Source of the DNA: Candidatus Rifleibacteriota bacterium
GTDB lineage: Bacteria; Muiribacteriota; Ozemobacteria; Ozemobacterales; Ozemobacteraceae
Direction of reading: 5' to 3'
Length of the DNA stretch: 64,000 bases
Assembly (NCBI GenBank): GCA_051747585.1
Contig: JBNJGH010000002.1
Coordinates: 13,291 to 77,290 of the forward strand
Shown here: piece by piece, positions 1 to 64,000 of the stretch
Position numbering within the stretch: the stretch's first letter is position 1
Layout: every line of letters starts with the position of its first letter
Made by a program: the position numbers and the translations under genes
The notes under the pieces: model-generated
What the model was told of the DNA's origin: nothing
Database searches by the model: none
What the model saw: only the letters and a program-made list of their open reading frames with translations

Positions 1-611
1 TCATGGAGATCTTTTTTGTCGAGCCCGATTGCTACTCCGATCAAAAGAGACAGAGTAGCAACATTTATATTATGCGTAAAGGTATAATCATCGAAGGACT
101 TGATATCCATAAGATTCATAATTGCATCCGGTGCCCGCAAGATCTCTTCGACAAGCTTCTCTGAGACTTCTTTGGTTTGTTTCGTATCCACTCCATGCCC
201 CGAACGGACACTGTGAATCATATTTGAAACAGCTTTAAAAGCAACGACCTGTGTTTTTTTGGAAATAACCACTTTTTCACCAGTGGTTATGGTTTTCATT
301 TCGGGAAATTTTTCAAAAAGCAGGTCAAAGTTTTTTGCAATACCGCTTACATTTGCTGCATCTGAAATATCAGTAATCTGAAAGTCACTTACTACATATT
401 CTTTTCCGTCATCGGTACGCAAATACAAATCTTTTCTAATCATTAAGGCTTCGACATCATATTCGCATTTCAGGTTTCGGAAAATAAAACGGGAAGGCAT
501 TTGCCGGGTACCGATGCGATCACCGGGTATCCATACAAATTCCGAGCATGAGCCGATATAGCTGTAACCGGTAAAAATAGATACGTCTGTTAATTTTGTT
601 GTTTGTCGCAT
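1..611 (-). CDS. HD-GYP domain protein (c-di-GMP phosphodiesterase family), 5' part; runs off the window edge
   Basis: Hand translation from ATG at 611: MRQTTKL...EILRAPDAIMNLMDIKSFDDYTFTHNINVATLSLLIGVAIGLDKKDLH. DDYTFTHxxNV is the typical start of an HD-GYP domain. Not in the ORF track because it is truncated. Confidence 0.8.
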   Translation of the reverse strand, partial: MRQTTKLTDVSIFTGYSYIGSCSEFVWIPGDRIGTRQMPSRFIFRNLKCEYDVEALMIRKDLYLRTDDGKEYVVSDFQITDISDAANVSGIAKNFDLLFEKFPEMKTITTGEKVVISKKTQVVAFKAVSNMIHSVRSGHGVDTKQTKEVSEKLVEEILRAPDAIMNLMDIKSFDDYTFTHNINVATLSLLIGVAIGLDKKDLH

Positions 612-631
612 AATAAAAAACTTAAATAAAA

Positions 632-658
632 AATAAACCGCCTTTAAGGCGGTTTATT
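632..658 (-). terminator. Intrinsic terminator after the carboxypeptidase gene
   Basis: Hairpin AATAAACCGCC/GGCGGTTTATT followed by a U-run on the minus strand. Confidence 0.75.
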
Positions 659-691
659 ATACCATGCAAAACTAAAATTAAAAGTTTTTAG

Positions 692-2185
692 CTATTTTTT
701 TATTTGTTCGATAATATCCTGGCGATAAAACTCACCATGAGAATTATTGAACAAAACTCTTGTTCTAACGAAGGATTTCACCAGTGAGGCCTGAGAAAGC
801 TCATTTATTTTATTCCATTTTTCGCTAGAACCGTTTTTGAGATCTTCAACGGTCAATTCTGCCAGTCTTAAACTAATTTTTTCAATTTTATTCAAGACTT
901 CATTGCGCACCTTAATATTTGGTGAGCTCTTATAAAGGTTATTAATATCTTTTATTGCATCATGGGCCGTTTTAAAATCAAGAGCACTTATAATTTCATC
1001 TGAGCCAGAAGGAGAAACGAGACCGTATGTACCGGCCTTATCGATCAGGTAAAGAACGGCAGGAACATTTAAGTTGCAGAAATCATTAATTTGAGTAGCC
1101 GAGGGAACAAATGTGCTACAGAGCTCAAAAGTAAACGAAAGCACTTTTAGTTCACCGTAAAGAAAATCGTCGGAGTCTCCCATGGCAGGGTAAAGATCAG
1201 CGCTGTTCTGTGGCCGATAACGATTAAATTCGGCCATTTTATTAGACATTTTCACAAATATCTCTTTATTGGGATTGGGGATATTATAACCATAGCCATA
1301 AGGATAAAGAATCAGCTCAGAGTAGGTATGAAATGAAATGCTGGCTTGAAATTTTTCTTTTGTGGCAAAATCTCTGATTGCGCAGGCTTCAGGTTCGCTG
1401 AATGGGCCTGTTCCATGATAGGTGTTAGATGAAGTCCATGAGCTGGCCCCGGTATTACCCCACTTGTAGCCATAGTTTCGATTAAGATCGACTCCATAAT
1501 TGCCATCGCCGTTATCCCGGCGATTTTTTCTCCAGTATTTGCTTTTTTCCTGAGAATATACCAGACCATCCGGATTAACTATTGGAACGAACCAGATTTC
1601 TCGAGAATCTACCAGGTGCTTGAGTTCCTGTTTATCATTATAATCTTCGAGCAGCTTTTTAATTGTAGCCATAGGCACTTCAACAGAGGGCCATTCTCTT
1701 GCGTGATGCAGCCCCATGATCAAAGCTGCGGGTTCAGCTTCATCTTTTTGCGGATTATCACTGACTTTTAAGGCCCAGATATCACGGTTTTCACAGCTTT
1801 TTCCAATGGATTTCAAAACACAGATTTCTTTATACTCTTCTGCCCATTTTTTAAGCTGGTCAGTTGCCGTATCAAAAGTATAATATCTGGCATTTTTAGT
1901 TTGTCCGGCTTGCACCGACTTAATGTAATCATCGAGATTTTCGATCAATATCTCGATTGAATAATTCTTGTTTTTTAGTTTGTTTAACTGGGAATCAGTT
2001 ACAACTACCTCAGCAAAATCATTACCGGTTTTTGCCATATCAAAGCCATCGTTAACAAATTTTTGAATTTGCTGTTGCGATAGATCTTTGATTCGCACCA
2101 GACTGTTGACGGGACTCGCCAGCAATGCATTGGTGCAAAGGGTAAAAATACAACAAGCCACAATAAAATAACGTTTCATACTCAA
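692..2185 (-). CDS. Secreted zinc carboxypeptidase, peptidase M14 (carboxypeptidase T-like)
   Basis: Signal peptide and pro-domain; motifs HHAREW (HxxE), WRKNRR, GVDLNRNY, SFHTYSEL, FTFEL. Confidence 0.92.
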   Translation of the reverse strand: MSMKRYFIVACCIFTLCTNALLASPVNSLVRIKDLSQQQIQKFVNDGFDMAKTGNDFAEVVVTDSQLNKLKNKNYSIEILIENLDDYIKSVQAGQTKNARYYTFDTATDQLKKWAEEYKEICVLKSIGKSCENRDIWALKVSDNPQKDEAEPAALIMGLHHAREWPSVEVPMATIKKLLEDYNDKQELKHLVDSREIWFVPIVNPDGLVYSQEKSKYWRKNRRDNGDGNYGVDLNRNYGYKWGNTGASSWTSSNTYHGTGPFSEPEACAIRDFATKEKFQASISFHTYSELILYPYGYGYNIPNPNKEIFVKMSNKMAEFNRYRPQNSADLYPAMGDSDDFLYGELKVLSFTFELCSTFVPSATQINDFCNLNVPAVLYLIDKAGTYGLVSPSGSDEIISALDFKTAHDAIKDINNLYKSSPNIKVRNEVLNKIEKISLRLAELTVEDLKNGSSEKWNKINELSQASLVKSFVRTRVLFNNSHGEFYRQDIIEQIKK

Positions 2186-2241
2186 TTCTCCTTATGAGAC
2201 CTGAAAAATAATACTCTAATACTCTTGTCGAGAATATACTA

Positions 2242-2270
2242 ATTGTAATCCCCTACACAATTTGTGTCAA
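2242..2270 (-). promoter_or_regulatory. Sigma70 promoter of the carboxypeptidase gene, with an overlapping palindrome
   Basis: Minus strand TTGACA-17 nt-TACAAT; palindrome ACACAA-T-TTGTGT (2255-2267) overlaps the -35 box. Confidence 0.7.
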
Positions 2271-2284
2271 GCAACCCAAAAAAA

Positions 2285-2489
2285 CCGTAATTCTCCATTT
2301 GATTGTAGAAACCGTCTCAAGACATTTAGATTGCTTCGTCGTTCTGCTTCGCAGAACTCCTCGCAATGACAATTTAGGACTGTCATTGCGAGCGAAGCGA
2401 AGCAATCCTGATATGCTAAATTTTAGTTTATAACAAAGAACACAAAAAAGTCATGAAACTAGCTAATATTGCTAACCGGATATTTACTG
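2285..2489. mobile_element. MITE-like element, family 1 copy A (degenerate ends)
   Basis: Aligns end to end with 3088-3284; internal palindrome GATTGCTTCG...CTCGCAATGACA/TGTCATTGCGAG...CGAAGCAATC. Confidence 0.7.
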
Positions 2490-2510
2490 AAGAAGACAGT
2501 TGGGCAAAAA

Positions 2511-2978
2511 TTATTTCCAGGATTTGAAGGGTACCCTGGCAAGGTTGGCATTAAGGTATCGAGGTTCGTTGGTAACTTCTTTACCTGCCCATAATGGTAA
2601 CATGAAGGTTTCCTCTTCTTGTTCGAGTTCAATTTCTGCAATAACCAGACCTTTATTATCTCCAAAATACTCATCTACAACCCATTCTTTTCCCTCATAG
2701 TTTAATGTGTAGCGGTTTTTTTCTATTAAAGAATACTGACAAAAGTTTGTGAACAATTCTTCGGCATCATGAATGGGAATTGAATATTCAAATTCCTTGC
2801 GGGTAATATTTCTGGCGGGACCTTTTAAAGTTAAATAGGCATCAGCACCAATAATTCGTACCCTGATCGTTTTTTCTTTTTCAGCACAAATATAGCCCTG
2901 ACGACAATAAACGCCGTCGGCCTGGTTTTTATAATCCTGATTTACTACCAGGAATTTTCTTTCAATTTCATTTGCCAT
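2511..2978 (-). CDS. CYTH domain protein (triphosphate tunnel metalloenzyme / class IV adenylate cyclase-like)
   Basis: EIERKFLV (ExExK), RQGY, RVRI, LTLKG, EFEY, IEKNRY, AEIEL. Confidence 0.92.
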   Translation of the reverse strand: MANEIERKFLVVNQDYKNQADGVYCRQGYICAEKEKTIRVRIIGADAYLTLKGPARNITRKEFEYSIPIHDAEELFTNFCQYSLIEKNRYTLNYEGKEWVVDEYFGDNKGLVIAEIELEQEEETFMLPLWAGKEVTNEPRYLNANLARVPFKSWK

Positions 2979-3087
2979 TGCATCAACCTCATCACTTAGC
3001 AGTCAATAAATTATTTCGCAAAAATTTTTTTAATAAAGCAACGATAGCATAAAAAAAGGAATGGAGAAAATTTTAACAGCCTGTAAT

Positions 3088-3284
3088 CAGCAATTATCCA
3101 TTTATTTGTAGAAACCGTTTCAAGTCATTTAGATTGCTTCGCTTCGCTCGCAATGACAGCCACAAATTGTCATTGCGAGGAGCGTAGCGACGAAGCAATC
3201 TTAAGATATGCTCAAATTTATTATATAACAAAAAATACAAAAATGTCTTGAAACTCGCTAATATTAATAAATGGATAACTACTG
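3088..3284. mobile_element. MITE-like element, family 1 copy B, with terminal inverted repeats and a 9-bp target duplication
   Basis: TIRs CAGCAATTATCCATTTAT / ATAAATGGATAACTACTG; exact flanking direct repeat GCCTGTAAT at 3079-3087 and 3285-3293; internal GTCATTGCGAG palindrome. Confidence 0.85.
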
Positions 3285-3327
3285 GCCTGTAATGGCCAGT
3301 TTTAATTAATTGCTGAAATATAAAAAG

Positions 3328-3349
3328 CAGCCCCGAAATCTCGGGGCTG
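3328..3349 (-). terminator. Intrinsic terminator
   Basis: CAGCCCCGA-aatc-TCGGGGCTG, U-run on the minus strand. Confidence 0.7.
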
Positions 3350-3478
3350 TAAATATAGTTCGGTTTGTTTGCCTTTGCTGGTTTTACACTAATTCTCTGG
3401 AGAGTATTGAATTTTTTGCTTAACAGCAGGAGGGCTATGAGAGTGAGCGAATTTAACAAGGGAGGAAAAGTGAGAGAA

Positions 3479-3501
3479 AAGCCCCGGAGAGTCCGGGGCT
3501 T
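3479..3501 (-). terminator. Intrinsic terminator after the small ORF
   Basis: AAGCCCCGGA-gag-TCCGGGGCTT, short U-run on the minus strand. Confidence 0.6.
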
Positions 3502-3535
3502 ATAAAAGAGTTATTAATCAGAGAGAGAGAGAGGT

Positions 3536-3592
3536 TTAAAGTAAACTACCAAACAAACTGAAGGAAGCATTCACCTCCTTCAAATGTTCCAT
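3536..3592 (-). CDS. Candidate 18-aa small peptide MEHLKEVNASFSLFGSLL
   Basis: AAGGAG Shine-Dalgarno just before the ATG; lies between a sigma54 promoter and a terminator; no homology recognised. Confidence 0.35.
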   Translation of the reverse strand: MEHLKEVNASFSLFGSLL

Positions 3593-3655
3593 AGGCTTCT
3601 CCTTTTAATTCGATTTAATTTTTTAAGAACTTTTATTAAGTTACGAATTAATAGA

Positions 3656-3671
3656 GCATATTACATGCCAA
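3656..3671 (-). promoter_or_regulatory. Sigma54 (-24/-12) promoter
   Basis: Minus strand TTGGCATGTAATATGCT, i.e. GG-N10-GC. Confidence 0.7.
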
Positions 3672-3757
3672 CTTATTTTATTTTCTGGGAACCCGCTATT
3701 ATGGGAACTGTAAGAAGAATTTTTATTAAAGCAATTTAACGGGATACGAAATAAAGT

Positions 3758-3797
3758 AGATCCCCCGATATTTCATGCACGAAATATCGGGGGATCT
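3758..3797. terminator. Long hairpin after trmB
   Basis: AGATCCCCCGATATTTC-atgcac-GAAATATCGGGGGATCT, perfect 17-bp stem. Confidence 0.7.
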
Positions 3798-3815
3798 TGT
3801 TTTTGACAAGCAAAA

Positions 3816-4496
3816 TCAGAAAAGGGGAGAAACCTCTTTATCCAGAATAAATTTTAACAGGCAGATCTTCTTTCCCTGCTCGAGAAACTTTTTCTCGTAA
3901 GTGGTCTTTATTGTTTCTTCCTGGCTTAAAGAATTTCGGGCATATAAATCATCAGTAGCTTTTAAAATTTTCAAACCATTCTTTTGGGCGAGATTCAAAG
4001 TAAATTGATAGGTGGCAAAATCATCAGTTTTTAAATTTATGATTCCACTACCCTTCATAGAAGCAAAATATCGATTGAGAAAAAAAGGAGAGGTCAGTCG
4101 ACGTTTAAGTTTTTCTGAAAAGGGATCGGGAAAAGTTATCCAGAATTCATCAACTTCATCTGCAAAAATTTTATGAATAAAATCTATTTTGCTTCTAACA
4201 AAAGCAACATTTTTTATATTATTCTCTTCGACCTCTTTTGCGCCGTGGTACAGCCTCGAACCTTTTACATCTACACCGATAAAGTTATTATCTGGATACA
4301 GATTAGACAGCCCAAGGACGTACTCGCCCCTGCCACATCCGAGCTCAACAATTAATTTCTTCTGCCCGGCGAAGAAATTATTTTTCCAGTTGCCTTTGTA
4401 AGAGCATTCGTTATTAAGAAGGAACCTTGGGTCAAATTCCATAAGACAATCAAATTGTTTGTTTTCGGCAAATCGTAATAGCTTTTTTTTACCCAT
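3816..4496 (-). CDS. trmB: tRNA (guanine-N7)-methyltransferase
   Basis: ELGCGRGEY, FIGVD, TFPDP, LKTDD, TTYEKKF. Confidence 0.93.
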   Translation of the reverse strand: MGKKKLLRFAENKQFDCLMEFDPRFLLNNECSYKGNWKNNFFAGQKKLIVELGCGRGEYVLGLSNLYPDNNFIGVDVKGSRLYHGAKEVEENNIKNVAFVRSKIDFIHKIFADEVDEFWITFPDPFSEKLKRRLTSPFFLNRYFASMKGSGIINLKTDDFATYQFTLNLAQKNGLKILKATDDLYARNSLSQEETIKTTYEKKFLEQGKKICLLKFILDKEVSPLF

Positions 4497-4545
4497 AACT
4501 TAAGATTTGAATAATAGATTAATCTTAGATAAACCTGGTCAGCTC

Positions 4546-5022
4546 TTAGTCTGAATCGACATGAATAAGCTTGTCGGGAGAAACTTTAGGACCTTTAAGG
4601 ATATCGTTAAAACTAGTTTCTTCAGGATCGACCTTTTGTCCCGTTCTAGAAACAGAGTCAGGACTTTGATCGTTCTGATTTTGCGAGTCGTCGTCCAAAC
4701 TGCTTTCTGATTCGACTCCACTTTTTGCATTATCAATCATTTCCTGCCTTTTATCTTGATCACGCTCCTGAGCAATCTTTTTTAAAGTAGATTTATCGGG
4801 GATGATGATTTCAGCACCATTTGGAATGGCCCTGGGATTGTCAATGCCATTCACTTCCATAAACACCGGATACAAAGTCGGATCACCAAAGAGCCTTGCT
4901 GCAAGCTCCCATAATGTATCCCCCGCCTTGAATATGTAAGTGTCAACTCCTGCAAAGGCTTGAGTTGCAACTGAAAAGGACAGTAGAACAGTTAATACGA
5001 ACAGAAATAATTTACTTTTCAT
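4546..5022 (-). CDS. Secreted LysM peptidoglycan-binding protein
   Basis: Signal peptide; YIFKAGDTLWELAARLFGDPTLY...NGIDNPRAIPNGAEIIIP. Confidence 0.88.
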   Translation of the reverse strand: MKSKLFLFVLTVLLSFSVATQAFAGVDTYIFKAGDTLWELAARLFGDPTLYPVFMEVNGIDNPRAIPNGAEIIIPDKSTLKKIAQERDQDKRQEMIDNAKSGVESESSLDDDSQNQNDQSPDSVSRTGQKVDPEETSFNDILKGPKVSPDKLIHVDSD

Positions 5023-5633
5023 CAGCTTCCTCCTGTTGCCTGTCTGGCAAGGTTCCAGTATTTTTCTTCCTCGGAAAGAGTAGAAGTATAGAATCTTGGA
5101 TAAAGATAAGCTTTTACTTCTACTTTATTAGCTTTATTACTTTTCGATCTGGATTCGAGTTCTTTATCTTTATCGACAATGATGCGAAAAGCGAGAAATT
5201 CTTTGCCCTCTTCGGTAGACTCTTCTATTATAAAGTCATCGACTTTAGCCTTACTTACCGGTCTTTTAGATGCCCCTTCCAGTTGGCGGTAAACCAGATT
5301 GTCTTCGAAGGTATATTTGACAATTTTTCTTTCGCCATTGTAGAGAATACAAAACTTCAATGAGCTTGCGCCCGGGGTGGTTGTAACCTCAGGTTTTTCT
5401 TCTTCTCTGGCGGGTGGAACAGCTACTCTCAAATCAGATTTCAACTTTTCAAGAATGATACTTGCAGACCTGAGATTTGTTAGTTTTGTCTGGCTCTTGA
5501 AAAATTGGGAAAAGGTTCCGGACATCAGTTTATAAATAACGCCCGAAAATAGAGAAATAATAATTACCACGACCATTATTTCTATCATTGTAAAAGCTTT
5601 TTTGTTGTTTTTGCAATATTGAAACATATTCAA
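5022..5633 (-). CDS. Prepilin-type N-terminal cleavage/methylation protein (minor pilin-like)
   Basis: KKAFTMIEIMVVVIII class III signal peptide with E5. Confidence 0.85.
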   Translation of the reverse strand: MNMFQYCKNNKKAFTMIEIMVVVIIISLFSGVIYKLMSGTFSQFFKSQTKLTNLRSASIILEKLKSDLRVAVPPAREEEKPEVTTTPGASSLKFCILYNGERKIVKYTFEDNLVYRQLEGASKRPVSKAKVDDFIIEESTEEGKEFLAFRIIVDKDKELESRSKSNKANKVEVKAYLYPRFYTSTLSEEEKYWNLARQATGGS

Positions 5634-6133
5634 TCCATCACCATGGTGTATAAACTAACCTGGTCAATCTTTTCGCCGGGTCGCGGGAACTCGACTCTAA
5701 CCGTAATAAGAAAATTCGGAACAGAACGACGTTTATTGATCAAATCACTCATCCAGCCAATAATACCCATAGGGCCACGGCTGTCTTTTCCTTTGAACTT
5801 TCTGACCTCGACAATTCTGGTATAGGGATCATCGCATGATGGCGGCGGCGGTGGAACATCATCGAAACGCCTGAAGAAGGCAGCGATCTGTGAGTCATTA
5901 GAAAGCCTGAAATTTTCTATGGAACCTGCCGCCTCTTCAAATTTATGAAATTTTATTTCGCGTATATAGTTAATTAAATCAGAAGCATAATTTGTTGCAG
6001 CTACTTCCTGAAGATTATTTTTTGTACCCTTCTGACCAAATTGAAAAAGATTATATAAAGGCAAAAATGCAAGGCTTAAAAAAACCATGGTAATTAAAAT
6101 TTCAATTAATGAGAATGCAGTTTTACTTTTCAT
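5630..6133 (-). CDS. Prepilin-type protein (PilV-like minor pilin)
   Basis: KTAFSLIEILITMVFL class III signal peptide. Confidence 0.82.
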   Translation of the reverse strand: MKSKTAFSLIEILITMVFLSLAFLPLYNLFQFGQKGTKNNLQEVAATNYASDLINYIREIKFHKFEEAAGSIENFRLSNDSQIAAFFRRFDDVPPPPPSCDDPYTRIVEVRKFKGKDSRGPMGIIGWMSDLINKRRSVPNFLITVRVEFPRPGEKIDQVSLYTMVMD

Positions 6134-6136
6134 AAC

Positions 6137-7171
6137 TTATTTTCTTTCAATTTGTAGAGGTTTATCTTCAAAGGGGTTTAAAGGTTGTTTTTCGGGATTG
6201 AGCAAGACCGAATCTGAGGCAAGAACTTTTGAATTTTCGTCTTTAAGGGTCCGGGTTGCAACTTCGGTTTCAACATCGGTTGCCATATCAGACGCAACGT
6301 CAGGCGGAACATTTGTAGTAGAAGTTTCTGAAGTTGTAACTAGCGGTTCTTTTATTTGATTCGAATGATTCTTTTCATTATTTATAATTATTTTACTGCA
6401 TGATGCCAGGGCTCTGGTTTCTGATGCGCATTTATTGTTAGAAACACGATCATTCATTTTTTTCTCAGAAATCTTTTTGTCACTTTGCCGGGAAGTAGCC
6501 TTATAATTCTGCTTGTTAAGCCAATGTTCGCTTTTATTAATTATTATTTTTACCGGTTGTCCCTCGAGTAATTTAAAAACAGCATCAGAATTGATAAATT
6601 CAAGTTTAAGATTTTTAACCGGTTTTAATACCGACTTTCCGATATGACTGAAAGTAGAAGTAGTCTCTGAGGTTACCTTGAAAATAAAATTCCCCTCTAT
6701 AGTGGCCGGTTGGGCTAAATCAAGCAGGTTTATTTCCTTACCCGGCACAACAGGTTGATTGTTGTAAAAAGCGTTCTGGCCTATTGCCTTACAGGTTATC
6801 AGCTGAGTTATATTATCCCTGGTCTTCATTAATTGCACAGTATTTAATAAAGCCGCAAAAAATATTATTGCCAGGCCAGGCGCGAAAATCCAGAACCAGA
6901 TTTTTCGGGCGCTCAGTTTTTTTTCTTCGTTCTGATCGGGTTCTAACTTCAACTCGGCAATTTTAGTAAGTACTTTTTCTTTTAACCGACTACCTGAAAA
7001 AGCCTCATCAAAGTTTCGACAAACAGCTTTTTCTTTATTGATAATCTCTTCGACTTCAATACGGCAACTTCGGCACTGTCTGATGTGCTGATAAATTTCT
7101 TCAGCATTTTCGGAACTGAGATCTTTATCTATGAACCGATATAGATCTATTTTTTCAGGACAGCTTTTCAT
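6137..7171 (-). CDS. Zinc-finger (zf-HC2/ZAS) transmembrane anti-sigma factor
   Basis: HIRQCRSC (HxxxCxxC), one TM helix, overlaps the ECF sigma gene. Confidence 0.85.
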   Translation of the reverse strand: MKSCPEKIDLYRFIDKDLSSENAEEIYQHIRQCRSCRIEVEEIINKEKAVCRNFDEAFSGSRLKEKVLTKIAELKLEPDQNEEKKLSARKIWFWIFAPGLAIIFFAALLNTVQLMKTRDNITQLITCKAIGQNAFYNNQPVVPGKEINLLDLAQPATIEGNFIFKVTSETTSTFSHIGKSVLKPVKNLKLEFINSDAVFKLLEGQPVKIIINKSEHWLNKQNYKATSRQSDKKISEKKMNDRVSNNKCASETRALASCSKIIINNEKNHSNQIKEPLVTTSETSTTNVPPDVASDMATDVETEVATRTLKDENSKVLASDSVLLNPEKQPLNPFEDKPLQIERK

Positions 7172-7727
7172 CTTTTTCTCTTTTACCCCTTAATAAGGTT
7201 CGAGCTTTAAAAATACGATTTTTAACTGTTTGTAACGGAATTTCCAATATTTCGGCGATTTCCTGATATGAAATCTGATTTACCACTCTTAGAACAAACG
7301 GTTCCCTCAGGTCTTCAGGCAAACTTTGTATCATATCTGAAATACGCTTAAAGCTTTCATTTCTAATTGCGACTTCTTGCGGATTCTTCTGGACAGAATC
7401 CTCTTGATTTATCAAAACAGAATCTACCAAGTCTGTTGCAACAATATCGCGAGATTTCTTTCTAATCTGGTCTACCATTAAATTTCTAGCGATGGTAACC
7501 ACCCAGCTGCTAAATTTTTTATCACAATCAAAGGATCTAAGGTGTTTAAATGCTTTAACAAAGGATTCTTGCGCAATATCTTCAACCTCCTGAAGATTTT
7601 TCATTCTTGTCAACAAAAAACTGTAAATAAGTCTTTCATAACGCTCAATCAAACAACCGAAGTCTTCAGCTCTTCCACTGAGAACTGATGCAACCACTTC
7701 TCTGTCTGATTTATTTTCTTTGCTCAT
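7155..7727 (-). CDS. ECF RNA polymerase sigma-70 factor (RpoE/SigW-like)
   Basis: EDIAQESFVKAF, FSSWVVTIARN, SYQEIAEILEIPLQTVKNRIFKAR. Confidence 0.93.
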   Translation of the reverse strand: MSKENKSDREVVASVLSGRAEDFGCLIERYERLIYSFLLTRMKNLQEVEDIAQESFVKAFKHLRSFDCDKKFSSWVVTIARNLMVDQIRKKSRDIVATDLVDSVLINQEDSVQKNPQEVAIRNESFKRISDMIQSLPEDLREPFVLRVVNQISYQEIAEILEIPLQTVKNRIFKARTLLRGKREKDEKLS

Positions 7728-7757
7728 CTAAAATACCGATAAAAATAGAAAAAGTTT

Positions 7758-10037
7758 TTAATCTTCAGAAATAATTTCAATATCTCTTGGTCCCATGGCC
7801 AAACCGTAAAAATCTTGTAATGACATATCGTTATCTCCAGCAAGCTCTTCCGGGTAGAAACCCCACTCGAGAATACATCCGTTTTTTACCAGATCTCCGA
7901 TATTATCGCAGGCAACACCGCCGATTATATGTAAAGGATTTGGAACGTCGAGGCGTCCAGAGCCGTTATTCATGGAAACGAAGAAGCCATGGATCTCAGG
8001 TAAGGGACCGGCAAGGGTTTTACCTGCATTAAGATTTATACCCCTTCGAGAAATAAAAGTTAAATAACCAAAGGCATCGGGATTCCCACTGGAAGCTGCT
8101 CCATCAACAAGGTAGGGGTTAATTACCGGTTGATTTATTTCTATTTTTCCATCACAGATAATTATGCCCCCTTTTGCAACTTCGAGAGGCATATCTATCA
8201 CCAGATCACCTTCAAACCCAATAATACAATTCAAATAAAGCTGTTTTTTTCCACGATCATCTATAATAAATTTATTGTTAAAAAATTCGCATTTACTTAA
8301 AAAGGTTGGTTCGCCCGGGTTTCCTTCAACCAGGTAAGCCATTTTATCTTTAAGATAATTTGTCCCCGGAGATATCTGTCTAATATTGCCCGTATAATAA
8401 ATTTCCTGGTTGTCATTAAAATCATAGTCAGAATCACAGAGATTATCAGGACTGTCCCTGACATACTCATTGTCTGGCACTACTTCATTCCAGTCTCTGT
8501 CAGGCCCTCCCGGATCGCAGATGTTTTTGAGCCCGGCAAGATAAGGTTCGTAATCAATAATTTTGGGATCTAAACCGGGCAATGGCGGGCTGTTTCCCGG
8601 TAGTCCAACCTGATATTTTGCAACATCCATTTCGGTCGACATCAAGCTATAGAAATCCTGAACAAAATTTTCATCTACGCTCGCGCCCATGGCACCCCTG
8701 TACCAGTCTGGCACTTCATTAACAACAAAATCAGTATAAGACAGGCTTTGAGTAAAAGCCCTGAGTGGATACACCCTCGAACATTCGGGAAAATAAAAAG
8801 AATAAGTTCTTACATAACGTCTTTTTATTTTTCCAAAAATCAAAGTTGGCGTACAAAGAGCTGGCGTTCCAAAAAGATGCATGGAGCTTCCACGATCTAT
8901 TTCTTCATTAACTCTGGTTTTATAAATATTAACCGCAGTGCCGAAAAGTGATTTACTGCGAAATTGAATATCCCATAAACCTCTGTAATATCCATAATCA
9001 ACCATTGCAATCATTACTTTACTTGCTTCTTCACTGATTTTATTACCAGGAATTTTATCGTTAAACCATTCGGTCCAATCTTTAGAAACAAGCCAGCCCG
9101 CAGAATTAGGGTTAAAATAAAAATGGAAATACTCACCAAACTTTGTTTTCAGCTGGTCATCGGCACTACCAGTATTTACATTTAAAACCAGGTTGCCCGA
9201 ATCACCTGAGGTATCGGTAGTTGTTCCTCTGCCCCCGAGGTATATCCAGCCACTTTTGATAAAGGAAGGTTCAGCGTCAATTGTTTTAACTATGTTATCG
9301 GCTCGATTAAAGCGGAAATCAAACCCCTCAAGATTGGCTTTTTTCTCAGGAATTCTTCGATTAAGACAAACAAAAGGCCGATTTCTTAAAAGTTGACCAT
9401 TATCGTCTACCAGGGTACGGTTTGCGAGGTTTTTATCAATAGTCGCACCACGGTGGGAAAATAAAGTAAAACGATAAAATGGTGGTGCCAGAAGATGGGT
9501 AAGAAAAAATTCTTTGCGCAATCGACTTATTTTAGTCATTCCATCACAATAAGCCGTGACTTTTACTTCAATATTACCTCTTCTTTCGAAGGGACTTTTT
9601 TTCAAACCGGGAATTGGCGTATCGAAGGGATATTTGTCGCCCAAATCGACAACATAGGTGACAGTCAGCTCCAGATCTCTTCCTTTATCATCGAGTAATT
9701 TTACCAGAGCCTTTACCACATCCAGACCGTTAACAACACTTGAATAATCCTCTTCAGACATCTTTCCCGTTTCACCATTAAAAGCTGCATCAATAATTTT
9801 CTGGCAAAAATCAGGATCTCTTGTTTCAAAATCTTTCTGCAGCTTTCTAACTGTTATTCGTCCAACTGCTGAAGCGATCTGGTAAAGCTTTTCACTATTG
9901 GAAACGCGGTTGGTAAGAGAACTTTCGTGCCTGACCCTGTCAATTAAAGAGAGAAAGATAATCATTGAAAAAACAAGGGCACCAACAACCAGTACCATCA
10001 GCATACCCTTATTATTCTTATGAAATTTACCGATCAT
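7758..10037 (-). CDS. Large PilX/GspK-like pilus-associated protein (hypothetical)
   Basis: N-terminus NNKG/MLMVLVVGALVFSMIIFLSL is pilin-like without E5; C-terminal beta-helix-like segments; context with two prepilins. Confidence 0.5.
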   Translation of the reverse strand: MIGKFHKNNKGMLMVLVVGALVFSMIIFLSLIDRVRHESSLTNRVSNSEKLYQIASAVGRITVRKLQKDFETRDPDFCQKIIDAAFNGETGKMSEEDYSSVVNGLDVVKALVKLLDDKGRDLELTVTYVVDLGDKYPFDTPIPGLKKSPFERRGNIEVKVTAYCDGMTKISRLRKEFFLTHLLAPPFYRFTLFSHRGATIDKNLANRTLVDDNGQLLRNRPFVCLNRRIPEKKANLEGFDFRFNRADNIVKTIDAEPSFIKSGWIYLGGRGTTTDTSGDSGNLVLNVNTGSADDQLKTKFGEYFHFYFNPNSAGWLVSKDWTEWFNDKIPGNKISEEASKVMIAMVDYGYYRGLWDIQFRSKSLFGTAVNIYKTRVNEEIDRGSSMHLFGTPALCTPTLIFGKIKRRYVRTYSFYFPECSRVYPLRAFTQSLSYTDFVVNEVPDWYRGAMGASVDENFVQDFYSLMSTEMDVAKYQVGLPGNSPPLPGLDPKIIDYEPYLAGLKNICDPGGPDRDWNEVVPDNEYVRDSPDNLCDSDYDFNDNQEIYYTGNIRQISPGTNYLKDKMAYLVEGNPGEPTFLSKCEFFNNKFIIDDRGKKQLYLNCIIGFEGDLVIDMPLEVAKGGIIICDGKIEINQPVINPYLVDGAASSGNPDAFGYLTFISRRGINLNAGKTLAGPLPEIHGFFVSMNNGSGRLDVPNPLHIIGGVACDNIGDLVKNGCILEWGFYPEELAGDNDMSLQDFYGLAMGPRDIEIISED

Positions 10038-10866
10038 TTTTTTTCCTGATTTTATTTAGAATTGCCAGAGCTCTTTTATCATCAGGTGTCATATCTAAAA
10101 TTCTGCTGATAAAAGATTCGGATAATTTTGCTAAGCCAGAGTCAAAGGCGCTTATAGCAGCATACAGCAAGACTTCACGATTAAAAGGAAAGAATTCAAG
10201 AGCTTTTTTAAAGCTTTCAAGAGCCTGCTTACTCTTTTTCATTTCAAGAAGAAGGGTTCCTTTAATCACCAGAGCGGTTGAGCAATCTCTACTCGCGGGA
10301 AATTTTTCGATAAGTCGCTCGAGAACCTCGAGAGCTTTGTCTTTTTTTTGCAGCTGCACCAGGCACTGGGCTTTTTCGAGCATTGCATTGGTATCAGTCG
10401 GATTGATCTGCAGCGTTTTTTCATAGAGGTTATATGCCTTTTGATAATTGCCTTTCAGTCTAAAAATGTCGGCCAGATCGTTATGGGCATTGCTATCCAT
10501 GTTATTTAGCCTGATTGCCTGAGTATAAAAGGTTATTGCCTTATCGAACTCTTCTGCATCAAAAAAAGCATCGCCAAGCCAGTTTGCCAGCATTGCACAT
10601 TCAGGACTTAAATTAAAAGCTTTGTTTAAGTGGGAAATTGTTTTTTCCAGGTTTTTTCTTCGAGCCATGGTAATTCCCATTCCAGCATGGGCCTCGGGTG
10701 AGTTACAGTCAAGTTCTAAGGCTTTCTGATAATGTTGTTCAGCCTTATCAAGCCTTCCTTCTTCGAAGGCGGCAATACCCAGGGCAATATATGCACTTAA
10801 AACATTTTTGCCCTTTTTTAAACTTTCTCTGGCCTTTTTTTTAATATCTTTTGATTGAACTGACAT
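10027..10866 (-). CDS. Tetratricopeptide repeat protein
   Basis: Repeated TPR patterns (AYIALG...YQKALELD, AHNDLADIF...YEKTLQINP). Confidence 0.9.
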   Translation of the reverse strand: MSVQSKDIKKKARESLKKGKNVLSAYIALGIAAFEEGRLDKAEQHYQKALELDCNSPEAHAGMGITMARRKNLEKTISHLNKAFNLSPECAMLANWLGDAFFDAEEFDKAITFYTQAIRLNNMDSNAHNDLADIFRLKGNYQKAYNLYEKTLQINPTDTNAMLEKAQCLVQLQKKDKALEVLERLIEKFPASRDCSTALVIKGTLLLEMKKSKQALESFKKALEFFPFNREVLLYAAISAFDSGLAKLSESFISRILDMTPDDKRALAILNKIRKKNDR

Positions 10867-10920
10867 TTTTACTAGTATAACAATTAATAAACCATGAAAC
10901 AGCAGATATTTTACGTTTCT

Positions 10921-11898
10921 TCAGCTATAAAGTTTTTTGTTTCTTACAAATGAATATATTTTTGCCAATAGCGGAAGCTTACGTAAAGCTAAACCAAGTT
11001 TAAATCTAAGCATATCACTTTTTTTTACCGGAAACCTGTGAATTTTCATTAAATTCATACCTGGTAAATTTGCGCCCGCATCTGTGCGCAATGCCGCCTT
11101 ATAGCCAACCTTTCTGGCTATATTTTCAAGTCTTTCGTCAGCCTTGCCCCATGGCCAACAGATTACCGGATAATTTTCAGGAAATAAATTCTTAATAATT
11201 TTCAACGAGGTAATAAGATCAATTTTTATTCTATTTTGAAATTCTTCCTGGCTTTCCTGTTCAAAAATTATTTTTTGATTCTCGATGCGCGGAAATACAG
11301 CACGGCTCACAAGCTCGGCGTTTCTTTTAAAGACAGGCCATTTGCCTTTGGAAATATTTTTCTGCCAGGCTGAAATTATTCCCCAATGATTATCAGAATC
11401 AGGATAAGTGCCGGTAGTTTCCCTGGAAGTAAAAACCTGATTATGAGAATGAGAATGGGAAAAAATCTGCCAGACACCAGAATTCTGCATAAGTTTTAGT
11501 TCTTTTTTTGAAAGAAAATGACTCAAATCGCCATTTCTGGCAGCAGTATGGGCCTGATTAAAACCGACCATTTTTTTGGCACCCTTTTGCGTATCAGGTC
11601 TTATTAAAGAAGTTGCAATAAAAAGAGATGCTTTGCATTTATATTTCTCAAGCAAAGGCTGGGCAAATAAATAATTGTCTATGAACCCATCATCGAATGT
11701 AATACAGACTGAAGGTCTTGTTAAGGTGTTTTGTCCGGCAAGGTAATCAATCAAATCATGCATGCTTAAAGTTTGATAGCCGGCTCTTTGAATATAACCA
11801 AGCTGTTTTTCGAACAACTCCGTTGCCACACTTAAATGTGCAGGGTCAGGCGCACCAACACGATGATAGTACAATACCGGAATTGAATAGTTAATCAT
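10921..11898 (-). CDS. Polysaccharide deacetylase family protein
   Basis: PVLYYHRV, ITFDDGF, SHSHSH, WPWG. Confidence 0.9.
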   Translation of the reverse strand: MINYSIPVLYYHRVGAPDPAHLSVATELFEKQLGYIQRAGYQTLSMHDLIDYLAGQNTLTRPSVCITFDDGFIDNYLFAQPLLEKYKCKASLFIATSLIRPDTQKGAKKMVGFNQAHTAARNGDLSHFLSKKELKLMQNSGVWQIFSHSHSHNQVFTSRETTGTYPDSDNHWGIISAWQKNISKGKWPVFKRNAELVSRAVFPRIENQKIIFEQESQEEFQNRIKIDLITSLKIIKNLFPENYPVICWPWGKADERLENIARKVGYKAALRTDAGANLPGMNLMKIHRFPVKKSDMLRFKLGLALRKLPLLAKIYSFVRNKKLYS

Positions 11899-12974
11899 AA
11901 TAATTCTTTATAAGCCCACAGGGTTTTCTTTACCATTGCTTCAACTGAGAAATGGATCAGGGTAAGTTCGCGCAATTTATGTCTTTCATTTGAAGCTGGA
12001 TAATTATTTTTCATTTTCATTATGGCATTGGCAAAGGAAGCTTCATTACCAGCTTCAAAAAGAAGCAATGGTATCATCGAATTAAGTTCAACATTTGCAG
12101 GAATATTGGAAGCTATTACCGGAACCTCAAGAGCAAGAGACTCACGAATTGTACCCGAGAAACCTTCCTGATAAGATGCATTAACGGTAAAAGCACTTTT
12201 TTGCATAAGAGCGGGAACATCATTTCTAAAACCAAGAAGATGAATCCTACCTGGTTCTGGAGCTAAATTGGCTAGCTGCTGCAATTTTTGTGAATCAGTT
12301 TCTTTGCCGACAACTACAAGATGAAGTTCTGGCCATTGGCGAGCTATTTTATTGAATGATCTGATAAGTAGCTCATGCCCTTTGTTGGAATTAAAATTAC
12401 CAACGAGTAAAGCTGCCGGACACCTCTGGGGAACAGGCCATTCTCCGGTAAGTTCATGTTTCAGGTCAGGTGAAAACCTTCGGGTATCTGTAGCAGAATG
12501 TACCACTTGAATTTTGCTTTCTTTTACTCCGATTTCAGTCAATCTTCTTTTTACCGCACGGCTTACCGCTATAAAACCTTTTAAAACAGGAGTTCGATAT
12601 TTAACCGGGCTAACAGGATTAAAGTCAGGTTTAAAAAGCACCCTTCTAGTTACAATCAAGCCACGAAACCTGAAAAGAAGAGAAACAAACAACCATTGAG
12701 TGTGGGCCCAGGCCCGATGAACATTTACCACATCGGGTTTAAAACAGCGGTATGCTCTTGTTAACTCAATCATTGAAGGAAGGTAAATTTCGCGACGATA
12801 ATCGACGGGCCAGACATCAAGCTGCTTTTCTCTGGCCTTATTTTCTAACTCGCTTCCTTTTTGGCACATAAGCAAAACTTCATGACCCAGCTTTCTTTGC
12901 TCGAGGGCGAGAAAAAAAGCCTGTTGCTGACCGCCACTCCAGGTTTTTCCTTCTAGAGAGTGAATAATTTTCAT
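11895..12974 (-). CDS. Glycosyltransferase family 4
   Basis: WSGGQQQ, KGHELLI, LGFRNDVP, EGFSGTIRES (EX7E). Start placed at MKIIHS (12974) rather than 13073. Confidence 0.9.
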   Translation of the reverse strand: MKIIHSLEGKTWSGGQQQAFFLALEQRKLGHEVLLMCQKGSELENKAREKQLDVWPVDYRREIYLPSMIELTRAYRCFKPDVVNVHRAWAHTQWLFVSLLFRFRGLIVTRRVLFKPDFNPVSPVKYRTPVLKGFIAVSRAVKRRLTEIGVKESKIQVVHSATDTRRFSPDLKHELTGEWPVPQRCPAALLVGNFNSNKGHELLIRSFNKIARQWPELHLVVVGKETDSQKLQQLANLAPEPGRIHLLGFRNDVPALMQKSAFTVNASYQEGFSGTIRESLALEVPVIASNIPANVELNSMIPLLLFEAGNEASFANAIMKMKNNYPASNERHKLRELTLIHFSVEAMVKKTLWAYKELL

Positions 12975-13179
12975 TTTTCCAAATCCTGTCTGGTTTGTAA
13001 GCTTAATATAATATAATGAATTTTCCCAAATTACCGCAAAATTGAGGATATTTTTTTTCAATGTTAATTGCAAAAGTAAAAAAATCTGGAATAACTCTGT
13101 TTATTAATTGATGGTGAAAGCGATATAAACCGTGTCATGCCATCGTAGGCAGGCATCCAGGGTCAAAGCACCATTTTTC

Positions 13180-13337
13180 GTCATTCCGGCCGAATGAAAT
13201 GAGAGCCGGAATCCAGGGTCAGGGTAATAGGTTTTTCAGGCTTTCAAACTCAAACCAGGCATCCAGCTTATATTTGTTTAAAAAAAACGACAATTATTCT
13301 GGATTCCTGATCCGGTTATAACCGGTCAGGAATGACG
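13180..13337. repeat. REP-like inverted repeat pair (GTCATTCC...GGAATCCAG / CTGGATTCC...GGAATGAC)
   Basis: Two hairpin units that are mutually inverted; a related half-unit lies at 37547-37585. Confidence 0.7.
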
Positions 13338-13348
13338 GATAGAAATTT

Positions 13349-13539
13349 GAGATTGCTTCGGCTCCGCTCAGCACAAGTGCTTCGTCGTTTCACTCCTCGC
13401 AATGACAATTTGGGGCTGTCATTGCGAGCAACACGCGGCGCAAGCGCCTGCGCTGCGTGAGCGTTTATGCTGAACGGAGTCGAAGTAAAGCAATCTAAAT
13501 GTCTTGAAACGGTTTCTACAAAAAAATGGATAATTACTG
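13349..13539. mobile_element. MITE-like family 1 copy C, inverted, with nested extra palindromes
   Basis: AAGCAATCTAAATGTCTTGAAACGGTTTCTACAAAAAAATGGATAATTACTG is a near-exact reverse complement of the left end of copies A and B; same GTCATTGCGAG core. Confidence 0.75.
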
Positions 13540-13608
13540 GATGTTTGTAAGGTAGATTGACCGGGTTAATTGCAAGTGATAGTATTCCATAAAATTCAGG
13601 AGATATAG

Positions 13609-14310
13609 ATGAAATTTAAATTATTTTTTAAGAATTTTGCTTTTTTAACTGCTTTGGTAACTGCACTCATAATTTCCGGGTGCGGCGGTGGCGGCTCTTC
13701 CTCGGATGATTCTGATCTTTTTACCGCTCAACTTGCTGCCGGTAAGGTTTCTATTCAGAACGGCGGAACCAGAGACACCCTTTATGCCTGCATTAAAGGA
13801 AGCGGTGCCGGTGGCGGTCATATTGAAGATCAGGCCGGTAATGAATTACCAGGTTCTGACCTGGTGCTCAACAGCATCAACGGGAATTATGAAGTTCTTC
13901 TTGATCGTAGTTCAGGCAGCTTTCGGGCAGGAACTTATGTATTGAAATATTTTCTTAACGGCGAAGTTTACGAGCTTAAAAAAGAACAACTTGAGTGGAC
14001 AACTGTTCCTGAATTTATTCCTGCCCCCAACCCTCCGGTTTACAATTCCAGCACCAGAACGTTGACCGTTAGTTACCAGCCTGTAAACGGTAGCAGAGTC
14101 GAATATTATCTTTCAATTTATTCTGCAGTTACGGGTAGCCTTTATCGAGAAACATCGACAACTCCAGGTACGGAAATCAGCGAATACCTGTCGAGACCGG
14201 GAGATTACCAAATTAGATTAAATGCCGATGTTTACCAGAACGATGTTTTAACTTATACAGTCAAGCACTTGTTTACAGATGTTATCAAGGCCGGAGTGAA
14301 GGCTCCATAG
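13609..14310 (+). CDS. Hypothetical lipoprotein
   Basis: Lipobox IISG-C followed by a Gly/Ser linker; AGGAG RBS; TTGACC-17-TAGTAT upstream. Confidence 0.75.
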   Translation: MKFKLFFKNFAFLTALVTALIISGCGGGGSSSDDSDLFTAQLAAGKVSIQNGGTRDTLYACIKGSGAGGGHIEDQAGNELPGSDLVLNSINGNYEVLLDRSSGSFRAGTYVLKYFLNGEVYELKKEQLEWTTVPEFIPAPNPPVYNSSTRTLTVSYQPVNGSRVEYYLSIYSAVTGSLYRETSTTPGTEISEYLSRPGDYQIRLNADVYQNDVLTYTVKHLFTDVIKAGVKAP

Positions 14311-14893
14311 AAGGTTTAACCCAATACCAGCTATATCTGAGTTCGTTGGTCTGTTGGTAAAATTTTGAAAACATTCCGCCCCCTGCTGCAACTTCTTTTC
14401 CTTTAGCAATTACAACTTTACTATTGTGCTCTTTGTTGAATAAGAAAACTTCGCCCTTAACCACGGAAATTCTGGTTAAAATAGGATTAGTTTTTATTAC
14501 CACTATACCTTTTTGCATCTCCAGGTAAGCATGAGGGATTGTTATTTTTAAATTACCTGAATCGTTTTTTATTCCTACGATTCCTTTTCTAATTTCAACC
14601 TGTTCTTTTTCTTTAAAAACCAGCAAAGAGCTTTCTTTTAAACGTATTTCTTTTTCCTGATCAGAAACAAAACAATGCCCGTCAAATATTGTGAGCAAGG
14701 TAAGCCCCTTTTTAAGCTGAATTTTACCAGGCTTAATCTCAAAAGGCGAAGTCTGTTGATATTTCCAGAAAGCATTACCTTTAACGAAATCTACATTAAG
14801 GTAAGAATAATCAGACCTGGCCTGAGCCATACAAGAGATTAAGCACAGAAGAAGGAATATAACTGACTGTTTAATGCTGACTTTTAGCAACAC
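14285..14893 (-). CDS. Secreted FecR-domain-like protein
   Basis: Signal peptide; IRLKESSLL, TRISVVKGEV FecR-like strands. Confidence 0.6.
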   Translation of the reverse strand: MLLKVSIKQSVIFLLLCLISCMAQARSDYSYLNVDFVKGNAFWKYQQTSPFEIKPGKIQLKKGLTLLTIFDGHCFVSDQEKEIRLKESSLLVFKEKEQVEIRKGIVGIKNDSGNLKITIPHAYLEMQKGIVVIKTNPILTRISVVKGEVFLFNKEHNSKVVIAKGKEVAAGGGMFSKFYQQTNELRYSWYWVKPSMEPSLRP

Positions 14894-17212
14894 TCACTCC
14901 GGAGAGAAAATATGAATCTGAGCACTTTCTGCGTCAGACACAGCTATAAGGCCGTCCTTTCGCACAGAAACGCCGGTAGGAACCCATGGTTGGGGGCCCG
15001 GGGGCGAGCCAAGGCGAGTAAGCGTTTTACCATCGGGACTGAGGCGAACAACCTGATAACTAGCAGAGTCGCAAACCCAGATTGAATCCCATGGGTCAAC
15101 ATCAAAACCTCTTACCTCAGAGCATCCTGTATGGAATCCGACTGTTTGCTGCCCCATTGGAGTAAATTTCTTTAAGATACCTGACTTTTCAAGAATTACC
15201 AACCCCTCCGAATCAACTCTAACAGATACAGGGGATTTTACTAATTTTGATTTTGGACCACCAAAGCCTCCAAGATAATTGCCATCAATATCGAAACAAT
15301 TGATACGTGATAAGCCACGGTCGGCAACCCACAATTCATTTGCTCTGAAACACATACCTACCGGCAAATTAATTAAAGTTTGATTGCCGCCGGTGTTTGA
15401 AATTTTTTCAAGAAACGAACCATCATGGGAAAACTTCATAAGGCTATGATTAAGCTTGTCGGCAACAAAAAGTCTGTTAGTGTTTGCGGTAATTGCTACG
15501 GGCAAAGAAAAGCGACCGTCAGTTTTCCCTTTTTCACCGAAAGATAGACGTAATCGCCCCTCTTCGGTAAAATTCAAAATTTTACGTCTCTGGCTGTCCA
15601 CGACCCATAGAGTTCCATCTTCGGACCAGAAAACATCTTCAGGCCAGGCTCTTCTTAATTCAGCAGGATTTTCTGCAACGGAAAAACTTTGAACAAGTTT
15701 AAATACGCAGTCTTCGGGTAAACTTGCCAGCATGGAAATCTTATTTTCAGAAATTTCATTTTTTTCAGAGGAAAGCTGCACTGTATTTGTTGCTTCATCA
15801 TCTGATCCTGTTTCAGCTCCAATTTTACTGCGAAAAACCTCTGCCCTGTTCTTTTCTCCTTCTACCAGAGTCTCAACCTTGATATAGGATGGCTGTGAAG
15901 TCAGGCCAGAATTATCGTGAACAATAAGATTTAATTCATAAGGCCCTGCACTGTATGAAATATTATTAACAACTCCGTAAGGGGCTACTTTTCCAAGATC
16001 GAGAGTCAAAAAAGTTTCCTGGTCAGAAAAAATTTGTACCCGTGTATTTTCAAGCTTTATAACCTGCCCATCCGGGTTAGGCAAAAGCTGCTCAAGTTGC
16101 TTCCAATATAATCTAATTTTTGTCTTACCTTCTTCTGAAACCGATTCACAAGCAAGATTCGGAAAAGCGGCGAATCTGTTCACAGATGGTTGTGTCAGTT
16201 GGCAATTAACAGTATAAACTGCCCCGGGTATAAGCTTGGCCGGCAGAAAGCAAACAATATTGTCGCTTTCAGCAAAGAAATTACCTTTAACATTTCGTTT
16301 AGAAGAATCAACGAGAGTTAAATAAATCTGAGTATTGTTTTTCACAAGTTCGAGACTATCTGTTGCAGCATTATCTACCCGGAATTTAATGCCATTAAAT
16401 GGATTCAAATAGTAGCCCTCTAAGGGAGCCATAATTTTCACGGGTTTTTCTGACTTTTCGTCTGTATTTGTTGTCAGATCTTTATCAGCAGAAACCTTTG
16501 CCACAGAATTAGAGGATTCAGTAAAGAATTTATTTTGATCTACAGCGGCACCATTTTTTTTGCTTGCTTCTTCTTTCGAAGCAATTTCTTCTTCTTCTTC
16601 TTCTTCTTCTTCTTCTTCTTTCGCTTTTCTAATATCCTCTACAGTTTGTATCTGCCCTATTTCAACATCATCAATCGAGAAAGCCGAAGTATCTTTTACA
16701 ACTCTGTCAGATTCTATTTTCTTAGACACAGGCTCTGCATCTAAATTTGTCTCTGCCGAAGTATCTGGACTGGACTTAATTTCGGAATCAGTTGGGGCAT
16801 TTTCAGGTTTTGCACTGTTCTTATCCTGTCGAGCGATTTCTTCGTCTGTCGCTTCACTAACTTTAAGAATAAAACGTATTTCGCCCCCTGCATTTTGCCA
16901 GGGCTGAATTTTAATCTGGTAAATACCGGTATTTTCAACTTCGAAAAGGTTAATGCTGGCAGAAGAAGTAGCTATTACCTCCGGGTCAGAAGTCAATTTT
17001 ATTTCTGAAATTCTTACCTTTTGAGTAGTTCCCCCGCCCTGCTGCTCTAATTTAAATTTTACAGTTTTATTTTCTTTAAGAAGTATATAATTTGTTATTT
17101 CGGTATTTCTTTCGCGGTCAGCAGGGAAAGCACCTCTGTATTGAAAGAGGTTTTCTCCGTAAAGACAGCTTGATAATAGTGCCATAAGCAACAATAAGCA
17201 AAGTTTTTTCAT
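14894..17212 (-). CDS. Secreted protein with C-terminal NHL-repeat beta-propeller
   Basis: Signal peptide; repeats LWVVDSQRRKI, LFVADKLNHSL, LWVADRGLSRI, IAVSDAESAQI; acidic linker with poly-Glu. Confidence 0.82.
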   Translation of the reverse strand: MKKLCLLLLMALLSSCLYGENLFQYRGAFPADRERNTEITNYILLKENKTVKFKLEQQGGGTTQKVRISEIKLTSDPEVIATSSASINLFEVENTGIYQIKIQPWQNAGGEIRFILKVSEATDEEIARQDKNSAKPENAPTDSEIKSSPDTSAETNLDAEPVSKKIESDRVVKDTSAFSIDDVEIGQIQTVEDIRKAKEEEEEEEEEEEIASKEEASKKNGAAVDQNKFFTESSNSVAKVSADKDLTTNTDEKSEKPVKIMAPLEGYYLNPFNGIKFRVDNAATDSLELVKNNTQIYLTLVDSSKRNVKGNFFAESDNIVCFLPAKLIPGAVYTVNCQLTQPSVNRFAAFPNLACESVSEEGKTKIRLYWKQLEQLLPNPDGQVIKLENTRVQIFSDQETFLTLDLGKVAPYGVVNNISYSAGPYELNLIVHDNSGLTSQPSYIKVETLVEGEKNRAEVFRSKIGAETGSDDEATNTVQLSSEKNEISENKISMLASLPEDCVFKLVQSFSVAENPAELRRAWPEDVFWSEDGTLWVVDSQRRKILNFTEEGRLRLSFGEKGKTDGRFSLPVAITANTNRLFVADKLNHSLMKFSHDGSFLEKISNTGGNQTLINLPVGMCFRANELWVADRGLSRINCFDIDGNYLGGFGGPKSKLVKSPVSVRVDSEGLVILEKSGILKKFTPMGQQTVGFHTGCSEVRGFDVDPWDSIWVCDSASYQVVRLSPDGKTLTRLGSPPGPQPWVPTGVSVRKDGLIAVSDAESAQIHIFSPE
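16586..16618. repeat. (GAA)11 microsatellite encoding poly-Glu
   Basis: Pure (ttc)11 on the plus strand. Confidence 0.9.
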
Positions 17213-17263
17213 TTTGCACTAAGCCTTTCTGAATTTAAAGCTCTGTCTTAAAAGCAAAAAAGG

Positions 17264-18838
17264 TTATCTAAGCCAAATAGAATCTGGATAAATCGAATGG
17301 ATTTTATTCCAGACTTTCTGAGCTTCTGAATAAGCCAGATGCTGATTATAAAGATCAGACAAGACGGCCAACCCATGTTCTGCCTTGTACATTTCAGGTT
17401 TACCGGTAAGTGACATCATAATCAAATCGGTTGCCAGATCAGGAAACCTTTTAGCAGCGACGAGACCTGCAAGGAATCTTCTTTCTCCCTCTTGAATCGG
17501 AAGATAAAGGGGCATAATACAATCTTCGACCAATTTTACCAATTGCGGGGTCAAAGACGATTTAATTCTTGAATAAATATTCCAAGCCTTGTCTTTGCGA
17601 TCAACTGCGGCATAATATAACATATCTGCCGGCAGATCAGCCCATGCCCTGAAATTTTCTACAGGCAAATCAGAATTTTTACCCAATGCCATATTTGAAA
17701 CAGCAAGCATAAGCATTATCTGATCGGAATCAATTACAGGAAGTGCATGGTTATCATAAGGTAAAAGCCCGGAATCAAAATAAATATGGCTTAAATAGGT
17801 ATTTGTTTCAGGTTTAAGAATATCCTGGATTTCAAGCCCGCATACAAACTCTTCGAATTCGGCTTTTTTTTCAAAACCATTCAAGGCTTTCATTTTTGCC
17901 AGCATCAGTCCAGCTTGCTGACGGTCTTTCATTTCATAAAGATAAATGTTACGCAACTTCTGCAACACTTCATAGGTTTTATCTGCTGATGCCTGAGGAA
18001 ACTCGGTTAGAAATTCCCTGAGTTTTTTCTCTCTTAATTGCGGAGAAGCACTATGCTTAACAACTCTCTCCAAGCCGCACCAATCAAGAACAACCGGATT
18101 ATAGGCATTTTTACGAGTGTCTTTGATTTTTAAAGATTTCAAAGCCGCATCAGGTGCAGACTTGGCGAAATAATTTTCAAAAAGAACTGCATCTATTTTA
18201 TCTGCGGCTTCTTTACCGGTTATAAGATTGCTTTCTACCTGAGTCAACAACTTCTCTACCCGGGCGTTACCTTTATGAAATCGGCGCAAATCTCTAATCA
18301 ACTTTGACGAAGGACTCTTTAATCTTTGCGATTCAAGAAATCTTTCAGCAGAGCGATGGCGATTTGCAACTATGTATCCGTTAAACAGTGTTGTCTGTTT
18401 TTTATAACTCAGCCTTTTTTTGCTCAATAAGCTTTGTGCCTTATCAATTGCTCTGAAAGCACCTTTTTTATCGCCTTCTGTGAAGGCGGCGATTGCTTTG
18501 TATATATAAATGTCAGAAACATATCTTCCCTTTGGAAAGATTTTTAAAGATGTGTCGGCAGCAAGCATGGATTCTTGATGAAGCTCAGGACTGTAACAAG
18601 ACACTGCATAAAAGAAAGCTTTTTCTCTTACCGAATCAAGATATTCGGGTCTTGTCCAGGCGATTGCACCTGCAAATGCCTCTTTTAAAAGCCTTTGCGC
18701 CTGTTTCTGGTTCCTTGTCCAGAGTTTTGAGGCTCTCGTAATTTTTTTATTTACCTTAAAAAGTGAAGGCTGGGCATAAATCTGCCCGCTTAAAACAGAA
18801 AACAAAATAGTTAAAATCAAGAACCTCAAATATTTCAT
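17264..18838 (-). CDS. Secreted alpha-helical (TPR-like) hypothetical protein
   Basis: Start placed at MKYLRF after a GGAGG RBS, giving a signal peptide; FPKGRY and YPDSIW TPR-like caps. Confidence 0.6.
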   Translation of the reverse strand: MKYLRFLILTILFSVLSGQIYAQPSLFKVNKKITRASKLWTRNQKQAQRLLKEAFAGAIAWTRPEYLDSVREKAFFYAVSCYSPELHQESMLAADTSLKIFPKGRYVSDIYIYKAIAAFTEGDKKGAFRAIDKAQSLLSKKRLSYKKQTTLFNGYIVANRHRSAERFLESQRLKSPSSKLIRDLRRFHKGNARVEKLLTQVESNLITGKEAADKIDAVLFENYFAKSAPDAALKSLKIKDTRKNAYNPVVLDWCGLERVVKHSASPQLREKKLREFLTEFPQASADKTYEVLQKLRNIYLYEMKDRQQAGLMLAKMKALNGFEKKAEFEEFVCGLEIQDILKPETNTYLSHIYFDSGLLPYDNHALPVIDSDQIMLMLAVSNMALGKNSDLPVENFRAWADLPADMLYYAAVDRKDKAWNIYSRIKSSLTPQLVKLVEDCIMPLYLPIQEGERRFLAGLVAAKRFPDLATDLIMMSLTGKPEMYKAEHGLAVLSDLYNQHLAYSEAQKVWNKIHSIYPDSIWLR

Positions 18839-18863
18839 ATAATCTCCTCCGGGATCAACCTTT

Positions 18864-19670
18864 TCAGGCTTTTGTTTTATCTTCAGACTTATCAGGCCTA
18901 CGATTATTTTTTGCGGGCCTGCGTCGCCTTTTTCTTCCAGTGCCGGCTGAAGATTTCTTATCTGTTTTTTTTCTCTTCTCGCCTTTTTTTGTTGATTTTT
19001 CAGATCCGGCATTTTTACCTTCAGATTTTTTACGAGAACGATTTTTATCAGCTTTTCGAGCAGGTTTTTCTGCGACTTTAAACTGATATCCGGCAAGAAT
19101 TTTCTCTATTGCATCCAGGAACTCTTCTTTTCCGGTTTGATTTTTTGCCGAGAAAAGCAGGGCATAATTAAGCCCCATTTCTTTAAGAATCGCCTTTCGC
19201 ATTTTTATAGTCTGCTGATTACTCAGTTTATCAATCTTAGTTATTACCGATAAATAATTGAATTTCTGCTCACGCAACCAGTTGTACATTTGCCGATCAA
19301 GTTTTCCCGGTTTATGGCGAGCATCAAGGATCTGAATGATTCCTTTCAAATTGGGGCAAATACTAAAGAAATCATTCATCATTGCCTGAATGCGCTGACG
19401 AGTTACTTTAGAAGCTTTGGCATACCCATAACCCGGAAGGTCTACAATATAAAACTCATCATTAAAATTATAGTAATTAATGGTCAATGTTTTTCCTGGC
19501 AGGGAGCTGGTGCGAGCAAGCTCTTTTCGGTTGGCAATAATATTTATCAATGAAGATTTTCCAACATTACTCCGCCCGACAAGTGCTATAACAGGCTTTC
19601 CATCGTCAGGCAGACCTTCGCTCGAAACAGCGCATGCTGTAAATAATGCAGATGTAATTTTTAAAGGCAT
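18864..19670 (-). CDS. engB: Ribosome biogenesis GTP-binding protein YihA/YsxC
   Basis: GRSNVGKSSLIN, PGKT, VDLPGYGYA, TKIDK; downstream of lon. Confidence 0.95.
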   Translation of the reverse strand: MPLKITSALFTACAVSSEGLPDDGKPVIALVGRSNVGKSSLINIIANRKELARTSSLPGKTLTINYYNFNDEFYIVDLPGYGYAKASKVTRQRIQAMMNDFFSICPNLKGIIQILDARHKPGKLDRQMYNWLREQKFNYLSVITKIDKLSNQQTIKMRKAILKEMGLNYALLFSAKNQTGKEEFLDAIEKILAGYQFKVAEKPARKADKNRSRKKSEGKNAGSEKSTKKGEKRKKTDKKSSAGTGRKRRRRPAKNNRRPDKSEDKTKA

Positions 19671-22160
19671 TTATTCCTCCGCCGTCTTTTTGTTCTTTTT
19701 TATGGCTGCAGTTCCCATAGCTCTTTTTGAGAATTTAAGAGCTGTTTTTTTGGGTTTGCCTTTTAAAGCAAGCTTAAGAACTTCATCTGCAAACTTAACC
19801 TTATGAATTTTCAGATTTTTACGTATTTTTTCGGGAATTTCTTCAAGTTCCTTTTCGTTTTCGTCAGAGATAATTATGTCGGTAATTCCCTGTCGGTGTG
19901 CAGCAAGCAGCTTTTCTTTGATGCCGCCTACCGGTAGAACCTTACCTCTAAGAGTTATTTCACCAGTCATGGCAAAAGTACTCTTAACCGGTACTTCATT
20001 CAATGAAGAATAAATTGCAGTGGCAATAGCAATACCGGCCGAAGGACCATCTTTTGGCACTGCTCCTTCAGGGAAGTGAATATGCAGATCAAGGTGATCG
20101 TAATCTATAGGGCGCATTTTGACGAGGTCTGCATGGCTTCTTAAATAAGACAGGCTGGTATGGGCAGATTCTTTCATAACATCTCCGAGAGAGCCTGTAA
20201 GGATTATTTTTCCGCGTCCTGGCATATAAACAACTTCGATGGGCAATGTAGTGCCGCCAACTTCGGTCCATGCAAGACCGTTTACCAGACCGACTTCATC
20301 TTTTTCTTCCCTTTTGTCAACATGAAACTTGGGGATTCCCAAATATTTTTCCACGGATTTAGGAGTAACTTTGATCGATACTTTTTTGCTTTTCTTTGTA
20401 GTTTTCTTTTTGCCTATCACAATGTCGCGAGCAATTTTACGGCAAATTGAAGCAAGTTCTCGTTCAAGATTTCTAACACCGCTTTCACGGGTAAATTTAC
20501 GAATAACCTCAACAATAGCAGATGGCATAATTTTGACATTATGCTTATTTATTCCATTAGCTTCCTGCTGTTTGGGCACCAGGTATCTTTTTGCAATTTC
20601 TACTTTTTCTTCCTGGGTATAGCCCGGGAGATAAACTATTTCAAGTCTGTCTTTCAAAGGGGCTGGTATAGTGTGAGGCACATTTGCAGTTGTCAGAAAA
20701 AGAACCTTTGAAAGGTCGAAAGGGGTAGCAATATAATGATCGGAAAAATTAAAATTCTGTTCGGGATCAAGAGCTTCAAGAAGCGCCGAGCTTGGGTCTC
20801 CCCTGAAGTCCATTCCCATTTTATCAATTTCATCGAGCAATATCACCGGATTATTTGTCCCGGCATCTCTGATTGCCTGAATAATTCTACCCGGCATAGC
20901 GCCAATATAGGTTCGACGATGACCGCGAATTTCTGCCTCATCCCTCATTCCACCAAGAGAGATGCGGGAAAATTTTCTATTTAGGGAACGGGCAATAGAT
21001 TTTCCAAGGGAAGTTTTACCGACCCCCGGAGGCCCGATTAAGCAAAGAATTGGGCCTTTGATTGATTTTTTCAGTCTGCAAACCGCCAGATATTCGAGAA
21101 TTCTTTGTTTTACGCGCTCAAGCCCGTAATGATCTTCATTAAGTATATCTTCACATTTTTTGAGATCAATTCTATCTTTACTGCGCTTTTTCCATGGCAA
21201 TGAAACCAGCCAGTCGATGTAATTGCGAGAAACGGTAGCTTCAGCCGAGCCCGGGGGCATTTTAGTCAGCTTTTTCAGCTCTTTTTCAGCCTTTTCTTTC
21301 GCTTCTTGAGGCATTTTTGCCTTTAAGATAGCTTCTTTAAGTTCTTCAAGCTCTTCGCTTCTTTCGTCTGCTTCGCCCAGTTCTTTTTGAATAGCCTTCA
21401 TCTGTTCGCGAAGATAATATTCTTTTTGAATCTGCTCCATCTGTTTTCGCACCTGGCCACGTATTTTCTTTTCGACCATCATTATTTCAAGTTCGCGATT
21501 AAGTATGGCAGCAATTTTTTCGAGACGTTGTCTTGGAACAAAGGCTTCAAGAACTTCCTGCTTTTCTTCTACCTTCAAGTTTAAATGGGCGGTAATTATA
21601 TCAGCAAGCCTTCCGGGCTCTTCCACATTGTTGGCAACCATTATGACTTCAAGAGGTATTTTTTTGTTAAGCTTTACATATTGTTCAAAAAGATTGATTA
21701 CATTTCGCATGAGAGCTTGAAGCTCAATTGTCTTTTTGTCTTCTGAAGTAATCTTTTCTGCTACTACTTCAAACATCTCGTCTGTCTGTTTAAATTCATT
21801 AATTTTTACTCTGGTTGTACCCTCCACCAGAATTTTTAAAATGCCGTCGGGCAATTTTAAAAGCTGCAGTATTTCAGCAACAGTACCGGTTTCGTAAAGG
21901 TCTTCAAGTTCAGGATCATCAGTTTTTGCCTGCTTTTGGGAGCACAAAACGATCTTACGATTTTTGAGCATGGCCTCTTCGATTGCTCTTATTGACTTTT
22001 TCCGGCCAACGAACAGTGGAACGACCATGTAAGGAAAAACTACGACATCGCGTAATGGCAGTAGTGGAAATGTTTCAATAGATTTTGCTTCAAAATCAGA
22101 GACCTGGTTGTCATCTGATTTTTTTTTATCAGGAGTTTTGCTTTTATTACTGGTTGCCAT
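19671..22160 (-). CDS. lon: ATP-dependent Lon protease
   Basis: [10 protein letters not shown], Walker [31 protein letters not shown]; start at MATSNK after AAGGAGG. Confidence 0.97.
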
Positions 22161-22233
22161 TATTACATCCTCCTTTAAGGCTGCTTTCAATTTTACTGTA
22201 TTGCTGATAAAAAAAACAGAAAGTTTTCATAAT

Positions 22234-24213
22234 TTAACTTTTCTTTTCCCCTTTTTTTTCACGTTTAACGAGTGGTAATTTTGATAGTTGCTTGTAAAGT
22301 CTCTGCAAAAGACTGATTCTTGATACATGTTCTTTGCTGGTATCGTCAAGCACTGCGGGCAGATTAATCATACAGGCCTCGATATCAACCTTCTCTTTAA
22401 GAAAGAAGTTGAAAATTGCAGGATAATCGACACCTGGCAAAGCTTCAATTTTTTCCAGCTTTTTAGATAACTCTGATTCCAATCCTTCATCTGGTTCGGC
22501 ATGAATTTTTTGATCGATATCTCCCAATTTGGCCTTTAGGCGCTTAACAGTTCCGTTAAATGTTTCAAGTTGTTCATTAGTTACATCTTTCCATTCGGAA
22601 TAAGCCTCAAAGAAAGATGCCGGGTCAAATTCCGACCGATTAGAAAAATTATCGAAGTAATATGGAAAAATTCCTTCACGGTTCTGAAGCCTGAAAGCTT
22701 TTTCGAACCACATCTTTTTATTGACTCTTCTGGTTGGAAACAGTTTGCTTAACACAGAAAATAGATCAATTTTTAATCCGGTGCAGTTAAGAAAGCTTAA
22801 AATACGCTCCGGGGTACAATCAAAGCAATGTATATTGTTGATATAACCCTGCAGAAGGACAGCCAGACTGACAATTTTAGCTTCAGCAAGCTTTGGTGCA
22901 GAAGTTCTTTCTTCAAAATACTGACAAACTTCTTTGAGACATTCTGCATAGGGTCTGAAAGATTCAACCCCTTCAAGTCGGTTGAAAATGACAGAAATTC
23001 CAGTTCCTTCAAGCAACTTACCAATTTCAGTCTTTTCGCCCTCTTCAATCAATGTAATCACTGGAGAAACAGACTTTTTAAGATCGTTCATGTTGACATA
23101 ATCGCATAAACCTTCTGCCACGCCGGTAAGAGAACAATTTCCAAACAAATCAGACTTTATAAAGCCTTCATCAGATAATTGCTCTGCGATTGCCTCTAAT
23201 TTGCCCGGTAAGACATGAATATCCTGATTCCAAATTTTCCAGACTTTTTCGAGTTCCTGATCAAGAAATGCTTTTCTAATCTCAGCTTCGTCATCAGAAC
23301 CAGTTGTTAAAGGTGGGAGGGCTAAAGCGCCGGGTAAAACTTTGCCATAAGCATCTTCGCACAAAAAATACGAAAAATAACCGGCAACTATTTTCTCTAG
23401 AATCACCGCCGGCATTTCGAGGAATTTTTTATCGAAATTAATTAAAAGCGGCTGAACATTTTCATAAAAGGTACAAATAAGACTCACTCTATCACCAGGA
23501 TCGCGCAAGAGATAACCTTCCGGCAAAACAGAACGAATTTTTGCATCCAGAGATTTCTTTTTTTCTTTTATTTCAGAAAACACACCCAATTGCTTCATTA
23601 ATTGGGGATAAGTAGAAGCATGATCAATTTTAAACCCTTTTCGCCTGATCCCATCAAAATACAAAACCTGGTCACAGGCCTCAAGATTTTCAAACTCAAT
23701 ATCGAGAGTCTGATCATCGAGCATAGCGCAGAAATTAACAATGGGCTGGGGAAAAGAACTTTTTTCAGACCAGCTGAGGGTAAAAAATGGAATGGAGCTA
23801 AATATTTTTTCGCAAATACGGGCCAAACATTCTTCGAGGCTTTGACCGCGACGTAGCTTTTTGGCAAAGAGAAATTTTTCTCCATCAATCTCGCGGACAA
23901 TGAGATCTTTAAGCTCGAGCCCCTGAGCCGAAGCAAAACCAGTTGCGGCAGGAGTAGGAAGATTGTTCAAATCATAGGCAGCGGATTCTTTAGGACCACG
24001 AATTTCTTTAACTGTATTCGACTGAGCATCAGAAAGCCCTTCGATAAGAATTCCTACCCTGTTTGAGTTTACCCACACCTGAACCCGGGAAAAGTCAAAG
24101 TTTTGCTGCTCGACAACTCTCCTGACCACAGATTTCAGGTCAGGAAGGGAATGTCCAAAAGCATTCAAGGGCAAAGAGACGAAACCAGCCTCTAGTAAAA
24201 GGGTTCTGGGCAA
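22234..24213 (-). CDS. glyS: Glycine--tRNA ligase beta subunit homologue, strongly diverged
   Basis: LLLEAG..SLP, EIRGP..AAYD...PTPAATGFA, FDKKFLEMP, C-terminal SRISLL; several family motifs are eroded. Confidence 0.6.
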   Translation of the reverse strand: MPRTLLLEAGFVSLPLNAFGHSLPDLKSVVRRVVEQQNFDFSRVQVWVNSNRVGILIEGLSDAQSNTVKEIRGPKESAAYDLNNLPTPAATGFASAQGLELKDLIVREIDGEKFLFAKKLRRGQSLEECLARICEKIFSSIPFFTLSWSEKSSFPQPIVNFCAMLDDQTLDIEFENLEACDQVLYFDGIRRKGFKIDHASTYPQLMKQLGVFSEIKEKKKSLDAKIRSVLPEGYLLRDPGDRVSLICTFYENVQPLLINFDKKFLEMPAVILEKIVAGYFSYFLCEDAYGKVLPGALALPPLTTGSDDEAEIRKAFLDQELEKVWKIWNQDIHVLPGKLEAIAEQLSDEGFIKSDLFGNCSLTGVAEGLCDYVNMNDLKKSVSPVITLIEEGEKTEIGKLLEGTGISVIFNRLEGVESFRPYAECLKEVCQYFEERTSAPKLAEAKIVSLAVLLQGYINNIHCFDCTPERILSFLNCTGLKIDLFSVLSKLFPTRRVNKKMWFEKAFRLQNREGIFPYYFDNFSNRSEFDPASFFEAYSEWKDVTNEQLETFNGTVKRLKAKLGDIDQKIHAEPDEGLESELSKKLEKIEALPGVDYPAIFNFFLKEKVDIEACMINLPAVLDDTSKEHVSRISLLQRLYKQLSKLPLVKREKKGEKKS

Positions 24214-24301
24214 AAAATATCTCCTGATTGTAACGTTACGCGGACGAATTATAGACTGTTATTGAATTAATTTCAAGTCAAGGACGCTTCCCTAAAATAA
24301 T

Positions 24302-26311
24302 TTATTTAACCAGGGTTCTGACCTGAAGCGGGATTATTTGCCCCGGCTTAACTTGGATGTTTTCTGCAAAGCTTTTATCGACCTGGTTTCTTTGGCTTAA
24401 GCCGTATTTAAGTTTGAATACTTCAATAAAACCATTAAGATTAAAAAGATTAACACCTTCAGGCTGAGTGTTATTCGGTTGAGAGGAATCGGATTCGACA
24501 AGTTGAAAACCAATGTTAAGAGTATAGCTCCCGGGTTCAAGATCATAAGGTATGATCAGGCTTCTTTTTATCATTAGTTCAATTTTATTTTTTGCTTTTA
24601 GAAGAGGCTGTGCAGTAAAGTCAGCCGGAGAATGACAATCCTGTCCTACCAGTAGATTATGACGGTAAATTTTATTTCCATCGCGGTCGGATAAAAAAGC
24701 CCATATTGTTAGATTTTTAAAATCTTGAACTTTGCCCGAAAAAGCGTAACTGTAAGCTAAGGGCTCACCCGGGTTAACCTCGGAATCTATTAACGAAAGC
24801 TTGGGAAGTAAAAGTCGGCTGTTTTTGATCTCAATTTTCTTATGCACTTTACTCTCTTTTAAAAGTTTTTGAGGAAAAGTTGCTCTGGCAATACGATAAC
24901 TATACCCATCAGCAGGCAATGAAAAAGAAGCAACAAGTTTAGCTGCTGCCTCCTCAGGGTAAATTAAAGTGGAAAAAACACCGCTTACCGCTTTTCTTTG
25001 CAAAAGAGAATCAATCTGGCGAAGCTCTTTATTTTCAATGGCATCTACTAATTGCACCCCAACATCAGGTCTGAAATTTTGCGTCAGCCTCAGGTAATAA
25101 TATGGACGGAACTCGACATCATTACTCATTAAAACCACTGCTTTTGAGGGTATAGAAGAAAACATTCTCTTACAGTATTCAACAGGTTCGCTGTCAGGTG
25201 GTTTACGCTCATGCAAGTTATTGACAAATGCCAGCAAAATTACCAGCAGGCAGCTGAATATATAGAGCTTCGAATTTTTTATCGAATTCAGAGTAAATGC
25301 TGCCAGGCCACAAAGGGCCATAATTGATGGCAGCAACATGGAATGCGCCTCAAAAGCGTTATAGTTTAAAACAAAAATAAGGTTAAGCATTCCGATAAAT
25401 ACAAAGGCTTTTTTTAAAGGTTCGTAACCCGATTTGATAAATAATGCAATCATTGCAAGCGGCAAGATAAAAGGACCGGAGTCAAATACAATAAAGCGGA
25501 AAAAATATAGAAATCTATTTAAAACCTCAGCAAATGAAAACGTAAAAAGCCCGCCCTGATAAACAGTTCCGGTAAACACACGCAAAAAGCCGAATAAACC
25601 TTTACCAATCATTGGATCGAGTAAAACTCGCGAATTACTCTGGAGGCGAAAAAATAAGTCGAGGCTGGGTATCAAGCCTGCAAACAAACCAAAAGAAAAC
25701 CACTTGATACTCAGCTTCTTTAAAGGCTGGGTTCGAACACTGATAAAAAATAATAAAGCAGGAATGTATAAAGCAAAGGTTGGTCGGTGTCCGACACCAA
25801 TAGCTCCGGCTAATCCGGCAAAAAAAGCGGTTTTATTTGAATTTGAATTCTCGGCTAAAAGAATGCCTGCCAAAAGCCCCAGAATGATAAAAAATACTTC
25901 GAGGCAGTAAACTTCAATACTAACAGCCTGATCGTAAAAGGTGCGGCTGGCCATCAGGGTAGATAGGGCAGCTATTGCAGCTAAACTTCGAATTTTTACT
26001 CTTGCTGTTAGAAAAGCAAAAGCCAACAGGGCTGTAATCGCAGTAAAAGCAGATAACAGATTCATTTTCCAGGCCGGCCCCTGATCAATCGGAAGATTAA
26101 CAAACCAGTTTCCCAATCTTGTTAGAAGCGGGTAACCCGGTGCGTGGGGAACATCCAGGGTCAGGGCGGCAACTACAAATTCTCCGGAATTATACCAGCC
26201 AATATTATTGGTGATATCTGGCAAATAGAGAACTGAAGTTGCTAAAAGAGTAAAAATCCAAACCCATTTATTTTTAATAAAAAAGCTCTTGTCTTCTTTA
26301 TTTAATTTCAT
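24302..26311 (-). CDS. DUF2723 / TMEM260-like GT-C membrane glycosyltransferase
   Basis: SGEF...LDVPHAPGYPL, QAVSIEVY, many TM helices, periplasmic C-terminal domain. Confidence 0.82.
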   Translation of the reverse strand: MKLNKEDKSFFIKNKWVWIFTLLATSVLYLPDITNNIGWYNSGEFVVAALTLDVPHAPGYPLLTRLGNWFVNLPIDQGPAWKMNLLSAFTAITALLAFAFLTARVKIRSLAAIAALSTLMASRTFYDQAVSIEVYCLEVFFIILGLLAGILLAENSNSNKTAFFAGLAGAIGVGHRPTFALYIPALLFFISVRTQPLKKLSIKWFSFGLFAGLIPSLDLFFRLQSNSRVLLDPMIGKGLFGFLRVFTGTVYQGGLFTFSFAEVLNRFLYFFRFIVFDSGPFILPLAMIALFIKSGYEPLKKAFVFIGMLNLIFVLNYNAFEAHSMLLPSIMALCGLAAFTLNSIKNSKLYIFSCLLVILLAFVNNLHERKPPDSEPVEYCKRMFSSIPSKAVVLMSNDVEFRPYYYLRLTQNFRPDVGVQLVDAIENKELRQIDSLLQRKAVSGVFSTLIYPEEAAAKLVASFSLPADGYSYRIARATFPQKLLKESKVHKKIEIKNSRLLLPKLSLIDSEVNPGEPLAYSYAFSGKVQDFKNLTIWAFLSDRDGNKIYRHNLLVGQDCHSPADFTAQPLLKAKNKIELMIKRSLIIPYDLEPGSYTLNIGFQLVESDSSQPNNTQPEGVNLFNLNGFIEVFKLKYGLSQRNQVDKSFAENIQVKPGQIIPLQVRTLVK

Positions 26312-27216
26312 GCTCCACTCTCAATTTGAGCAAATATTTCGGAAAAAGATTTCCCATCATCGGGGAATACAACAGTCTTAAACTCGAGGTCAGAATATAA
26401 ATTTCTGCCCTCTTCAAAATCAAGTAATACCTGATTGAGATTATCGGTAATACGGGCCTGAAATCTCAAAGCCCCTTTTCTGCCTGTTTCGGGTATCATA
26501 ATAAGCATCGACTCCTGATTAAACCTGCAGATCATGTCAGTTTCACGAATAAATCGCTCAAGAACCACGCCCATTTTTTTTACAAGTTCAGTTTCAAGCT
26601 TATTAAAGTCTTTTTCGTCATTTTTTGGAGTATCGAGCTTAAAATGCACCTGCTTTAAGTTAATGAGCAGAAAAGAAACAGAATTTTTTTCCTTTAAAGA
26701 TCTGCTTAAAAGATTTTTCATGCAGTCAAGAAAGTATTCTCGCGAATATAGTTTACTTGAACTATCTACAACGTTTCTTTCAATTATGTGTAATTTCTTG
26801 TTAGTTGCTCGAATACGATTGTTAAGCTCTTTCATTATTCCAAGTGCAACCATGGGAAACTCGCTGATAAGATCGCAGAATTCTCCCTTACGTAAGACCA
26901 ACAAAAGGCTGTTCTTTTCTGCCATTGCTGAAGCCGCACGGGGCTTATCATCATAAAGCCCCATTTCGCCGAAGAAAGTTCCTCTCGAAAAGCTTGCCAA
27001 AGGCTTGATTGCAGGAGGTCGGCCGGTAAAAACAGAAATCTGCCCCTCAACTACCAGATACATACAGTCGCCAAAATCACCTTCAGAGAAAAGTATTTCA
27101 CCAGCAGAAAAATTTTCTTCGGAAATAACCTCAGCTACTTTTCTAAGCTCATAACTGGTTAAGCTGCTGAAAATAGAAATTTTCTTTAAAAACAATATTC
27201 TTTCAATAATTATCAT
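26308..27216 (-). CDS. Cyclic nucleotide-binding protein with a degenerate GGDEF domain
   Basis: GDCMYLVVEG, FFGEMGLYDDKPRAASA; then DSSSKLYSREYF and RETDMICRFNQES. Confidence 0.85.
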   Translation of the reverse strand: MIIIERILFLKKISIFSSLTSYELRKVAEVISEENFSAGEILFSEGDFGDCMYLVVEGQISVFTGRPPAIKPLASFSRGTFFGEMGLYDDKPRAASAMAEKNSLLLVLRKGEFCDLISEFPMVALGIMKELNNRIRATNKKLHIIERNVVDSSSKLYSREYFLDCMKNLLSRSLKEKNSVSFLLINLKQVHFKLDTPKNDEKDFNKLETELVKKMGVVLERFIRETDMICRFNQESMLIMIPETGRKGALRFQARITDNLNQVLLDFEEGRNLYSDLEFKTVVFPDDGKSFSEIFAQIESGA

Positions 27217-27222
27217 ATATAT

Positions 27223-30021
27223 TTATCGCCTGACTTCTACCGGACTGATCTCAAGCCGAGACAAGGCCCATTCACAGGTTTCTTTTAATGAATGATTAAC
27301 AGCCGGCATCATTTTAATATTTTTTACAACTGGAATAAACTCAGAAATACCTAAATATGCAGCAGTAAAAACTGCAGCTTCTTTAAAGAGAATATTATTA
27401 TGGTTCAAATACTTACCAATAATGATTTTTGCTTCCTTATTTTGAATACCAAAAACTTTGAATCCGTAAGCAGCAATATGCTGAAGTGAAATCTGCTCGA
27501 GTATGGGAATAATATGATAAACAAGTTGTCTTTCCCCCATATTCTGCAGAACTTCAATTGCATTGCTTATCAGCTCTTCATCTGTAGAATACAGGCTTTT
27601 AAACAAATCACGGGCTTCCCTGCTCTGTTCGGGTGCAACCAGACAAACAATAAGTCTGGTAAGCGCCCAGGCTTTTTCGTTTAACAACATTCTCAGGTAA
27701 ATTGTTTTTTCGCTGCCGAAATCTCGCATAAGAATGTATTCTTCTACCTTGTATTCATAAAGTTCCTGAATAATTTTCTGACCGTAAAGATGCAGATAAT
27801 CTCTTATAGAGGAATCCTGAGATACTGCAAGAATTCCGCCAACCACAGCTTTAGCGTGCAAAGAAGTTTCGGGGCTTTCAAGAACAGTAATAAGCTGGGA
27901 AAACATATCGTCATAATGCGACACCAGAATGTCTTGAGCCTTTTTTCTATTACGAGGACTTGAGTCTGAAAGACCTTCTACAACCAGATAAAACCATTTC
28001 GGTTCTGTAAGTCGTTGTAAAATTTTAAGACCGGTAAATCTAATTTCTCGATTAGAGTCGCTAATCATACTGCTTATTACATCGTAGAGTTCATCTGTTT
28101 CTGCATTACTCACCACTTTTTCAATGGCTTGCGCCGCCGCTTTGCGAATTGCCGTATCGCGACTGTTTATAAAAGGCTTGAGATTGACCCAAAAGCGCTC
28201 GTCTCCTGTATATCCCAATACCTCAACTCCCTTAATCAGTTCATCTTCATCAGAACTGTTGATTGATGCCTGTAAAATTTTTAACGATTGAACCATCTGA
28301 TCCAGGTCACCTATTCTAGCGAGTATTACAGCAGCAAGTCTCTGGCATTCAAAATCTTCCCCATTTAAAAAGGGTTTCACCCTTTCCCGCAATGCGGCTG
28401 ACGCCGGGAACCTGGTAAGAGATTTAAGTGCCATTTTATTTAGTAATTGATTATTTTCATCAATACAATCGAACAAAAATTTCATAGAAAGCTGATCAAC
28501 AGGTAAAATTGCCTTGTTTAAAATCTCAGCTTTTTTGCCGGCAACATAATTTTTTATAGTATTAAACAGTTTCTTACGATTCACCGGATCACCATTAGTA
28601 ATTATCAACTGAACAATAAGACAAGCTGTTTCGGTATCGGCTCTTTCGAGACGGTCGAGTAAAAACTGCATGGTATTCTGGTCTAAAGATAGCTTTTTTA
28701 AATCACTTCTGCTTTTAAAATCAAGTTCAGAACTTTTTAGTAATTTTAATAATCCGTCACGGTATGGCTTTTTCATTAGTACAGATAAAATTATCCAAGC
28801 TACTCCGACAAACACCGGTAAAGTTTTTACCAACTGAGGATAAGAATTGGCATACAAAAGTAAAATACCTGTAAAAACTGTGCCAAGAGGCAACAAAACA
28901 CCTTCATTAATGGTAATTATTCTAGCTTTTTCTTTAACGGGCAATGCATTGTAAAAAAGGTTGTTAACCGGCTGAAACAAAGCATCGCTTAGTCCTCCAT
29001 TAACAAATTTAAGCCAGATGCCCGAAGACAGCGAAAAGGAAAAAAGAGTGCCACTGAAACCTGTGGTAACAAGTACCGGAAAAATAAAATTAGTATTTCC
29101 GATACCAAGTCTTTGAATTAAGTTTCCGGTTATTAAACTCTGAAAAAGAAAAGCAAGTAAACTGGAAAAAACAATAAAGTAGCCATAAAATTGAGCAAGT
29201 GAATTTTCATCGGCAAAATGTCTGTTAAAAATTTCTGCACACTGAAATTCTGCCAGGTAAAACGCAATCGTAGAAAAAACCGATGCGCACACCAAATAAA
29301 GAACCAGGCGGGATTCGAACAAAGAAGTTAAGAATTTCTTTATTTTCTCCAGAAGAGGTGTTTTTTTTCTCTGTGAATGCTGACTTATAAAAGTTTTGAT
29401 TTGCGGTTTTAGAAAGCTTTTACTTCCAACTGCAAACACCAGAAACCCTAAAACATGAATAAACAACCAATACCATAAAATCACCGGTAACGCATATTGA
29501 TCAGCCAACCAGGCAAGACTGGTGCCCGCAGCAATTCGACCGGCAACTACTCCGGTAAAAATAAGAGGAACCAGGCGCTTACCTTTGAGCGAATTAAATT
29601 GAGTGCCTATTAGAACAGAGAAAATAACAGGCATAACAAATTGCATTGTATTGGCAATTAAATAAAGACAATAAAAGCTGAAGTTCAGAAAAATGAAATC
29701 TTGTGCCTTCAATACCAGCTGAATACAGAGAAAAATTAAAATTGCCGAGACGACTCCACCGACAAGTGTTACCTGTCTTTTTTCTCTTTTACCCTGCAAA
29801 AAGGTTAGCGCCAGGCTTAAAGGAATTGCAGCCAGGGCACATATTATAAACATAACCGGCAACTGCTCATAACCAACTCTCTTAATAAAAAGTGAGTCTG
29901 AGGTGGCATCTCCTAGGCCGAGTGCATACCAGTTAAAAAAGATGAAAAACCAGAAAAAGCCGGTTTCTTTCCATTCCCCGGCTCTTATATTCAATACTGA
30001 TTCTATTCTATTGATAATCAT
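27223..30021 (-). CDS. Npt1/Npt2 (TLC, MFS-like) nucleotide transporter family protein with C-terminal HEAT repeats
   Basis: LNIRAGEW, SLFIKRVGYEQLP, KRLVPLI, LIQRLGIG; about 12 TM helices, then HEAT repeats. Confidence 0.82.
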   Translation of the reverse strand: MIINRIESVLNIRAGEWKETGFFWFFIFFNWYALGLGDATSDSLFIKRVGYEQLPVMFIICALAAIPLSLALTFLQGKREKRQVTLVGGVVSAILIFLCIQLVLKAQDFIFLNFSFYCLYLIANTMQFVMPVIFSVLIGTQFNSLKGKRLVPLIFTGVVAGRIAAGTSLAWLADQYALPVILWYWLFIHVLGFLVFAVGSKSFLKPQIKTFISQHSQRKKTPLLEKIKKFLTSLFESRLVLYLVCASVFSTIAFYLAEFQCAEIFNRHFADENSLAQFYGYFIVFSSLLAFLFQSLITGNLIQRLGIGNTNFIFPVLVTTGFSGTLFSFSLSSGIWLKFVNGGLSDALFQPVNNLFYNALPVKEKARIITINEGVLLPLGTVFTGILLLYANSYPQLVKTLPVFVGVAWIILSVLMKKPYRDGLLKLLKSSELDFKSRSDLKKLSLDQNTMQFLLDRLERADTETACLIVQLIITNGDPVNRKKLFNTIKNYVAGKKAEILNKAILPVDQLSMKFLFDCIDENNQLLNKMALKSLTRFPASAALRERVKPFLNGEDFECQRLAAVILARIGDLDQMVQSLKILQASINSSDEDELIKGVEVLGYTGDERFWVNLKPFINSRDTAIRKAAAQAIEKVVSNAETDELYDVISSMISDSNREIRFTGLKILQRLTEPKWFYLVVEGLSDSSPRNRKKAQDILVSHYDDMFSQLITVLESPETSLHAKAVVGGILAVSQDSSIRDYLHLYGQKIIQELYEYKVEEYILMRDFGSEKTIYLRMLLNEKAWALTRLIVCLVAPEQSREARDLFKSLYSTDEELISNAIEVLQNMGERQLVYHIIPILEQISLQHIAAYGFKVFGIQNKEAKIIIGKYLNHNNILFKEAAVFTAAYLGISEFIPVVKNIKMMPAVNHSLKETCEWALSRLEISPVEVRR

Positions 30022-30046
30022 TCGATTTTCATTTTATTGAAATTAT

Positions 30047-33000
30047 TTACCAGAATTTCCAATCATAACGCACACCGATACGTTTGTCTTTTTCAGGTTC
30101 TTCAAACTCAAGATTTACAACAAACCCCCTTGGCAACCTGTATTCAAAAATAAAAGTTTCTTCATCTTTTTCATCCAGAGTACCTTCATAGGCCATAAAA
30201 ATATTGTTTCCAATATATTTACCGGCTCGTATAAATGAACGGCTTTTTCCTTCTGTTCTATCATATAACGAGGTTAAAAATAACTCATCAAGATTTAAAG
30301 CGGTAGAAATTGTTGTTCCAATCAAAGCAGAAATATATGAGTTTTTAAGACCTTCAAGAATTTCATCTTCAAACAGAGAGCCGGAATCAGCTTCCATTGT
30401 AGAACTCAAATCGCGACCAAAAGTCAACATGGCCAGCAAATCAGCTTCGGACATCGGAGGTGAAGAATAAATTTTGGGAGTGAACGAAGAAACCCTGCCT
30501 TGGAGTGTTAAATAAACCTGAGTATTTTGAACCCGTCCTTCAGATTTAATAAAGATCTGGGGATCCAAGGTATTATCTACTCCACCAAAGTTAATTTCAC
30601 CGGTATCGATACGAAATTTTCGCCTTTGAAAGAATAGCCAGCCCTGAACTGTAGAAATTCCACCTTCTAGATTTACATTTTCAAGGTCACCAATTATTGA
30701 AAATTTTCCCCGCATTTCTGAATTTAGAAACGAGCTTTTAATCCAGAAATTCCTGGGAACTTCGACATTGACTTTGTATTTTAGTGAATTAAAAAATAGA
30801 TCGAGGCCCGGACGATCTTTAAGTAAATCGGTGTTTATTAAAAATTTACCACGAGGAACAAACACATCCCCATAAATCTCAGGGTTATAAAGGTTTCCAC
30901 CCAATGTAAAGCTTGCGCTGGCGCGGTTAATTTCAAAATTCAAAAAGGAAAAATCAATGTCATTGCCAGAAATTTGAGCGGTAATAGAGCCGGGACCATC
31001 TCTAAAGTTAATTTCCCCTTCGCCTGCTATTTCTCCCCTTCCGAGATTTCCTTCCAGTTGGTCAATATTGATAATGCTGTCATCTGTCGATAAAACAAGC
31101 TTAACATTCTTAAATGGCTTTCTCATACCCGAAATTCCCAACTCATCAGCATCGACGTTTAAGGCTCCGGTTATTTGCGGACTTTCCGGTTTACCCTCAA
31201 GTCGTAAGTCTGCTTTTATTGTACCGCTTGCCTGTCTAAAAACAGATGGCAGAAAATCAGGCAAGTCACTGATTGGCCCCTGGGGTATATTCAACTGCAT
31301 CTGAATATCTTTGATTTTAGTATAATCTTTTAAATCGAGCTCTCCTTGCATGTTAAAGGAGTTTTGCGGCAATTCTACTTTGAAATTTTCGACCCGCAGC
31401 TTTCTGGTATCACCTGAAACCTTTGCAGTAATTTCAGGTATTTTTCTTCCCTGAATATCAAGTTGTGCAATTTTCGCGTCGGCCCTCAGACTCAGGTCAG
31501 GTAATCGGCCAAAAATAGAAGCATCGAGAGATAATTCTCCATCATAGCCCCGCTCTGGAAAATCAAAAAGACTACCGAGAGCCTTAACAGAAAAATCCCG
31601 CCCTTTAATCATTAAAGCAGTTTCTTCGCCCGGTTTAAAGGTTCCTTCTATACCAAGGATTCCCTGGCGATATTTCAATTCAAGTGATCTAACTTCAAGA
31701 TTGTTATTCTGATATTTCAGCTGCATTGGACGATTGGATACAATTACATTGTTCTCTTTCTGAATTTTTATCGAATCAAGCTGCATCTCTATAACATCCG
31801 GGGTAAGCGAAGCTAGATCTCCGCTTATAAGACATTGCCCGTCAACAATCAGACCGCCGTAATCTATAGCTTTAAAGCCGTGTGCCTTAGACAAAAAAGA
31901 TAAATCTACATCTTTAAGTTGCAAATCTGCTTGATAAGGCTTTCTTCCAGTCCAGAAAATATTACCGTCGAGACTTATGCCAAGTTTATCAAATTCTGCC
32001 CGGGCAATTTTCAATTCACGCTTGTCTACTATTACTTCAGCCCCGAGATTACCAAGATCTCTTTCTCCGACTCTTATTTTATCGCCGAAAAGAGTAAAAT
32101 ATCCTTTTTTGTCAGCGCCATCCCATTCTATGTCGCCCTGGCAATTAACTTCACCATGAACTTCCGGCAGATATTCTTTTAAAATATTTATTCGGTCGAG
32201 ATAAATCGATTCGGCCTTAACCGATCCATCAAATTGATCAAATCCAAGCACCTGACCTCTTAAATGAATTTTTCCGCCAAAAGCTCTTATAAATAAATTT
32301 CTTATCTCTCCCTGATTCCCCCAGATACTTCCTTCTAGAAATGCGGTATCGAGCTCATGATTCATGAAATTCAACTTTCGCCCATCTACCAAAAAGGCCC
32401 AGTAATCTTCTTCGCGTTGCCCGTCGAAAGAAACACTTCCCGAGATATTGCCGGTAATTGGGGTCTCTTTTTGATTTTCAGGAAAAAGACTTTTAAGAAA
32501 TTCAACCGATAAACCCTGAAAATTAAATTTAAAACTGCGGGTGTTTCCAGAAACCAGATTCAGAGAGTAAAACCCATCTATCATACCGGCTGATTCAGGT
32601 GTTATAACCAGAGGTGAAAGATTGAGAATGTTATCTTTAAACTTCAGATTTGCTTTGAATGAATCTATGTTTTGCTGCATTAAGAAAAGATTTGTACCAA
32701 AAAGATTGCCTTCTAATTCCGGGCTATTAAGAGGACCTGAGGCACCCGCCTCCAGATAAGCACTACCCGATGCAATATGCTGAGGCACCCCAAAAGAAGA
32801 TAAAGCAACATTATTAATTTTTACATCTGCATCAATTTTTTCGGTGGCAAGAGTACCGTCAAGCTTTATAAAGCTATTTTCAGCAAATGAAGCCACAGGA
32901 TTCTTAATAATCCAATTTTTTCCTTTTCCTTTAATAGTTCCTGATACTTTTTGAGGTTTTAGAGTAAAAAATACAGCCTTTTGAATTAAAATATCGATAA

Positions 33001-34465
33001 AATATTCGGTATTCTGAGGAGCAAAAAGATCGAGATTCAATTTAAAATTGCCGGAGCAGATACCTTCGAGAGGAAAATCCAGATATTTTTTAATGTTATC
33101 AAGATTTATCGAATTTAGAGAGCCACTGACAATTCCCTGTCCCAGATTTTCTTTTTTTAAAGAGATGGTCGAACTGGCCTTGTAATTACCGGCATCTGAA
33201 GTTACTTTTGCCATTGTCTTCAAATTGTTTTTAGAATTGAGTTCCCAGGTTAAGTCAGCATTATTGATAGTATTTTTATAAATTTCCCAGTCCGCAAGCC
33301 TGGCGCTGCCAGAACCAATTATCTGCTCTACACTTCCAGTAAATTTACCGTTGAAATCTATATTACCTGGTTGAATTGCCGGCAAATCAAAAGAAAAGAA
33401 GTTAAAAATTTCATCTGACGGTTTGAAGTTTTTTATATCAACATTGGCTGACAGCTCTTTTGATCTACCAGAATTATTTACTGTCAAAGGCCAGGTCGCA
33501 ACAATGTCAATACCGGTATGTTTTTTTTGGCAGTTAAAGCTAAAGTTCCACGGTCCTTGTTCACTTTTTTGAGCTTCAAAATTTAACGGGCCTTCTAGAT
33601 CTGTCCAGGAGAAATGGTCTGTAATCAGGCTGACATTGCCCTTTAATTCCTGATAAAAAAGTTTTTTCAAATTTTCAGCAGGATCTTTGAGCCGTGCAAC
33701 CAGGTCTCCAGTCCAGTCTAGATTGATTTCTACCTTACCTTTGCCAATTTCAATATCGTAAAAATGCTTGACCAGGGTTAGCGGAGTAAACATAGCAAGG
33801 TTATCGTGCTTCCATAAAAATCTTACCCTTGATTCTCCCTGGTTAAGATTGATTATTGCTTTTAATTTTGCCTTCCCTCCAAAGGGCCCATTCTTTATTT
33901 CGGCCCCAAGGTCTGCCGTACCGTTATTTTTTAAAAGAAAGGAGGAAAATTCAGGAAAGGAATATAAAGCGCTGCTGGTTTTAAATTGAAGATTGTTAAT
34001 CTGAACCTCTGAAGCTGGTATTTTACTTATAGGATTAATATTATCATTGTCGGACAGAGGTCTTGGAGCATTTAAATCAAAGGTAACACCTCCAAGTTCG
34101 ATTCTTTCGATAACTGCCCTGGCATAAAAATAATCAAGAATTCCAGTACCTGAAGCCAGATAGACATCGGCTTTTTTCACTTTTATAAAAGGCAACTTGC
34201 CGGGGATTTGCACAACAAGGTCTGTAGTTTTAATTGTGTGACGAGAAACAAAGAATTTTGCTTTTGAAACCTTGAAATCTATATTGTGAAATGTGCTGCT
34301 ATAGTCTCTTATACGGTTAATTAGAAAATTGGGAATGGTAAATGAATGTTGATAGGCATAATAGATCAGCCCTGAAATTCCAACTGAGCAGACAATTAAA
34401 ATAAGAAAAAGTATTCTTATTCTTCTAATCAGCTTTTTTTTCATTGTTTTGCTCATTCTCTGCAA
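30047..34465 (-). CDS. tamB: Translocation/assembly module TamB domain protein
   Basis: N-terminal TM, long beta-taco repeats, C-terminal SSPPMSEADLLAMLTFG and GKYI, ends in YDWKFW. Confidence 0.85.
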   Translation of the reverse strand: MQRMSKTMKKKLIRRIRILFLILIVCSVGISGLIYYAYQHSFTIPNFLINRIRDYSSTFHNIDFKVSKAKFFVSRHTIKTTDLVVQIPGKLPFIKVKKADVYLASGTGILDYFYARAVIERIELGGVTFDLNAPRPLSDNDNINPISKIPASEVQINNLQFKTSSALYSFPEFSSFLLKNNGTADLGAEIKNGPFGGKAKLKAIINLNQGESRVRFLWKHDNLAMFTPLTLVKHFYDIEIGKGKVEINLDWTGDLVARLKDPAENLKKLFYQELKGNVSLITDHFSWTDLEGPLNFEAQKSEQGPWNFSFNCQKKHTGIDIVATWPLTVNNSGRSKELSANVDIKNFKPSDEIFNFFSFDLPAIQPGNIDFNGKFTGSVEQIIGSGSARLADWEIYKNTINNADLTWELNSKNNLKTMAKVTSDAGNYKASSTISLKKENLGQGIVSGSLNSINLDNIKKYLDFPLEGICSGNFKLNLDLFAPQNTEYFIDILIQKAVFFTLKPQKVSGTIKGKGKNWIIKNPVASFAENSFIKLDGTLATEKIDADVKINNVALSSFGVPQHIASGSAYLEAGASGPLNSPELEGNLFGTNLFLMQQNIDSFKANLKFKDNILNLSPLVITPESAGMIDGFYSLNLVSGNTRSFKFNFQGLSVEFLKSLFPENQKETPITGNISGSVSFDGQREEDYWAFLVDGRKLNFMNHELDTAFLEGSIWGNQGEIRNLFIRAFGGKIHLRGQVLGFDQFDGSVKAESIYLDRINILKEYLPEVHGEVNCQGDIEWDGADKKGYFTLFGDKIRVGERDLGNLGAEVIVDKRELKIARAEFDKLGISLDGNIFWTGRKPYQADLQLKDVDLSFLSKAHGFKAIDYGGLIVDGQCLISGDLASLTPDVIEMQLDSIKIQKENNVIVSNRPMQLKYQNNNLEVRSLELKYRQGILGIEGTFKPGEETALMIKGRDFSVKALGSLFDFPERGYDGELSLDASIFGRLPDLSLRADAKIAQLDIQGRKIPEITAKVSGDTRKLRVENFKVELPQNSFNMQGELDLKDYTKIKDIQMQLNIPQGPISDLPDFLPSVFRQASGTIKADLRLEGKPESPQITGALNVDADELGISGMRKPFKNVKLVLSTDDSIINIDQLEGNLGRGEIAGEGEINFRDGPGSITAQISGNDIDFSFLNFEINRASASFTLGGNLYNPEIYGDVFVPRGKFLINTDLLKDRPGLDLFFNSLKYKVNVEVPRNFWIKSSFLNSEMRGKFSIIGDLENVNLEGGISTVQGWLFFQRRKFRIDTGEINFGGVDNTLDPQIFIKSEGRVQNTQVYLTLQGRVSSFTPKIYSSPPMSEADLLAMLTFGRDLSSTMEADSGSLFEDEILEGLKNSYISALIGTTISTALNLDELFLTSLYDRTEGKSRSFIRAGKYIGNNIFMAYEGTLDEKDEETFIFEYRLPRGFVVNLEFEEPEKDKRIGVRYDWKFW

Positions 34466-34847
34466 ACGACGATTTTCCGGAAGATTCTTGCTGGAATTTC
34501 ATGTATCTGACGACATGCCCGGGGGTAAAAATCTGTATAATAACGTAAAAGAATGCCGCACCGATCAAACCAAAAGTCAGAGGATCGACAGCAGCTTTAC
34601 CAAAAAGATAGACGGCCGAAATAGACAAGCATAAAGACGAATACATCAGAATTTTAGCAAACCACCAGCCAAGCATATTAAACCAACTTTGCCAGCTATG
34701 GTGCAAAATTTTCTTCTTTTCTTTTCTGAATCTAACTAAGAGGTATTCAAATTCAGAACTGCCATCTGCCATTTTTTCCAGAAGCTTTTCAAAGTCTTCT
34801 GGATTTTGACGGTCTTTATTCAATATTTCCCGGATTTTTTTTTCCAA
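34425..34847 (-). CDS. Hypothetical membrane protein
   Basis: Two hydrophobic helices; overlaps the tamB start. Confidence 0.6.
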   Translation of the reverse strand: MEKKIREILNKDRQNPEDFEKLLEKMADGSSEFEYLLVRFRKEKKKILHHSWQSWFNMLGWWFAKILMYSSLCLSISAVYLFGKAAVDPLTFGLIGAAFFYVIIQIFTPGHVVRYMKFQQESSGKSSFAENEQNNEKKAD

Positions 34848-34972
34848 CTTTTTCTACCATTGCATTAACTATAATACAGCAAAATAATCTCTTTTTAAAT
34901 GCTCTTTACCTGACTGCCTGAAATTTCAGCAATCTCAAACAGTCAGGTAAATACCACTTTAGGTTTAAGTGA

Positions 34973-36934
34973 TTATTTTTCGTGGTCTTCTATAAATCTG
35001 TCGTCTTCACGATGCGGTGCCATGAGCATTTTTCCTGCACTAAAAACTACCAGACCTGTCGCCATTGTCCATGAGCTTACCAGAAGAATTAATCCGCTGG
35101 TTTCAATTTTAATTAATCCAGGATAAGTGGCAACCAATATAATCATGGGAAAACCCCAGATTACCGCAGGAATCAAAATAGACTCTTTCTTTTGCCCATC
35201 ATCTTTGAACCTGCGCCAGGTAAGAAAAACAAAAATTCCTATAACCATCATCATTACAAATCTGGTAGCCCAAATATAAGGTCTGTCGCATACCGAAACC
35301 CCTTCCATGGTCAGTTTACTCCAGCCTTGCTGGTAAGACCAGGTAACAAGAATGCCAAGAATAAAAACAGGGGTAATATACTTCATAATGTATAAATAAA
35401 TTTTTGGAATCCTGATATCACAGCCTTTATGCAGTTCAAGCCAGGCTCTTTTTGCACCAAATATCCACATAAATGCAACGGCTTCTACCGAAGCCATTAC
35501 AACCAGACCGAAGGTTCCAGCCCAATAATCCATCTCATCCAGAACACCATTCTTCAGCCAGAAAATAGGACCGTGTGCAAGAATAAAAGATGTAATTCCT
35601 ATTACCATTACAGATTTTTTATGGCTGAAGGCAAGTTCGTCTTTCAAAAAAGTAATTGCAGGAGTAAGAAGGGCAACAGCGCTGGTAATGCCTGCAACAA
35701 ACAAAAGCCCAAACCATATTGCTCCAAAGAACCAGCCCATGTCGATTTGGGCAAAAATCATGGGTAACGACTGAAACCCAAGATCAAATGATCCGCCATT
35801 TGCTATAGACATTGTTCCTTCTCGACCGAAAAAGGCAACAGCTGCGGGAATTGCAATTGAGCTTCCGAGAATAACTTCTGAAAATTCATTAGTAGAAGCT
35901 GTTGCAAGACCGGTAAGTATTACGTCGTCTTTTTCCGATAAATAACTTGCATACGCCTGAATTGCCCCAAGCCCGAGAGACAGGGTAAAGAAAATTTGTC
36001 CGGCTGCAGCCAACCATATTTTTGAATTACTTAAATCCTTGAAATTCGGAGTCCAGAGAAAATTAAATCCCTCGGCAATCGTAGAAACAGTTGCCGGGCT
36101 GTCGCCGAGGGTTAAAACTCTGACAGCAAGAATAACTGCAAAAACAAATAATAAAGGCATACCAATTTTTGCCAACTTTTCTATACCTGCTGACAAGCCT
36201 CGGTACAAAAAATACATATTGAGAAAAAAAGTGATAAGAAAAAACCAGTATGCCGTGCTGTTATTGCTAAAGTAGCGATTTTTTAAATTAACGGTTACAT
36301 AGGGGCAATTCTCTTCATCAAGCTTTTCGTTGGTCGGATCCCATTTTCCATGAATATCTGGTCTATAAAGCAGGTTCGGGGGAACTTCCAGGGGATCACT
36401 CAAAGCAGAAATCTTTTTTACATCTTCAAAAGTAGCCGATTTTACAACCTTAACAGATGGCGTGATTCCCTGAAACTCGCCTAAGAACCGACCCATTTCT
36501 CCCCTTTTTTCGTTAAGATCGTTTCCTTTGAGATCTGAAATATAAGTTTCACGAATAGAAAAATAGCTGAAAGAAAGAGTCCAGGATTCTACATAAAAAT
36601 AATAAATACCAATGAACAATGGTAAAACAAACCCCAGAACACCAATATATTTTACAATTCTGTTTTTCACCATCTTATGCAGAACACCTGGCATTGTTCC
36701 ATGTCCCAGGTTACCGCCATATCTACCAATCCCCCATTCCATCCACATTAAGGGGATGCCGAGCAGAAAGAAGGCAATAAAATAAGGTATCATAAAAGCA
36801 CCGCCGCCATTTTGGGCTGCTTGAGTCGGAAAGCGCAAAAAATTTCCCAATCCTACAGCATTGCCGGCCATTGCCAGAATAAGCCCAATTCTGGACCCCC
36901 AGTGTTCTCTCTGAACTCCCTTATTTTCTGTCAT
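34973..36934 (-). CDS. Sodium-dependent transporter, NSS/SLC6 family (LeuT-like)
   Basis: REHWGSRIGLILAMAGNAVGLGNFLRFP, GQIFFTLSLG, AGITSAVA, LDEMDYWAGT. Confidence 0.95.
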   Translation of the reverse strand: MTENKGVQREHWGSRIGLILAMAGNAVGLGNFLRFPTQAAQNGGGAFMIPYFIAFFLLGIPLMWMEWGIGRYGGNLGHGTMPGVLHKMVKNRIVKYIGVLGFVLPLFIGIYYFYVESWTLSFSYFSIRETYISDLKGNDLNEKRGEMGRFLGEFQGITPSVKVVKSATFEDVKKISALSDPLEVPPNLLYRPDIHGKWDPTNEKLDEENCPYVTVNLKNRYFSNNSTAYWFFLITFFLNMYFLYRGLSAGIEKLAKIGMPLLFVFAVILAVRVLTLGDSPATVSTIAEGFNFLWTPNFKDLSNSKIWLAAAGQIFFTLSLGLGAIQAYASYLSEKDDVILTGLATASTNEFSEVILGSSIAIPAAVAFFGREGTMSIANGGSFDLGFQSLPMIFAQIDMGWFFGAIWFGLLFVAGITSAVALLTPAITFLKDELAFSHKKSVMVIGITSFILAHGPIFWLKNGVLDEMDYWAGTFGLVVMASVEAVAFMWIFGAKRAWLELHKGCDIRIPKIYLYIMKYITPVFILGILVTWSYQQGWSKLTMEGVSVCDRPYIWATRFVMMMVIGIFVFLTWRRFKDDGQKKESILIPAVIWGFPMIILVATYPGLIKIETSGLILLVSSWTMATGLVVFSAGKMLMAPHREDDRFIEDHEK

Positions 36935-36978
36935 CTTTTAATACTCCTGCTATAATTATTCGTGTTTACGGCAAAAAA

Positions 36979-37008
36979 AAACCCCGCTCACCTTGAGCAG
37001 GGCTCTTT
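36979..37008 (-). terminator. Probable terminator after the HU gene
   Basis: Imperfect hairpin around GCTCA/TGAGC followed by U9 on the minus strand. Confidence 0.55.
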
Positions 37009-37018
37009 TAAACTTAGC

Positions 37019-37300
37019 TTACTTACCCTTGGCAACCATTTCTTTAAGTTCTTTACCAGCTTTAAACTTAACAACTTTTTTAGCTGGAATGCTGATGGTT
37101 TTTTTGGTCTGAGGATTAACGCCTTTTCTTGCTGCACGTTTTGCAACTTCAAAAGAACCAAAACCGATCAACTGAATTTTTTCGCCTTTTTTAAGGGTTG
37201 CTTTGAAGGTATCGAGCATAACTTCGAGAGCATCCTGGGCAGTAGCCTGATTAAGGTCAGCATTATTAGCAATAGCTTTTACTAGATCCGCTTTATTCAT
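37019..37300 (-). CDS. hup: DNA-binding protein HU
   Basis: MNKADLV, GFGSFEVAKRAARKGVNPQT, IPAKKVVKFKAGKELK; AAGGAG RBS before 37300. Confidence 0.96.
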   Translation of the reverse strand: MNKADLVKAIANNADLNQATAQDALEVMLDTFKATLKKGEKIQLIGFGSFEVAKRAARKGVNPQTKKTISIPAKKVVKFKAGKELKEMVAKGK

Positions 37301-37339
37301 CTGAAAAATCTCCTTCTTGATAGTGAATTTGTTGAGCTG

Positions 37340-37369
37340 ATTATAATTACCGTTAAACGCTGTTGTCAA
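37340..37369 (-). promoter_or_regulatory. Sigma70 promoter of the HU gene
   Basis: TTGACA-18 nt-TATAAT on the minus strand. Confidence 0.75.
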
Positions 37370-37709
37370 TACCCCAATTTAAATTTATTTCGCAAAGGTA
37401 CCGAATCAGAGCGCAACCGCAAAAGCTTGCAACGCAACGCAAACTACTGCCAGCAAAGCTTTAGAAGAGCTTTCTTCATTCCCCAAACCGCAAGCAGAAA
37501 AAAAACTTTCAACAGTATTGTACACAAAACAAAGACGACGACAATCCCGGATTCCTGATCGCGCTACGCTTGTCAGGAAAGACGGTTACAGGGTTTTCCA
37601 ACCTTAACAACATTTTTTTATTTTATTCTTAGAAAACTTTGCGCCCTGGAAGCTTGGCGTGTTGAATATTCTTTTTTGAAACAAGTTTATAGTCGCCGGC
37701 TGAAAATTG

Positions 37710-38065
37710 CACTAATTCTCAAACAATTATTATTAGCTGGTTACCAAAAGTTCTGGTATTCTTTCTTTCTGTCAAATATAGAATTTTAACCACTGAGAGC
37801 ACCAAGGACACCGAGCCGATTTTAAAATCTTTTTCAGCCTTTGTTCCCCACAACAACAAACTCTTATAAAAGCACCAGTGTTTTTATAAGAGTTTGTTGT
37901 TGTGGGGAAAGCCTGGCGGCAAAGCCGCCGGCTGATTGTCCATTCTGGACAATCCAAGGCTGAAAAAGATTCTCTGTGTAGCTCTGAGAGCTCTGTGGTT
38001 ATTTTCTTTGTTGCTTTAAGGCTTGGTTTACAAACAATCTGATAGTCTCTTACCGAGAATTGCTA
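37710..38065. mobile_element. MITE-like structured element, family 2 copy 1
   Basis: Inverted homologue of 59383-59753 over the full length; nested hairpins; end TACCGAGAATTGCTA. Confidence 0.8.
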
Positions 38066-38147
38066 TAAATTGACTCAAATAATCAAAAAGTGATAAGAAA
38101 CTTATTTGCACACTGTTTTTTAATCATTGCAAAAGGACTTAAAATAT

Positions 38148-39989
38148 ATGAAGGAGCGTTGTTCTTTCATAATAAAAGTTTTTACCTTCTGGTTGATATT
38201 GTTTTGCTTTTATCGGCTACTTTTTGTTGCCTACAACCATGCTTTTCTTGATGAAATTTCATTAGGAACTTTTGCGGGTATTTTTCTCCATGGCCTCTAC
38301 ATGGACAGTTCAGCAACGGCCTGGATTACCTTTTTTCATATAGTTTTACTTCCTGTTTCTTTATTTTCAAAAAGGGTGTTGCTACTTCTGAATAGAATGC
38401 TTACTATAAGCTTGATTTGTATAACCAGCTTTATAGCTGTTGCGGACATGCAGCTTTTCAAGTCCTGGGGTTCAAGAATGGACTCCCTTGTAATAGACTA
38501 TATTGCCAACCCAAACGAAGCATTTGCTGCATCATCGGCTTCACCCATTTTCCTACTGGTTGCCCTGGCTGTTTTAATCATAAGCCTGTCGATGACAGCC
38601 TATATTAAGCTGGTTGAAAAATCTCTGGAAAAACTTTCATCTTTTAAGCTAATTGAACTGGCAGTTTTTACTTTTCTGATCGCAGTTCTTGGAACAATGG
38701 GACGTGGCGGGTTACAACCGATACCAATAAATAGCAGTTTTGCCTATTTTTCTACTCATGACTTTGCCAATCAGTCAGCAATTAATGTATCTCATAACTT
38801 TTTTGAAACAATTTATCGTGATTATTACAAAAATAGTCAAGGCTACCACTACGTCGACAATAATTTAGCAGCAAAGATTTATAACGAAAAGTATTCTGGT
38901 CGTTTTGATTCAGATTTTCCACTACATCTAAATTCTACTCAACCGAACATTATTTTAATAATTTGGGAAAGCTTGTCTGCAGATGCTGTCGAGACACTTG
39001 GCGGATATAAAGGTGTTACACCCGGCCTTGAAAAATTAATTGAGCAAGGGCTTCTCTTTTCCAGAATATATGCATCAGGTGACAGAACCAACAATGGCTT
39101 ACCAGCTATTTTCAGCGGTTATCCAGCCCAGCCCAGAGGTGCTATCATAAAAAGTAATCGCAAAATTGCAAAACTACCATCTTTATCTAAAAGTCTTAAG
39201 AAAGCCGGTTATCATTGCTCATTTTACTACGGTGGCGACCTCACTTTCGATAATATGAAAGCTTATTTAATCAGGAACCAGATAGATAAGCTTATTGGTG
39301 GCGAAGACTTTCCTGCGAATCTTGCGAAATCGCAATGGGGAGCTCATGACCATGATGTTTTTGCCAAACTTCTACAAGATATAAAAACTTATAAATCACC
39401 TTTTTTTACGACTATTCTTACACTTAGCAGTCACGAGCCATTTGACGTTCCAAGGCAAAGCAATTTCAAAGAAAGTACTAAAGAAAGTAAATTTAAAAAT
39501 TCTTTATATTACACTGATCAAACTATTTTGCAATTTATTGAAACTTTAAAGACAATGCCTGTTTATGATGAGACCCTGATAATAATTACTTCTGACCATG
39601 GCACTTCAAACTTTGAAAGATACCACAGATTCTCGCCCGGCAAGAACCATATACCCATATTGTTTCTTGGCGGAGCATTAAATGCGAGGGGAAAAGTAAT
39701 TGATACAATTGGCTCACAGCAGGATTTGGCAGCTACGATTTTAAAGCAGCTGCAACTGGATGTTTCTGATTACCGTTTCAGCAACAATCTTCTGAGTAAC
39801 AAAAAAGAATCTTTTGCTCAATTTTTTTTCAATGATGGTTTTACCTATTTAAATGAACGGGGCTATCTTGCATTTAATAATTCTTCAAAATCAATTATTC
39901 ACCAAGACAATGAAATGACAGATAAAGATATAAATACCGCCAAATCAATCATGCAGTTAACATTCAATGACTACTTGAACATGAAATAA
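38148..39989 (+). CDS. LTA synthase family / sulfatase-like membrane protein
   Basis: Five N-terminal TMs, RGGLQ, PNIILIIWES, SGDRT, WGAHD, LSSHEPF, SDHG. Confidence 0.92.
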   Translation: MKERCSFIIKVFTFWLILFCFYRLLFVAYNHAFLDEISLGTFAGIFLHGLYMDSSATAWITFFHIVLLPVSLFSKRVLLLLNRMLTISLICITSFIAVADMQLFKSWGSRMDSLVIDYIANPNEAFAASSASPIFLLVALAVLIISLSMTAYIKLVEKSLEKLSSFKLIELAVFTFLIAVLGTMGRGGLQPIPINSSFAYFSTHDFANQSAINVSHNFFETIYRDYYKNSQGYHYVDNNLAAKIYNEKYSGRFDSDFPLHLNSTQPNIILIIWESLSADAVETLGGYKGVTPGLEKLIEQGLLFSRIYASGDRTNNGLPAIFSGYPAQPRGAIIKSNRKIAKLPSLSKSLKKAGYHCSFYYGGDLTFDNMKAYLIRNQIDKLIGGEDFPANLAKSQWGAHDHDVFAKLLQDIKTYKSPFFTTILTLSSHEPFDVPRQSNFKESTKESKFKNSLYYTDQTILQFIETLKTMPVYDETLIIITSDHGTSNFERYHRFSPGKNHIPILFLGGALNARGKVIDTIGSQQDLAATILKQLQLDVSDYRFSNNLLSNKKESFAQFFFNDGFTYLNERGYLAFNNSSKSIIHQDNEMTDKDINTAKSIMQLTFNDYLNMK

Positions 39990-40087
39990 TCGCTGGAATC
40001 CAAATTGCTATTTCGTTATTGACAAATATGGTTAAAATTAATTATTATTCTATTAAATAAACAATTGAGGGTGAGAGTGATAAGCGC

Positions 40088-40708
40088 ATGAAAGAAATCA
40101 TATTACTTTGCATTTTTTTAACGGCACTTGGCTATATTTCAATTAAAATAATAAGACGTATTTTTTCTGAAGCTGCGCCAGAGAAACAGATTAAAGAGAC
40201 GCAAACAGATAACTATGATCCCTATGAGAACTTTATTCCCAGCCCTCGGCCGGTTTACACGCCAAAAAGAAAAAGTTCTCTGCCGGGCCTGGTTTTCATT
40301 GCATTAATGGGCTTTTTAATTTATCAAAACTATCCTCTTATAATAGATAAATTAAATATTCAGAGTCATGTAACAAAACAACAAGAGTTAAACGCTAAAG
40401 CCAGAAGAATTAATCAACTTGGTCAACTCGCCGCCCTGCCCTCTTTAAAAATAACAGACCAGAAAAAAGTCGACGGAGTTTTCTGGTTTAAAATTAGTGG
40501 TAGCACCGAAAACGGGCAAATAATAGATGGCTGGGTAACTGAATTTTCTTTAAAAAAAGAGCCTGCAAAGCAGTCTAAAACCATTGATTCTATTTCTAAG
40601 AAGCTTGGTTTACCAACCACCGAAGAACGGGTAAATTACATTAAAAAGCTCAAAAAGATAAATTCTGCCCTCGATACCGCTCTTGGAAAAGACAAACGTA
40701 ATAATTAA
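40088..40708 (+). CDS. Hypothetical membrane protein
   Basis: Two TM helices; WFKI...DGWV SH3-like strands. Confidence 0.65.
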   Translation: MKEIILLCIFLTALGYISIKIIRRIFSEAAPEKQIKETQTDNYDPYENFIPSPRPVYTPKRKSSLPGLVFIALMGFLIYQNYPLIIDKLNIQSHVTKQQELNAKARRINQLGQLAALPSLKITDQKKVDGVFWFKISGSTENGQIIDGWVTEFSLKKEPAKQSKTIDSISKKLGLPTTEERVNYIKKLKKINSALDTALGKDKRNN

Positions 40709-40769
40709 TTCTTAAACAAAATTACTTATTCTGCCGATATTCCCTACAAATAATATTTGGGGGAATTTA

Positions 40770-42527
40770 ATGTTTTCAAAGAAAAGCAATAATCTGATTT
40801 TTTTATTGTTTCTTGCCATATTTTCAATGGTGCTTGCGTTACCGGGTTGTAAAGAGGGCACCGACAAAAGCCCGGTCTCGAGCTTGCTGACCAGCTCTGA
40901 TGAAAACGGAAAAAATGCTTTTCTTCCCGAGAACTCCGATACAACTACAGGACAGCAAATTACCGGTACTGTAGTTTCAAAAACTTCCCAGGAGAACCTG
41001 ACAAATATTGAAGTTAATTTATATTACAATCAGACTCTTGTAACTACTACAAGAAGCACATCCGAAGGAAAATTTTTCTTTTATGATCTGCCCAGCGGCC
41101 TTTATGACCTGACTCTAGCTCCAGACAATTCCACATACGCAACTCATACGGCTGTAATTCAGATTTTAAATGATGGAACGCTTTCGCCTTCCAATCCTGT
41201 TTTCGAGTTAAGCAACCTGGTTTCATCAGGTTCAGGAGAAGTAGAAGTAAATATAAACGGTTATATTAAAGACCAATCTGATTCGAGTGCGATAAACAAC
41301 ATATCAGTTGAACTTTACAAAAAAGATGCTTTGGGCAATTTTACTCGTCAACAAACCGCCTACACCAGCGCTGAAGGCAAATTCTTTTTTCAGGAATTGA
41401 CACAAGGATCTTACCGACTCGAGGCTGGCAAGGAATCCCCCGTTTTTTCACCCAGCACTGCTAACATGACTATTCTTTCAGATGGAACCGTTTCTCCCCC
41501 AAATCCGGTAATTTTTCTATCAGAAAGACCAGCAGAAGAAAATTTTACTTTAACCGGCTTTGTTAAAACTCAAACCAAAGAAGTCCTGGCCAATATCAGG
41601 GTAGATATCAAAAAAGGTACCTCAGATGCAGATGTTTCTGAAAGCACATATACAACTGGCGAAGGTAAATTCTTTTTTCAGAATTTGACTTCAGGAATGT
41701 ATTATTTACAAGCAAATATAGGCAAAACCACACTTGCTTCAGACATCTATCCGGTAAGAATCTTGTCTGATGGAACAATGTCGCCGGGCGTTGCAGAAAT
41801 TTTTGTCCCCCAGAATAATGATAATGAAACTGTCAATATAACAGGAAACATTTATGATGCTTTCACAGGCGGCCCCCTCGAATATACAAAAGTTTTACTT
41901 GAAGGGTATTCTAACAACTTAACAGATACTAATGGAGAATTCACTTTTACCGAACTTTTACCTGGTATCTACAAACTCATAATAAGCAAAGCCGGCTTTC
42001 AAACTCTTGAAGCAAGTTTTCAAATTAATGAAAATGGAACCCCAGTTACCAATCCTTCTGAATTATCTTATCCCTTAATTCATGTCGAAAGAACAGGCTA
42101 CGGCTCAATAGCTGGTAGATTTGTCGACATAGACACAGAAGAAGGAATTGCGGGCAAACTGGTTACACTTGCTAACTACAAGCTTGTGACCAAAAAGTCA
42201 GATAATGGTACCGAAGAAACAGACTGGGAAATCACAGGAAGAGCATTAACAACGAGAACGCTGGAAGATGATCCCGAAACACCCCAAAACGAGAAGGGCT
42301 CATTTAAATTAACCCACCTGGCTCCTACTGATGAAACCGTAAAGTATGCAATTTATATAGGTAATGGCGAACCAACGTATATAAACGAAGCAAGAGAAAA
42401 CAGCATTTTTACCTGGAAAGTTTTTAATTCAGCCGGAACCACTTCCTCTTTTGCTGTTTACGGTTTTTCCGTAGCATCCGAACAAACAACTTTCTGGACA
42501 AATTATGAGCAGACCAAGATGGACTAG
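40770..42527 (+). CDS. Lipoprotein with tandem carboxypeptidase-regulatory-like (Cna-B/transthyretin-type) domains
   Basis: Lipobox LPG-C; repeats of EGKFFF..L..G.Y.L and IL(N/S)DGT(L/V/M)SP. Confidence 0.8.
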   Translation: MFSKKSNNLIFLLFLAIFSMVLALPGCKEGTDKSPVSSLLTSSDENGKNAFLPENSDTTTGQQITGTVVSKTSQENLTNIEVNLYYNQTLVTTTRSTSEGKFFFYDLPSGLYDLTLAPDNSTYATHTAVIQILNDGTLSPSNPVFELSNLVSSGSGEVEVNINGYIKDQSDSSAINNISVELYKKDALGNFTRQQTAYTSAEGKFFFQELTQGSYRLEAGKESPVFSPSTANMTILSDGTVSPPNPVIFLSERPAEENFTLTGFVKTQTKEVLANIRVDIKKGTSDADVSESTYTTGEGKFFFQNLTSGMYYLQANIGKTTLASDIYPVRILSDGTMSPGVAEIFVPQNNDNETVNITGNIYDAFTGGPLEYTKVLLEGYSNNLTDTNGEFTFTELLPGIYKLIISKAGFQTLEASFQINENGTPVTNPSELSYPLIHVERTGYGSIAGRFVDIDTEEGIAGKLVTLANYKLVTKKSDNGTEETDWEITGRALTTRTLEDDPETPQNEKGSFKLTHLAPTDETVKYAIYIGNGEPTYINEARENSIFTWKVFNSAGTTSSFAVYGFSVASEQTTFWTNYEQTKMD

Positions 42528-42610
42528 ACTTTAAGATAATAATGTTAACCCTGTGTGAAGGGTTAAAAATAATCTGTTCTTGAATAAAAACCAGCTATTA
42601 AGGGATTGAA

Positions 42611-43498
42611 ATGAAAACACACAATAAAAAGATAATTACGAGCTTTATACTGATATTATTGTCAGCTATGTCTGTGTCGGGGCAGGTTTTGGAGGTTGTG
42701 CCGGACGATATAGAAGCTGCGCCCGTGGTTGAGCGCAATCCGCACACCGGCACATGCTATACCGGTTCTTCGGGGCTGGTGACTATTCCGACGCCTGATT
42801 TCCAGGAAACAAAAGTTGCCTTTACTTATAAGGCTGGAACTTATGAACAGGATTTAAATATCAGTGGCGTAAAAACAGAAGTTGAAAAAGACGAAGTCCT
42901 GGCCGGTCTAAGGTTTAATTTATCACCCCATGTTGAGCTTTCGGTTGCTCAACTTGCCTACGAGCGAAAATCCAACCCATCAACCACAGGTCTGAACTAT
43001 GAAGAAGATGCCGTTGCTTTTGGAATGAAATATTCGGCTCATCATGGTTCTAAAGATATTTGCCTTGGTTTTACTTTTGCACCGATGTCTGCACAAGAGC
43101 TTAACCTTGCTGATATCGAACAGATAGAAAACCTGAGAAATGCTTATATGACAATTTCTGAAAGCATAGACACTAATACCAGCGGCTATCTTCATCTGGC
43201 TTCGGTTTTCACCAAAAAACAGGAAATTGATTTTGGCAATGGCGTAACTCAGAAAGTCAACCGCAAAGACATATTGATCGGCGCACTTGGTCTTGAATAC
43301 AGCTTTGCTGATTATGTTTCTATCTTTGGAGAATACAAGGTCGGAAACTATCGTGATATCTTCACAAAAGACTCAGTGAGACACAGATTTCATGCGGGCT
43401 TGAGGCTTGGTAACAAAAATATTCAGGCCGAATTGACCGGAATGAATTTATCTGAAGATAATCCCACTTTGGTTCTGGGTGGAACTCTTGCTTTTTAA
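42611..43498 (+). CDS. Outer-membrane beta-barrel-like protein (YjbH-like N-terminus)
   Basis: Signal peptide, TGSSGLVTIPTPD, amphipathic strands, terminal Phe. Confidence 0.6.
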   Translation: MKTHNKKIITSFILILLSAMSVSGQVLEVVPDDIEAAPVVERNPHTGTCYTGSSGLVTIPTPDFQETKVAFTYKAGTYEQDLNISGVKTEVEKDEVLAGLRFNLSPHVELSVAQLAYERKSNPSTTGLNYEEDAVAFGMKYSAHHGSKDICLGFTFAPMSAQELNLADIEQIENLRNAYMTISESIDTNTSGYLHLASVFTKKQEIDFGNGVTQKVNRKDILIGALGLEYSFADYVSIFGEYKVGNYRDIFTKDSVRHRFHAGLRLGNKNIQAELTGMNLSEDNPTLVLGGTLAF

Positions 43499-43566
43499 CT
43501 TTTACAGCCCCCTTAAAAAATGCTAGAAATAGATTAAGGTTATATTTAGTTGGCCGGGGGATAATT

Positions 43567-45678
43567 TTGGCAATATCGAACTCTGAACTTGGGGCACAAC
43601 AACTGTTATCGGTTTTAACCGGAGAAAACGGCAGCCTGGCCTTAAGTTATCTACAGGAAATTGATTCTCGTAAGCCAACCAGAGACGAAGCCGCGATTCT
43701 TAAAAAGGCTTATTCAACAGTAAAAAAACCGGTTTTATCGTTTCAATTAAAAAAATCCCTACGCCTGGCTGCTTTCAGATTAAAAGGGGCAAAATTTAAA
43801 GTATCCCTTGAAGGCATGGAAAAGCTGCTTAACGATACCAGCAGGCTCGACGATCTGGCACTCGCTATCGCCACGGTAGAAACCGCCGAAGCTTTTCTTG
43901 CAGCTGATATTATTAGAAGCTCTGAATGGCAGAATTTTCCCGCCGAGATTTTACCCAGTTTTTGTCAGTTTTTCAAAAAGCACGGCAACATTCGGGATTC
44001 CAATTCAATACAGGAGCTAACCAGGCATCCCGACCCCATTATTATAACTTCAGCACTTGCAGCACTGGAAAAAATCGATCCCGAAAATCTGCAAAGTATT
44101 ATTATTCCACTACTTAACTCCCCTCAGACTCAGGTCAAAGCTCAGGCAATTCAAGCTTTTTATCGCTGGAACAAGCACCAGGCACTGCAACATTTATTAA
44201 AAATGCTTTTTTCTAAAAAGGAGCAAGACGTAATTCTTGCCTTGCACCATGCAAACTATTTTCCATATCCCGAGCTGGAAAGCCATTTAATAAGGCTGTT
44301 AACTGAAGTTTCCAGCCCCCCTATATTGATGAGAATCAGTCAGATTTTAAAAAATAACGCAAATATCAATTTGCCTTTTAGAATTTACTGGGTAAACCGA
44401 TCCTTAAGTGGGCAGCATAAAAGCCTGGTAAAAGGCATTTTGCTCGGAGTAGTTCGTTCGCTTGCAGATAAAAAAATAATTGAAGTTTCTGCCCAGGAAT
44501 ACCTCAACGACCTCAAAGAAAAAGTTCGCAAGGAAGAATTAAAACTAATAAAAGAATCTTGCAAAATTGAAGACGAAAGTGATTTTGACGAATCGGATTC
44601 CCTGCTTCCTGCACTGGATGAACCTGAAAAAGCGCAACCTGAAAAACACGCTGCCGCTTCTGAAAAACCAGTAATTAAAGTTCCCAAAAAAGATCCACAG
44701 CCTGGTTTTTCTGACTATGAAAATCTTAAACCACAGGAAAAAGTAAAATTTATTACCCGCTTACCGGAAAAAAGTTTCAAAGAAAATAAAAACCAACTGG
44801 TTGAATTGCTCAAAACAAGTAAAAATAAAGAGCTGGCGGCCGTAATAAAAACCTTCGGCAAATATGGCTCAGAAGAAGATGCGGAACTTCTGGAAAAACA
44901 TTTAAAAAGCGAAAACCCTGATGTTCTTTGTGCCGCAATAAAAACAATGGGCAAACTTGATACCGAGCAACTATGTCTTTATTTGCCACAATATATGCAG
45001 GATAAAAACGGCAAAATAAGAATGACGGCAACCCGAACTTTTGTAACCATTGATCGGGAAAGTATAAGAAGCCTGCTTACCAGCTTGCTGACATCGCCAA
45101 ATGTAAAGCAAAGAACTCTTGGAATATCGACCTCTATGCTGGTAGATTTCAATATTGTCAGGCAACCATTGCTTGATTGTCTGGTCAAAGAAAATTCAAT
45201 AGAACTTCTGGAAAAAATCGGAATGGTTTTAGCCGCCAACCCCGACCGAGAGCTACTGTATTTTACTTACAAAGTCTCTAAAAACCCCAGACCCTCAATG
45301 AAGCAAGAGTTTGAGGAAATTGTAAATATGATTGCCCAAAAGCTTTCGGTTGTATTAAACAAAATCAATACCGCTGAAGAATTGATTGCCGAAGCCGAAA
45401 AAATTTATGAAGAAGAACGTGAAAAGGAAAAGAAAGAAAAAGAAGCCAGGCAAAAGAGCAACAACAAAGAAAAAGAAGCTGTCGACGGCGCTGAAATAGG
45501 TATTACCGAAGAACAGCTTCAAACTGAAGATAATTCAGTTCAGGCAATTTTCACCTCTTCAGACCAGGATGCAAAAGCCAAGAGAGCTAAAGCAACAGTA
45601 ATTGTATGGGTGCTGGTTGCAGTAGCCTGGGGAGGCGCCATTGCTCTTTATCTAGTTAAATTTCTTACCGGAGAATAA
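43567..45678 (+). CDS. HEAT repeat protein with C-terminal TM anchor
   Basis: HPDPIIITSALAAL, LLNSPQTQVKAQAI, QDKNGKIRMTA; hydrophobic C-terminus. Confidence 0.8.
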   Translation: MAISNSELGAQQLLSVLTGENGSLALSYLQEIDSRKPTRDEAAILKKAYSTVKKPVLSFQLKKSLRLAAFRLKGAKFKVSLEGMEKLLNDTSRLDDLALAIATVETAEAFLAADIIRSSEWQNFPAEILPSFCQFFKKHGNIRDSNSIQELTRHPDPIIITSALAALEKIDPENLQSIIIPLLNSPQTQVKAQAIQAFYRWNKHQALQHLLKMLFSKKEQDVILALHHANYFPYPELESHLIRLLTEVSSPPILMRISQILKNNANINLPFRIYWVNRSLSGQHKSLVKGILLGVVRSLADKKIIEVSAQEYLNDLKEKVRKEELKLIKESCKIEDESDFDESDSLLPALDEPEKAQPEKHAAASEKPVIKVPKKDPQPGFSDYENLKPQEKVKFITRLPEKSFKENKNQLVELLKTSKNKELAAVIKTFGKYGSEEDAELLEKHLKSENPDVLCAAIKTMGKLDTEQLCLYLPQYMQDKNGKIRMTATRTFVTIDRESIRSLLTSLLTSPNVKQRTLGISTSMLVDFNIVRQPLLDCLVKENSIELLEKIGMVLAANPDRELLYFTYKVSKNPRPSMKQEFEEIVNMIAQKLSVVLNKINTAEELIAEAEKIYEEEREKEKKEKEARQKSNNKEKEAVDGAEIGITEEQLQTEDNSVQAIFTSSDQDAKAKRAKATVIVWVLVAVAWGGAIALYLVKFLTGE

Positions 45679-45702
45679 AAAGTTATTAATTTAAAACAAT
45701 TT

Positions 45703-46287
45703 TTACCAACCCGATCTAACATAACTGGATGGATACTTAAGGTTATTATATCCGGCGGATGCACTAGCATAAGAACGATAAAATCTCAAATAAGAGCCAT
45801 ACACATAACCCCTGCGTAATGGAGCCAATAAAGCCTGAACCATATACCAGTTGCCCTGTTGTCCAAGAATATATACCTGCTCACCGGTTTTTAAAGTAGC
45901 TATAACATTGGAATTCTTCTTATTTTTTTTGCCGACAACATAGGGTTGAGAACGAACATTTAAATTACAAGACGAAACCGCAACCAGATTATTATGCTGA
46001 TAATACCAGTATAAACCATTCCAGACCGGCACAACCGGATGGGCCCAAGTAGCCGGAGTCGGCAATGTAGCAAGATTATAATAATTTGCATAGTATCCAT
46101 CTACGGCATAAGCAGGCGCTGCATAAGGATAGTAAGAAGAAATACAAGGCCTTACAACTGTTGAAGAATTTACAAGCCCATATCCGTAATTTGTTGGAAC
46201 AACAATATTTTTAGCGGCTAAATAAGCGGGTACATTTGTAAAAGCTGCAAGAATAAGGCATATAAATAAAATCCTTTTAATTGACAT
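45703..46287 (-). CDS. Secreted SH3b domain protein
   Basis: LNVRSQP...VIATLKTGEQVYILGQQGNWY..GYVYGSYL. Confidence 0.85.
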   Translation of the reverse strand: MSIKRILFICLILAAFTNVPAYLAAKNIVVPTNYGYGLVNSSTVVRPCISSYYPYAAPAYAVDGYYANYYNLATLPTPATWAHPVVPVWNGLYWYYQHNNLVAVSSCNLNVRSQPYVVGKKNKKNSNVIATLKTGEQVYILGQQGNWYMVQALLAPLRRGYVYGSYLRFYRSYASASAGYNNLKYPSSYVRSGW

Positions 46288-46368
46288 CGTTTCTCCTCCT
46301 TGAAATACATCTAAATTAATAATACCTGTACATTTTTATTTTTCCTAATTTTTTAAATGCAAAAAAAG

Positions 46369-46388
46369 TTCCCGGCCTGAGCCGGGAA
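46369..46388 (-). terminator. Intrinsic terminator
   Basis: TTCCCGGC-ctga-GCCGGGAA, U7 on the minus strand. Confidence 0.75.
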
Positions 46389-46444
46389 TAAAGATCGGGC
46401 TATTTAGCCGCGCATCCAAGGAAAGAGTAGACAATTAAATTGAA

Positions 46445-46999
46445 TCAAAAATGATCAGTTACAAATCCTTTAATAGAGCTGGAAAATTTAAAATGATAAT
46501 TTTCGTTATTTTTATTTCCATCGCCATCCCATCTACCATGGCAGAAAAACTTCAATTCAATATCAACATCGCCAAATTGCTTATAATAAGGGGCGTTTTT
46601 AAACAATAACCCATCGACAATACTGTCATTCGGAATTTTTGCGAGTCGGTTAACGCCGTCTTTTTTAACCGTAGGATGAAAAGAAATAATTCTGAGTTTC
46701 TGAGCCCTGTTTTTAAGTTCTTTTTTCATGGTTACAAAATCGCGATTTTCGCCATTAACACAAATATATAGATTAGTGAGGCCCTCCTGGGTAAGATAGC
46801 CGTTATAAAAAACGGTTATAGCCATTTCGCCCGGTCGGTTCAGCCAGTCTAATCTTACGGTCACTTCACCATCATCGTCTTTAATGGTTTGTGACTGGGT
46901 CTCGATTATTTCCATATCTTTCATGGCCCCATACCCGGGAATTAGACTACAAATAAGAGCAATAATAGATGTTGCAAATATTTTTTTTAACTGGTTCAT
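46445..46999 (-). CDS. Secreted hypothetical beta-rich protein
   Basis: Signal peptide; C-terminal GRWDGDG...ENYHFKF. Confidence 0.7.
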   Translation of the reverse strand: MNQLKKIFATSIIALICSLIPGYGAMKDMEIIETQSQTIKDDDGEVTVRLDWLNRPGEMAITVFYNGYLTQEGLTNLYICVNGENRDFVTMKKELKNRAQKLRIISFHPTVKKDGVNRLAKIPNDSIVDGLLFKNAPYYKQFGDVDIELKFFCHGRWDGDGNKNNENYHFKFSSSIKGFVTDHF

Positions 47000-47038
47000 G
47001 GCTTACCCCCCAAAACCTTTTAATTCGACCTTAGGAAT

Positions 47039-47055
47039 AGCAATTCTCATGCCAA
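47039..47055 (-). promoter_or_regulatory. Sigma54 (-24/-12) promoter
   Basis: Minus strand TTGGCATGAGAATTGCT, about 40 nt upstream of the ATG at 46999. Confidence 0.8.
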
Positions 47056-47174
47056 CTATTAAAAGGCTTTTATAAAAGGGGTTTTACAAGAAATTAATAA
47101 AAAGATTGAAAATTGCCTGGTCTATCAGCTCAATAAGTAAACGTTATGCTTTGTTTTTGCACAATTCAGATTTT

Positions 47175-47600
47175 TTACCATTTATTGTAGGGAACATCAT
47201 TGCTGCCAACTTTTTCAGAGCTTGATACAATATCAAAAACATTAACTCCATTGGTAATTTGTTTGCCAATTTCGTCGGTAGAAGATCTTACACTCCAATT
47301 AGTTTTTCCTGTAATCGGGTCAACAGGGATTTTTCTTAGAAATCTATTCTCAACCAGTTCATTCAAACTTTTGGGATAGTATTCGTAATCTTCCAGACCA
47401 CTATTTTCACCTGAATTTTTCTGATAAAAACGGTCAATGGCTTTTCGAACTGTTGCAAGTCTTTCTCTAAGAAGCCTTTCTTTTTCGTTTCTGACAAAAT
47501 TTTTGCTTAAAGGTAATGCCGTAGCAGACAAAACCCCAATAATAAGAGTACATACAACGAGTTCAATCAGGGTTAGACCGGTTTTTTCAGTAATCGCCAT
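47175..47600 (-). CDS. Type II secretion GspG-like pseudopilin
   Basis: KTGLTLIELVV, YPKSLNELV, LRKIPVDPITG. Confidence 0.88.
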   Translation of the reverse strand: MAITEKTGLTLIELVVCTLIIGVLSATALPLSKNFVRNEKERLLRERLATVRKAIDRFYQKNSGENSGLEDYEYYPKSLNELVENRFLRKIPVDPITGKTNWSVRSSTDEIGKQITNGVNVFDIVSSSEKVGSNDVPYNKW

Positions 47601-48000
47601 ATTTGAACCCTGCCTGATCGCGGTTTTGTGAAAAATCATTTCCCTTGCTGTTATATAAAAGAATCAGTCCCTTTTGATTGTCGAGATGGTATTTTCCACG
47701 GCCATTACTTCCGACCCATTCTTCGGGAACTCGCTTTAATTCGTCGCCTGCCAGATCATCGAGTGTTTCGGGAAAATTTCCGTTATTATCAAGAGAGTAT
47801 CTGTAAACAGCGTTTCTCAGGACATCCAACTCTACTTTCAGCGCAGCGTCTTTTGAGCTTTTTAAAACTCTGGAATTATTGTAGCCGGCAACACTTACGA
47901 GAATCCCTATTATTGAAACTACAACCAGCATCTCGATCAGGGTAAAACCACTTTTACCTGAGAAAATCTGTCTTTTCTTATTATTTTCAATAGGTTTCAT
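47587..48000 (-). CDS. Type II secretion pseudopilin / prepilin
   Basis: SGFTLIEMLVVVSIIGILV, FPETLDDL. Confidence 0.88.
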   Translation of the reverse strand: MKPIENNKKRQIFSGKSGFTLIEMLVVVSIIGILVSVAGYNNSRVLKSSKDAALKVELDVLRNAVYRYSLDNNGNFPETLDDLAGDELKRVPEEWVGSNGRGKYHLDNQKGLILLYNSKGNDFSQNRDQAGFKYGDY

Positions 48001-48568
48001 AATTAAAAAGATTTCTTTTTACTCCAGATGGCATTGTTCTCTCGCCTTTTACAAAAGTAACCGGAACAATTTTAAATTTCTTGTCGAACTTAACCTTAAG
48101 TTTTCTCTGCAAAAGATTTAAAACTTTTTCAATTTCTTCAAGATTATCATTTTGTTCAATTACCGGGTGAGTTGCAAAGCGATAAAGTTCTTTGCTGATC
48201 GCAATAATCTGCTTAGTGGCCTTATCCTCATCTTTTTTCAAGGTAAGCAATATTCTATCGAGCTCATTTTTATGCCCTTTAAACATTGCAGTAAATTGCG
48301 GGAAATCATTAATCACCGGATTAATTTTTTCTTTAAGCTCTTTGATTATCGCAGGTTTAACCACTATTTTCTTTCTTTCCCCTAATTGGGGAACTTCATG
48401 ATCAGTTTCAAGAAAATATCTGTTTAAAGCTGTACTGTTTTCGTAAACCAGGGTACATATCAGAATAATGATCAAACCAATCAATACAGTTCTTTCTTTT
48501 GCCCTTAATCGAAGGGTATCAATAACATCTTCACGACGTTTAATTGTAAATTCACTTTTATTTTCCAT
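47987..48568 (-). CDS. Hypothetical single-TM protein in the pilus operon
   Basis: One TM helix, coiled region, C-terminal RNLFNY; translationally coupled to its neighbours. Confidence 0.65.
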   Translation of the reverse strand: MENKSEFTIKRREDVIDTLRLRAKERTVLIGLIIILICTLVYENSTALNRYFLETDHEVPQLGERKKIVVKPAIIKELKEKINPVINDFPQFTAMFKGHKNELDRILLTLKKDEDKATKQIIAISKELYRFATHPVIEQNDNLEEIEKVLNLLQRKLKVKFDKKFKIVPVTFVKGERTMPSGVKRNLFNYETY

Positions 48569-49095
48569 TATTTCACCAGTTGTTTCAGTTTAACTTTATA
48601 ATTTTTTCCTGAGGCTGCCACTATCTCCGAAAGAATTAAGGGATTAGGCAAACTCTCAAGCCCGGCAATAAAATGCCTTATATTTGAATAATCGGCCTCA
48701 AGACTCATGGAAATCGTGTAACAGGGAATGTTTAAGCCATCAAAGCTACTATTCAGCTCATATCTTACAAATTCAATAAAAACAAAGTTATACTCAGCAA
48801 CTTCATTTATTGCATTTATAATTTCAGGTAATTTAGAATTTTCGGGTAACTCTTTGTTAATATTTGCCAGCACTGCATCTAGTTTTTGAAGTTTAGTTCT
48901 TTGCTGCTTGTAAGTTTTTCGTCTTTTAAGATTTTTTCTGCTTTTGCGCAAAAGACTCTTATATTTACTAATTTGCCCGTTTAACTTTTCCTCTTGCGGT
49001 TCAATTAAAAAGGTCGGCAAAATTATGAGAATAACTAAAATAATGAGAGGAAAGGGAGCTTTTTCTTTTAATTTTCTAATTTCATTAGGATTCAT
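48568..49095 (-). CDS. pilO: Type IV pilus assembly protein PilO-like
   Basis: TM, coiled coil, ELPENSKLPEII, YSNIRHFIAGLESLP. Confidence 0.8.
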   Translation of the reverse strand: MNPNEIRKLKEKAPFPLIILVILIILPTFLIEPQEEKLNGQISKYKSLLRKSRKNLKRRKTYKQQRTKLQKLDAVLANINKELPENSKLPEIINAINEVAEYNFVFIEFVRYELNSSFDGLNIPCYTISMSLEADYSNIRHFIAGLESLPNPLILSEIVAASGKNYKVKLKQLVK

Positions 49096-49670
49096 CAGGG
49101 TAATGTCCCCCCTTCGCCGAGGTAGTCGACCTCAAGTTTAAAAGTAACCTCGGGGTTATTCAGTCCCACTCTCTGGTGCTGTTTTAAGCGTGGGTTCAAA
49201 AACATCTTGTTTTTAAACAGAATTTTTACAAAAGTGGTGAGATCTTTCAAAGATTCGGCATTACCTTCAATTGCCACTTTTACAAGTTTTTCAGGTATAA
49301 TTCTTATACGACTGAACATAATGCTACCGGGAGTTACCTTTTCCAGCGAACTGAATATCAGGGTAGTAGAATGTTTTAAAGCTTCAGAAACTCTTCGATA
49401 ATCAAGATAACTGCTTTCTTTTGTCACCAGTTCTTCTTTATCTGGCTTTATTTTTTTAATTTTTTCATAAAATTTGTCGTTTTTATCCTCTAAATGTTTA
49501 AAAGACTTTTTATGAAAAGTGTTTAAAGATTTGGAAGTAAAATAATTGTAGCTCCAGAAAAACAGCAGAACCAGTGGTAATCCATAAAGAATCATCAGAG
49601 AAGTCTTCAGCATGAAATTGCTGCCTTTTCTAAAAACTATTGAAGGTTTAAAGTTCAAATAATGTTTCAT
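49095..49670 (-). CDS. pilN: Type IV pilus assembly protein PilN-like
   Basis: N-terminal YLNF, TM, LEKVTPGSI, IEGNAES; lies between pilM and pilO. Confidence 0.8.
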   Translation of the reverse strand: MKHYLNFKPSIVFRKGSNFMLKTSLMILYGLPLVLLFFWSYNYFTSKSLNTFHKKSFKHLEDKNDKFYEKIKKIKPDKEELVTKESSYLDYRRVSEALKHSTTLIFSSLEKVTPGSIMFSRIRIIPEKLVKVAIEGNAESLKDLTTFVKILFKNKMFLNPRLKQHQRVGLNNPEVTFKLEVDYLGEGGTLP

Positions 49671-49678
49671 ATCTTCCT

Positions 49679-50761
49679 CTACTTAGCAAGAAGCCCGATG
49701 CAAGGAGCAAATTCGGGACCTGAGTCTATTAAATCTTTTTTTAGTTTGCCGGCCAATGGTATTTCATTAAGCGGATTAAAGACCATACATCTGGTTGTAC
49801 AAAACTCAGAAAGAAAGGCATCGAGACCTGAAATTTGAGCTCCTCCACCAGTTATGAATATTGAAGGCAAATGCGAAAGTCCGTATTTTTCCTGAAAAAA
49901 TCTAAAGGTTACATTTATTTCTCTAAGCCAGTTGCCAAAAATTTTATCTATACGTTCACGTTTTCCTATCAGTTCAACGACCTCGCTTCTGGTAGAAGGG
50001 AAAAATTTCTCTTTTTCTTTTCGTTTTGCTGCGTTTTCGTGATTTAAAGAATCCAGCATGGCAATGGTCTGAGTGAATTCATCACCGGCAGACTCTATGA
50101 CCCTTTCATAAATTAAAGTTCCTTTACTGTATGCCTTTACGACAGTAGTTTCATGGCCAATATGCAGATTTATTACCGTCTGATCTACGCATTTATCAGG
50201 AAAAGCCTCTTCAAAAAGATTGAAAACGCCAAGCGAGGAAGTGTCAAATGCCATTACTTCAAGCTCAAGTTTTGTTGTCAAAGATGACAAAACATCAATA
50301 ATATCCTTTTTTACTGCAGCCGCCATGATTCGATATGTATCCGGTTCTTCAGAATCCATGTCAGGCCCCAGTATTTGAAAATCAACCACCACTTCCATAT
50401 TTTCGGGTACCGGCAGATTCTTTTCAATTCGCCAGCTCAAGAATTCGGGTGATTTTTTTTCGGTTTCACTTAGCTTCATATTCAGCAGGTGCAGTTTAAC
50501 CCATCTATCTGGTAGACCTATGACTAAACCCTGTTTGGAATTTTTTATTTTCTTTGTAAGCCCGGCGATAATCTTCTTAAGTGCCTCTACATCTGAGACA
50601 TGGGGGTGGGTAAAGTCGCCGCCAACAAGCCCCTCGGGGATGTCTTTCTTCAAAAGCTGTTTAACACGATAACCCTGTTTTGAAGGTCCGGGATCGATTA
50701 CAGCAAGTTTAACACAGCTGGTACCTATATCCATGGCTATTAAGTCTGTATAGAGGTTCAT
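49679..50761 (-). CDS. pilM: Type IV pilus assembly protein PilM
   Basis: Actin-like fold motifs AMDIGTSCVKL, LHIGHETT, ITGGGA, FNPL, CIGL. Confidence 0.88.
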   Translation of the reverse strand: MNLYTDLIAMDIGTSCVKLAVIDPGPSKQGYRVKQLLKKDIPEGLVGGDFTHPHVSDVEALKKIIAGLTKKIKNSKQGLVIGLPDRWVKLHLLNMKLSETEKKSPEFLSWRIEKNLPVPENMEVVVDFQILGPDMDSEEPDTYRIMAAAVKKDIIDVLSSLTTKLELEVMAFDTSSLGVFNLFEEAFPDKCVDQTVINLHIGHETTVVKAYSKGTLIYERVIESAGDEFTQTIAMLDSLNHENAAKRKEKEKFFPSTRSEVVELIGKRERIDKIFGNWLREINVTFRFFQEKYGLSHLPSIFITGGGAQISGLDAFLSEFCTTRCMVFNPLNEIPLAGKLKKDLIDSGPEFAPCIGLLAK

Positions 50762-52653
50762 TCGACTACCCCTTCCTCAAAAGTAACTCGGTTCATCTCT
50801 TCAAAGGTGGTCAATCCCTTTTCGACTTTTTTCCAACCGGCTTGCCTTAATGGAATCAAGCCCTGCCTCATTGCGGCACGGCGTATTTCCAGGGGCGACT
50901 GGCGAGTTAAAATCATCGATTTAATCTCAGGAGTCATTTCCAGAACTTCAAAAATACCGGAACGACCTTGATAACCTGTATCGTGACAATATCGACATCC
51001 TTTACCCTTTTTGAACTTAACATCTTTATGCTGTTCAAAATCTACGGTTAATCTTTTCATTTCTTCAGTGATGCTATTGTCGTCAATTAAGCAATTTTTA
51101 CAATTAAGCCTGATCAGGCGTTGTGACATAATCAAATTAAATGAGCTGACAAATTCATAAGGGTCAATTTTCATGTTTTCAAGCCTTGAAATCGCATCTA
51201 TTACATTATTCGCATGAATGGAGCTAAAAACAAGATGACCTGTCAAAGCTGCATTAATAGCGATTTTAGCGGTTTCTGCATCACGTATTTCACCAACCAT
51301 AATTTTGTCGGGATCCTGCCTTACTATAGATCTAAGTCCCGAGCTAAAGGTTAGACCTTTTTTTTCATTGACCGCTATCTGAACAATATCAGGCAATTGA
51401 TACTCAACCGGATCCTCAATAGTTATAAATTTATCTCTTGGTGTGTGAACAAATTTAATTGCAGAATAAAGAGTGGTAGTTTTACCTGATCCGGTAGGGC
51501 CGGCCACCAGGACCATTCCATAGGGCTTGGTAACATTTCGCTTAAACATCAGTAAATCATTGCCCACCAGCCCAAGCTTCTGTATATCAAGCCCAAGAGC
51601 AGATTTATCAAGAATTCTTAAAACAACGGTTTCACCAAAAATTGACGGCAACACCGAGACCCTGAAGTCAACATATCGGTCATCTATTTTAAGCTTGAAC
51701 CTGCCATCCTGCGGAACCCTTTTTTCGGCGATATCCAATTGAGCCATGATTTTTAATCTTGAAATAACCGGGGTTCTGAATCTGGGCTCGACATCCGACA
51801 AAACCTCAAAAAGAACCCCATCGATTCTATATTTCACTTTTAACTGAGATTCATAAACCTCAAAATGAATATCACTGGCTCTTTTTCTAACCCCTTTCAG
51901 CAAAATAGCATCAACCATCCTCACTACTGTGGTATCGCTGCCAAAACCACTCGCAGTAGCGATTCCCGGTGCGGGAGATTCATCTTCTTCTTCATCTTCA
52001 TCAACGACTTCCAGGGGAGGAAAGTTTTCCAGATCAGAAAAAACAACCTTAGAATCCAGGCTGGTTTCAACCATTAAAGATAAAAGTTTTTGCAGACTTA
52101 CCCTTGAAGCCACAAGTGGCACAATTGGCAAACCCAGCTGAACTTCAAGCTCTTCTATGGCATCGACATTACCCGGATCAGCCATAATAAGATGAATATC
52201 TTTATTGTATTTTTTATGGGGAATAAAACAATAATTTCGCATCAGAGCTACATCAATGCTGTTAAACAACTCATCATTAACTTCATAATTTGAAAGATCT
52301 ACATATTCAATACCCAGTTCATGAGCAACCGCTCGAGCATACTCTTCTTCAGTTATAACCTTACGATCAATTAAAATCTGACCTATATTAGAAGGAATTG
52401 TTCCAAACTCCAGAGTGATTTCCTGAAGAAATTCGAGAGAAATAAAGCCTTCTTTTACCAGAATTTCGCATAAAGTTTCCTTTTTGAAGGTTGAAACGAA
52501 AGCATTTATTAAAGTTGCATCAGAAATCTCTGAATTCTGTTCGAGCTTTTTAATTATTTCGTCTACGTCCCCGGAGCTATCTTCCAAAATAGCATCTGCG
52601 GTCTGCGCATCTATAACTTTTTGTTTTACTAGATAATCTTTAAAACTTTGCAT
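50758..52653 (-). CDS. pilB: GspE/PilB assembly ATPase
   Basis: ASDIHFE, DIAEKRVPQDGR, GPTGSGKTTTLY, RQDPDKIMVGEIRD, tetracysteine motif. Confidence 0.93.
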   Translation of the reverse strand: MQSFKDYLVKQKVIDAQTADAILEDSSGDVDEIIKKLEQNSEISDATLINAFVSTFKKETLCEILVKEGFISLEFLQEITLEFGTIPSNIGQILIDRKVITEEEYARAVAHELGIEYVDLSNYEVNDELFNSIDVALMRNYCFIPHKKYNKDIHLIMADPGNVDAIEELEVQLGLPIVPLVASRVSLQKLLSLMVETSLDSKVVFSDLENFPPLEVVDEDEEEDESPAPGIATASGFGSDTTVVRMVDAILLKGVRKRASDIHFEVYESQLKVKYRIDGVLFEVLSDVEPRFRTPVISRLKIMAQLDIAEKRVPQDGRFKLKIDDRYVDFRVSVLPSIFGETVVLRILDKSALGLDIQKLGLVGNDLLMFKRNVTKPYGMVLVAGPTGSGKTTTLYSAIKFVHTPRDKFITIEDPVEYQLPDIVQIAVNEKKGLTFSSGLRSIVRQDPDKIMVGEIRDAETAKIAINAALTGHLVFSSIHANNVIDAISRLENMKIDPYEFVSSFNLIMSQRLIRLNCKNCLIDDNSITEEMKRLTVDFEQHKDVKFKKGKGCRYCHDTGYQGRSGIFEVLEMTPEIKSMILTRQSPLEIRRAAMRQGLIPLRQAGWKKVEKGLTTFEEMNRVTFEEGVVE

Positions 52654-52667
52654 AAAAATTCCTTACT

Positions 52668-53885
52668 TTATTGAATGTTTGAAGCAGCAGTAAGAACAGG
52701 ATAAAGCAGTGCAATAATAAGGGTTCCTACCACCAGGGCCATGCAAAGAAAGAGTACCGGTTCTATTAACGCGGCAATGGCATCGGTAGTTTCGGTTATT
52801 TCCTCATCATAGTGATCGGCAAGATTATCGAGCATTTCGCTCAAATTGCCCGATTCCTCTCCTACGTGAATAACTCTGGTCATAATAATTGGAGAATCCG
52901 GTATTCTCTTCAGAGCTTTTCCAAATCCCAGGCCTTTTTCGATTAATTCAGGTAGAATTACGAATCTAGCTGCAAGCACTTTATTTTCAAGAGTATCCAG
53001 AACGACTTCAAGACTTTCCAGAAGAGGGATTCCGCCCTCTACCATTGTTCCAAGGGTTCTAGAAAACTGACTGTAAGCGTAATTTAATTCAAGGTCTCTC
53101 ACAACCGGTATAGTAAGCTTTAATTTATCTATAAGCTTTCGCCCTTCGCGCCTTTTGGAATATTTTATCAGTCCAATTATCAAGATTATCAGAGCAAGAA
53201 AAAAGAACCAGAACCAGGTTCCTATAAAACCAGAAACAGAGAGTAGCATTCTTGTTAGCAAAGGCAGCGGCACGTCCAGACTTTTAAAAAGCCCGGCAAA
53301 CTCCGGTACAACAGCGACAACCATGTAAGTTACCGCGAGAGTAGATACTAAAAGTAAAATAGCCGGATAGATAAGAGCTGCTACAACTTTTCTTTTTATA
53401 GCAATTGAATTAACAAAATATTCAGAGAGACGCTTTAAAATATTATCAAGAGCCCCGGCTTTTTCTCCGGCAACAACTGTTTTAATATAAATTTCAGGAA
53501 AAATATCGGGGTGCCTGCTAAGAGCAGCACTTAAAGAAACACCTTCACTGATATCAGTTTTCACCTGAGCCAAAGCCAGGTTAAGCGGAGTTTCTTCGGA
53601 TCCGTCAAGAAGAACGTCAATGGCATCATTCATGGGTATGCCAGATCTGATAAGTGTTCTTAAAAGTTTTGTAAATTCGTTTAATTCTTTGGTACTGACT
53701 TTTGCTCCAACATCAAGAGACTCGTTTAATCTTTGAATTAAACCTGATTGTTCTTTCTTTTCAGAAATAATATAGTAGCCCTGCTGTTGAAAAGCTTCAC
53801 GCATTTCTACTACAGACTGGGTTTCAAATGTCTCTTCTCTTATTCTGCCTTTTTCATCAGCATATTTTACTTTAATTTTTTCCAT
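52668..53885 (-). CDS. pilC: GspF/PilC inner-membrane platform protein
   Basis: G.SLSAAL..HP.IF, AGEKAGAL, ALIYP, VGEESGNL, LIEP. Confidence 0.93.
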   Translation of the reverse strand: MEKIKVKYADEKGRIREETFETQSVVEMREAFQQQGYYIISEKKEQSGLIQRLNESLDVGAKVSTKELNEFTKLLRTLIRSGIPMNDAIDVLLDGSEETPLNLALAQVKTDISEGVSLSAALSRHPDIFPEIYIKTVVAGEKAGALDNILKRLSEYFVNSIAIKRKVVAALIYPAILLLVSTLAVTYMVVAVVPEFAGLFKSLDVPLPLLTRMLLSVSGFIGTWFWFFFLALIILIIGLIKYSKRREGRKLIDKLKLTIPVVRDLELNYAYSQFSRTLGTMVEGGIPLLESLEVVLDTLENKVLAARFVILPELIEKGLGFGKALKRIPDSPIIMTRVIHVGEESGNLSEMLDNLADHYDEEITETTDAIAALIEPVLFLCMALVVGTLIIALLYPVLTAASNIQ

Positions 53886-54021
53886 TGATCCGCCCTACAA
53901 AAAAATCCTGAAATTTTTCGGTTATTTAAGTTTATTTTATTTAAACAAAAATCACAAACTTTTCCGAAAATTTCAGGTAAGCCAGCAAATGAATTTTTCT
54001 CCCTTTCAATGTAGGCTTTTT

Positions 54022-54681
54022 CTAATTTATAAAATGTTCGTTCAATTCAGCTTGTTTCTGAGTAAGCTCAAGAACCCATTGCTGGTCTTTATCGATAACA
54101 AATTCCTCTACTGTGCCGAACCATTCTCTGGCAGCTTTTTTATCTTCAAGTCTTCGATAAAGCTCGCCAACAAGGTACATAACTATTGGTCTGTTGTCTG
54201 GATTAGTTATTGTCGATCTATCAACCGAAATCTTTAAAAATTTTACTGCAAGCTGCTGTAGCTCAATTTCAAGTTTACGATTTTCCAGAATCCTGCAACA
54301 CCAGGAGCCTCTTAGATACAAATTACCTATGTGATAAGGATTTCTTTTATTGGCTTCATAAATTTTACCGGCCAGAAAAAACCTTAAAGCCTCAGGAGGC
54401 AATTTTCTGGCAATCGGCATATCAAGAATATCTTTAATTTCTTCGCTCGAAATAGAATTTCGCTCTGCTTTAGATGGCTCATAATCTTCGGGATAGGCAC
54501 AATAGTTGCACCCAGGGCATTGTACCAGAAAATAAGGCAACGGATTCTCACCCAGATAATGGGGGAAAAAATCGGAATCTTGCCCCTGATGAGTCACAGA
54601 CCTGACTACCCGCGCCTCAAACTCAGTTGAACATGCAGGGCATATAAAATTACTTTTTTTAAACTTTGTTCCCACACCCAT
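54022..54681 (-). CDS. DUF2225 domain protein
   Basis: CPAC...DSDF....G.NPL.Y....CPGCNY, LRGSW, YLVGELYRR. Confidence 0.85.
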   Translation of the reverse strand: MGVGTKFKKSNFICPACSTEFEARVVRSVTHQGQDSDFFPHYLGENPLPYFLVQCPGCNYCAYPEDYEPSKAERNSISSEEIKDILDMPIARKLPPEALRFFLAGKIYEANKRNPYHIGNLYLRGSWCCRILENRKLEIELQQLAVKFLKISVDRSTITNPDNRPIVMYLVGELYRRLEDKKAAREWFGTVEEFVIDKDQQWVLELTQKQAELNEHFIN

Positions 54682-54736
54682 CTCCAGACTTTAGTCAGAA
54701 TATATTAAGGTTAGTTGAAGCTGTCAACCAGTAATC

Positions 54737-55264
54737 TCATTTTGCTCTGGCGAGAATTTTGCCTACTGACTCCAGGGGCCAGAATTTCAATTCAGCCCTA
54801 CCCTTTACTCGATCGCGGTCGAGCAATCCCCAGGAACGACTGTCATGGGAATTATTACGATTATCACCCATTACGCAGAGTTTATCCCAGGGTACTTTTA
54901 CTGGACCATATGACCCAAAAACATATTCGGGTACAAATGGCTCAGACATTTTTTTGCCATTGCGAAATAAATAACCATCTTTTATTTCTATAATATCTCC
55001 CGGCGTTCCAACTACTCTTTTAATAAAGTCTTTTTCGGTTTCCAGGGGATATGAGAATACTACCACTTCGCCGACAGAAGGCTCTTTAATTTGATAAATA
55101 AGCTTATTTACTATTATCTTTTCATGGGAATGCAAAGCGGGCTCCATACATGCACCTTCAATAACAAACCCTTGTACAACATAAGTCTGTAAAAACAGAA
55201 AAAATAACAACGCCTTTAGAAAGTCTTTAAACCAATCCCTTAGTCCGTGTACAATACTGTTCAT
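54737..55264 (-). CDS. lepB: Signal peptidase I (S26) with Cys at the nucleophile position
   Basis: GACMEPAL (box B), DFIKRVVG (box D), GDNRNNSHDSRSWG (box E). Confidence 0.92.
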   Translation of the reverse strand: MNSIVHGLRDWFKDFLKALLFFLFLQTYVVQGFVIEGACMEPALHSHEKIIVNKLIYQIKEPSVGEVVVFSYPLETEKDFIKRVVGTPGDIIEIKDGYLFRNGKKMSEPFVPEYVFGSYGPVKVPWDKLCVMGDNRNNSHDSRSWGLLDRDRVKGRAELKFWPLESVGKILARAK

Positions 55265-55350
55265 CGACCAACTCCATTTAGGTCTATTTTTTTATGTACT
55301 TTTCATTCGGACAGATGAACGGTTTTTATTATAAAAAATCTAATTTTTTT

Positions 55351-56046
55351 TTAATATCTTTTTATTTCCGGACATTTACGAACTGCCCTGCCATCTGAAT
55401 GGGGTAGTTCGTTGTCGGGCATTTCCCCATCTGGAGGAGTTATAACTTCCTGCAAAGAGAATTTTTGTTCATCAAGTTTCCACTTTGTAAAAAGCTTTTT
55501 CACCTGGCTCTCATCCTGTTTTTTACTGTACAGTCCCGCCAATTCACGTTGTCGCTGAATTTCGTACATAGTAACAGCAGAGGCAACAGATATATTTAAA
55601 CTTTGGACAAAGCCTGCCATGGGCAAAAATATATTTGTGTCACAAATTTCAAGAATTTCATCAGAACAACCTCGTTGTTCATTGCCCATAATCACCACCC
55701 ATGGCTGTGTCCAGTCTACTTTTCTAAAATCTACAGCCTCACGCCCCATGTGGGTAGCGGCAATTTTGAATCCTTGTTTTTTTATTTTCTGCATTCTTTC
55801 TTTAAGGTTATCGACTACTTCTAAATCGACCCATTTCTCTGCCCCTTTTGACACTTCCGGATTAACTGACTCAGGTTTACGCCAGTCAGGCTGCCAATAT
55901 ACTTTTCCAATACCGGTTGCATCAGCTGTACGCAGGACTGCAGAAATATTATGCTGATCATGAACGTTCTCAAGTGCTATGGCCAGGTCAAGCTGTCGCT
56001 TGTGAATTGCGTTTGCAACTCTATAAATTCTTCGTCTGGTTGGCAT
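55351..56046 (-). CDS. trmH: tRNA (guanosine-2'-O)-methyltransferase, SpoU family
   Basis: LENVHDQHNISAVLRTAD, MGNEQRG, LPMAGFVQSLNISVA. Confidence 0.88.
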   Translation of the reverse strand: MPTRRRIYRVANAIHKRQLDLAIALENVHDQHNISAVLRTADATGIGKVYWQPDWRKPESVNPEVSKGAEKWVDLEVVDNLKERMQKIKKQGFKIAATHMGREAVDFRKVDWTQPWVVIMGNEQRGCSDEILEICDTNIFLPMAGFVQSLNISVASAVTMYEIQRQRELAGLYSKKQDESQVKKLFTKWKLDEQKFSLQEVITPPDGEMPDNELPHSDGRAVRKCPEIKRY

Positions 56047-56054
56047 TGTTATTT

Positions 56055-56852
56055 TCAGCCTTTCTTTTTATCTATTGTTGCTATGGTTTGGACAGAACCC
56101 TTAAAAATTTTAATTTCTTTTATATTTAAATTTAACCAGGTTTTGCTTGAATTAAAAACCGGGTTTATGCGTGAAATAATTGATCGTCGGGCATTACGAG
56201 GCATTGGAATGCGATTCAAGGTTAACCTCGAACAATTAAAATCAACAATCTTTGGATTAACGAGCTTAACATCACCCTGAACCCTGAAATGAACTACCAG
56301 CCAGCCTTTTCTGTATCGCCCATCAAGGCGAACCCGATCTTTTTTAAGTTTTAAATCAAGATTTTTAAGAGAACGTGCTCTGGCAAAAAGCTCAAACACC
56401 TTCAATAAATTATTTTGAGATACTTCGGTCTTTAGCTTTATCAAATCGGATTTAACAAATTTTATTCTGTTATTGGCAAGCTCCTCCTTATCGAGTTCAC
56501 AATCAGGGAACTCAAAGGTGGCAGTAGCAATATTAAGATTATAATATTTAACTTTGCTGCAAATAACCTTAATATTTTTAAATGCCCCATTTTTTACATC
56601 TTTTTTATATTTTATTTTTAAATTTTCAGGTTCAGGGGTTATTTTTCCTATTTGAGCGATCTCTTCTTTAGAGTAATCAAGCAAATCAAATATTCCCGTT
56701 GCTTTAAATTCCGATGGTGTTGCAAATGCCTTAAAAAAACCTTTGCGTAAATTCTTTCTAAGTTTCGGGCCTGGTATTTCTGATGCAGACAAGCTAAATT
56801 CAAAAAAAATAAGGGTCAGAACTAAAACGCAAATTTTTCTTCTATTATTCAT
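56055..56852 (-). CDS. DUF2993/LmeA-like exported protein
   Basis: Signal peptide; elongated beta pattern and C-terminal INPVF typical of DUF2993. Confidence 0.55.
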   Translation of the reverse strand: MNNRRKICVLVLTLIFFEFSLSASEIPGPKLRKNLRKGFFKAFATPSEFKATGIFDLLDYSKEEIAQIGKITPEPENLKIKYKKDVKNGAFKNIKVICSKVKYYNLNIATATFEFPDCELDKEELANNRIKFVKSDLIKLKTEVSQNNLLKVFELFARARSLKNLDLKLKKDRVRLDGRYRKGWLVVHFRVQGDVKLVNPKIVDFNCSRLTLNRIPMPRNARRSIISRINPVFNSSKTWLNLNIKEIKIFKGSVQTIATIDKKKG

Positions 56853-58644
56853 TATTTAACGCCTCGACAATTATTCTGGCTGTTTTAACAGGGATTCCCG
56901 TCATTTTCTGTAATTCTTCGGGGGTTTTTTCTTTGGCTTTTGCAGTTGATTTGAATACCCGCAAAACTTTGCGAAGAATTGCAGGCCCCACCCCTGGCAA
57001 ATTTAACAGTGCAGATCTTACCATGCGTTTAGAGTGAGTTCTTTTCTGAAAGCTGTTGGCAAATCTATGGGATTCATTTCTTAATTTTATTATAATTTTC
57101 ATTCCCGAACTGGAAAAAGGCAACTTTTGTTCTTTTCCGTCTGAACTGACAAGCAACTCTTCGCGTTTTGCCAATCCATAGAGAGGGATATCAAGGGAAA
57201 GAGCGTGCATTTCTCTTTCTGCAGATCGAACCTGAGCTAAGCCGCCATCTACTATAAACAGGTCTGGCAAAGGTTGTTTTTCTTTGAGTCGACGAGTCAA
57301 TCTTCGCCTTACAACCTCGGCAATCGAAGCCGGGTCATCGCCTCCGGAAGCTGTTTTAATATGAAAAAGTCTGTATTCTTTTTTAGCAGGTTTTCCATCT
57401 ACGGTGACTACCAGTGAAGCAACCGGGTCAACTCCCTGAATATGAGAAATATCGACGCATTCAATTCTCATTGGCGGCTTTTTTAAGCCTAAACGTTTTT
57501 GCAGGTCGACAACCGCATCGCTGACTTTTTCTTTTTCAATTGGGGTCAAATTTTTCAAAACTTCCAAAGCATTCTTATCTGCCATTTTTAAAAGATGCCT
57601 GAATTTTCCCCGTGATGGCACAGCAATTTTAACTTTACGACCAATTCTTTCTGTAAGCAATTTTTCCAAGGGCTTATCAGAATCAGGCATTAGCGAGCAA
57701 TAAATCAGGGGCGGAATTAGATTTCTGTCATAGAACCTGGTCATAAGAGATGTTAGAATCTCAGCCGTTTCTACTTCAGGCTCAGGATCTACATCAATAA
57801 TACGATTTCCGAGTAGTTTTCCACCACGAACGAAAAATATCGAAAAAATAATTCGCTCTGAAGTTTCGCTGCAGCCCCATATATCAGAGTCAACGGGTTT
57901 AACGAATTCAACTTTCTGATCTTCAAAAAATCTATGCAGTGCTGTTATTGTGTCTCTTAATTCCGCTGCTTCTTCGTAACGATATTCCGACTTCAAAAAT
58001 TGCAACTGCTGTTCCATCTCTTTGAAATCTGGTGCGGTTTTTCCTGAAAGTAGATCTATAGCTTTTTGAATGGATTTTTTATAGGCTTCAGGGCTTACTT
58101 CGCCCTGGCAGGCACCCTGGCATAAGTGAAGATGGTATTTAAGGCATGGCCTTTTTTTCTTGCCGCCTATTTTTGTTTTAGATGTGCAAAGTCGACATGT
58201 TCTGGTTATCAAATCAAGAATGTGGTTCAAGTCGTAGGCATTCGGAAAGGGACCAAAATAAAGGTTACCGTCGTGAAAAGAGACCCGGCGCACCTTTTCG
58301 ATTCGTGGGTATTCTTCTTTTAAAGTTACTCTAACGTATGGATGAGTTTTACTGTCTTTAAGCAGCACATTGTAGCGAGGCTTATGCTTTTTTATAAGGT
58401 TATTCTCAAGTATAAGTGCTTCAACTTCATTGTTGGTAATAATAAATTCTATATTTTCGATGCCTGAAACCATTATCGAGGTCTTGAGATTGTCATGCCG
58501 GCGTCGGAAATAAGAACTCACCCTTTTTTTTAGAGACCTTGATTTCCCTATGTAAATAATTTCGTCAGCCCGGTTTTTCATTAAATACACACCGGGCTTA
58601 GAGGGCATTAATTTTAGAACTTTATCAAGTTTTTCTTTATCCAT
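56845..58644 (-). CDS. uvrC: Excinuclease ABC subunit C
   Basis: PGVY/YIGKS (GIY-YIG), KPRYN, YEEAAELRD, IECVDISH, VDGG, HhH LPGVG. Confidence 0.97.
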   Translation of the reverse strand: MDKEKLDKVLKLMPSKPGVYLMKNRADEIIYIGKSRSLKKRVSSYFRRRHDNLKTSIMVSGIENIEFIITNNEVEALILENNLIKKHKPRYNVLLKDSKTHPYVRVTLKEEYPRIEKVRRVSFHDGNLYFGPFPNAYDLNHILDLITRTCRLCTSKTKIGGKKKRPCLKYHLHLCQGACQGEVSPEAYKKSIQKAIDLLSGKTAPDFKEMEQQLQFLKSEYRYEEAAELRDTITALHRFFEDQKVEFVKPVDSDIWGCSETSERIIFSIFFVRGGKLLGNRIIDVDPEPEVETAEILTSLMTRFYDRNLIPPLIYCSLMPDSDKPLEKLLTERIGRKVKIAVPSRGKFRHLLKMADKNALEVLKNLTPIEKEKVSDAVVDLQKRLGLKKPPMRIECVDISHIQGVDPVASLVVTVDGKPAKKEYRLFHIKTASGGDDPASIAEVVRRRLTRRLKEKQPLPDLFIVDGGLAQVRSAEREMHALSLDIPLYGLAKREELLVSSDGKEQKLPFSSSGMKIIIKLRNESHRFANSFQKRTHSKRMVRSALLNLPGVGPAILRKVLRVFKSTAKAKEKTPEELQKMTGIPVKTARIIVEALNNE

Positions 58645-58671
58645 GACTTCATATAAACAACGGGCACAGGG

Positions 58672-59307
58672 CTATTTTTCTTCTTTTTCAGAACCAGTTT
58701 TCATATCTCCTGCAGGCACAGCTTTTTCTACCACAAAATATTTTAAAACCTGATTCATCGCAGACTCTACATAGTAACCGGTCAACATAACCAAACCATC
58801 GAGTAATTTTTCTTTTCTTACAATTTGAAGCAATGTCAAATTAGATTTTAAAGGAATTCTTTTTTTATCTTCGGTTTTAAGTACCCAGCGAAAAAGATAT
58901 CTGCGCCTTTTAACCGGATGTTTTTCTGGAACAATCATACCCTTAATTTTTTCAATCTTTACTTCTTCTTCTCGATTGGCCAGAGATTCGTCGCTCTTCA
59001 TCAATGCCGGTTGCAAAGCAGGAACCTTTTCAAAGGTTACGGGTTTAACAAGGCTCATACTCGCAACTTCTTCCAGATATTGACTACCGGAAGATATCAT
59101 ATCGATATCTTCGGAATCATTTTCAAACTTGATTTCTTCAGGTATTACCACACTGGTAGCAATTGTTTCTTCGGGTCTTATAAGCTCAATTGAAGCTGAT
59201 GCAAATTGCGCTTTACGAATATCTGTTTCTGCATCGAGAGGATAAATTGAAAAAACAAAAACCCAAAGCAAAACAAATAAAAGCCAGTTGCCCGACAAAT
59301 TTTTCAT
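58672..59307 (-). CDS. Exported hypothetical protein
   Basis: N-terminal signal/TM; GGGAG RBS; long ORF heading the uvrC operon. Confidence 0.65.
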   Translation of the reverse strand: MKNLSGNWLLFVLLWVFVFSIYPLDAETDIRKAQFASASIELIRPEETIATSVVIPEEIKFENDSEDIDMISSGSQYLEEVASMSLVKPVTFEKVPALQPALMKSDESLANREEEVKIEKIKGMIVPEKHPVKRRRYLFRWVLKTEDKKRIPLKSNLTLLQIVRKEKLLDGLVMLTGYYVESAMNQVLKYFVVEKAVPAGDMKTGSEKEEK

Positions 59308-59382
59308 AAAAAACTCCCGTAATTAATCAGAAGCTTATAATATCATCTTTAAGACTATCTTCCAATAATAACTGTATATAGG

Positions 59383-59753
59383 TAGCAATTCTCGGTAAGC
59401 GACTATCAGCTTTTTTGAAACAGATTAAGCCTCACGTCAAGCCTCAAAGCCCCCCAAAGAAAATAACCACAGAGCTCTCAGAGAATCACGGAGAATCTTT
59501 TTCAGCCATGGATTGTCCGGATGGACAATCAGCCGGTGGTTTCACCGCCCGGCTTTCTCAGCCACAGCAAAGTCTCAGAAAAACACCTGTGCTTTTCTGA
59601 GACCTTGCTGTGGCTGAGAACAAAGGCTGAAAAAGATTGGAAAATCAGCTCAGTGCACTCTGAGCCTCCGTGGTTAAAATTCTATATTTGACAGAAAAAA
59701 ATAATACCAGAACTTTTGGTAACCAGCTAATAATACTTGACCGAGAATAGCTG
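59383..59753. mobile_element. MITE-like structured element, family 2 copy 2, with a 9-bp target duplication
   Basis: TIRs TAGCAATTCTCGGT / ACCGAGAATAGCTG; flanks GTATATAGG (59374-59382) and GTATATAAG (59754-59762). Confidence 0.85.
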
Positions 59754-59920
59754 GTATATAAGCAGGGCAATCACTTTAGACACTCAAACCATCATTAATT
59801 CATATATTACAGTTTTTTTGACGAGATTTCGGTATCGCTATCGACATCGGAATCGAAACCAGAGACAGAGTGTGAGATGCTTTTTTTTAATTCAAGTCTT
59901 TAATTATGATGCTGAAATTG

Positions 59921-62596
59921 CTAATAGCTTGTTACCTCGACTGGCATATAAAGACGCATAATTCGACAAGAGGTGGTTGCCCATAAAAATTTCTGGTCGA
60001 ACATCATATAATGAACCCCTGGCCTGCTGAGCCTCTCCCATTTTTGTCCATCGAACAAACCAATCGATGAACCCTGAATAGAAGGATTCTTAACCACCAG
60101 CTTATATGGATTATCTTGAGCATGCTGTAGCATAGGCGGAACATCAGAAGAAGAAAAACCGCTACCGGCCTTTTCATCACAGGCCACGGCAATAAGCCAT
60201 GGATATTTGGCATCATCAGGAGCGGCAGCTATTGAAGTTATCCGATCTGAATCAAGAGTATTATCATGAGATACAGACGTCTCTATTCGCAAATCAGGGG
60301 TTATATACAACAAACCCTCGATAGCCCCCAGCCATAGACGCCCCGTTCTGTCAGATTCAATGCAGGTATAATTTCTTTTGGGAACAGGTAATTTTATAAT
60401 TTGATTACCTTGAATTATACTCAAGCCCTTTTTATGCATCAGGGCAACGACCTTACCTTCTTCTGTTTCCCAGAATTCTATTGCTTTTACATCAAAGTTT
60501 TCATTCAGTTGTTCTTCATTGTTTTCGATTCTGATATTCTGCCAATCCTGCCAGGTTATTTCTTCAGGATTTCTTGTATGGGCAAGAGGCAGAATAAAAA
60601 CACCTGAATTTTCGGTGCCAAAATAAATATCTGCCCCAACTCTTTTTACACATAAAATTTTCTCAAAATTTCCCCAGGGTAATTGATCTGTTTGAAAGTC
60701 ATACCATTCACCGGAAAAATCAGTTTCATAAACCAGACCACCAAGCCATTGACTACTGCTGTCAAGAATTCTTAACATGTTTCCCTCAAAAACTATCCAA
60801 CACCTGTCATTAAGATCGAGATCATAATCTGCTATTGCAGTTGAAGGAATATAATGCAAAGGGCACTGAAAGTTCTGTTCGGCCACAGTGTAAAGCCTTC
60901 TTTTTCTTTGATCGTAATAAATTTTTTCGCCCCTCCGACAAATGTAAAAAACCGGAACCGGTGGGTATTCAAGGGTTTCCGCTGCGCTTTCAATGCCTTC
61001 CTGAGCTAAATCAAGACTGATTTCTTCGCGAGTATTAATTCTTGTGGCTATCATATTTTCAGGGCCACAAATGGTTTTCATATCAAGGCTGGTATAAATT
61101 GAGGCCATTGGAGCATTTGAAATATCATTAGACTGTTCTTTACAATAGTGATGCCAGACTCTTTCACCTATAATTGCATTTGGTCTTTCGTTAACAATTG
61201 AGTTGTCTTCCATTAACAGATTTTTTGCCGGATGATTTACGGGGTTATCAAAATTACCCGAAAGGTAATATCTATTTGCCATAGCTCCCAGGAATGCTCC
61301 TGTCGGCATAACATATCTGGACAGTCCCATGTCATGACTTACCCAGAGATCTTTACCTCTGATTATTTTATGGTAAGCAATATGAGGATTAATTGGATAA
61401 CTGTTTTCCCAGGGATACCCGTAAACTCTGGGCCCCCACAGCTGCATAAAAGGCCAGTAAGTTTTTGCAAAATAAGGGGTGCTGCCACGAAATTCAAACT
61501 CATCATAAGCATAATCTTCTTCAGTGCTGAACATTACCAAACCCGAATCAGTGCATATTGCCATTTTTTTTGCGCCTGGAATATAATAAAGCTTATTAAT
61601 GCAATTTGAAGGAAGTGGGCAAACATTGGCGGTAAGATTTTCCCAGCGGCCTTCGTCAAATTTCCAGAGGCCCCGATCTTTTGTTCCAAGATAAAGAATA
61701 CGTTTTCCTAAAAATTGATTCAAAATACTATCTTCAGATCGTTCTATCTCATCAAAGGGGTTGGTCTCTTCATCTGGATGAGTAACAACAGAAGAAATCC
61801 ATGAGTCGCCTGTGGGCAAAATCATATCTGCAACATGTTCTCGATTTGTAATCAGAGTGAAATTTTTCTGACACAGGGCAATTAGATTACTGGAATTTCC
61901 ATCTTCAAAACTCCAGAAATCATTAACCCAATCCGAAGGCAATTCATTGTCATTCAAATAATCATCGCCACTATAACCTTCTAACAATCCCTTTCCTTTG
62001 GTAGAGTAGATGCCGCCCCCCGGAAAGTCCATTGCTATGCCTGTTATCCCGACCGAAACCAGGCGATGAGTATCATCCTGGGTTCCACCACGAACATTTA
62101 CCGGACGGAAAATCGGGCTTGCCCCCCTGCCGCCAATTTGAGCTTCAAAAATCCAGCCACCAAAACAACCCACATATATTTTGTCATTTATAATTTGAAT
62201 TATCTCTGTATCGATTGTAGAAAGCCCATGTTCTTTACCAAAAAAATCTACTAAAGGAGCTTCTTCGGGAAATTTTTCAAGATAAATTCGACCCAGACCT
62301 TTTGAAGTCGCTACCCATAAATTATGATTGTTATCGAACTCCAGCGACCGAGCTGCCAGGCCCTTTATTTCAGGACAATAATCTCCGAGTTTAAGCCATA
62401 TCGCTCTCGCTTCTAAAAAAAGTCCTATACCTTTATCGGTACCTACAGCCATTTTGCCTTTGGTTACAGCAAGACATAATACGTTATTACCAGGTAAGCC
62501 GGATCTTGTTGTCCATGTCAGCCAGGTTTGCCCGGCAAAAGCAGCTATTGGCAGCCAGACTAAAATTAATAACAAAAGTTTTCTTTTCAGCAGCAT
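59921..62596 (-). CDS. Secreted beta-propeller protein (two-component regulator propeller-type repeats)
   Basis: Signal peptide; SGLPGNNV, LWVATSKGL, LPSNCIN, LWLGAIEGL. Confidence 0.75.
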   Translation of the reverse strand: MLLKRKLLLLILVWLPIAAFAGQTWLTWTTRSGLPGNNVLCLAVTKGKMAVGTDKGIGLFLEARAIWLKLGDYCPEIKGLAARSLEFDNNHNLWVATSKGLGRIYLEKFPEEAPLVDFFGKEHGLSTIDTEIIQIINDKIYVGCFGGWIFEAQIGGRGASPIFRPVNVRGGTQDDTHRLVSVGITGIAMDFPGGGIYSTKGKGLLEGYSGDDYLNDNELPSDWVNDFWSFEDGNSSNLIALCQKNFTLITNREHVADMILPTGDSWISSVVTHPDEETNPFDEIERSEDSILNQFLGKRILYLGTKDRGLWKFDEGRWENLTANVCPLPSNCINKLYYIPGAKKMAICTDSGLVMFSTEEDYAYDEFEFRGSTPYFAKTYWPFMQLWGPRVYGYPWENSYPINPHIAYHKIIRGKDLWVSHDMGLSRYVMPTGAFLGAMANRYYLSGNFDNPVNHPAKNLLMEDNSIVNERPNAIIGERVWHHYCKEQSNDISNAPMASIYTSLDMKTICGPENMIATRINTREEISLDLAQEGIESAAETLEYPPVPVFYICRRGEKIYYDQRKRRLYTVAEQNFQCPLHYIPSTAIADYDLDLNDRCWIVFEGNMLRILDSSSQWLGGLVYETDFSGEWYDFQTDQLPWGNFEKILCVKRVGADIYFGTENSGVFILPLAHTRNPEEITWQDWQNIRIENNEEQLNENFDVKAIEFWETEEGKVVALMHKKGLSIIQGNQIIKLPVPKRNYTCIESDRTGRLWLGAIEGLLYITPDLRIETSVSHDNTLDSDRITSIAAAPDDAKYPWLIAVACDEKAGSGFSSSDVPPMLQHAQDNPYKLVVKNPSIQGSSIGLFDGQKWERLSRPGVHYMMFDQKFLWATTSCRIMRLYMPVEVTSY

Positions 62597-62694
62597 TAAT
62601 TTTCCTCGTCAATTATTTCACTAAAAAAATATAGCATATAAAATAACTTTTATTATTCTCAATAATGAGTAACTTTATATGAGGCTTAAAGATT

Positions 62695-62732
62695 TCTTAA
62701 AACAGTTTTTACAAACAGATGGGTAATAGCTG
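62695..62732. mobile_element. Eroded end of a family 1 MITE
   Basis: 30/38 ungapped identity (counted by hand) to 13502-13539, ending in CTG. Confidence 0.55.
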
Positions 62733-62845
62733 AATTGGATTCAATCCTTTTTAAATTATGCACATCTGGCATATAATAAAATAAAGAATAATTATTATTT
62801 GAGAGATGAGTCCTACACTGGTTTGCTTAAAAACGGAGAGAGGAT

Positions 62846-64000
62846 ATGAAAAACAGGAAACCTGGTTCTTATGTAAATAAAAATTTCGAAAAACAGTTTG
62901 AGAAAAACGAAAAGAATTGTTCAAATCTGAATTTTGACGATCCGATTTTGTTTCTCAAAGCTCTTACAGACATTGCTCCATTTATAGTTTACGTTTTTGA
63001 TTTAAAGAAAAACAGCAATATTTATGCAAATCAGGGAATAAAAAAAATTCTTGGCTTCTCAACTAACGAAATAAAGGCAATGGGAGACAAACTTTTTGAG
63101 AATCTGATTCATCCCGATGATTTGAATAAAGTAATCTGTTTTCAGGATAAAATTAAAAAAACTGAAAATAAAAATATTCTCAAAATAGAATATCGAGTAA
63201 AAGATAAGCAAAACAACTGGCATTACCTGCAAAGCTTTGAATGTAGTTTCAAAAGAAACGAAAAGGGAGAAGCAGAACAAAAAGTCGGGGTTGCAATAGA
63301 TATAACAGAGCAAAAAAACATTGAAATGCAGCTTCGTGAAAGCGAAAGCAGACTACGTTCATTGATTAACTCAACTCCCGACATAATATGTTTCAAAGAT
63401 GGTAAAGGCCGCTGGCTTGAAGCGAATGATGCAGATCTTGAGCTTTTTTCCCTCACCGACACAGCTTATCGTGGAAAAACAGATAAAGAACTCGCCGAAT
63501 TTGCAGACCCTGTTTATAAAGAAGCATTTTTAACCTGCGCCGTTACGGATGAAAAAGCATGGCAGCAAAAAGAAATAACAAGAGGCGAAGAAACTATAGT
63601 TAAACCTGACGGGACAAAAAAGATTTTTGATTGCATAAAGGTTCCGGTATTTGAAAAAGATGGCAAAAGAAAAGGCCTGGTAGTATTAGGAAGAGATATT
63701 ACCGAAATAAAGATGGCCGAAGAAAAAAGAAAAAAAGCAGAAGAAGAAATACACCGAATGCAAAAAATTGAAGAGCTCGGGACTGTAGCCGGTGGAATCG
63801 CACATGATTTTAATAATTTACTGGCAGCTATATTCGGCAATCTTGAGCTGGCAAAAATGAAATTATCGGCAGATACCCCTGCTTATCGTTATCTTATGAA
63901 TGCCCACCAGGCCATCCAAAATGCCAGAGAGTTAACAGGGCAGCTGCTTACTTTTGCCAAGGGAGGATCGCCGGTTTTTGGAATTGTTGAAACCGCGAAA
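62846..64000 (+). CDS. PAS-PAS sensor histidine kinase, 5' part; runs off the window edge
   Basis: Hand translation from ATG 62846: IHPDD (PAS_3), PDIICFKDGKGRWLEAN (PAS_4), H-box LGTVAGGIAHDFNNLL. Confidence 0.9.
   Translation, partial: MKNRKPGSYVNKNFEKQFEKNEKNCSNLNFDDPILFLKALTDIAPFIVYVFDLKKNSNIYANQGIKKILGFSTNEIKAMGDKLFENLIHPDDLNKVICFQDKIKKTENKNILKIEYRVKDKQNNWHYLQSFECSFKRNEKGEAEQKVGVAIDITEQKNIEMQLRESESRLRSLINSTPDIICFKDGKGRWLEANDADLELFSLTDTAYRGKTDKELAEFADPVYKEAFLTCAVTDEKAWQQKEITRGEETIVKPDGTKKIFDCIKVPVFEKDGKRKGLVVLGRDITEIKMAEEKRKKAEEEIHRMQKIEELGTVAGGIAHDFNNLLAAIFGNLELAKMKLSADTPAYRYLMNAHQAIQNARELTGQLLTFAKGGSPVFGIVETAK

Follow-up and report, generated by a model that had tools for sequence, protein, structure and literature searches.

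A minus-strand gene at positions 54737 to 55264 of the window, the 64,000-nucleotide stretch of Candidatus Rifleibacteriota DNA analyzed here, encodes a signal peptidase I that carries a cysteine where the catalytic serine is expected. Signal peptidase I, which removes the export signals of secreted proteins, is a classic Ser-Lys protease and a target for antibiotics. Based on comparison with its relatives, the window protein probably functions as a thiol counterpart of this serine protease, and its cysteine is conserved throughout the window's family. The features on which we rely are as follows.

54737..55264, minus strand: gene for the 175-aa Cys-type signal peptidase I (TIGR02227 and PF10502; fold matches SpsB and LepB)
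55148..55150, minus strand: TGT codon of Cys39, which takes the place of the catalytic Ser (box B, G-A-C-M-E-P; from alignment and contig cover)
55019..55021, minus strand: Lys82, the general base (box D, F-I-K-R-V; Lys in 120/120 proteins of each of two homologue listings)
54836..54868, minus strand: box E, Gly133 to Arg143 (aligns with E. coli Gly272, Asn274, and Ser278, the last being Ser139 here)
55160..55222, minus strand: predicted single N-terminal membrane anchor, approximately residues 15 to 35 (hydropathy and model helix)
55304..55331, minus strand: sigma28-like (FliA/WhiG) promoter, conserved upstream of the Cys gene (two-part motif, family-wide)
54699..54727, minus strand: conserved sigma70-type promoter after the Cys gene stop, for DUF2225 and the pil genes (11/12 consensus match)
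54022..54681, minus strand: DUF2225 gene, the conserved downstream neighbor, given for context (PF09986; next gene in 18/20 loci)

A conserved cysteine in an accessory signal peptidase

The translation of the minus-strand open reading frame includes FVIEGACMEPAL, FIKRV, and GDNRNNSHDSR, and the product scored far above the cut-offs in profile searches (TIGR02227, 152.7 bits against a cut-off of 47; PF10502, 148.4 bits against 22.9). When it was aligned to solved structures, the catalytic serines of S. aureus SpsB and E. coli LepB fell in the Cys39 column. The window protein thus lacks the box B serine of family S26A and retains the box D lysine and an intact box E, the combination that a sequence-only reading of this DNA had described. 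The structural model (pLDDT 82) showed the beta-sheet fold of the family, with SpsB (probability 1.00, TM 0.61) and LepB as its top Foldseek matches, and its pocket residues appeared canonical. As for the anchor, one hydrophobic stretch (best 17-residue hydropathy value 2.0, residues 19 to 35) and a long N-terminal helix (residues 2 to 29 of the model) are predicted. A second cysteine, Cys130 (window 54875-54877), lies three residues ahead of box E.

A sequencing artefact at Cys39 was ruled out by contig cover, by the presence of Cys in homologues, and by the use of both Cys codons among relatives. Contigs from two runs of two studies, either of which may be close to the source sample, covered the TGT codon (X1, 55035-55185; X7, 55060-55236) with 0 differences. 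Contigs from RNA libraries span the gene, and such contigs are no readout of transcription.

Among the best 120 homologues listed, the 67 closest, part of which are named Candidatus Riflebacteria by their sources, had Cys in 63 cases and Ser in none; three lacked the region, and one had an unrelated N terminus. The remaining 53 had Ser in 52 cases and Cys in 1. The cysteine was encoded by TGC in 26/41 family loci and by TGT in 15/41, and dN/dS of the gene was low (median, 0.038; maximum, 0.12; 25 pairs with usable dS from 42 genes). Since both codons are used and dN/dS is low, selection acts on the cysteine itself. Positions flanking Cys39 vary while the cysteine stays, and the Lys, Gly133, Asp134, Ser139, Asp141, and Arg143 were kept in 93 to 100% of aligned rows, the shortfall being mostly gaps.

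A pattern search of 87 phylum genomes gave matches in 46 of the 51 genomes of the window's family (Riflebacteria labels). The match in G016 was discarded because it is not an S26 gene, leaving 45/51, and the six genomes without the gene are 66 to 86% complete. The gene was found in 0/36 genomes of other families in the phylum, where two matches retrieved from G069 were not S26 genes; extra pattern matches in G016, G035, G050, G057, and G069 and at locus L126 were rejected on the same ground. One genome (G010) carries a second, divergent Cys-type copy (L045:5893-6489) that is 48% identical, lies in another context, and has no sigma28-like motif.

The window's genome contains two S26 genes, and the other one has Ser and sits in the order trmD-rplS-lepB-ylqF. 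Since this copy occupies that slot, a role for the Cys gene as the sole or housekeeping signal peptidase of the genome was rejected. A further S26 match was found in 44/45 Cys-bearing family genomes; the further copy was read in nine of these and had Ser in all nine (9/9). Outside the family, Ser copies were likewise present in 5/5 Cys-bearing genomes checked. The Cys gene is an accessory copy beside a Ser housekeeping lepB, and because every well-assembled Cys-bearing genome checked has another S26 gene, Cys alone may not be sufficient. Separately, the housekeeping Ser lepB at L001:1399-2430 bears an N-terminal extension of ~125 aa with no Pfam match, and comparable long frames occur family-wide.

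In four genomes of another family, f5 (L068-L071), a Ser-type second signal peptidase follows carD and lies directly upstream of DUF2225, abutting it in three; at one of these loci (L069), a prepilin peptidase follows the pair. By its position, this f5 gene may correspond to the Cys gene.

Cysteine forms in other lineages

A search with one distant Cys protein uncovered a second clade, in which Cys was present in 119/120 of the matches listed and a gap in 1/120; several were named Armatimonadota. Scanning species genomes with a pattern yielded 86 stretches, of which 79 of the 80 examined were S26 genes, with taxon-naming titles that were mostly Riflebacteria and Armatimonadota, and a strict pattern matched in 37/301 genomes sampled from the second phylum. 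In a set of 148 new cluster representatives, the nucleophile was Ser in 136, Cys in 9, Ala in 2, and a gap in 1. The representatives P0251 and P0343, with Ala, have the Lys and box E intact and are possible inactive forms. Searches of viral contigs found no relative, and the ESM Atlas yielded generic signal peptidase I clusters only.

Four stray Cys proteins (22 Cys among the 120 matches listed) led to a third clade with Cys in 18/18 members, two of which are labeled Clostridiales; it accounted for 6/80 metagenome loci. In 6/6 loci, the gene sits between rplS and ylqF. Four of these loci have the Cys gene alone at that position (two of them, L191 and L192, apparently represent a single organism), and the other two, which are nearly identical, carry a Ser copy in tandem with it. 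Of the indirect signs that Cys forms carry out the usual function, this occupancy of the housekeeping slot is the strongest. All three clades keep the Lys and an intact box E, and no reversion to Ser was found among ~200 Cys-clade proteins, some of which are <60% mutually identical. Small Cys lineages are also nested among Ser proteins (L136 and P0413).

The Armatimonadota genes have a context of their own. A SigH-like gene lies nearby in 27/38 non-family-type loci, the conserved run being cvpA, DUF4342, sigH-like, (glyQ), Cys-SPase, (glyS) (L072-L150), which places a SigH-like factor outside the Bacillota; a prepilin-like DUF1559 gene was found near six Armatimonadota Cys genes. A SigH link shared with the window's family was rejected, as SigH, DUF4342, and CvpA all had no match in the window's genome. 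DUF2225 gave one marginal match in five Armatimonadota genomes and is not common to both clades.

Trees were built with the nucleophile column removed, by a fast method without a mixture model, and were unrooted. The 236-row tree required six changes, as did the tree of a 50-row subset, with at least four and at least two, respectively, forced by well-supported branches. A single origin of all Cys forms was rejected (p-AU 0.030; 20 Cys rows of the 50-row subset), whereas one origin for the two largest Cys clades was not (P = 0.39). Kinship of the Cys gene to the genome's own Ser copy was likewise not rejected (P = 0.20), nor was kinship to the Ser-type f5 gene that precedes DUF2225 (P = 0.42). 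Given the rejected single clade and the forced branch changes, there were at least two switches, and probably more.

A sigma28-like promoter ahead of the Cys gene

The two-part motif upstream of the Cys gene is similar to the flagellar consensus given in PMC8325347 (-35 TAAA, -10 GCCGATAA). It was present in 35/40 family loci, versus 3/40 on the opposite strand, and FliA/WhiG was found in 86/87 phylum genomes, including that of the window. Because the motif was absent from 37/38 other Cys loci, the sigma28 link is family-specific. As judged from this promoter pattern, the Cys gene is likely to be under sigma28 control.

Orthologues of two other genes carried the motif as well: it preceded a second sigma factor in 10/29 cases (at ≥13 bits; control, 0) and a secreted FadL/UPF0164-like protein in 12/23 (control, 0), and trmH in 1/13. 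A first matrix showed no enrichment genome-wide (114 matches versus 46 to 142 in shuffles). A second matrix, trained on three gene sets from other genomes without flagellar genes, marked 49/3078 genes in the sense orientation, flgK and flgM included, and 18 in antisense; about one-third of the motif matches may be due to chance. Flagellin genes scored low (best, 5.1 bits).

Genes marked by the second matrix encoded predicted signal peptides more often than others did (26/49 versus 777/3029; odds ratio, 3.3; P = 5e-5), under a signal-peptide rule that is crude and counts some false cases. The proportion was 20/40 for genes with the simple-pattern motif (P = 0.002), 7/20 for antisense motif genes (P = 0.44), and 12/24 for the subset with a clear ribosome-binding site (P = 0.07). 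In G000, sigma28-like motif genes are spread genome-wide (e.g., C11:12108-15158, C13:3385-4245, and C1:25246-26208, the last encoding an outer-membrane protein). This regulon seems not to be confined to flagellar genes, taking in many exported proteins as well as a second sigma factor of the RpoD-like type, which suggests a sigma cascade.

Proposed function and competing explanations

The protein resembles the short, single-anchor type of S26A enzymes (S. aureus SpsB, Bacillus Sip; also E. coli LepB) in its fold, predicted single N-terminal anchor, Lys base, and box E, and it shares with SpsB a Gly two residues ahead of the nucleophile. It differs from these MEROPS S26A enzymes in having Cys for Ser, fixed by selection, and in being an accessory copy with its own alternative-sigma promoter. 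Going by its sequence, it is a member of S26A by homology but lacks the defining catalytic serine; since box B carries Cys39, we file it as a variant rather than as a Ser-Lys member. Ser-Lys proteases engineered to carry a thiol (LepB Ser90Cys, SipS Ser43Cys, and LexA Ser119Cys) reportedly retain some activity; unlike in these laboratory constructs, the Cys here occurs naturally, and several lineages conserve it. Additional S26 paralogues with narrow roles are known (SipP, conjugative TraF, SodX), but unlike these, the Cys enzyme had no dedicated substrate gene that we could find, and it scored below the cut-offs of the TraF (TIGR02771, 25.8 versus 100.25 bits) and SodX (TIGR02754, 47.9 versus 63.25 bits) models. 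No description of a natural Cys-type signal peptidase I was found in the literature searched, MEROPS and subscription journals lying outside the search, and "cys" does not occur as a word in the accessible portion of a 2026 structural survey of the superfamily (PMC12984324).

We favor, as reasonably likely, an active, membrane-anchored Cys-Lys signal peptidase that supports a sigma28-driven export programme; that catalysis would run through the cysteine is likely, whereas tuning of the enzyme to a subset of substrates is somewhat doubtful. The mechanistic steps are carried over from family chemistry (the Ser90-Lys145 dyad and the roles of Gly272 and Ser278, as described in PMC4049620, PMC9360617, PMC12984324, and PMC12067869). 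Lys82, held by Ser139, would deprotonate Cys39 at the external face of the membrane, and the resulting thiolate would attack the bond that follows a signal peptide of the Ala-X-Ala type; the thioester intermediate formed in this way would then be hydrolyzed by water. More tentatively, the enzyme may be induced along with the sigma28 programme and take part in maturing its exported proteins, acting as an extra or partly selective peptidase beside the constitutive Ser LepB.

The main competitor to this proposal is a redundant second signal peptidase of the ordinary kind: Cys would be good enough, and a one-base change would have been fixed by chance with no special role. The ease of the Ser-to-Cys change, its recurrence in small lineages among Ser proteins, the canonical look of the pocket, and the Ser-type second peptidase ahead of DUF2225 in f5 are all consistent with such a copy. 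We nevertheless consider it unlikely, because ~200 Cys-clade proteins have not reverted to Ser even though Ser is one base away and the Cys codons interchange. A catalytically dead, peptide-binding chaperone similar to S. pyogenes SipA/LepA, an accessory S26-fold protein likewise encoded near pilus genes, appears very improbable. The accessory status of the gene, the existence of inactive S26 homologues (PMC4049620), and the presence of SipA among the fold matches are in keeping with it. However, in SipA, Asp48 and Gly85 replace Ser and Lys and Asn replaces Gly272 (same source), so that SipA has lost the catalytic pair as well as the glycine of box E, whereas the window protein keeps Lys82 and Gly133. 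The nucleophile alone has changed here, and always to Cys; the Lys and box E are intact in three clades, one of which occupies the housekeeping slot. A redox-gated enzyme, switched off by Cys39 oxidation or a Cys39-Cys130 bond, or a protease that cuts an anti-sigma factor, is quite improbable. The invariance of Cys130 in 61/61 family proteins, the SigH-like genes near Armatimonadota Cys genes, and the precedent of B. thuringiensis SipP, which cuts an anti-sigma factor (PMC8844934), point in that direction, but other Cys clades have Phe or Tyr at the Cys130 position, the window's genome has no SigH match, and no anti-sigma neighbor was found.

The neighborhood raises a further alternative, namely, a dedicated maturation peptidase for the adjoining type IV pilus or secretion system. 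Window positions 47175-53885 (minus strand) hold pilC-pilB-pilM-pilN-pilO, one unassigned gene, and two prepilins, by its gene content a type IV pilus or type II secretion-like operon. The order SPase, DUF2225, pilC, with the Cys gene two genes upstream of that operon, is as the sequence-only reading had it, and pilC, pilB, and pilM lie within 6 kb downstream in 16 of 20 family loci (one of the 20 is the second paralogue, and one is at a contig end). The prepilin peptidase after the Ser SPase-DUF2225 pair at one of four f5 loci, together with the control of pili by sigma28-family factors in some bacteria (PMC8325347), would also fit. Against this, a sigma70-type promoter past the Cys gene stop separates it from DUF2225 and the pil genes (29/41 loci; in-gene control, 0), no sigma28-like motif precedes those pil genes of the window that were checked, the genome encodes two A24 prepilin peptidases, the protein scores far below the TraF cut-off, and PilB, PilC, and PilM clusters occur at family loci only, being absent near other Cys clades. 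A pilus-dedicated peptidase is therefore extremely improbable, and the pilus link implied by the sequence-only reading is not supported. Its central proposal fared better: a natural, conserved Cys-Lys form of signal peptidase I is well supported by the comparative sequence evidence, and "specialised" draws support from the Ser housekeeping lepB alongside and from the gene's own conserved sigma28-like promoter.

A bolder extension of the favored Cys-Lys peptidase would have several lineages independently converting Ser-Lys to Cys-Lys for a gain beyond what serine offers (distinct substrates, thioester chemistry, or inactivation by oxidation), with a dedicated maturase of a sigma28-controlled exported set here and a housekeeping replacement in one Clostridiales-labeled clade; we regard this scenario as rather unlikely. 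Because Cys forms carry the plain annotation "signal peptidase I," databases do not show them as a class. Natural, selected Cys-Lys forms would allow a direct test of Ser versus Cys as the nucleophile on one scaffold, for which the several lineages and the Ser paralogues in the same genomes would serve as controls, and the sigma28-like promoter would supply a short list of candidate substrates.

Follow-up and report, generated by a model that had tools for sequence, protein, structure and literature searches.

The repeat at positions 59383..59753 of the window, i.e. of the whole stretch of 64,000 nucleotides analyzed here, is best read as a non-coding MITE of about 370 bp (the term being used in the sense of the definition excerpted from PMC2779907), which is present in about 100 copies in a Riflebacteria genome. 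As a pattern in the sequence, it is well supported that the element mostly sits 16-17 bp upstream of a predicted -35 hexamer, with one of its ends facing the promoter. The explanation in which we have good confidence is that of a MITE with ISNCY-type ends, which would be moved in trans and guided to promoters via RNA polymerase, and whose long hairpin would be kept paired by template switching.

Two copies are located in the window. Copy 1 (59383..59753, plus strand; 371 bp) was delimited by its sequence, its ends and the alignment of copies and has intact ends, and copy 2 (37710..38065, minus strand; 356 bp), which was placed by alignment with copy 1, has a degenerate right end. The preliminary description had presented them as inverted copies with nested stems; they are 80% identical over 368 bp, and the stems are present in both copies in the arrangement given there. 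Copy 1 is bounded by a left terminal inverted repeat (59383..59409, plus strand, TAGCAATTCTCGGTAAG...), which is the promoter-adjacent end, and a right terminal inverted repeat (59727..59753, minus strand), which reads CAGCTATTCTCGGTCAA inward. On the plus strand, it is flanked by the two copies of a 9-bp target duplication, GTATATAGG on the left (59374..59382) and GTATATAAG on the right (59754..59762), which match at 8 of 9 positions. Between end segments of about 75 bp each lies a palindromic core of about 210 bp (59465..59675, plus strand) with the outer arms AACCACAGAG...GTGGTT. The core contains an invertible cassette (59494..59638, plus strand), which is enclosed by 14-bp inverted repeats (59494-59507 and 59625-59638) and comprises two short hairpins (59510..59554, plus strand) and a 32-bp long hairpin (59555..59620, plus strand; 37844-37909 in copy 2), the latter consisting of a near-perfect, variable lower stem and a conserved loop-proximal part. 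Both window copies are predicted to fold very stably (z scores of -12.4 and -11.9, equaled by 0 of 100 shuffles). No open reading frame of at least 100 aa overlaps either of them, as had been noted before. A search of the window against Rfam gave no family at the gathering score, and relaxed thresholds applied to the element returned only generic or miRNA-type hairpin noise far below that score. Copy 2 lies between the divergent genes for HU (37019-37369) and a sulfatase (38127-39989) and is without a clean duplication. A short tandem repeat of the GGTATCG/ATCGAC type is located just past copy 1 (59833-59860), and such a repeat adjoins other copies too.

The host genome searched, placed in Riflebacteria by what related proteins of its relatives are named, comprises 4.1 Mb in 330 contigs with a completeness of 93.6%, contigs shorter than about 2.5 kb being absent. 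The search for further copies suggested in the preliminary description yielded about 100 in this genome and, by BLASTN, none in 40 relatives. The closest relatives of copy 1 are a 96% identical copy on contig C18 and a 97% identical partial copy on C71. In total, 48 copies of 345-380 bp were aligned, 45 full-length copies span 345-385 bp, and matching of the end motifs with up to 3 mismatches detected 109 left and 76 right ends; many contigs of the assembly break within MITE sequence. The ends are imperfect terminal inverted repeats starting with CAGCAATTCTCGGT..., and among the 48 copies with paired flanks the 9-bp duplication is perfect in 16, whereas no other length between 5 and 12 bp gave more than one perfect duplication. 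With up to one mismatch, it is found in 24 of the 48 copies (mean of 0.05 in 2000 shuffles). The terminal repeats, the 9-bp duplications, the roughly 100 sites and the cognate insertion sequences (IS) in relatives described below together substantiate the earlier designation of the repeat as mobile. The exact 26-nt end motif is absent from the species collection, and none of 86 further genomes from the phylum contains the loop motif of the long hairpin; as far as these searches reach, the MITE is restricted to its lineage.

The core is 200-219 bp long in 96 of 100 pairs of outer arms in this genome, and these arms carry conserved mismatches that have not been corrected. The cassette has the orientation found in copy 1 in 36 of 94 units and is flipped in 58 (25 vs. 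52 in a set of 77 copies). Independently of the cassette, the long hairpin has its loop in either orientation, all four combinations being present (13, 8, 19, and 26 copies). The loops of the short hairpins seldom flip (TGT 36 vs. ACA 1; TTT 22 vs. AAA 0), and thus flipping tracks arm length. Contigs from four independent sediment metagenome runs carry the MITE, and the strand-switch joints at the cassette borders are found in these as well.

The long hairpin had attracted attention because differences between the two window copies are mirrored in the opposite arm. The eight mirrored differences of the 32-bp arms are real (positions 4, 6, 7, 9, 13, 18, 22, and 24); a ninth, one-sided difference (position 17) and a different 2-nt loop had been left out. 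The statement that the residual mismatches read as G-U on the plus strand of copy 1 and the minus strand of copy 2 proved wrong, since they are A.C there and G-U only on the opposite strands. Among 77 copies, the near-loop wobble is A.C on the element strand in 32 and G.T in 34, and it occurs on either strand because both the cassette and the loop of the hairpin are present in two orientations. The other mismatches of the long stem (18 of 1752 pairs) are A.C in 7, G.T in 6, and of another kind in 5 cases, so that G-U wobble reveals no strand preference in the covarying stem; these counts omit three copies in the wrong orientation, one without the loop motif and one further copy. The corresponding numbers are 25 G.T vs. 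10 A.C in the 14-bp repeats and 41 A.C vs. 23 G.T in the outer arms. The new substitutions counted among the 38 copies of a young subfamily comprise 12 distinct mirrored and 5 one-sided ones, two poorly registered stems having been omitted from this analysis and from that of the stem types, and the 12 mirrored substitutions would be hard to obtain by two independent mutations each. The available excerpts of two reports describe arm homogenization and spacer inversion as products of template switching in quasi-palindromes (PMC8604942, PMC8794818). The caveat in the preliminary description that template switching also produces compensated changes is thus upheld, flipped spacers and mirrored substitutions being its marks, and it appears likely from the copies compared that the hairpin arms stay matched by copying one from the other. 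Several features qualify this picture. Identity is lower in the lower stem than in the flanks (0.55 vs. 0.76 for 190 pairs of older copies and 0.69 vs. 0.80 for all copies), and such faster divergence is unexplained by passive arm copying alone. The near-loop mismatch persists in 66 of 77 copies, and the mismatches of the outer arms are conserved rather than corrected. The opposite wobble leanings of the 14-bp repeats and the outer arms, and the better fold of the minus strand described below, likewise speak against a purely passive process. More generally, perfect compensation in a long hairpin can stem from DNA copying and does not imply a functional RNA.

The relation to promoters becomes apparent when the sequences outside the left end are read outward. 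Among 124 such flanks, the first letter of TTG is at position 17 in 64 cases and at position 18 in 13, and TAnnnT is found at positions 40-41. Of the 107 strong left ends, 68 have TTG at position 17 or 18 (background 3.9%), and 56 combine TTG with TAnnnT 16-18 bp further on (background 0.4%). For right ends, the values are 10 of 76 for TTG at these positions and 6 of 76 for the full -35/-10 spacing. At 89 of 109 left ends, a gene starts that is directed away from the MITE, with a median distance of 76 bp, compared to 31 of 76 right ends. At copy 1, a predicted sigma70-type promoter (59337..59365, minus strand), defined by its match to the consensus, is located 17 bp outside the left end; it is composed of the -35 hexamer TTGGAA (59365-59360), a 17-bp spacer and the -10 hexamer TATTAT (59342-59337) and faces an open reading frame of 211 aa without a Pfam match (58672-59307) as well as uvrC. 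Copy 2 is off the spacing rule, having no TTG at 17-18 bp. At four sites (contigs C49, C64, C44, and C305), copies are arranged in tandem 9-10 bp apart, and tandem elements with one 9-10-bp spacer are also found at L341 and L343 in another genome (G087:C8 and C9), as expected for repeated insertion into one site. From the insertion sites of the MITE, about 70 promoters can be predicted in a phylum without cultured members.

The end motif of the MITE was found in 17 of 36 genomes of the family, and in one relative (G022) the same ends bound an IS of 1.56 kb with a transposase of 439 aa. The ends of this IS share a 14-nt core with the left end of copy 1, and the right end of copy 1 is identical over 17 nt to its downstream end. 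Which end of the MITE resembles the downstream end of the IS differs between relatives, being the left end for a second relative (G003) and the right end for G022. The IS of G022 is without a matching target duplication; IS copies in a third relative (G006) have perfect 9-bp duplications. The G022 transposase has the invariant residues D131 and D220 and the motif RWxIE340, shows weak matches to DDE_Tnp_1 and IS4-type profiles only, and gave no match in a sequence-profile search of solved structures. Its predicted structure (pLDDT 87) is closest to Tn5 (E 1.5e-9, compared to 7e-3 for the IS256-family ISCth4), and according to this model the cognate transposase is a Tn5-fold DDE protein with a beta-rich insertion. 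At least 6929 homologs exist; the sequence identity is 36% over 432 aa to an ISNCY transposase (P0324) of Microcystis PCC 7806 and 33-36% to ISNCY-annotated proteins of Gloeothece, Acaryochloris, Nostoc, and Microcystis. ISMae2 is placed in strain PCC 7806 in the available portions of two articles (PMC2779907, PMC11448079). The PCC 7806 protein is presumably ISMae2's own transposase. Members of the ISMae2-like group have CAG termini, a 9-bp duplication and a length of 1.4-2.4 kb. The cognate IS elements share with this group the transposase homology, a 1.4-1.8-kb single-ORF organization, the CAG ends and the 9-bp duplications, whereas the MITE of the window carries no transposase.

The cognate transposase was not found in the host assembly, which is devoid of contigs below about 2.5 kb, so that a collapsed IS could be missing from it. 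The nearest homolog in this assembly (C307:1097-2630; L039) has 511 aa and 24% identity, has no MITE-type ends, and stands behind an open reading frame of 308 aa. Sequencing runs aligned to the G022 IS yielded short conserved pieces only and no cognate transposase.

The spacing rule extends to IS elements well beyond the host genome. The transposase loci considered, 183 in total, came from relatives, plasmids, genomes and metagenomes; both ends and a duplication matching at 8 or more of 9 positions were recovered for 47, and 45 of these are unique. All 45 start with CAG, which the end search scored higher, and are 1.37-1.77 kb long; in 23 of them, one of the two flanks has TTG at position 18 (background 3.9%), as is the case in 16 of 32 when one IS per type is counted. 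Among the most distant elements, TTG is present in only 3 of 11. When seven genome sets are pooled, TTG is found in 61 of 124 cases, compared to 2 of 44 at the other ends, the patterns of the favored ends having been chosen after the first viewing of the end data. The individual values are 8/11 for G003, where 20 of 32 end sites were sampled, 6/7 for G090, 7/8 for G092, 8/8 for G094, and 4/9 for G095; with both ends pooled, they are 21/57 for G087-89 and 7/24 for G017, where 20 of 39 sites were sampled. In G090, G092, G094, and G095, whose elements have unequal ends, the favored end lies downstream of the gene encoding the transposase, and in G087, where the ends are near-equal, either end faces the promoter. 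The rule was seen in Riflebacteria, Desulfobacterota, Gammaproteobacteria, and Spirochaetia.

Taken together, promoter targeting is well supported as a pattern in these sequences, and as a mechanism it is a proposal. An ISMae2-like Tn5-fold DDE transposase would probably move the MITE in trans and would probably be guided to its site by RNA polymerase sitting at a sigma70-type promoter, the whole promoter being recognized via the polymerase rather than the letters TTG alone. Polymerase template switching during DNA synthesis would account for arm-to-arm copying and spacer inversion, and the core of about 210 bp would be an older REP-like passenger captured between IS ends. Since landing just upstream of the -35 hexamer would spare host promoters, a high copy number would be reachable. 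We also lean, if only slightly, towards a wider proposal, according to which a cross-phylum ISNCY/ISMae2-like family has independently evolved docking to the sigma70 holoenzyme, its MITEs ferry palindromic cassettes to hundreds of promoters, and the targeting is convergent across unrelated transposases.

The site preference could also arise if the transposase itself recognized the sequence TTGAC at a distance of about 17 bp from the cut site, genic insertions being purged and an intergenic TTGAC often being a real -35 hexamer. This is rather unlikely, even though TTGACA is the commonest hexamer in the cross-phylum set (8 of 24), where -10 boxes show no enrichment (present in 4 of 24 flanks with TTG and in 8 of the other 66), and the elements of G092 have TTG in 7 of 8 but a -10 box in 0 of 8 cases. 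What argues against direct reading is that the -10 box occurs at the fixed distance also where TTG is missing, namely at 16 of 39 left ends in the host genome (background 5.9%) and at 18 of 63 ends in the other genome sets, and that only 8.7% of AT-rich TTG sites genome-wide (3687 of 42612) have TAnnnT at the proper spacing, compared to 52 of 68 beside the MITE. Alternatively, the mover could be a Mutator-like transposase of the p-MULT3 or p-MULT4 type (ISLre2, ISKra4). For TnGBS/ISLre2 (p-MULT3) and ISKra4 (p-MULT4), the excerpted text of PMC3942029 describes insertion 15-17 bp upstream of the -35 hexamer with 8-9-bp duplications and puts forward a contact of Mutator-like elements with RNA polymerase as proposed and unproven; the spacing, the duplication length, the terminal C and the orientation rule observed here agree with it. 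Nevertheless, this origin is very improbable: IS elements with these exact ends encode the Tn5-fold protein, which has no Mutator-family match at E≤1. In addition, the host genome has no match to PF06782, PF00872, NF033529, or NF033572, a result that is weak alone as two controls were silent, and PF06782 was absent from 61 genomes, the control again being silent.

Two further readings concern the palindromic interior. The preliminary description had favored the view that structure rather than sequence is kept, as in a mobile structured RNA or an ssDNA/cruciform element. Formulated accordingly, the core or the whole element would be an RNA or a single-stranded intermediate selected for pairing, most likely of the minus strand, e.g. 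a read-through terminator or an RNase III substrate. For each of the 45 full copies, the minus strand indeed has the more stable fold (mean of -164.7 vs. -148.3 kcal/mol; z score of -13.1 for copy 1), the stem stays near 32 bp while its sequence drifts, the scaffold and the outer-arm mismatches are conserved, and upstream genes read into 31 of 76 right ends. The strand difference, however, is mostly compositional, as in 10 copies the shuffles differ likewise (-90.9 vs. -76.1 kcal/mol) and the excess is -78.8 vs. -73.6 kcal/mol. Furthermore, the long stem lacks a wobble strand preference, mirrored changes outnumber one-sided ones in young copies, neither an Rfam family nor the loop motif in the other genomes of the phylum was found, and as cassette and loop both flip, one strand is unable to keep one RNA structure. 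For the long hairpin, the claim is not supported in view of the unbiased wobble, the flipped spacers and the excess of mirrored changes, and for the MITE a structured RNA is unlikely. The second reading takes the core as an independently mobile REP/REPIN-like unit with its own single-strand nuclease, the flips and the fast stem being by-products and the IS ends only carriers. It is compatible with our preferred explanation for the shell, i.e. the IS ends, and is possible, if doubtful. In its favor, for 29 of 100 arm pairs the 170 bp to either side are free of IS ends, with unrelated flanks in some of these and two long hairpins in some, the IS shell holds other palindromic cargo as well, a profile search of the genome detected one Y1 (HUH) transposase gene (a Y1_Tnp match at a contig end), and in one case a stem type has been swapped into an otherwise young copy (C305). 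On the other hand, many of the 29 retain shell remnants or sit at contig ends, no version with an open reading frame and no GxxExxY (PF13366) gene was found in the genome, and the stem variants match nothing beyond the repeats.

With regard to known systems, the TnGBS/ISLre2 and ISKra4 elements likewise have one end facing the promoter, or either end if the repeats are near-perfect as in G087 here, in so far as the excerpts of PMC3942029 describe it; unlike them, the elements analyzed here have a transposase with a Tn5/IS4-like rather than a Mutator/IS256-like fold and occur in other phyla, so that they are not members of these groups. That a Tn5-fold family obeys the spacing and orientation rule of the Mutator-like elements would make this rule convergent, would offer a second, small, single-protein system for testing the polymerase-tethering model and might provide a compact enzyme for promoter mapping or safe-site integration. 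The Correia, ERIC, and YPAL-type elements are bacterial MITEs. With such MITEs, the present one has in common a length below 600 bp, multiple copies, terminal inverted repeats, the lack of an open reading frame, a strong fold and lineage restriction; it differs by the combination of an IS shell with a palindromic core that is also found alone, by two nested levels of flipping and by the fixed promoter spacing. REP/REPIN sequences are dispersed intergenic palindromic units with conserved bulged arms, and the core is likewise dispersed, intergenic and palindromic with conserved bulged arms, but without the GTAG/CGTC tag. Arm homogenization, apparent compensation and spacer inversion are shared with the template switching in quasi-palindromes covered by the excerpts of PMC8604942 and PMC8794818, and here they are seen at two nested levels in a set of about 100 paralogous copies. 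None of the three components, namely MITEs, template switching and promoter-upstream insertion, is new in itself. A promoter-upstream rule for the ISNCY/ISMae2-like group was not found in the literature searched, which covered few subscription journals and no ISfinder and included parts of PMC9208149 and of an IS1202 preprint.

Several observations on the interior of the element may be added. Two candidate origins for its parts were rejected. The CACAGAG arms, which we take to resemble a GxxExxY cassette, were considered as derived from it, but the genome has no PF13366 gene and a literature search gave nothing relevant. The variable stems were considered as guides or captured host sequence; the 42 stem types have no match outside the repeats at up to 2 mismatches, matches at contig ends or in incomplete copies being set aside. 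A codon-like pattern in the right arm was spotted by eye. At C52:1298-1556 and C92:8176-8438, a short hairpin has given way to another long one, whose loop is the same and whose stem differs. In C305:150-521, flanks of the young subfamily (identity of about 0.9) surround an unrelated stem type (0.47), which suggests cassette exchange between copies or an assembly chimera. In place of the core, the IS-end shell encloses other palindromic or short tandem cargo at C7:4581, C14:23740, C25:12276, C45:18564, C128:9241, C203:1377-1731, C207:2250, and C239:2336; judged by these sites, the shell would capture several REP-like repeats.

Group II intron ends lie within MITE copies at C136:1-100, C142:7780-7882, and C35:30385-30509. 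The junctions (two 3' and one 5') coincide at one position, which lies in the core's 3' outer arm, and this suggests a hairpin-targeting intron; the host genome contains two RT genes. The cognate IS of G006 (L031/L049; C13 and C41) is interrupted near its 3' end by the apparent start of a group II intron, and a perfect 9-bp duplication is common to its two halves, which lie on separate contigs. A type similar to the 511-aa homolog on C307, with CAGCAAYAAAGAG ends (L038, L052), also has TTG at position 18. Other Riflebacteria (G017 L233-L252; L018, L020, L026, and L029) possess their own MITEs of 50-290 bp, which agree with the present one in their ends and are unrelated to it in their interiors.
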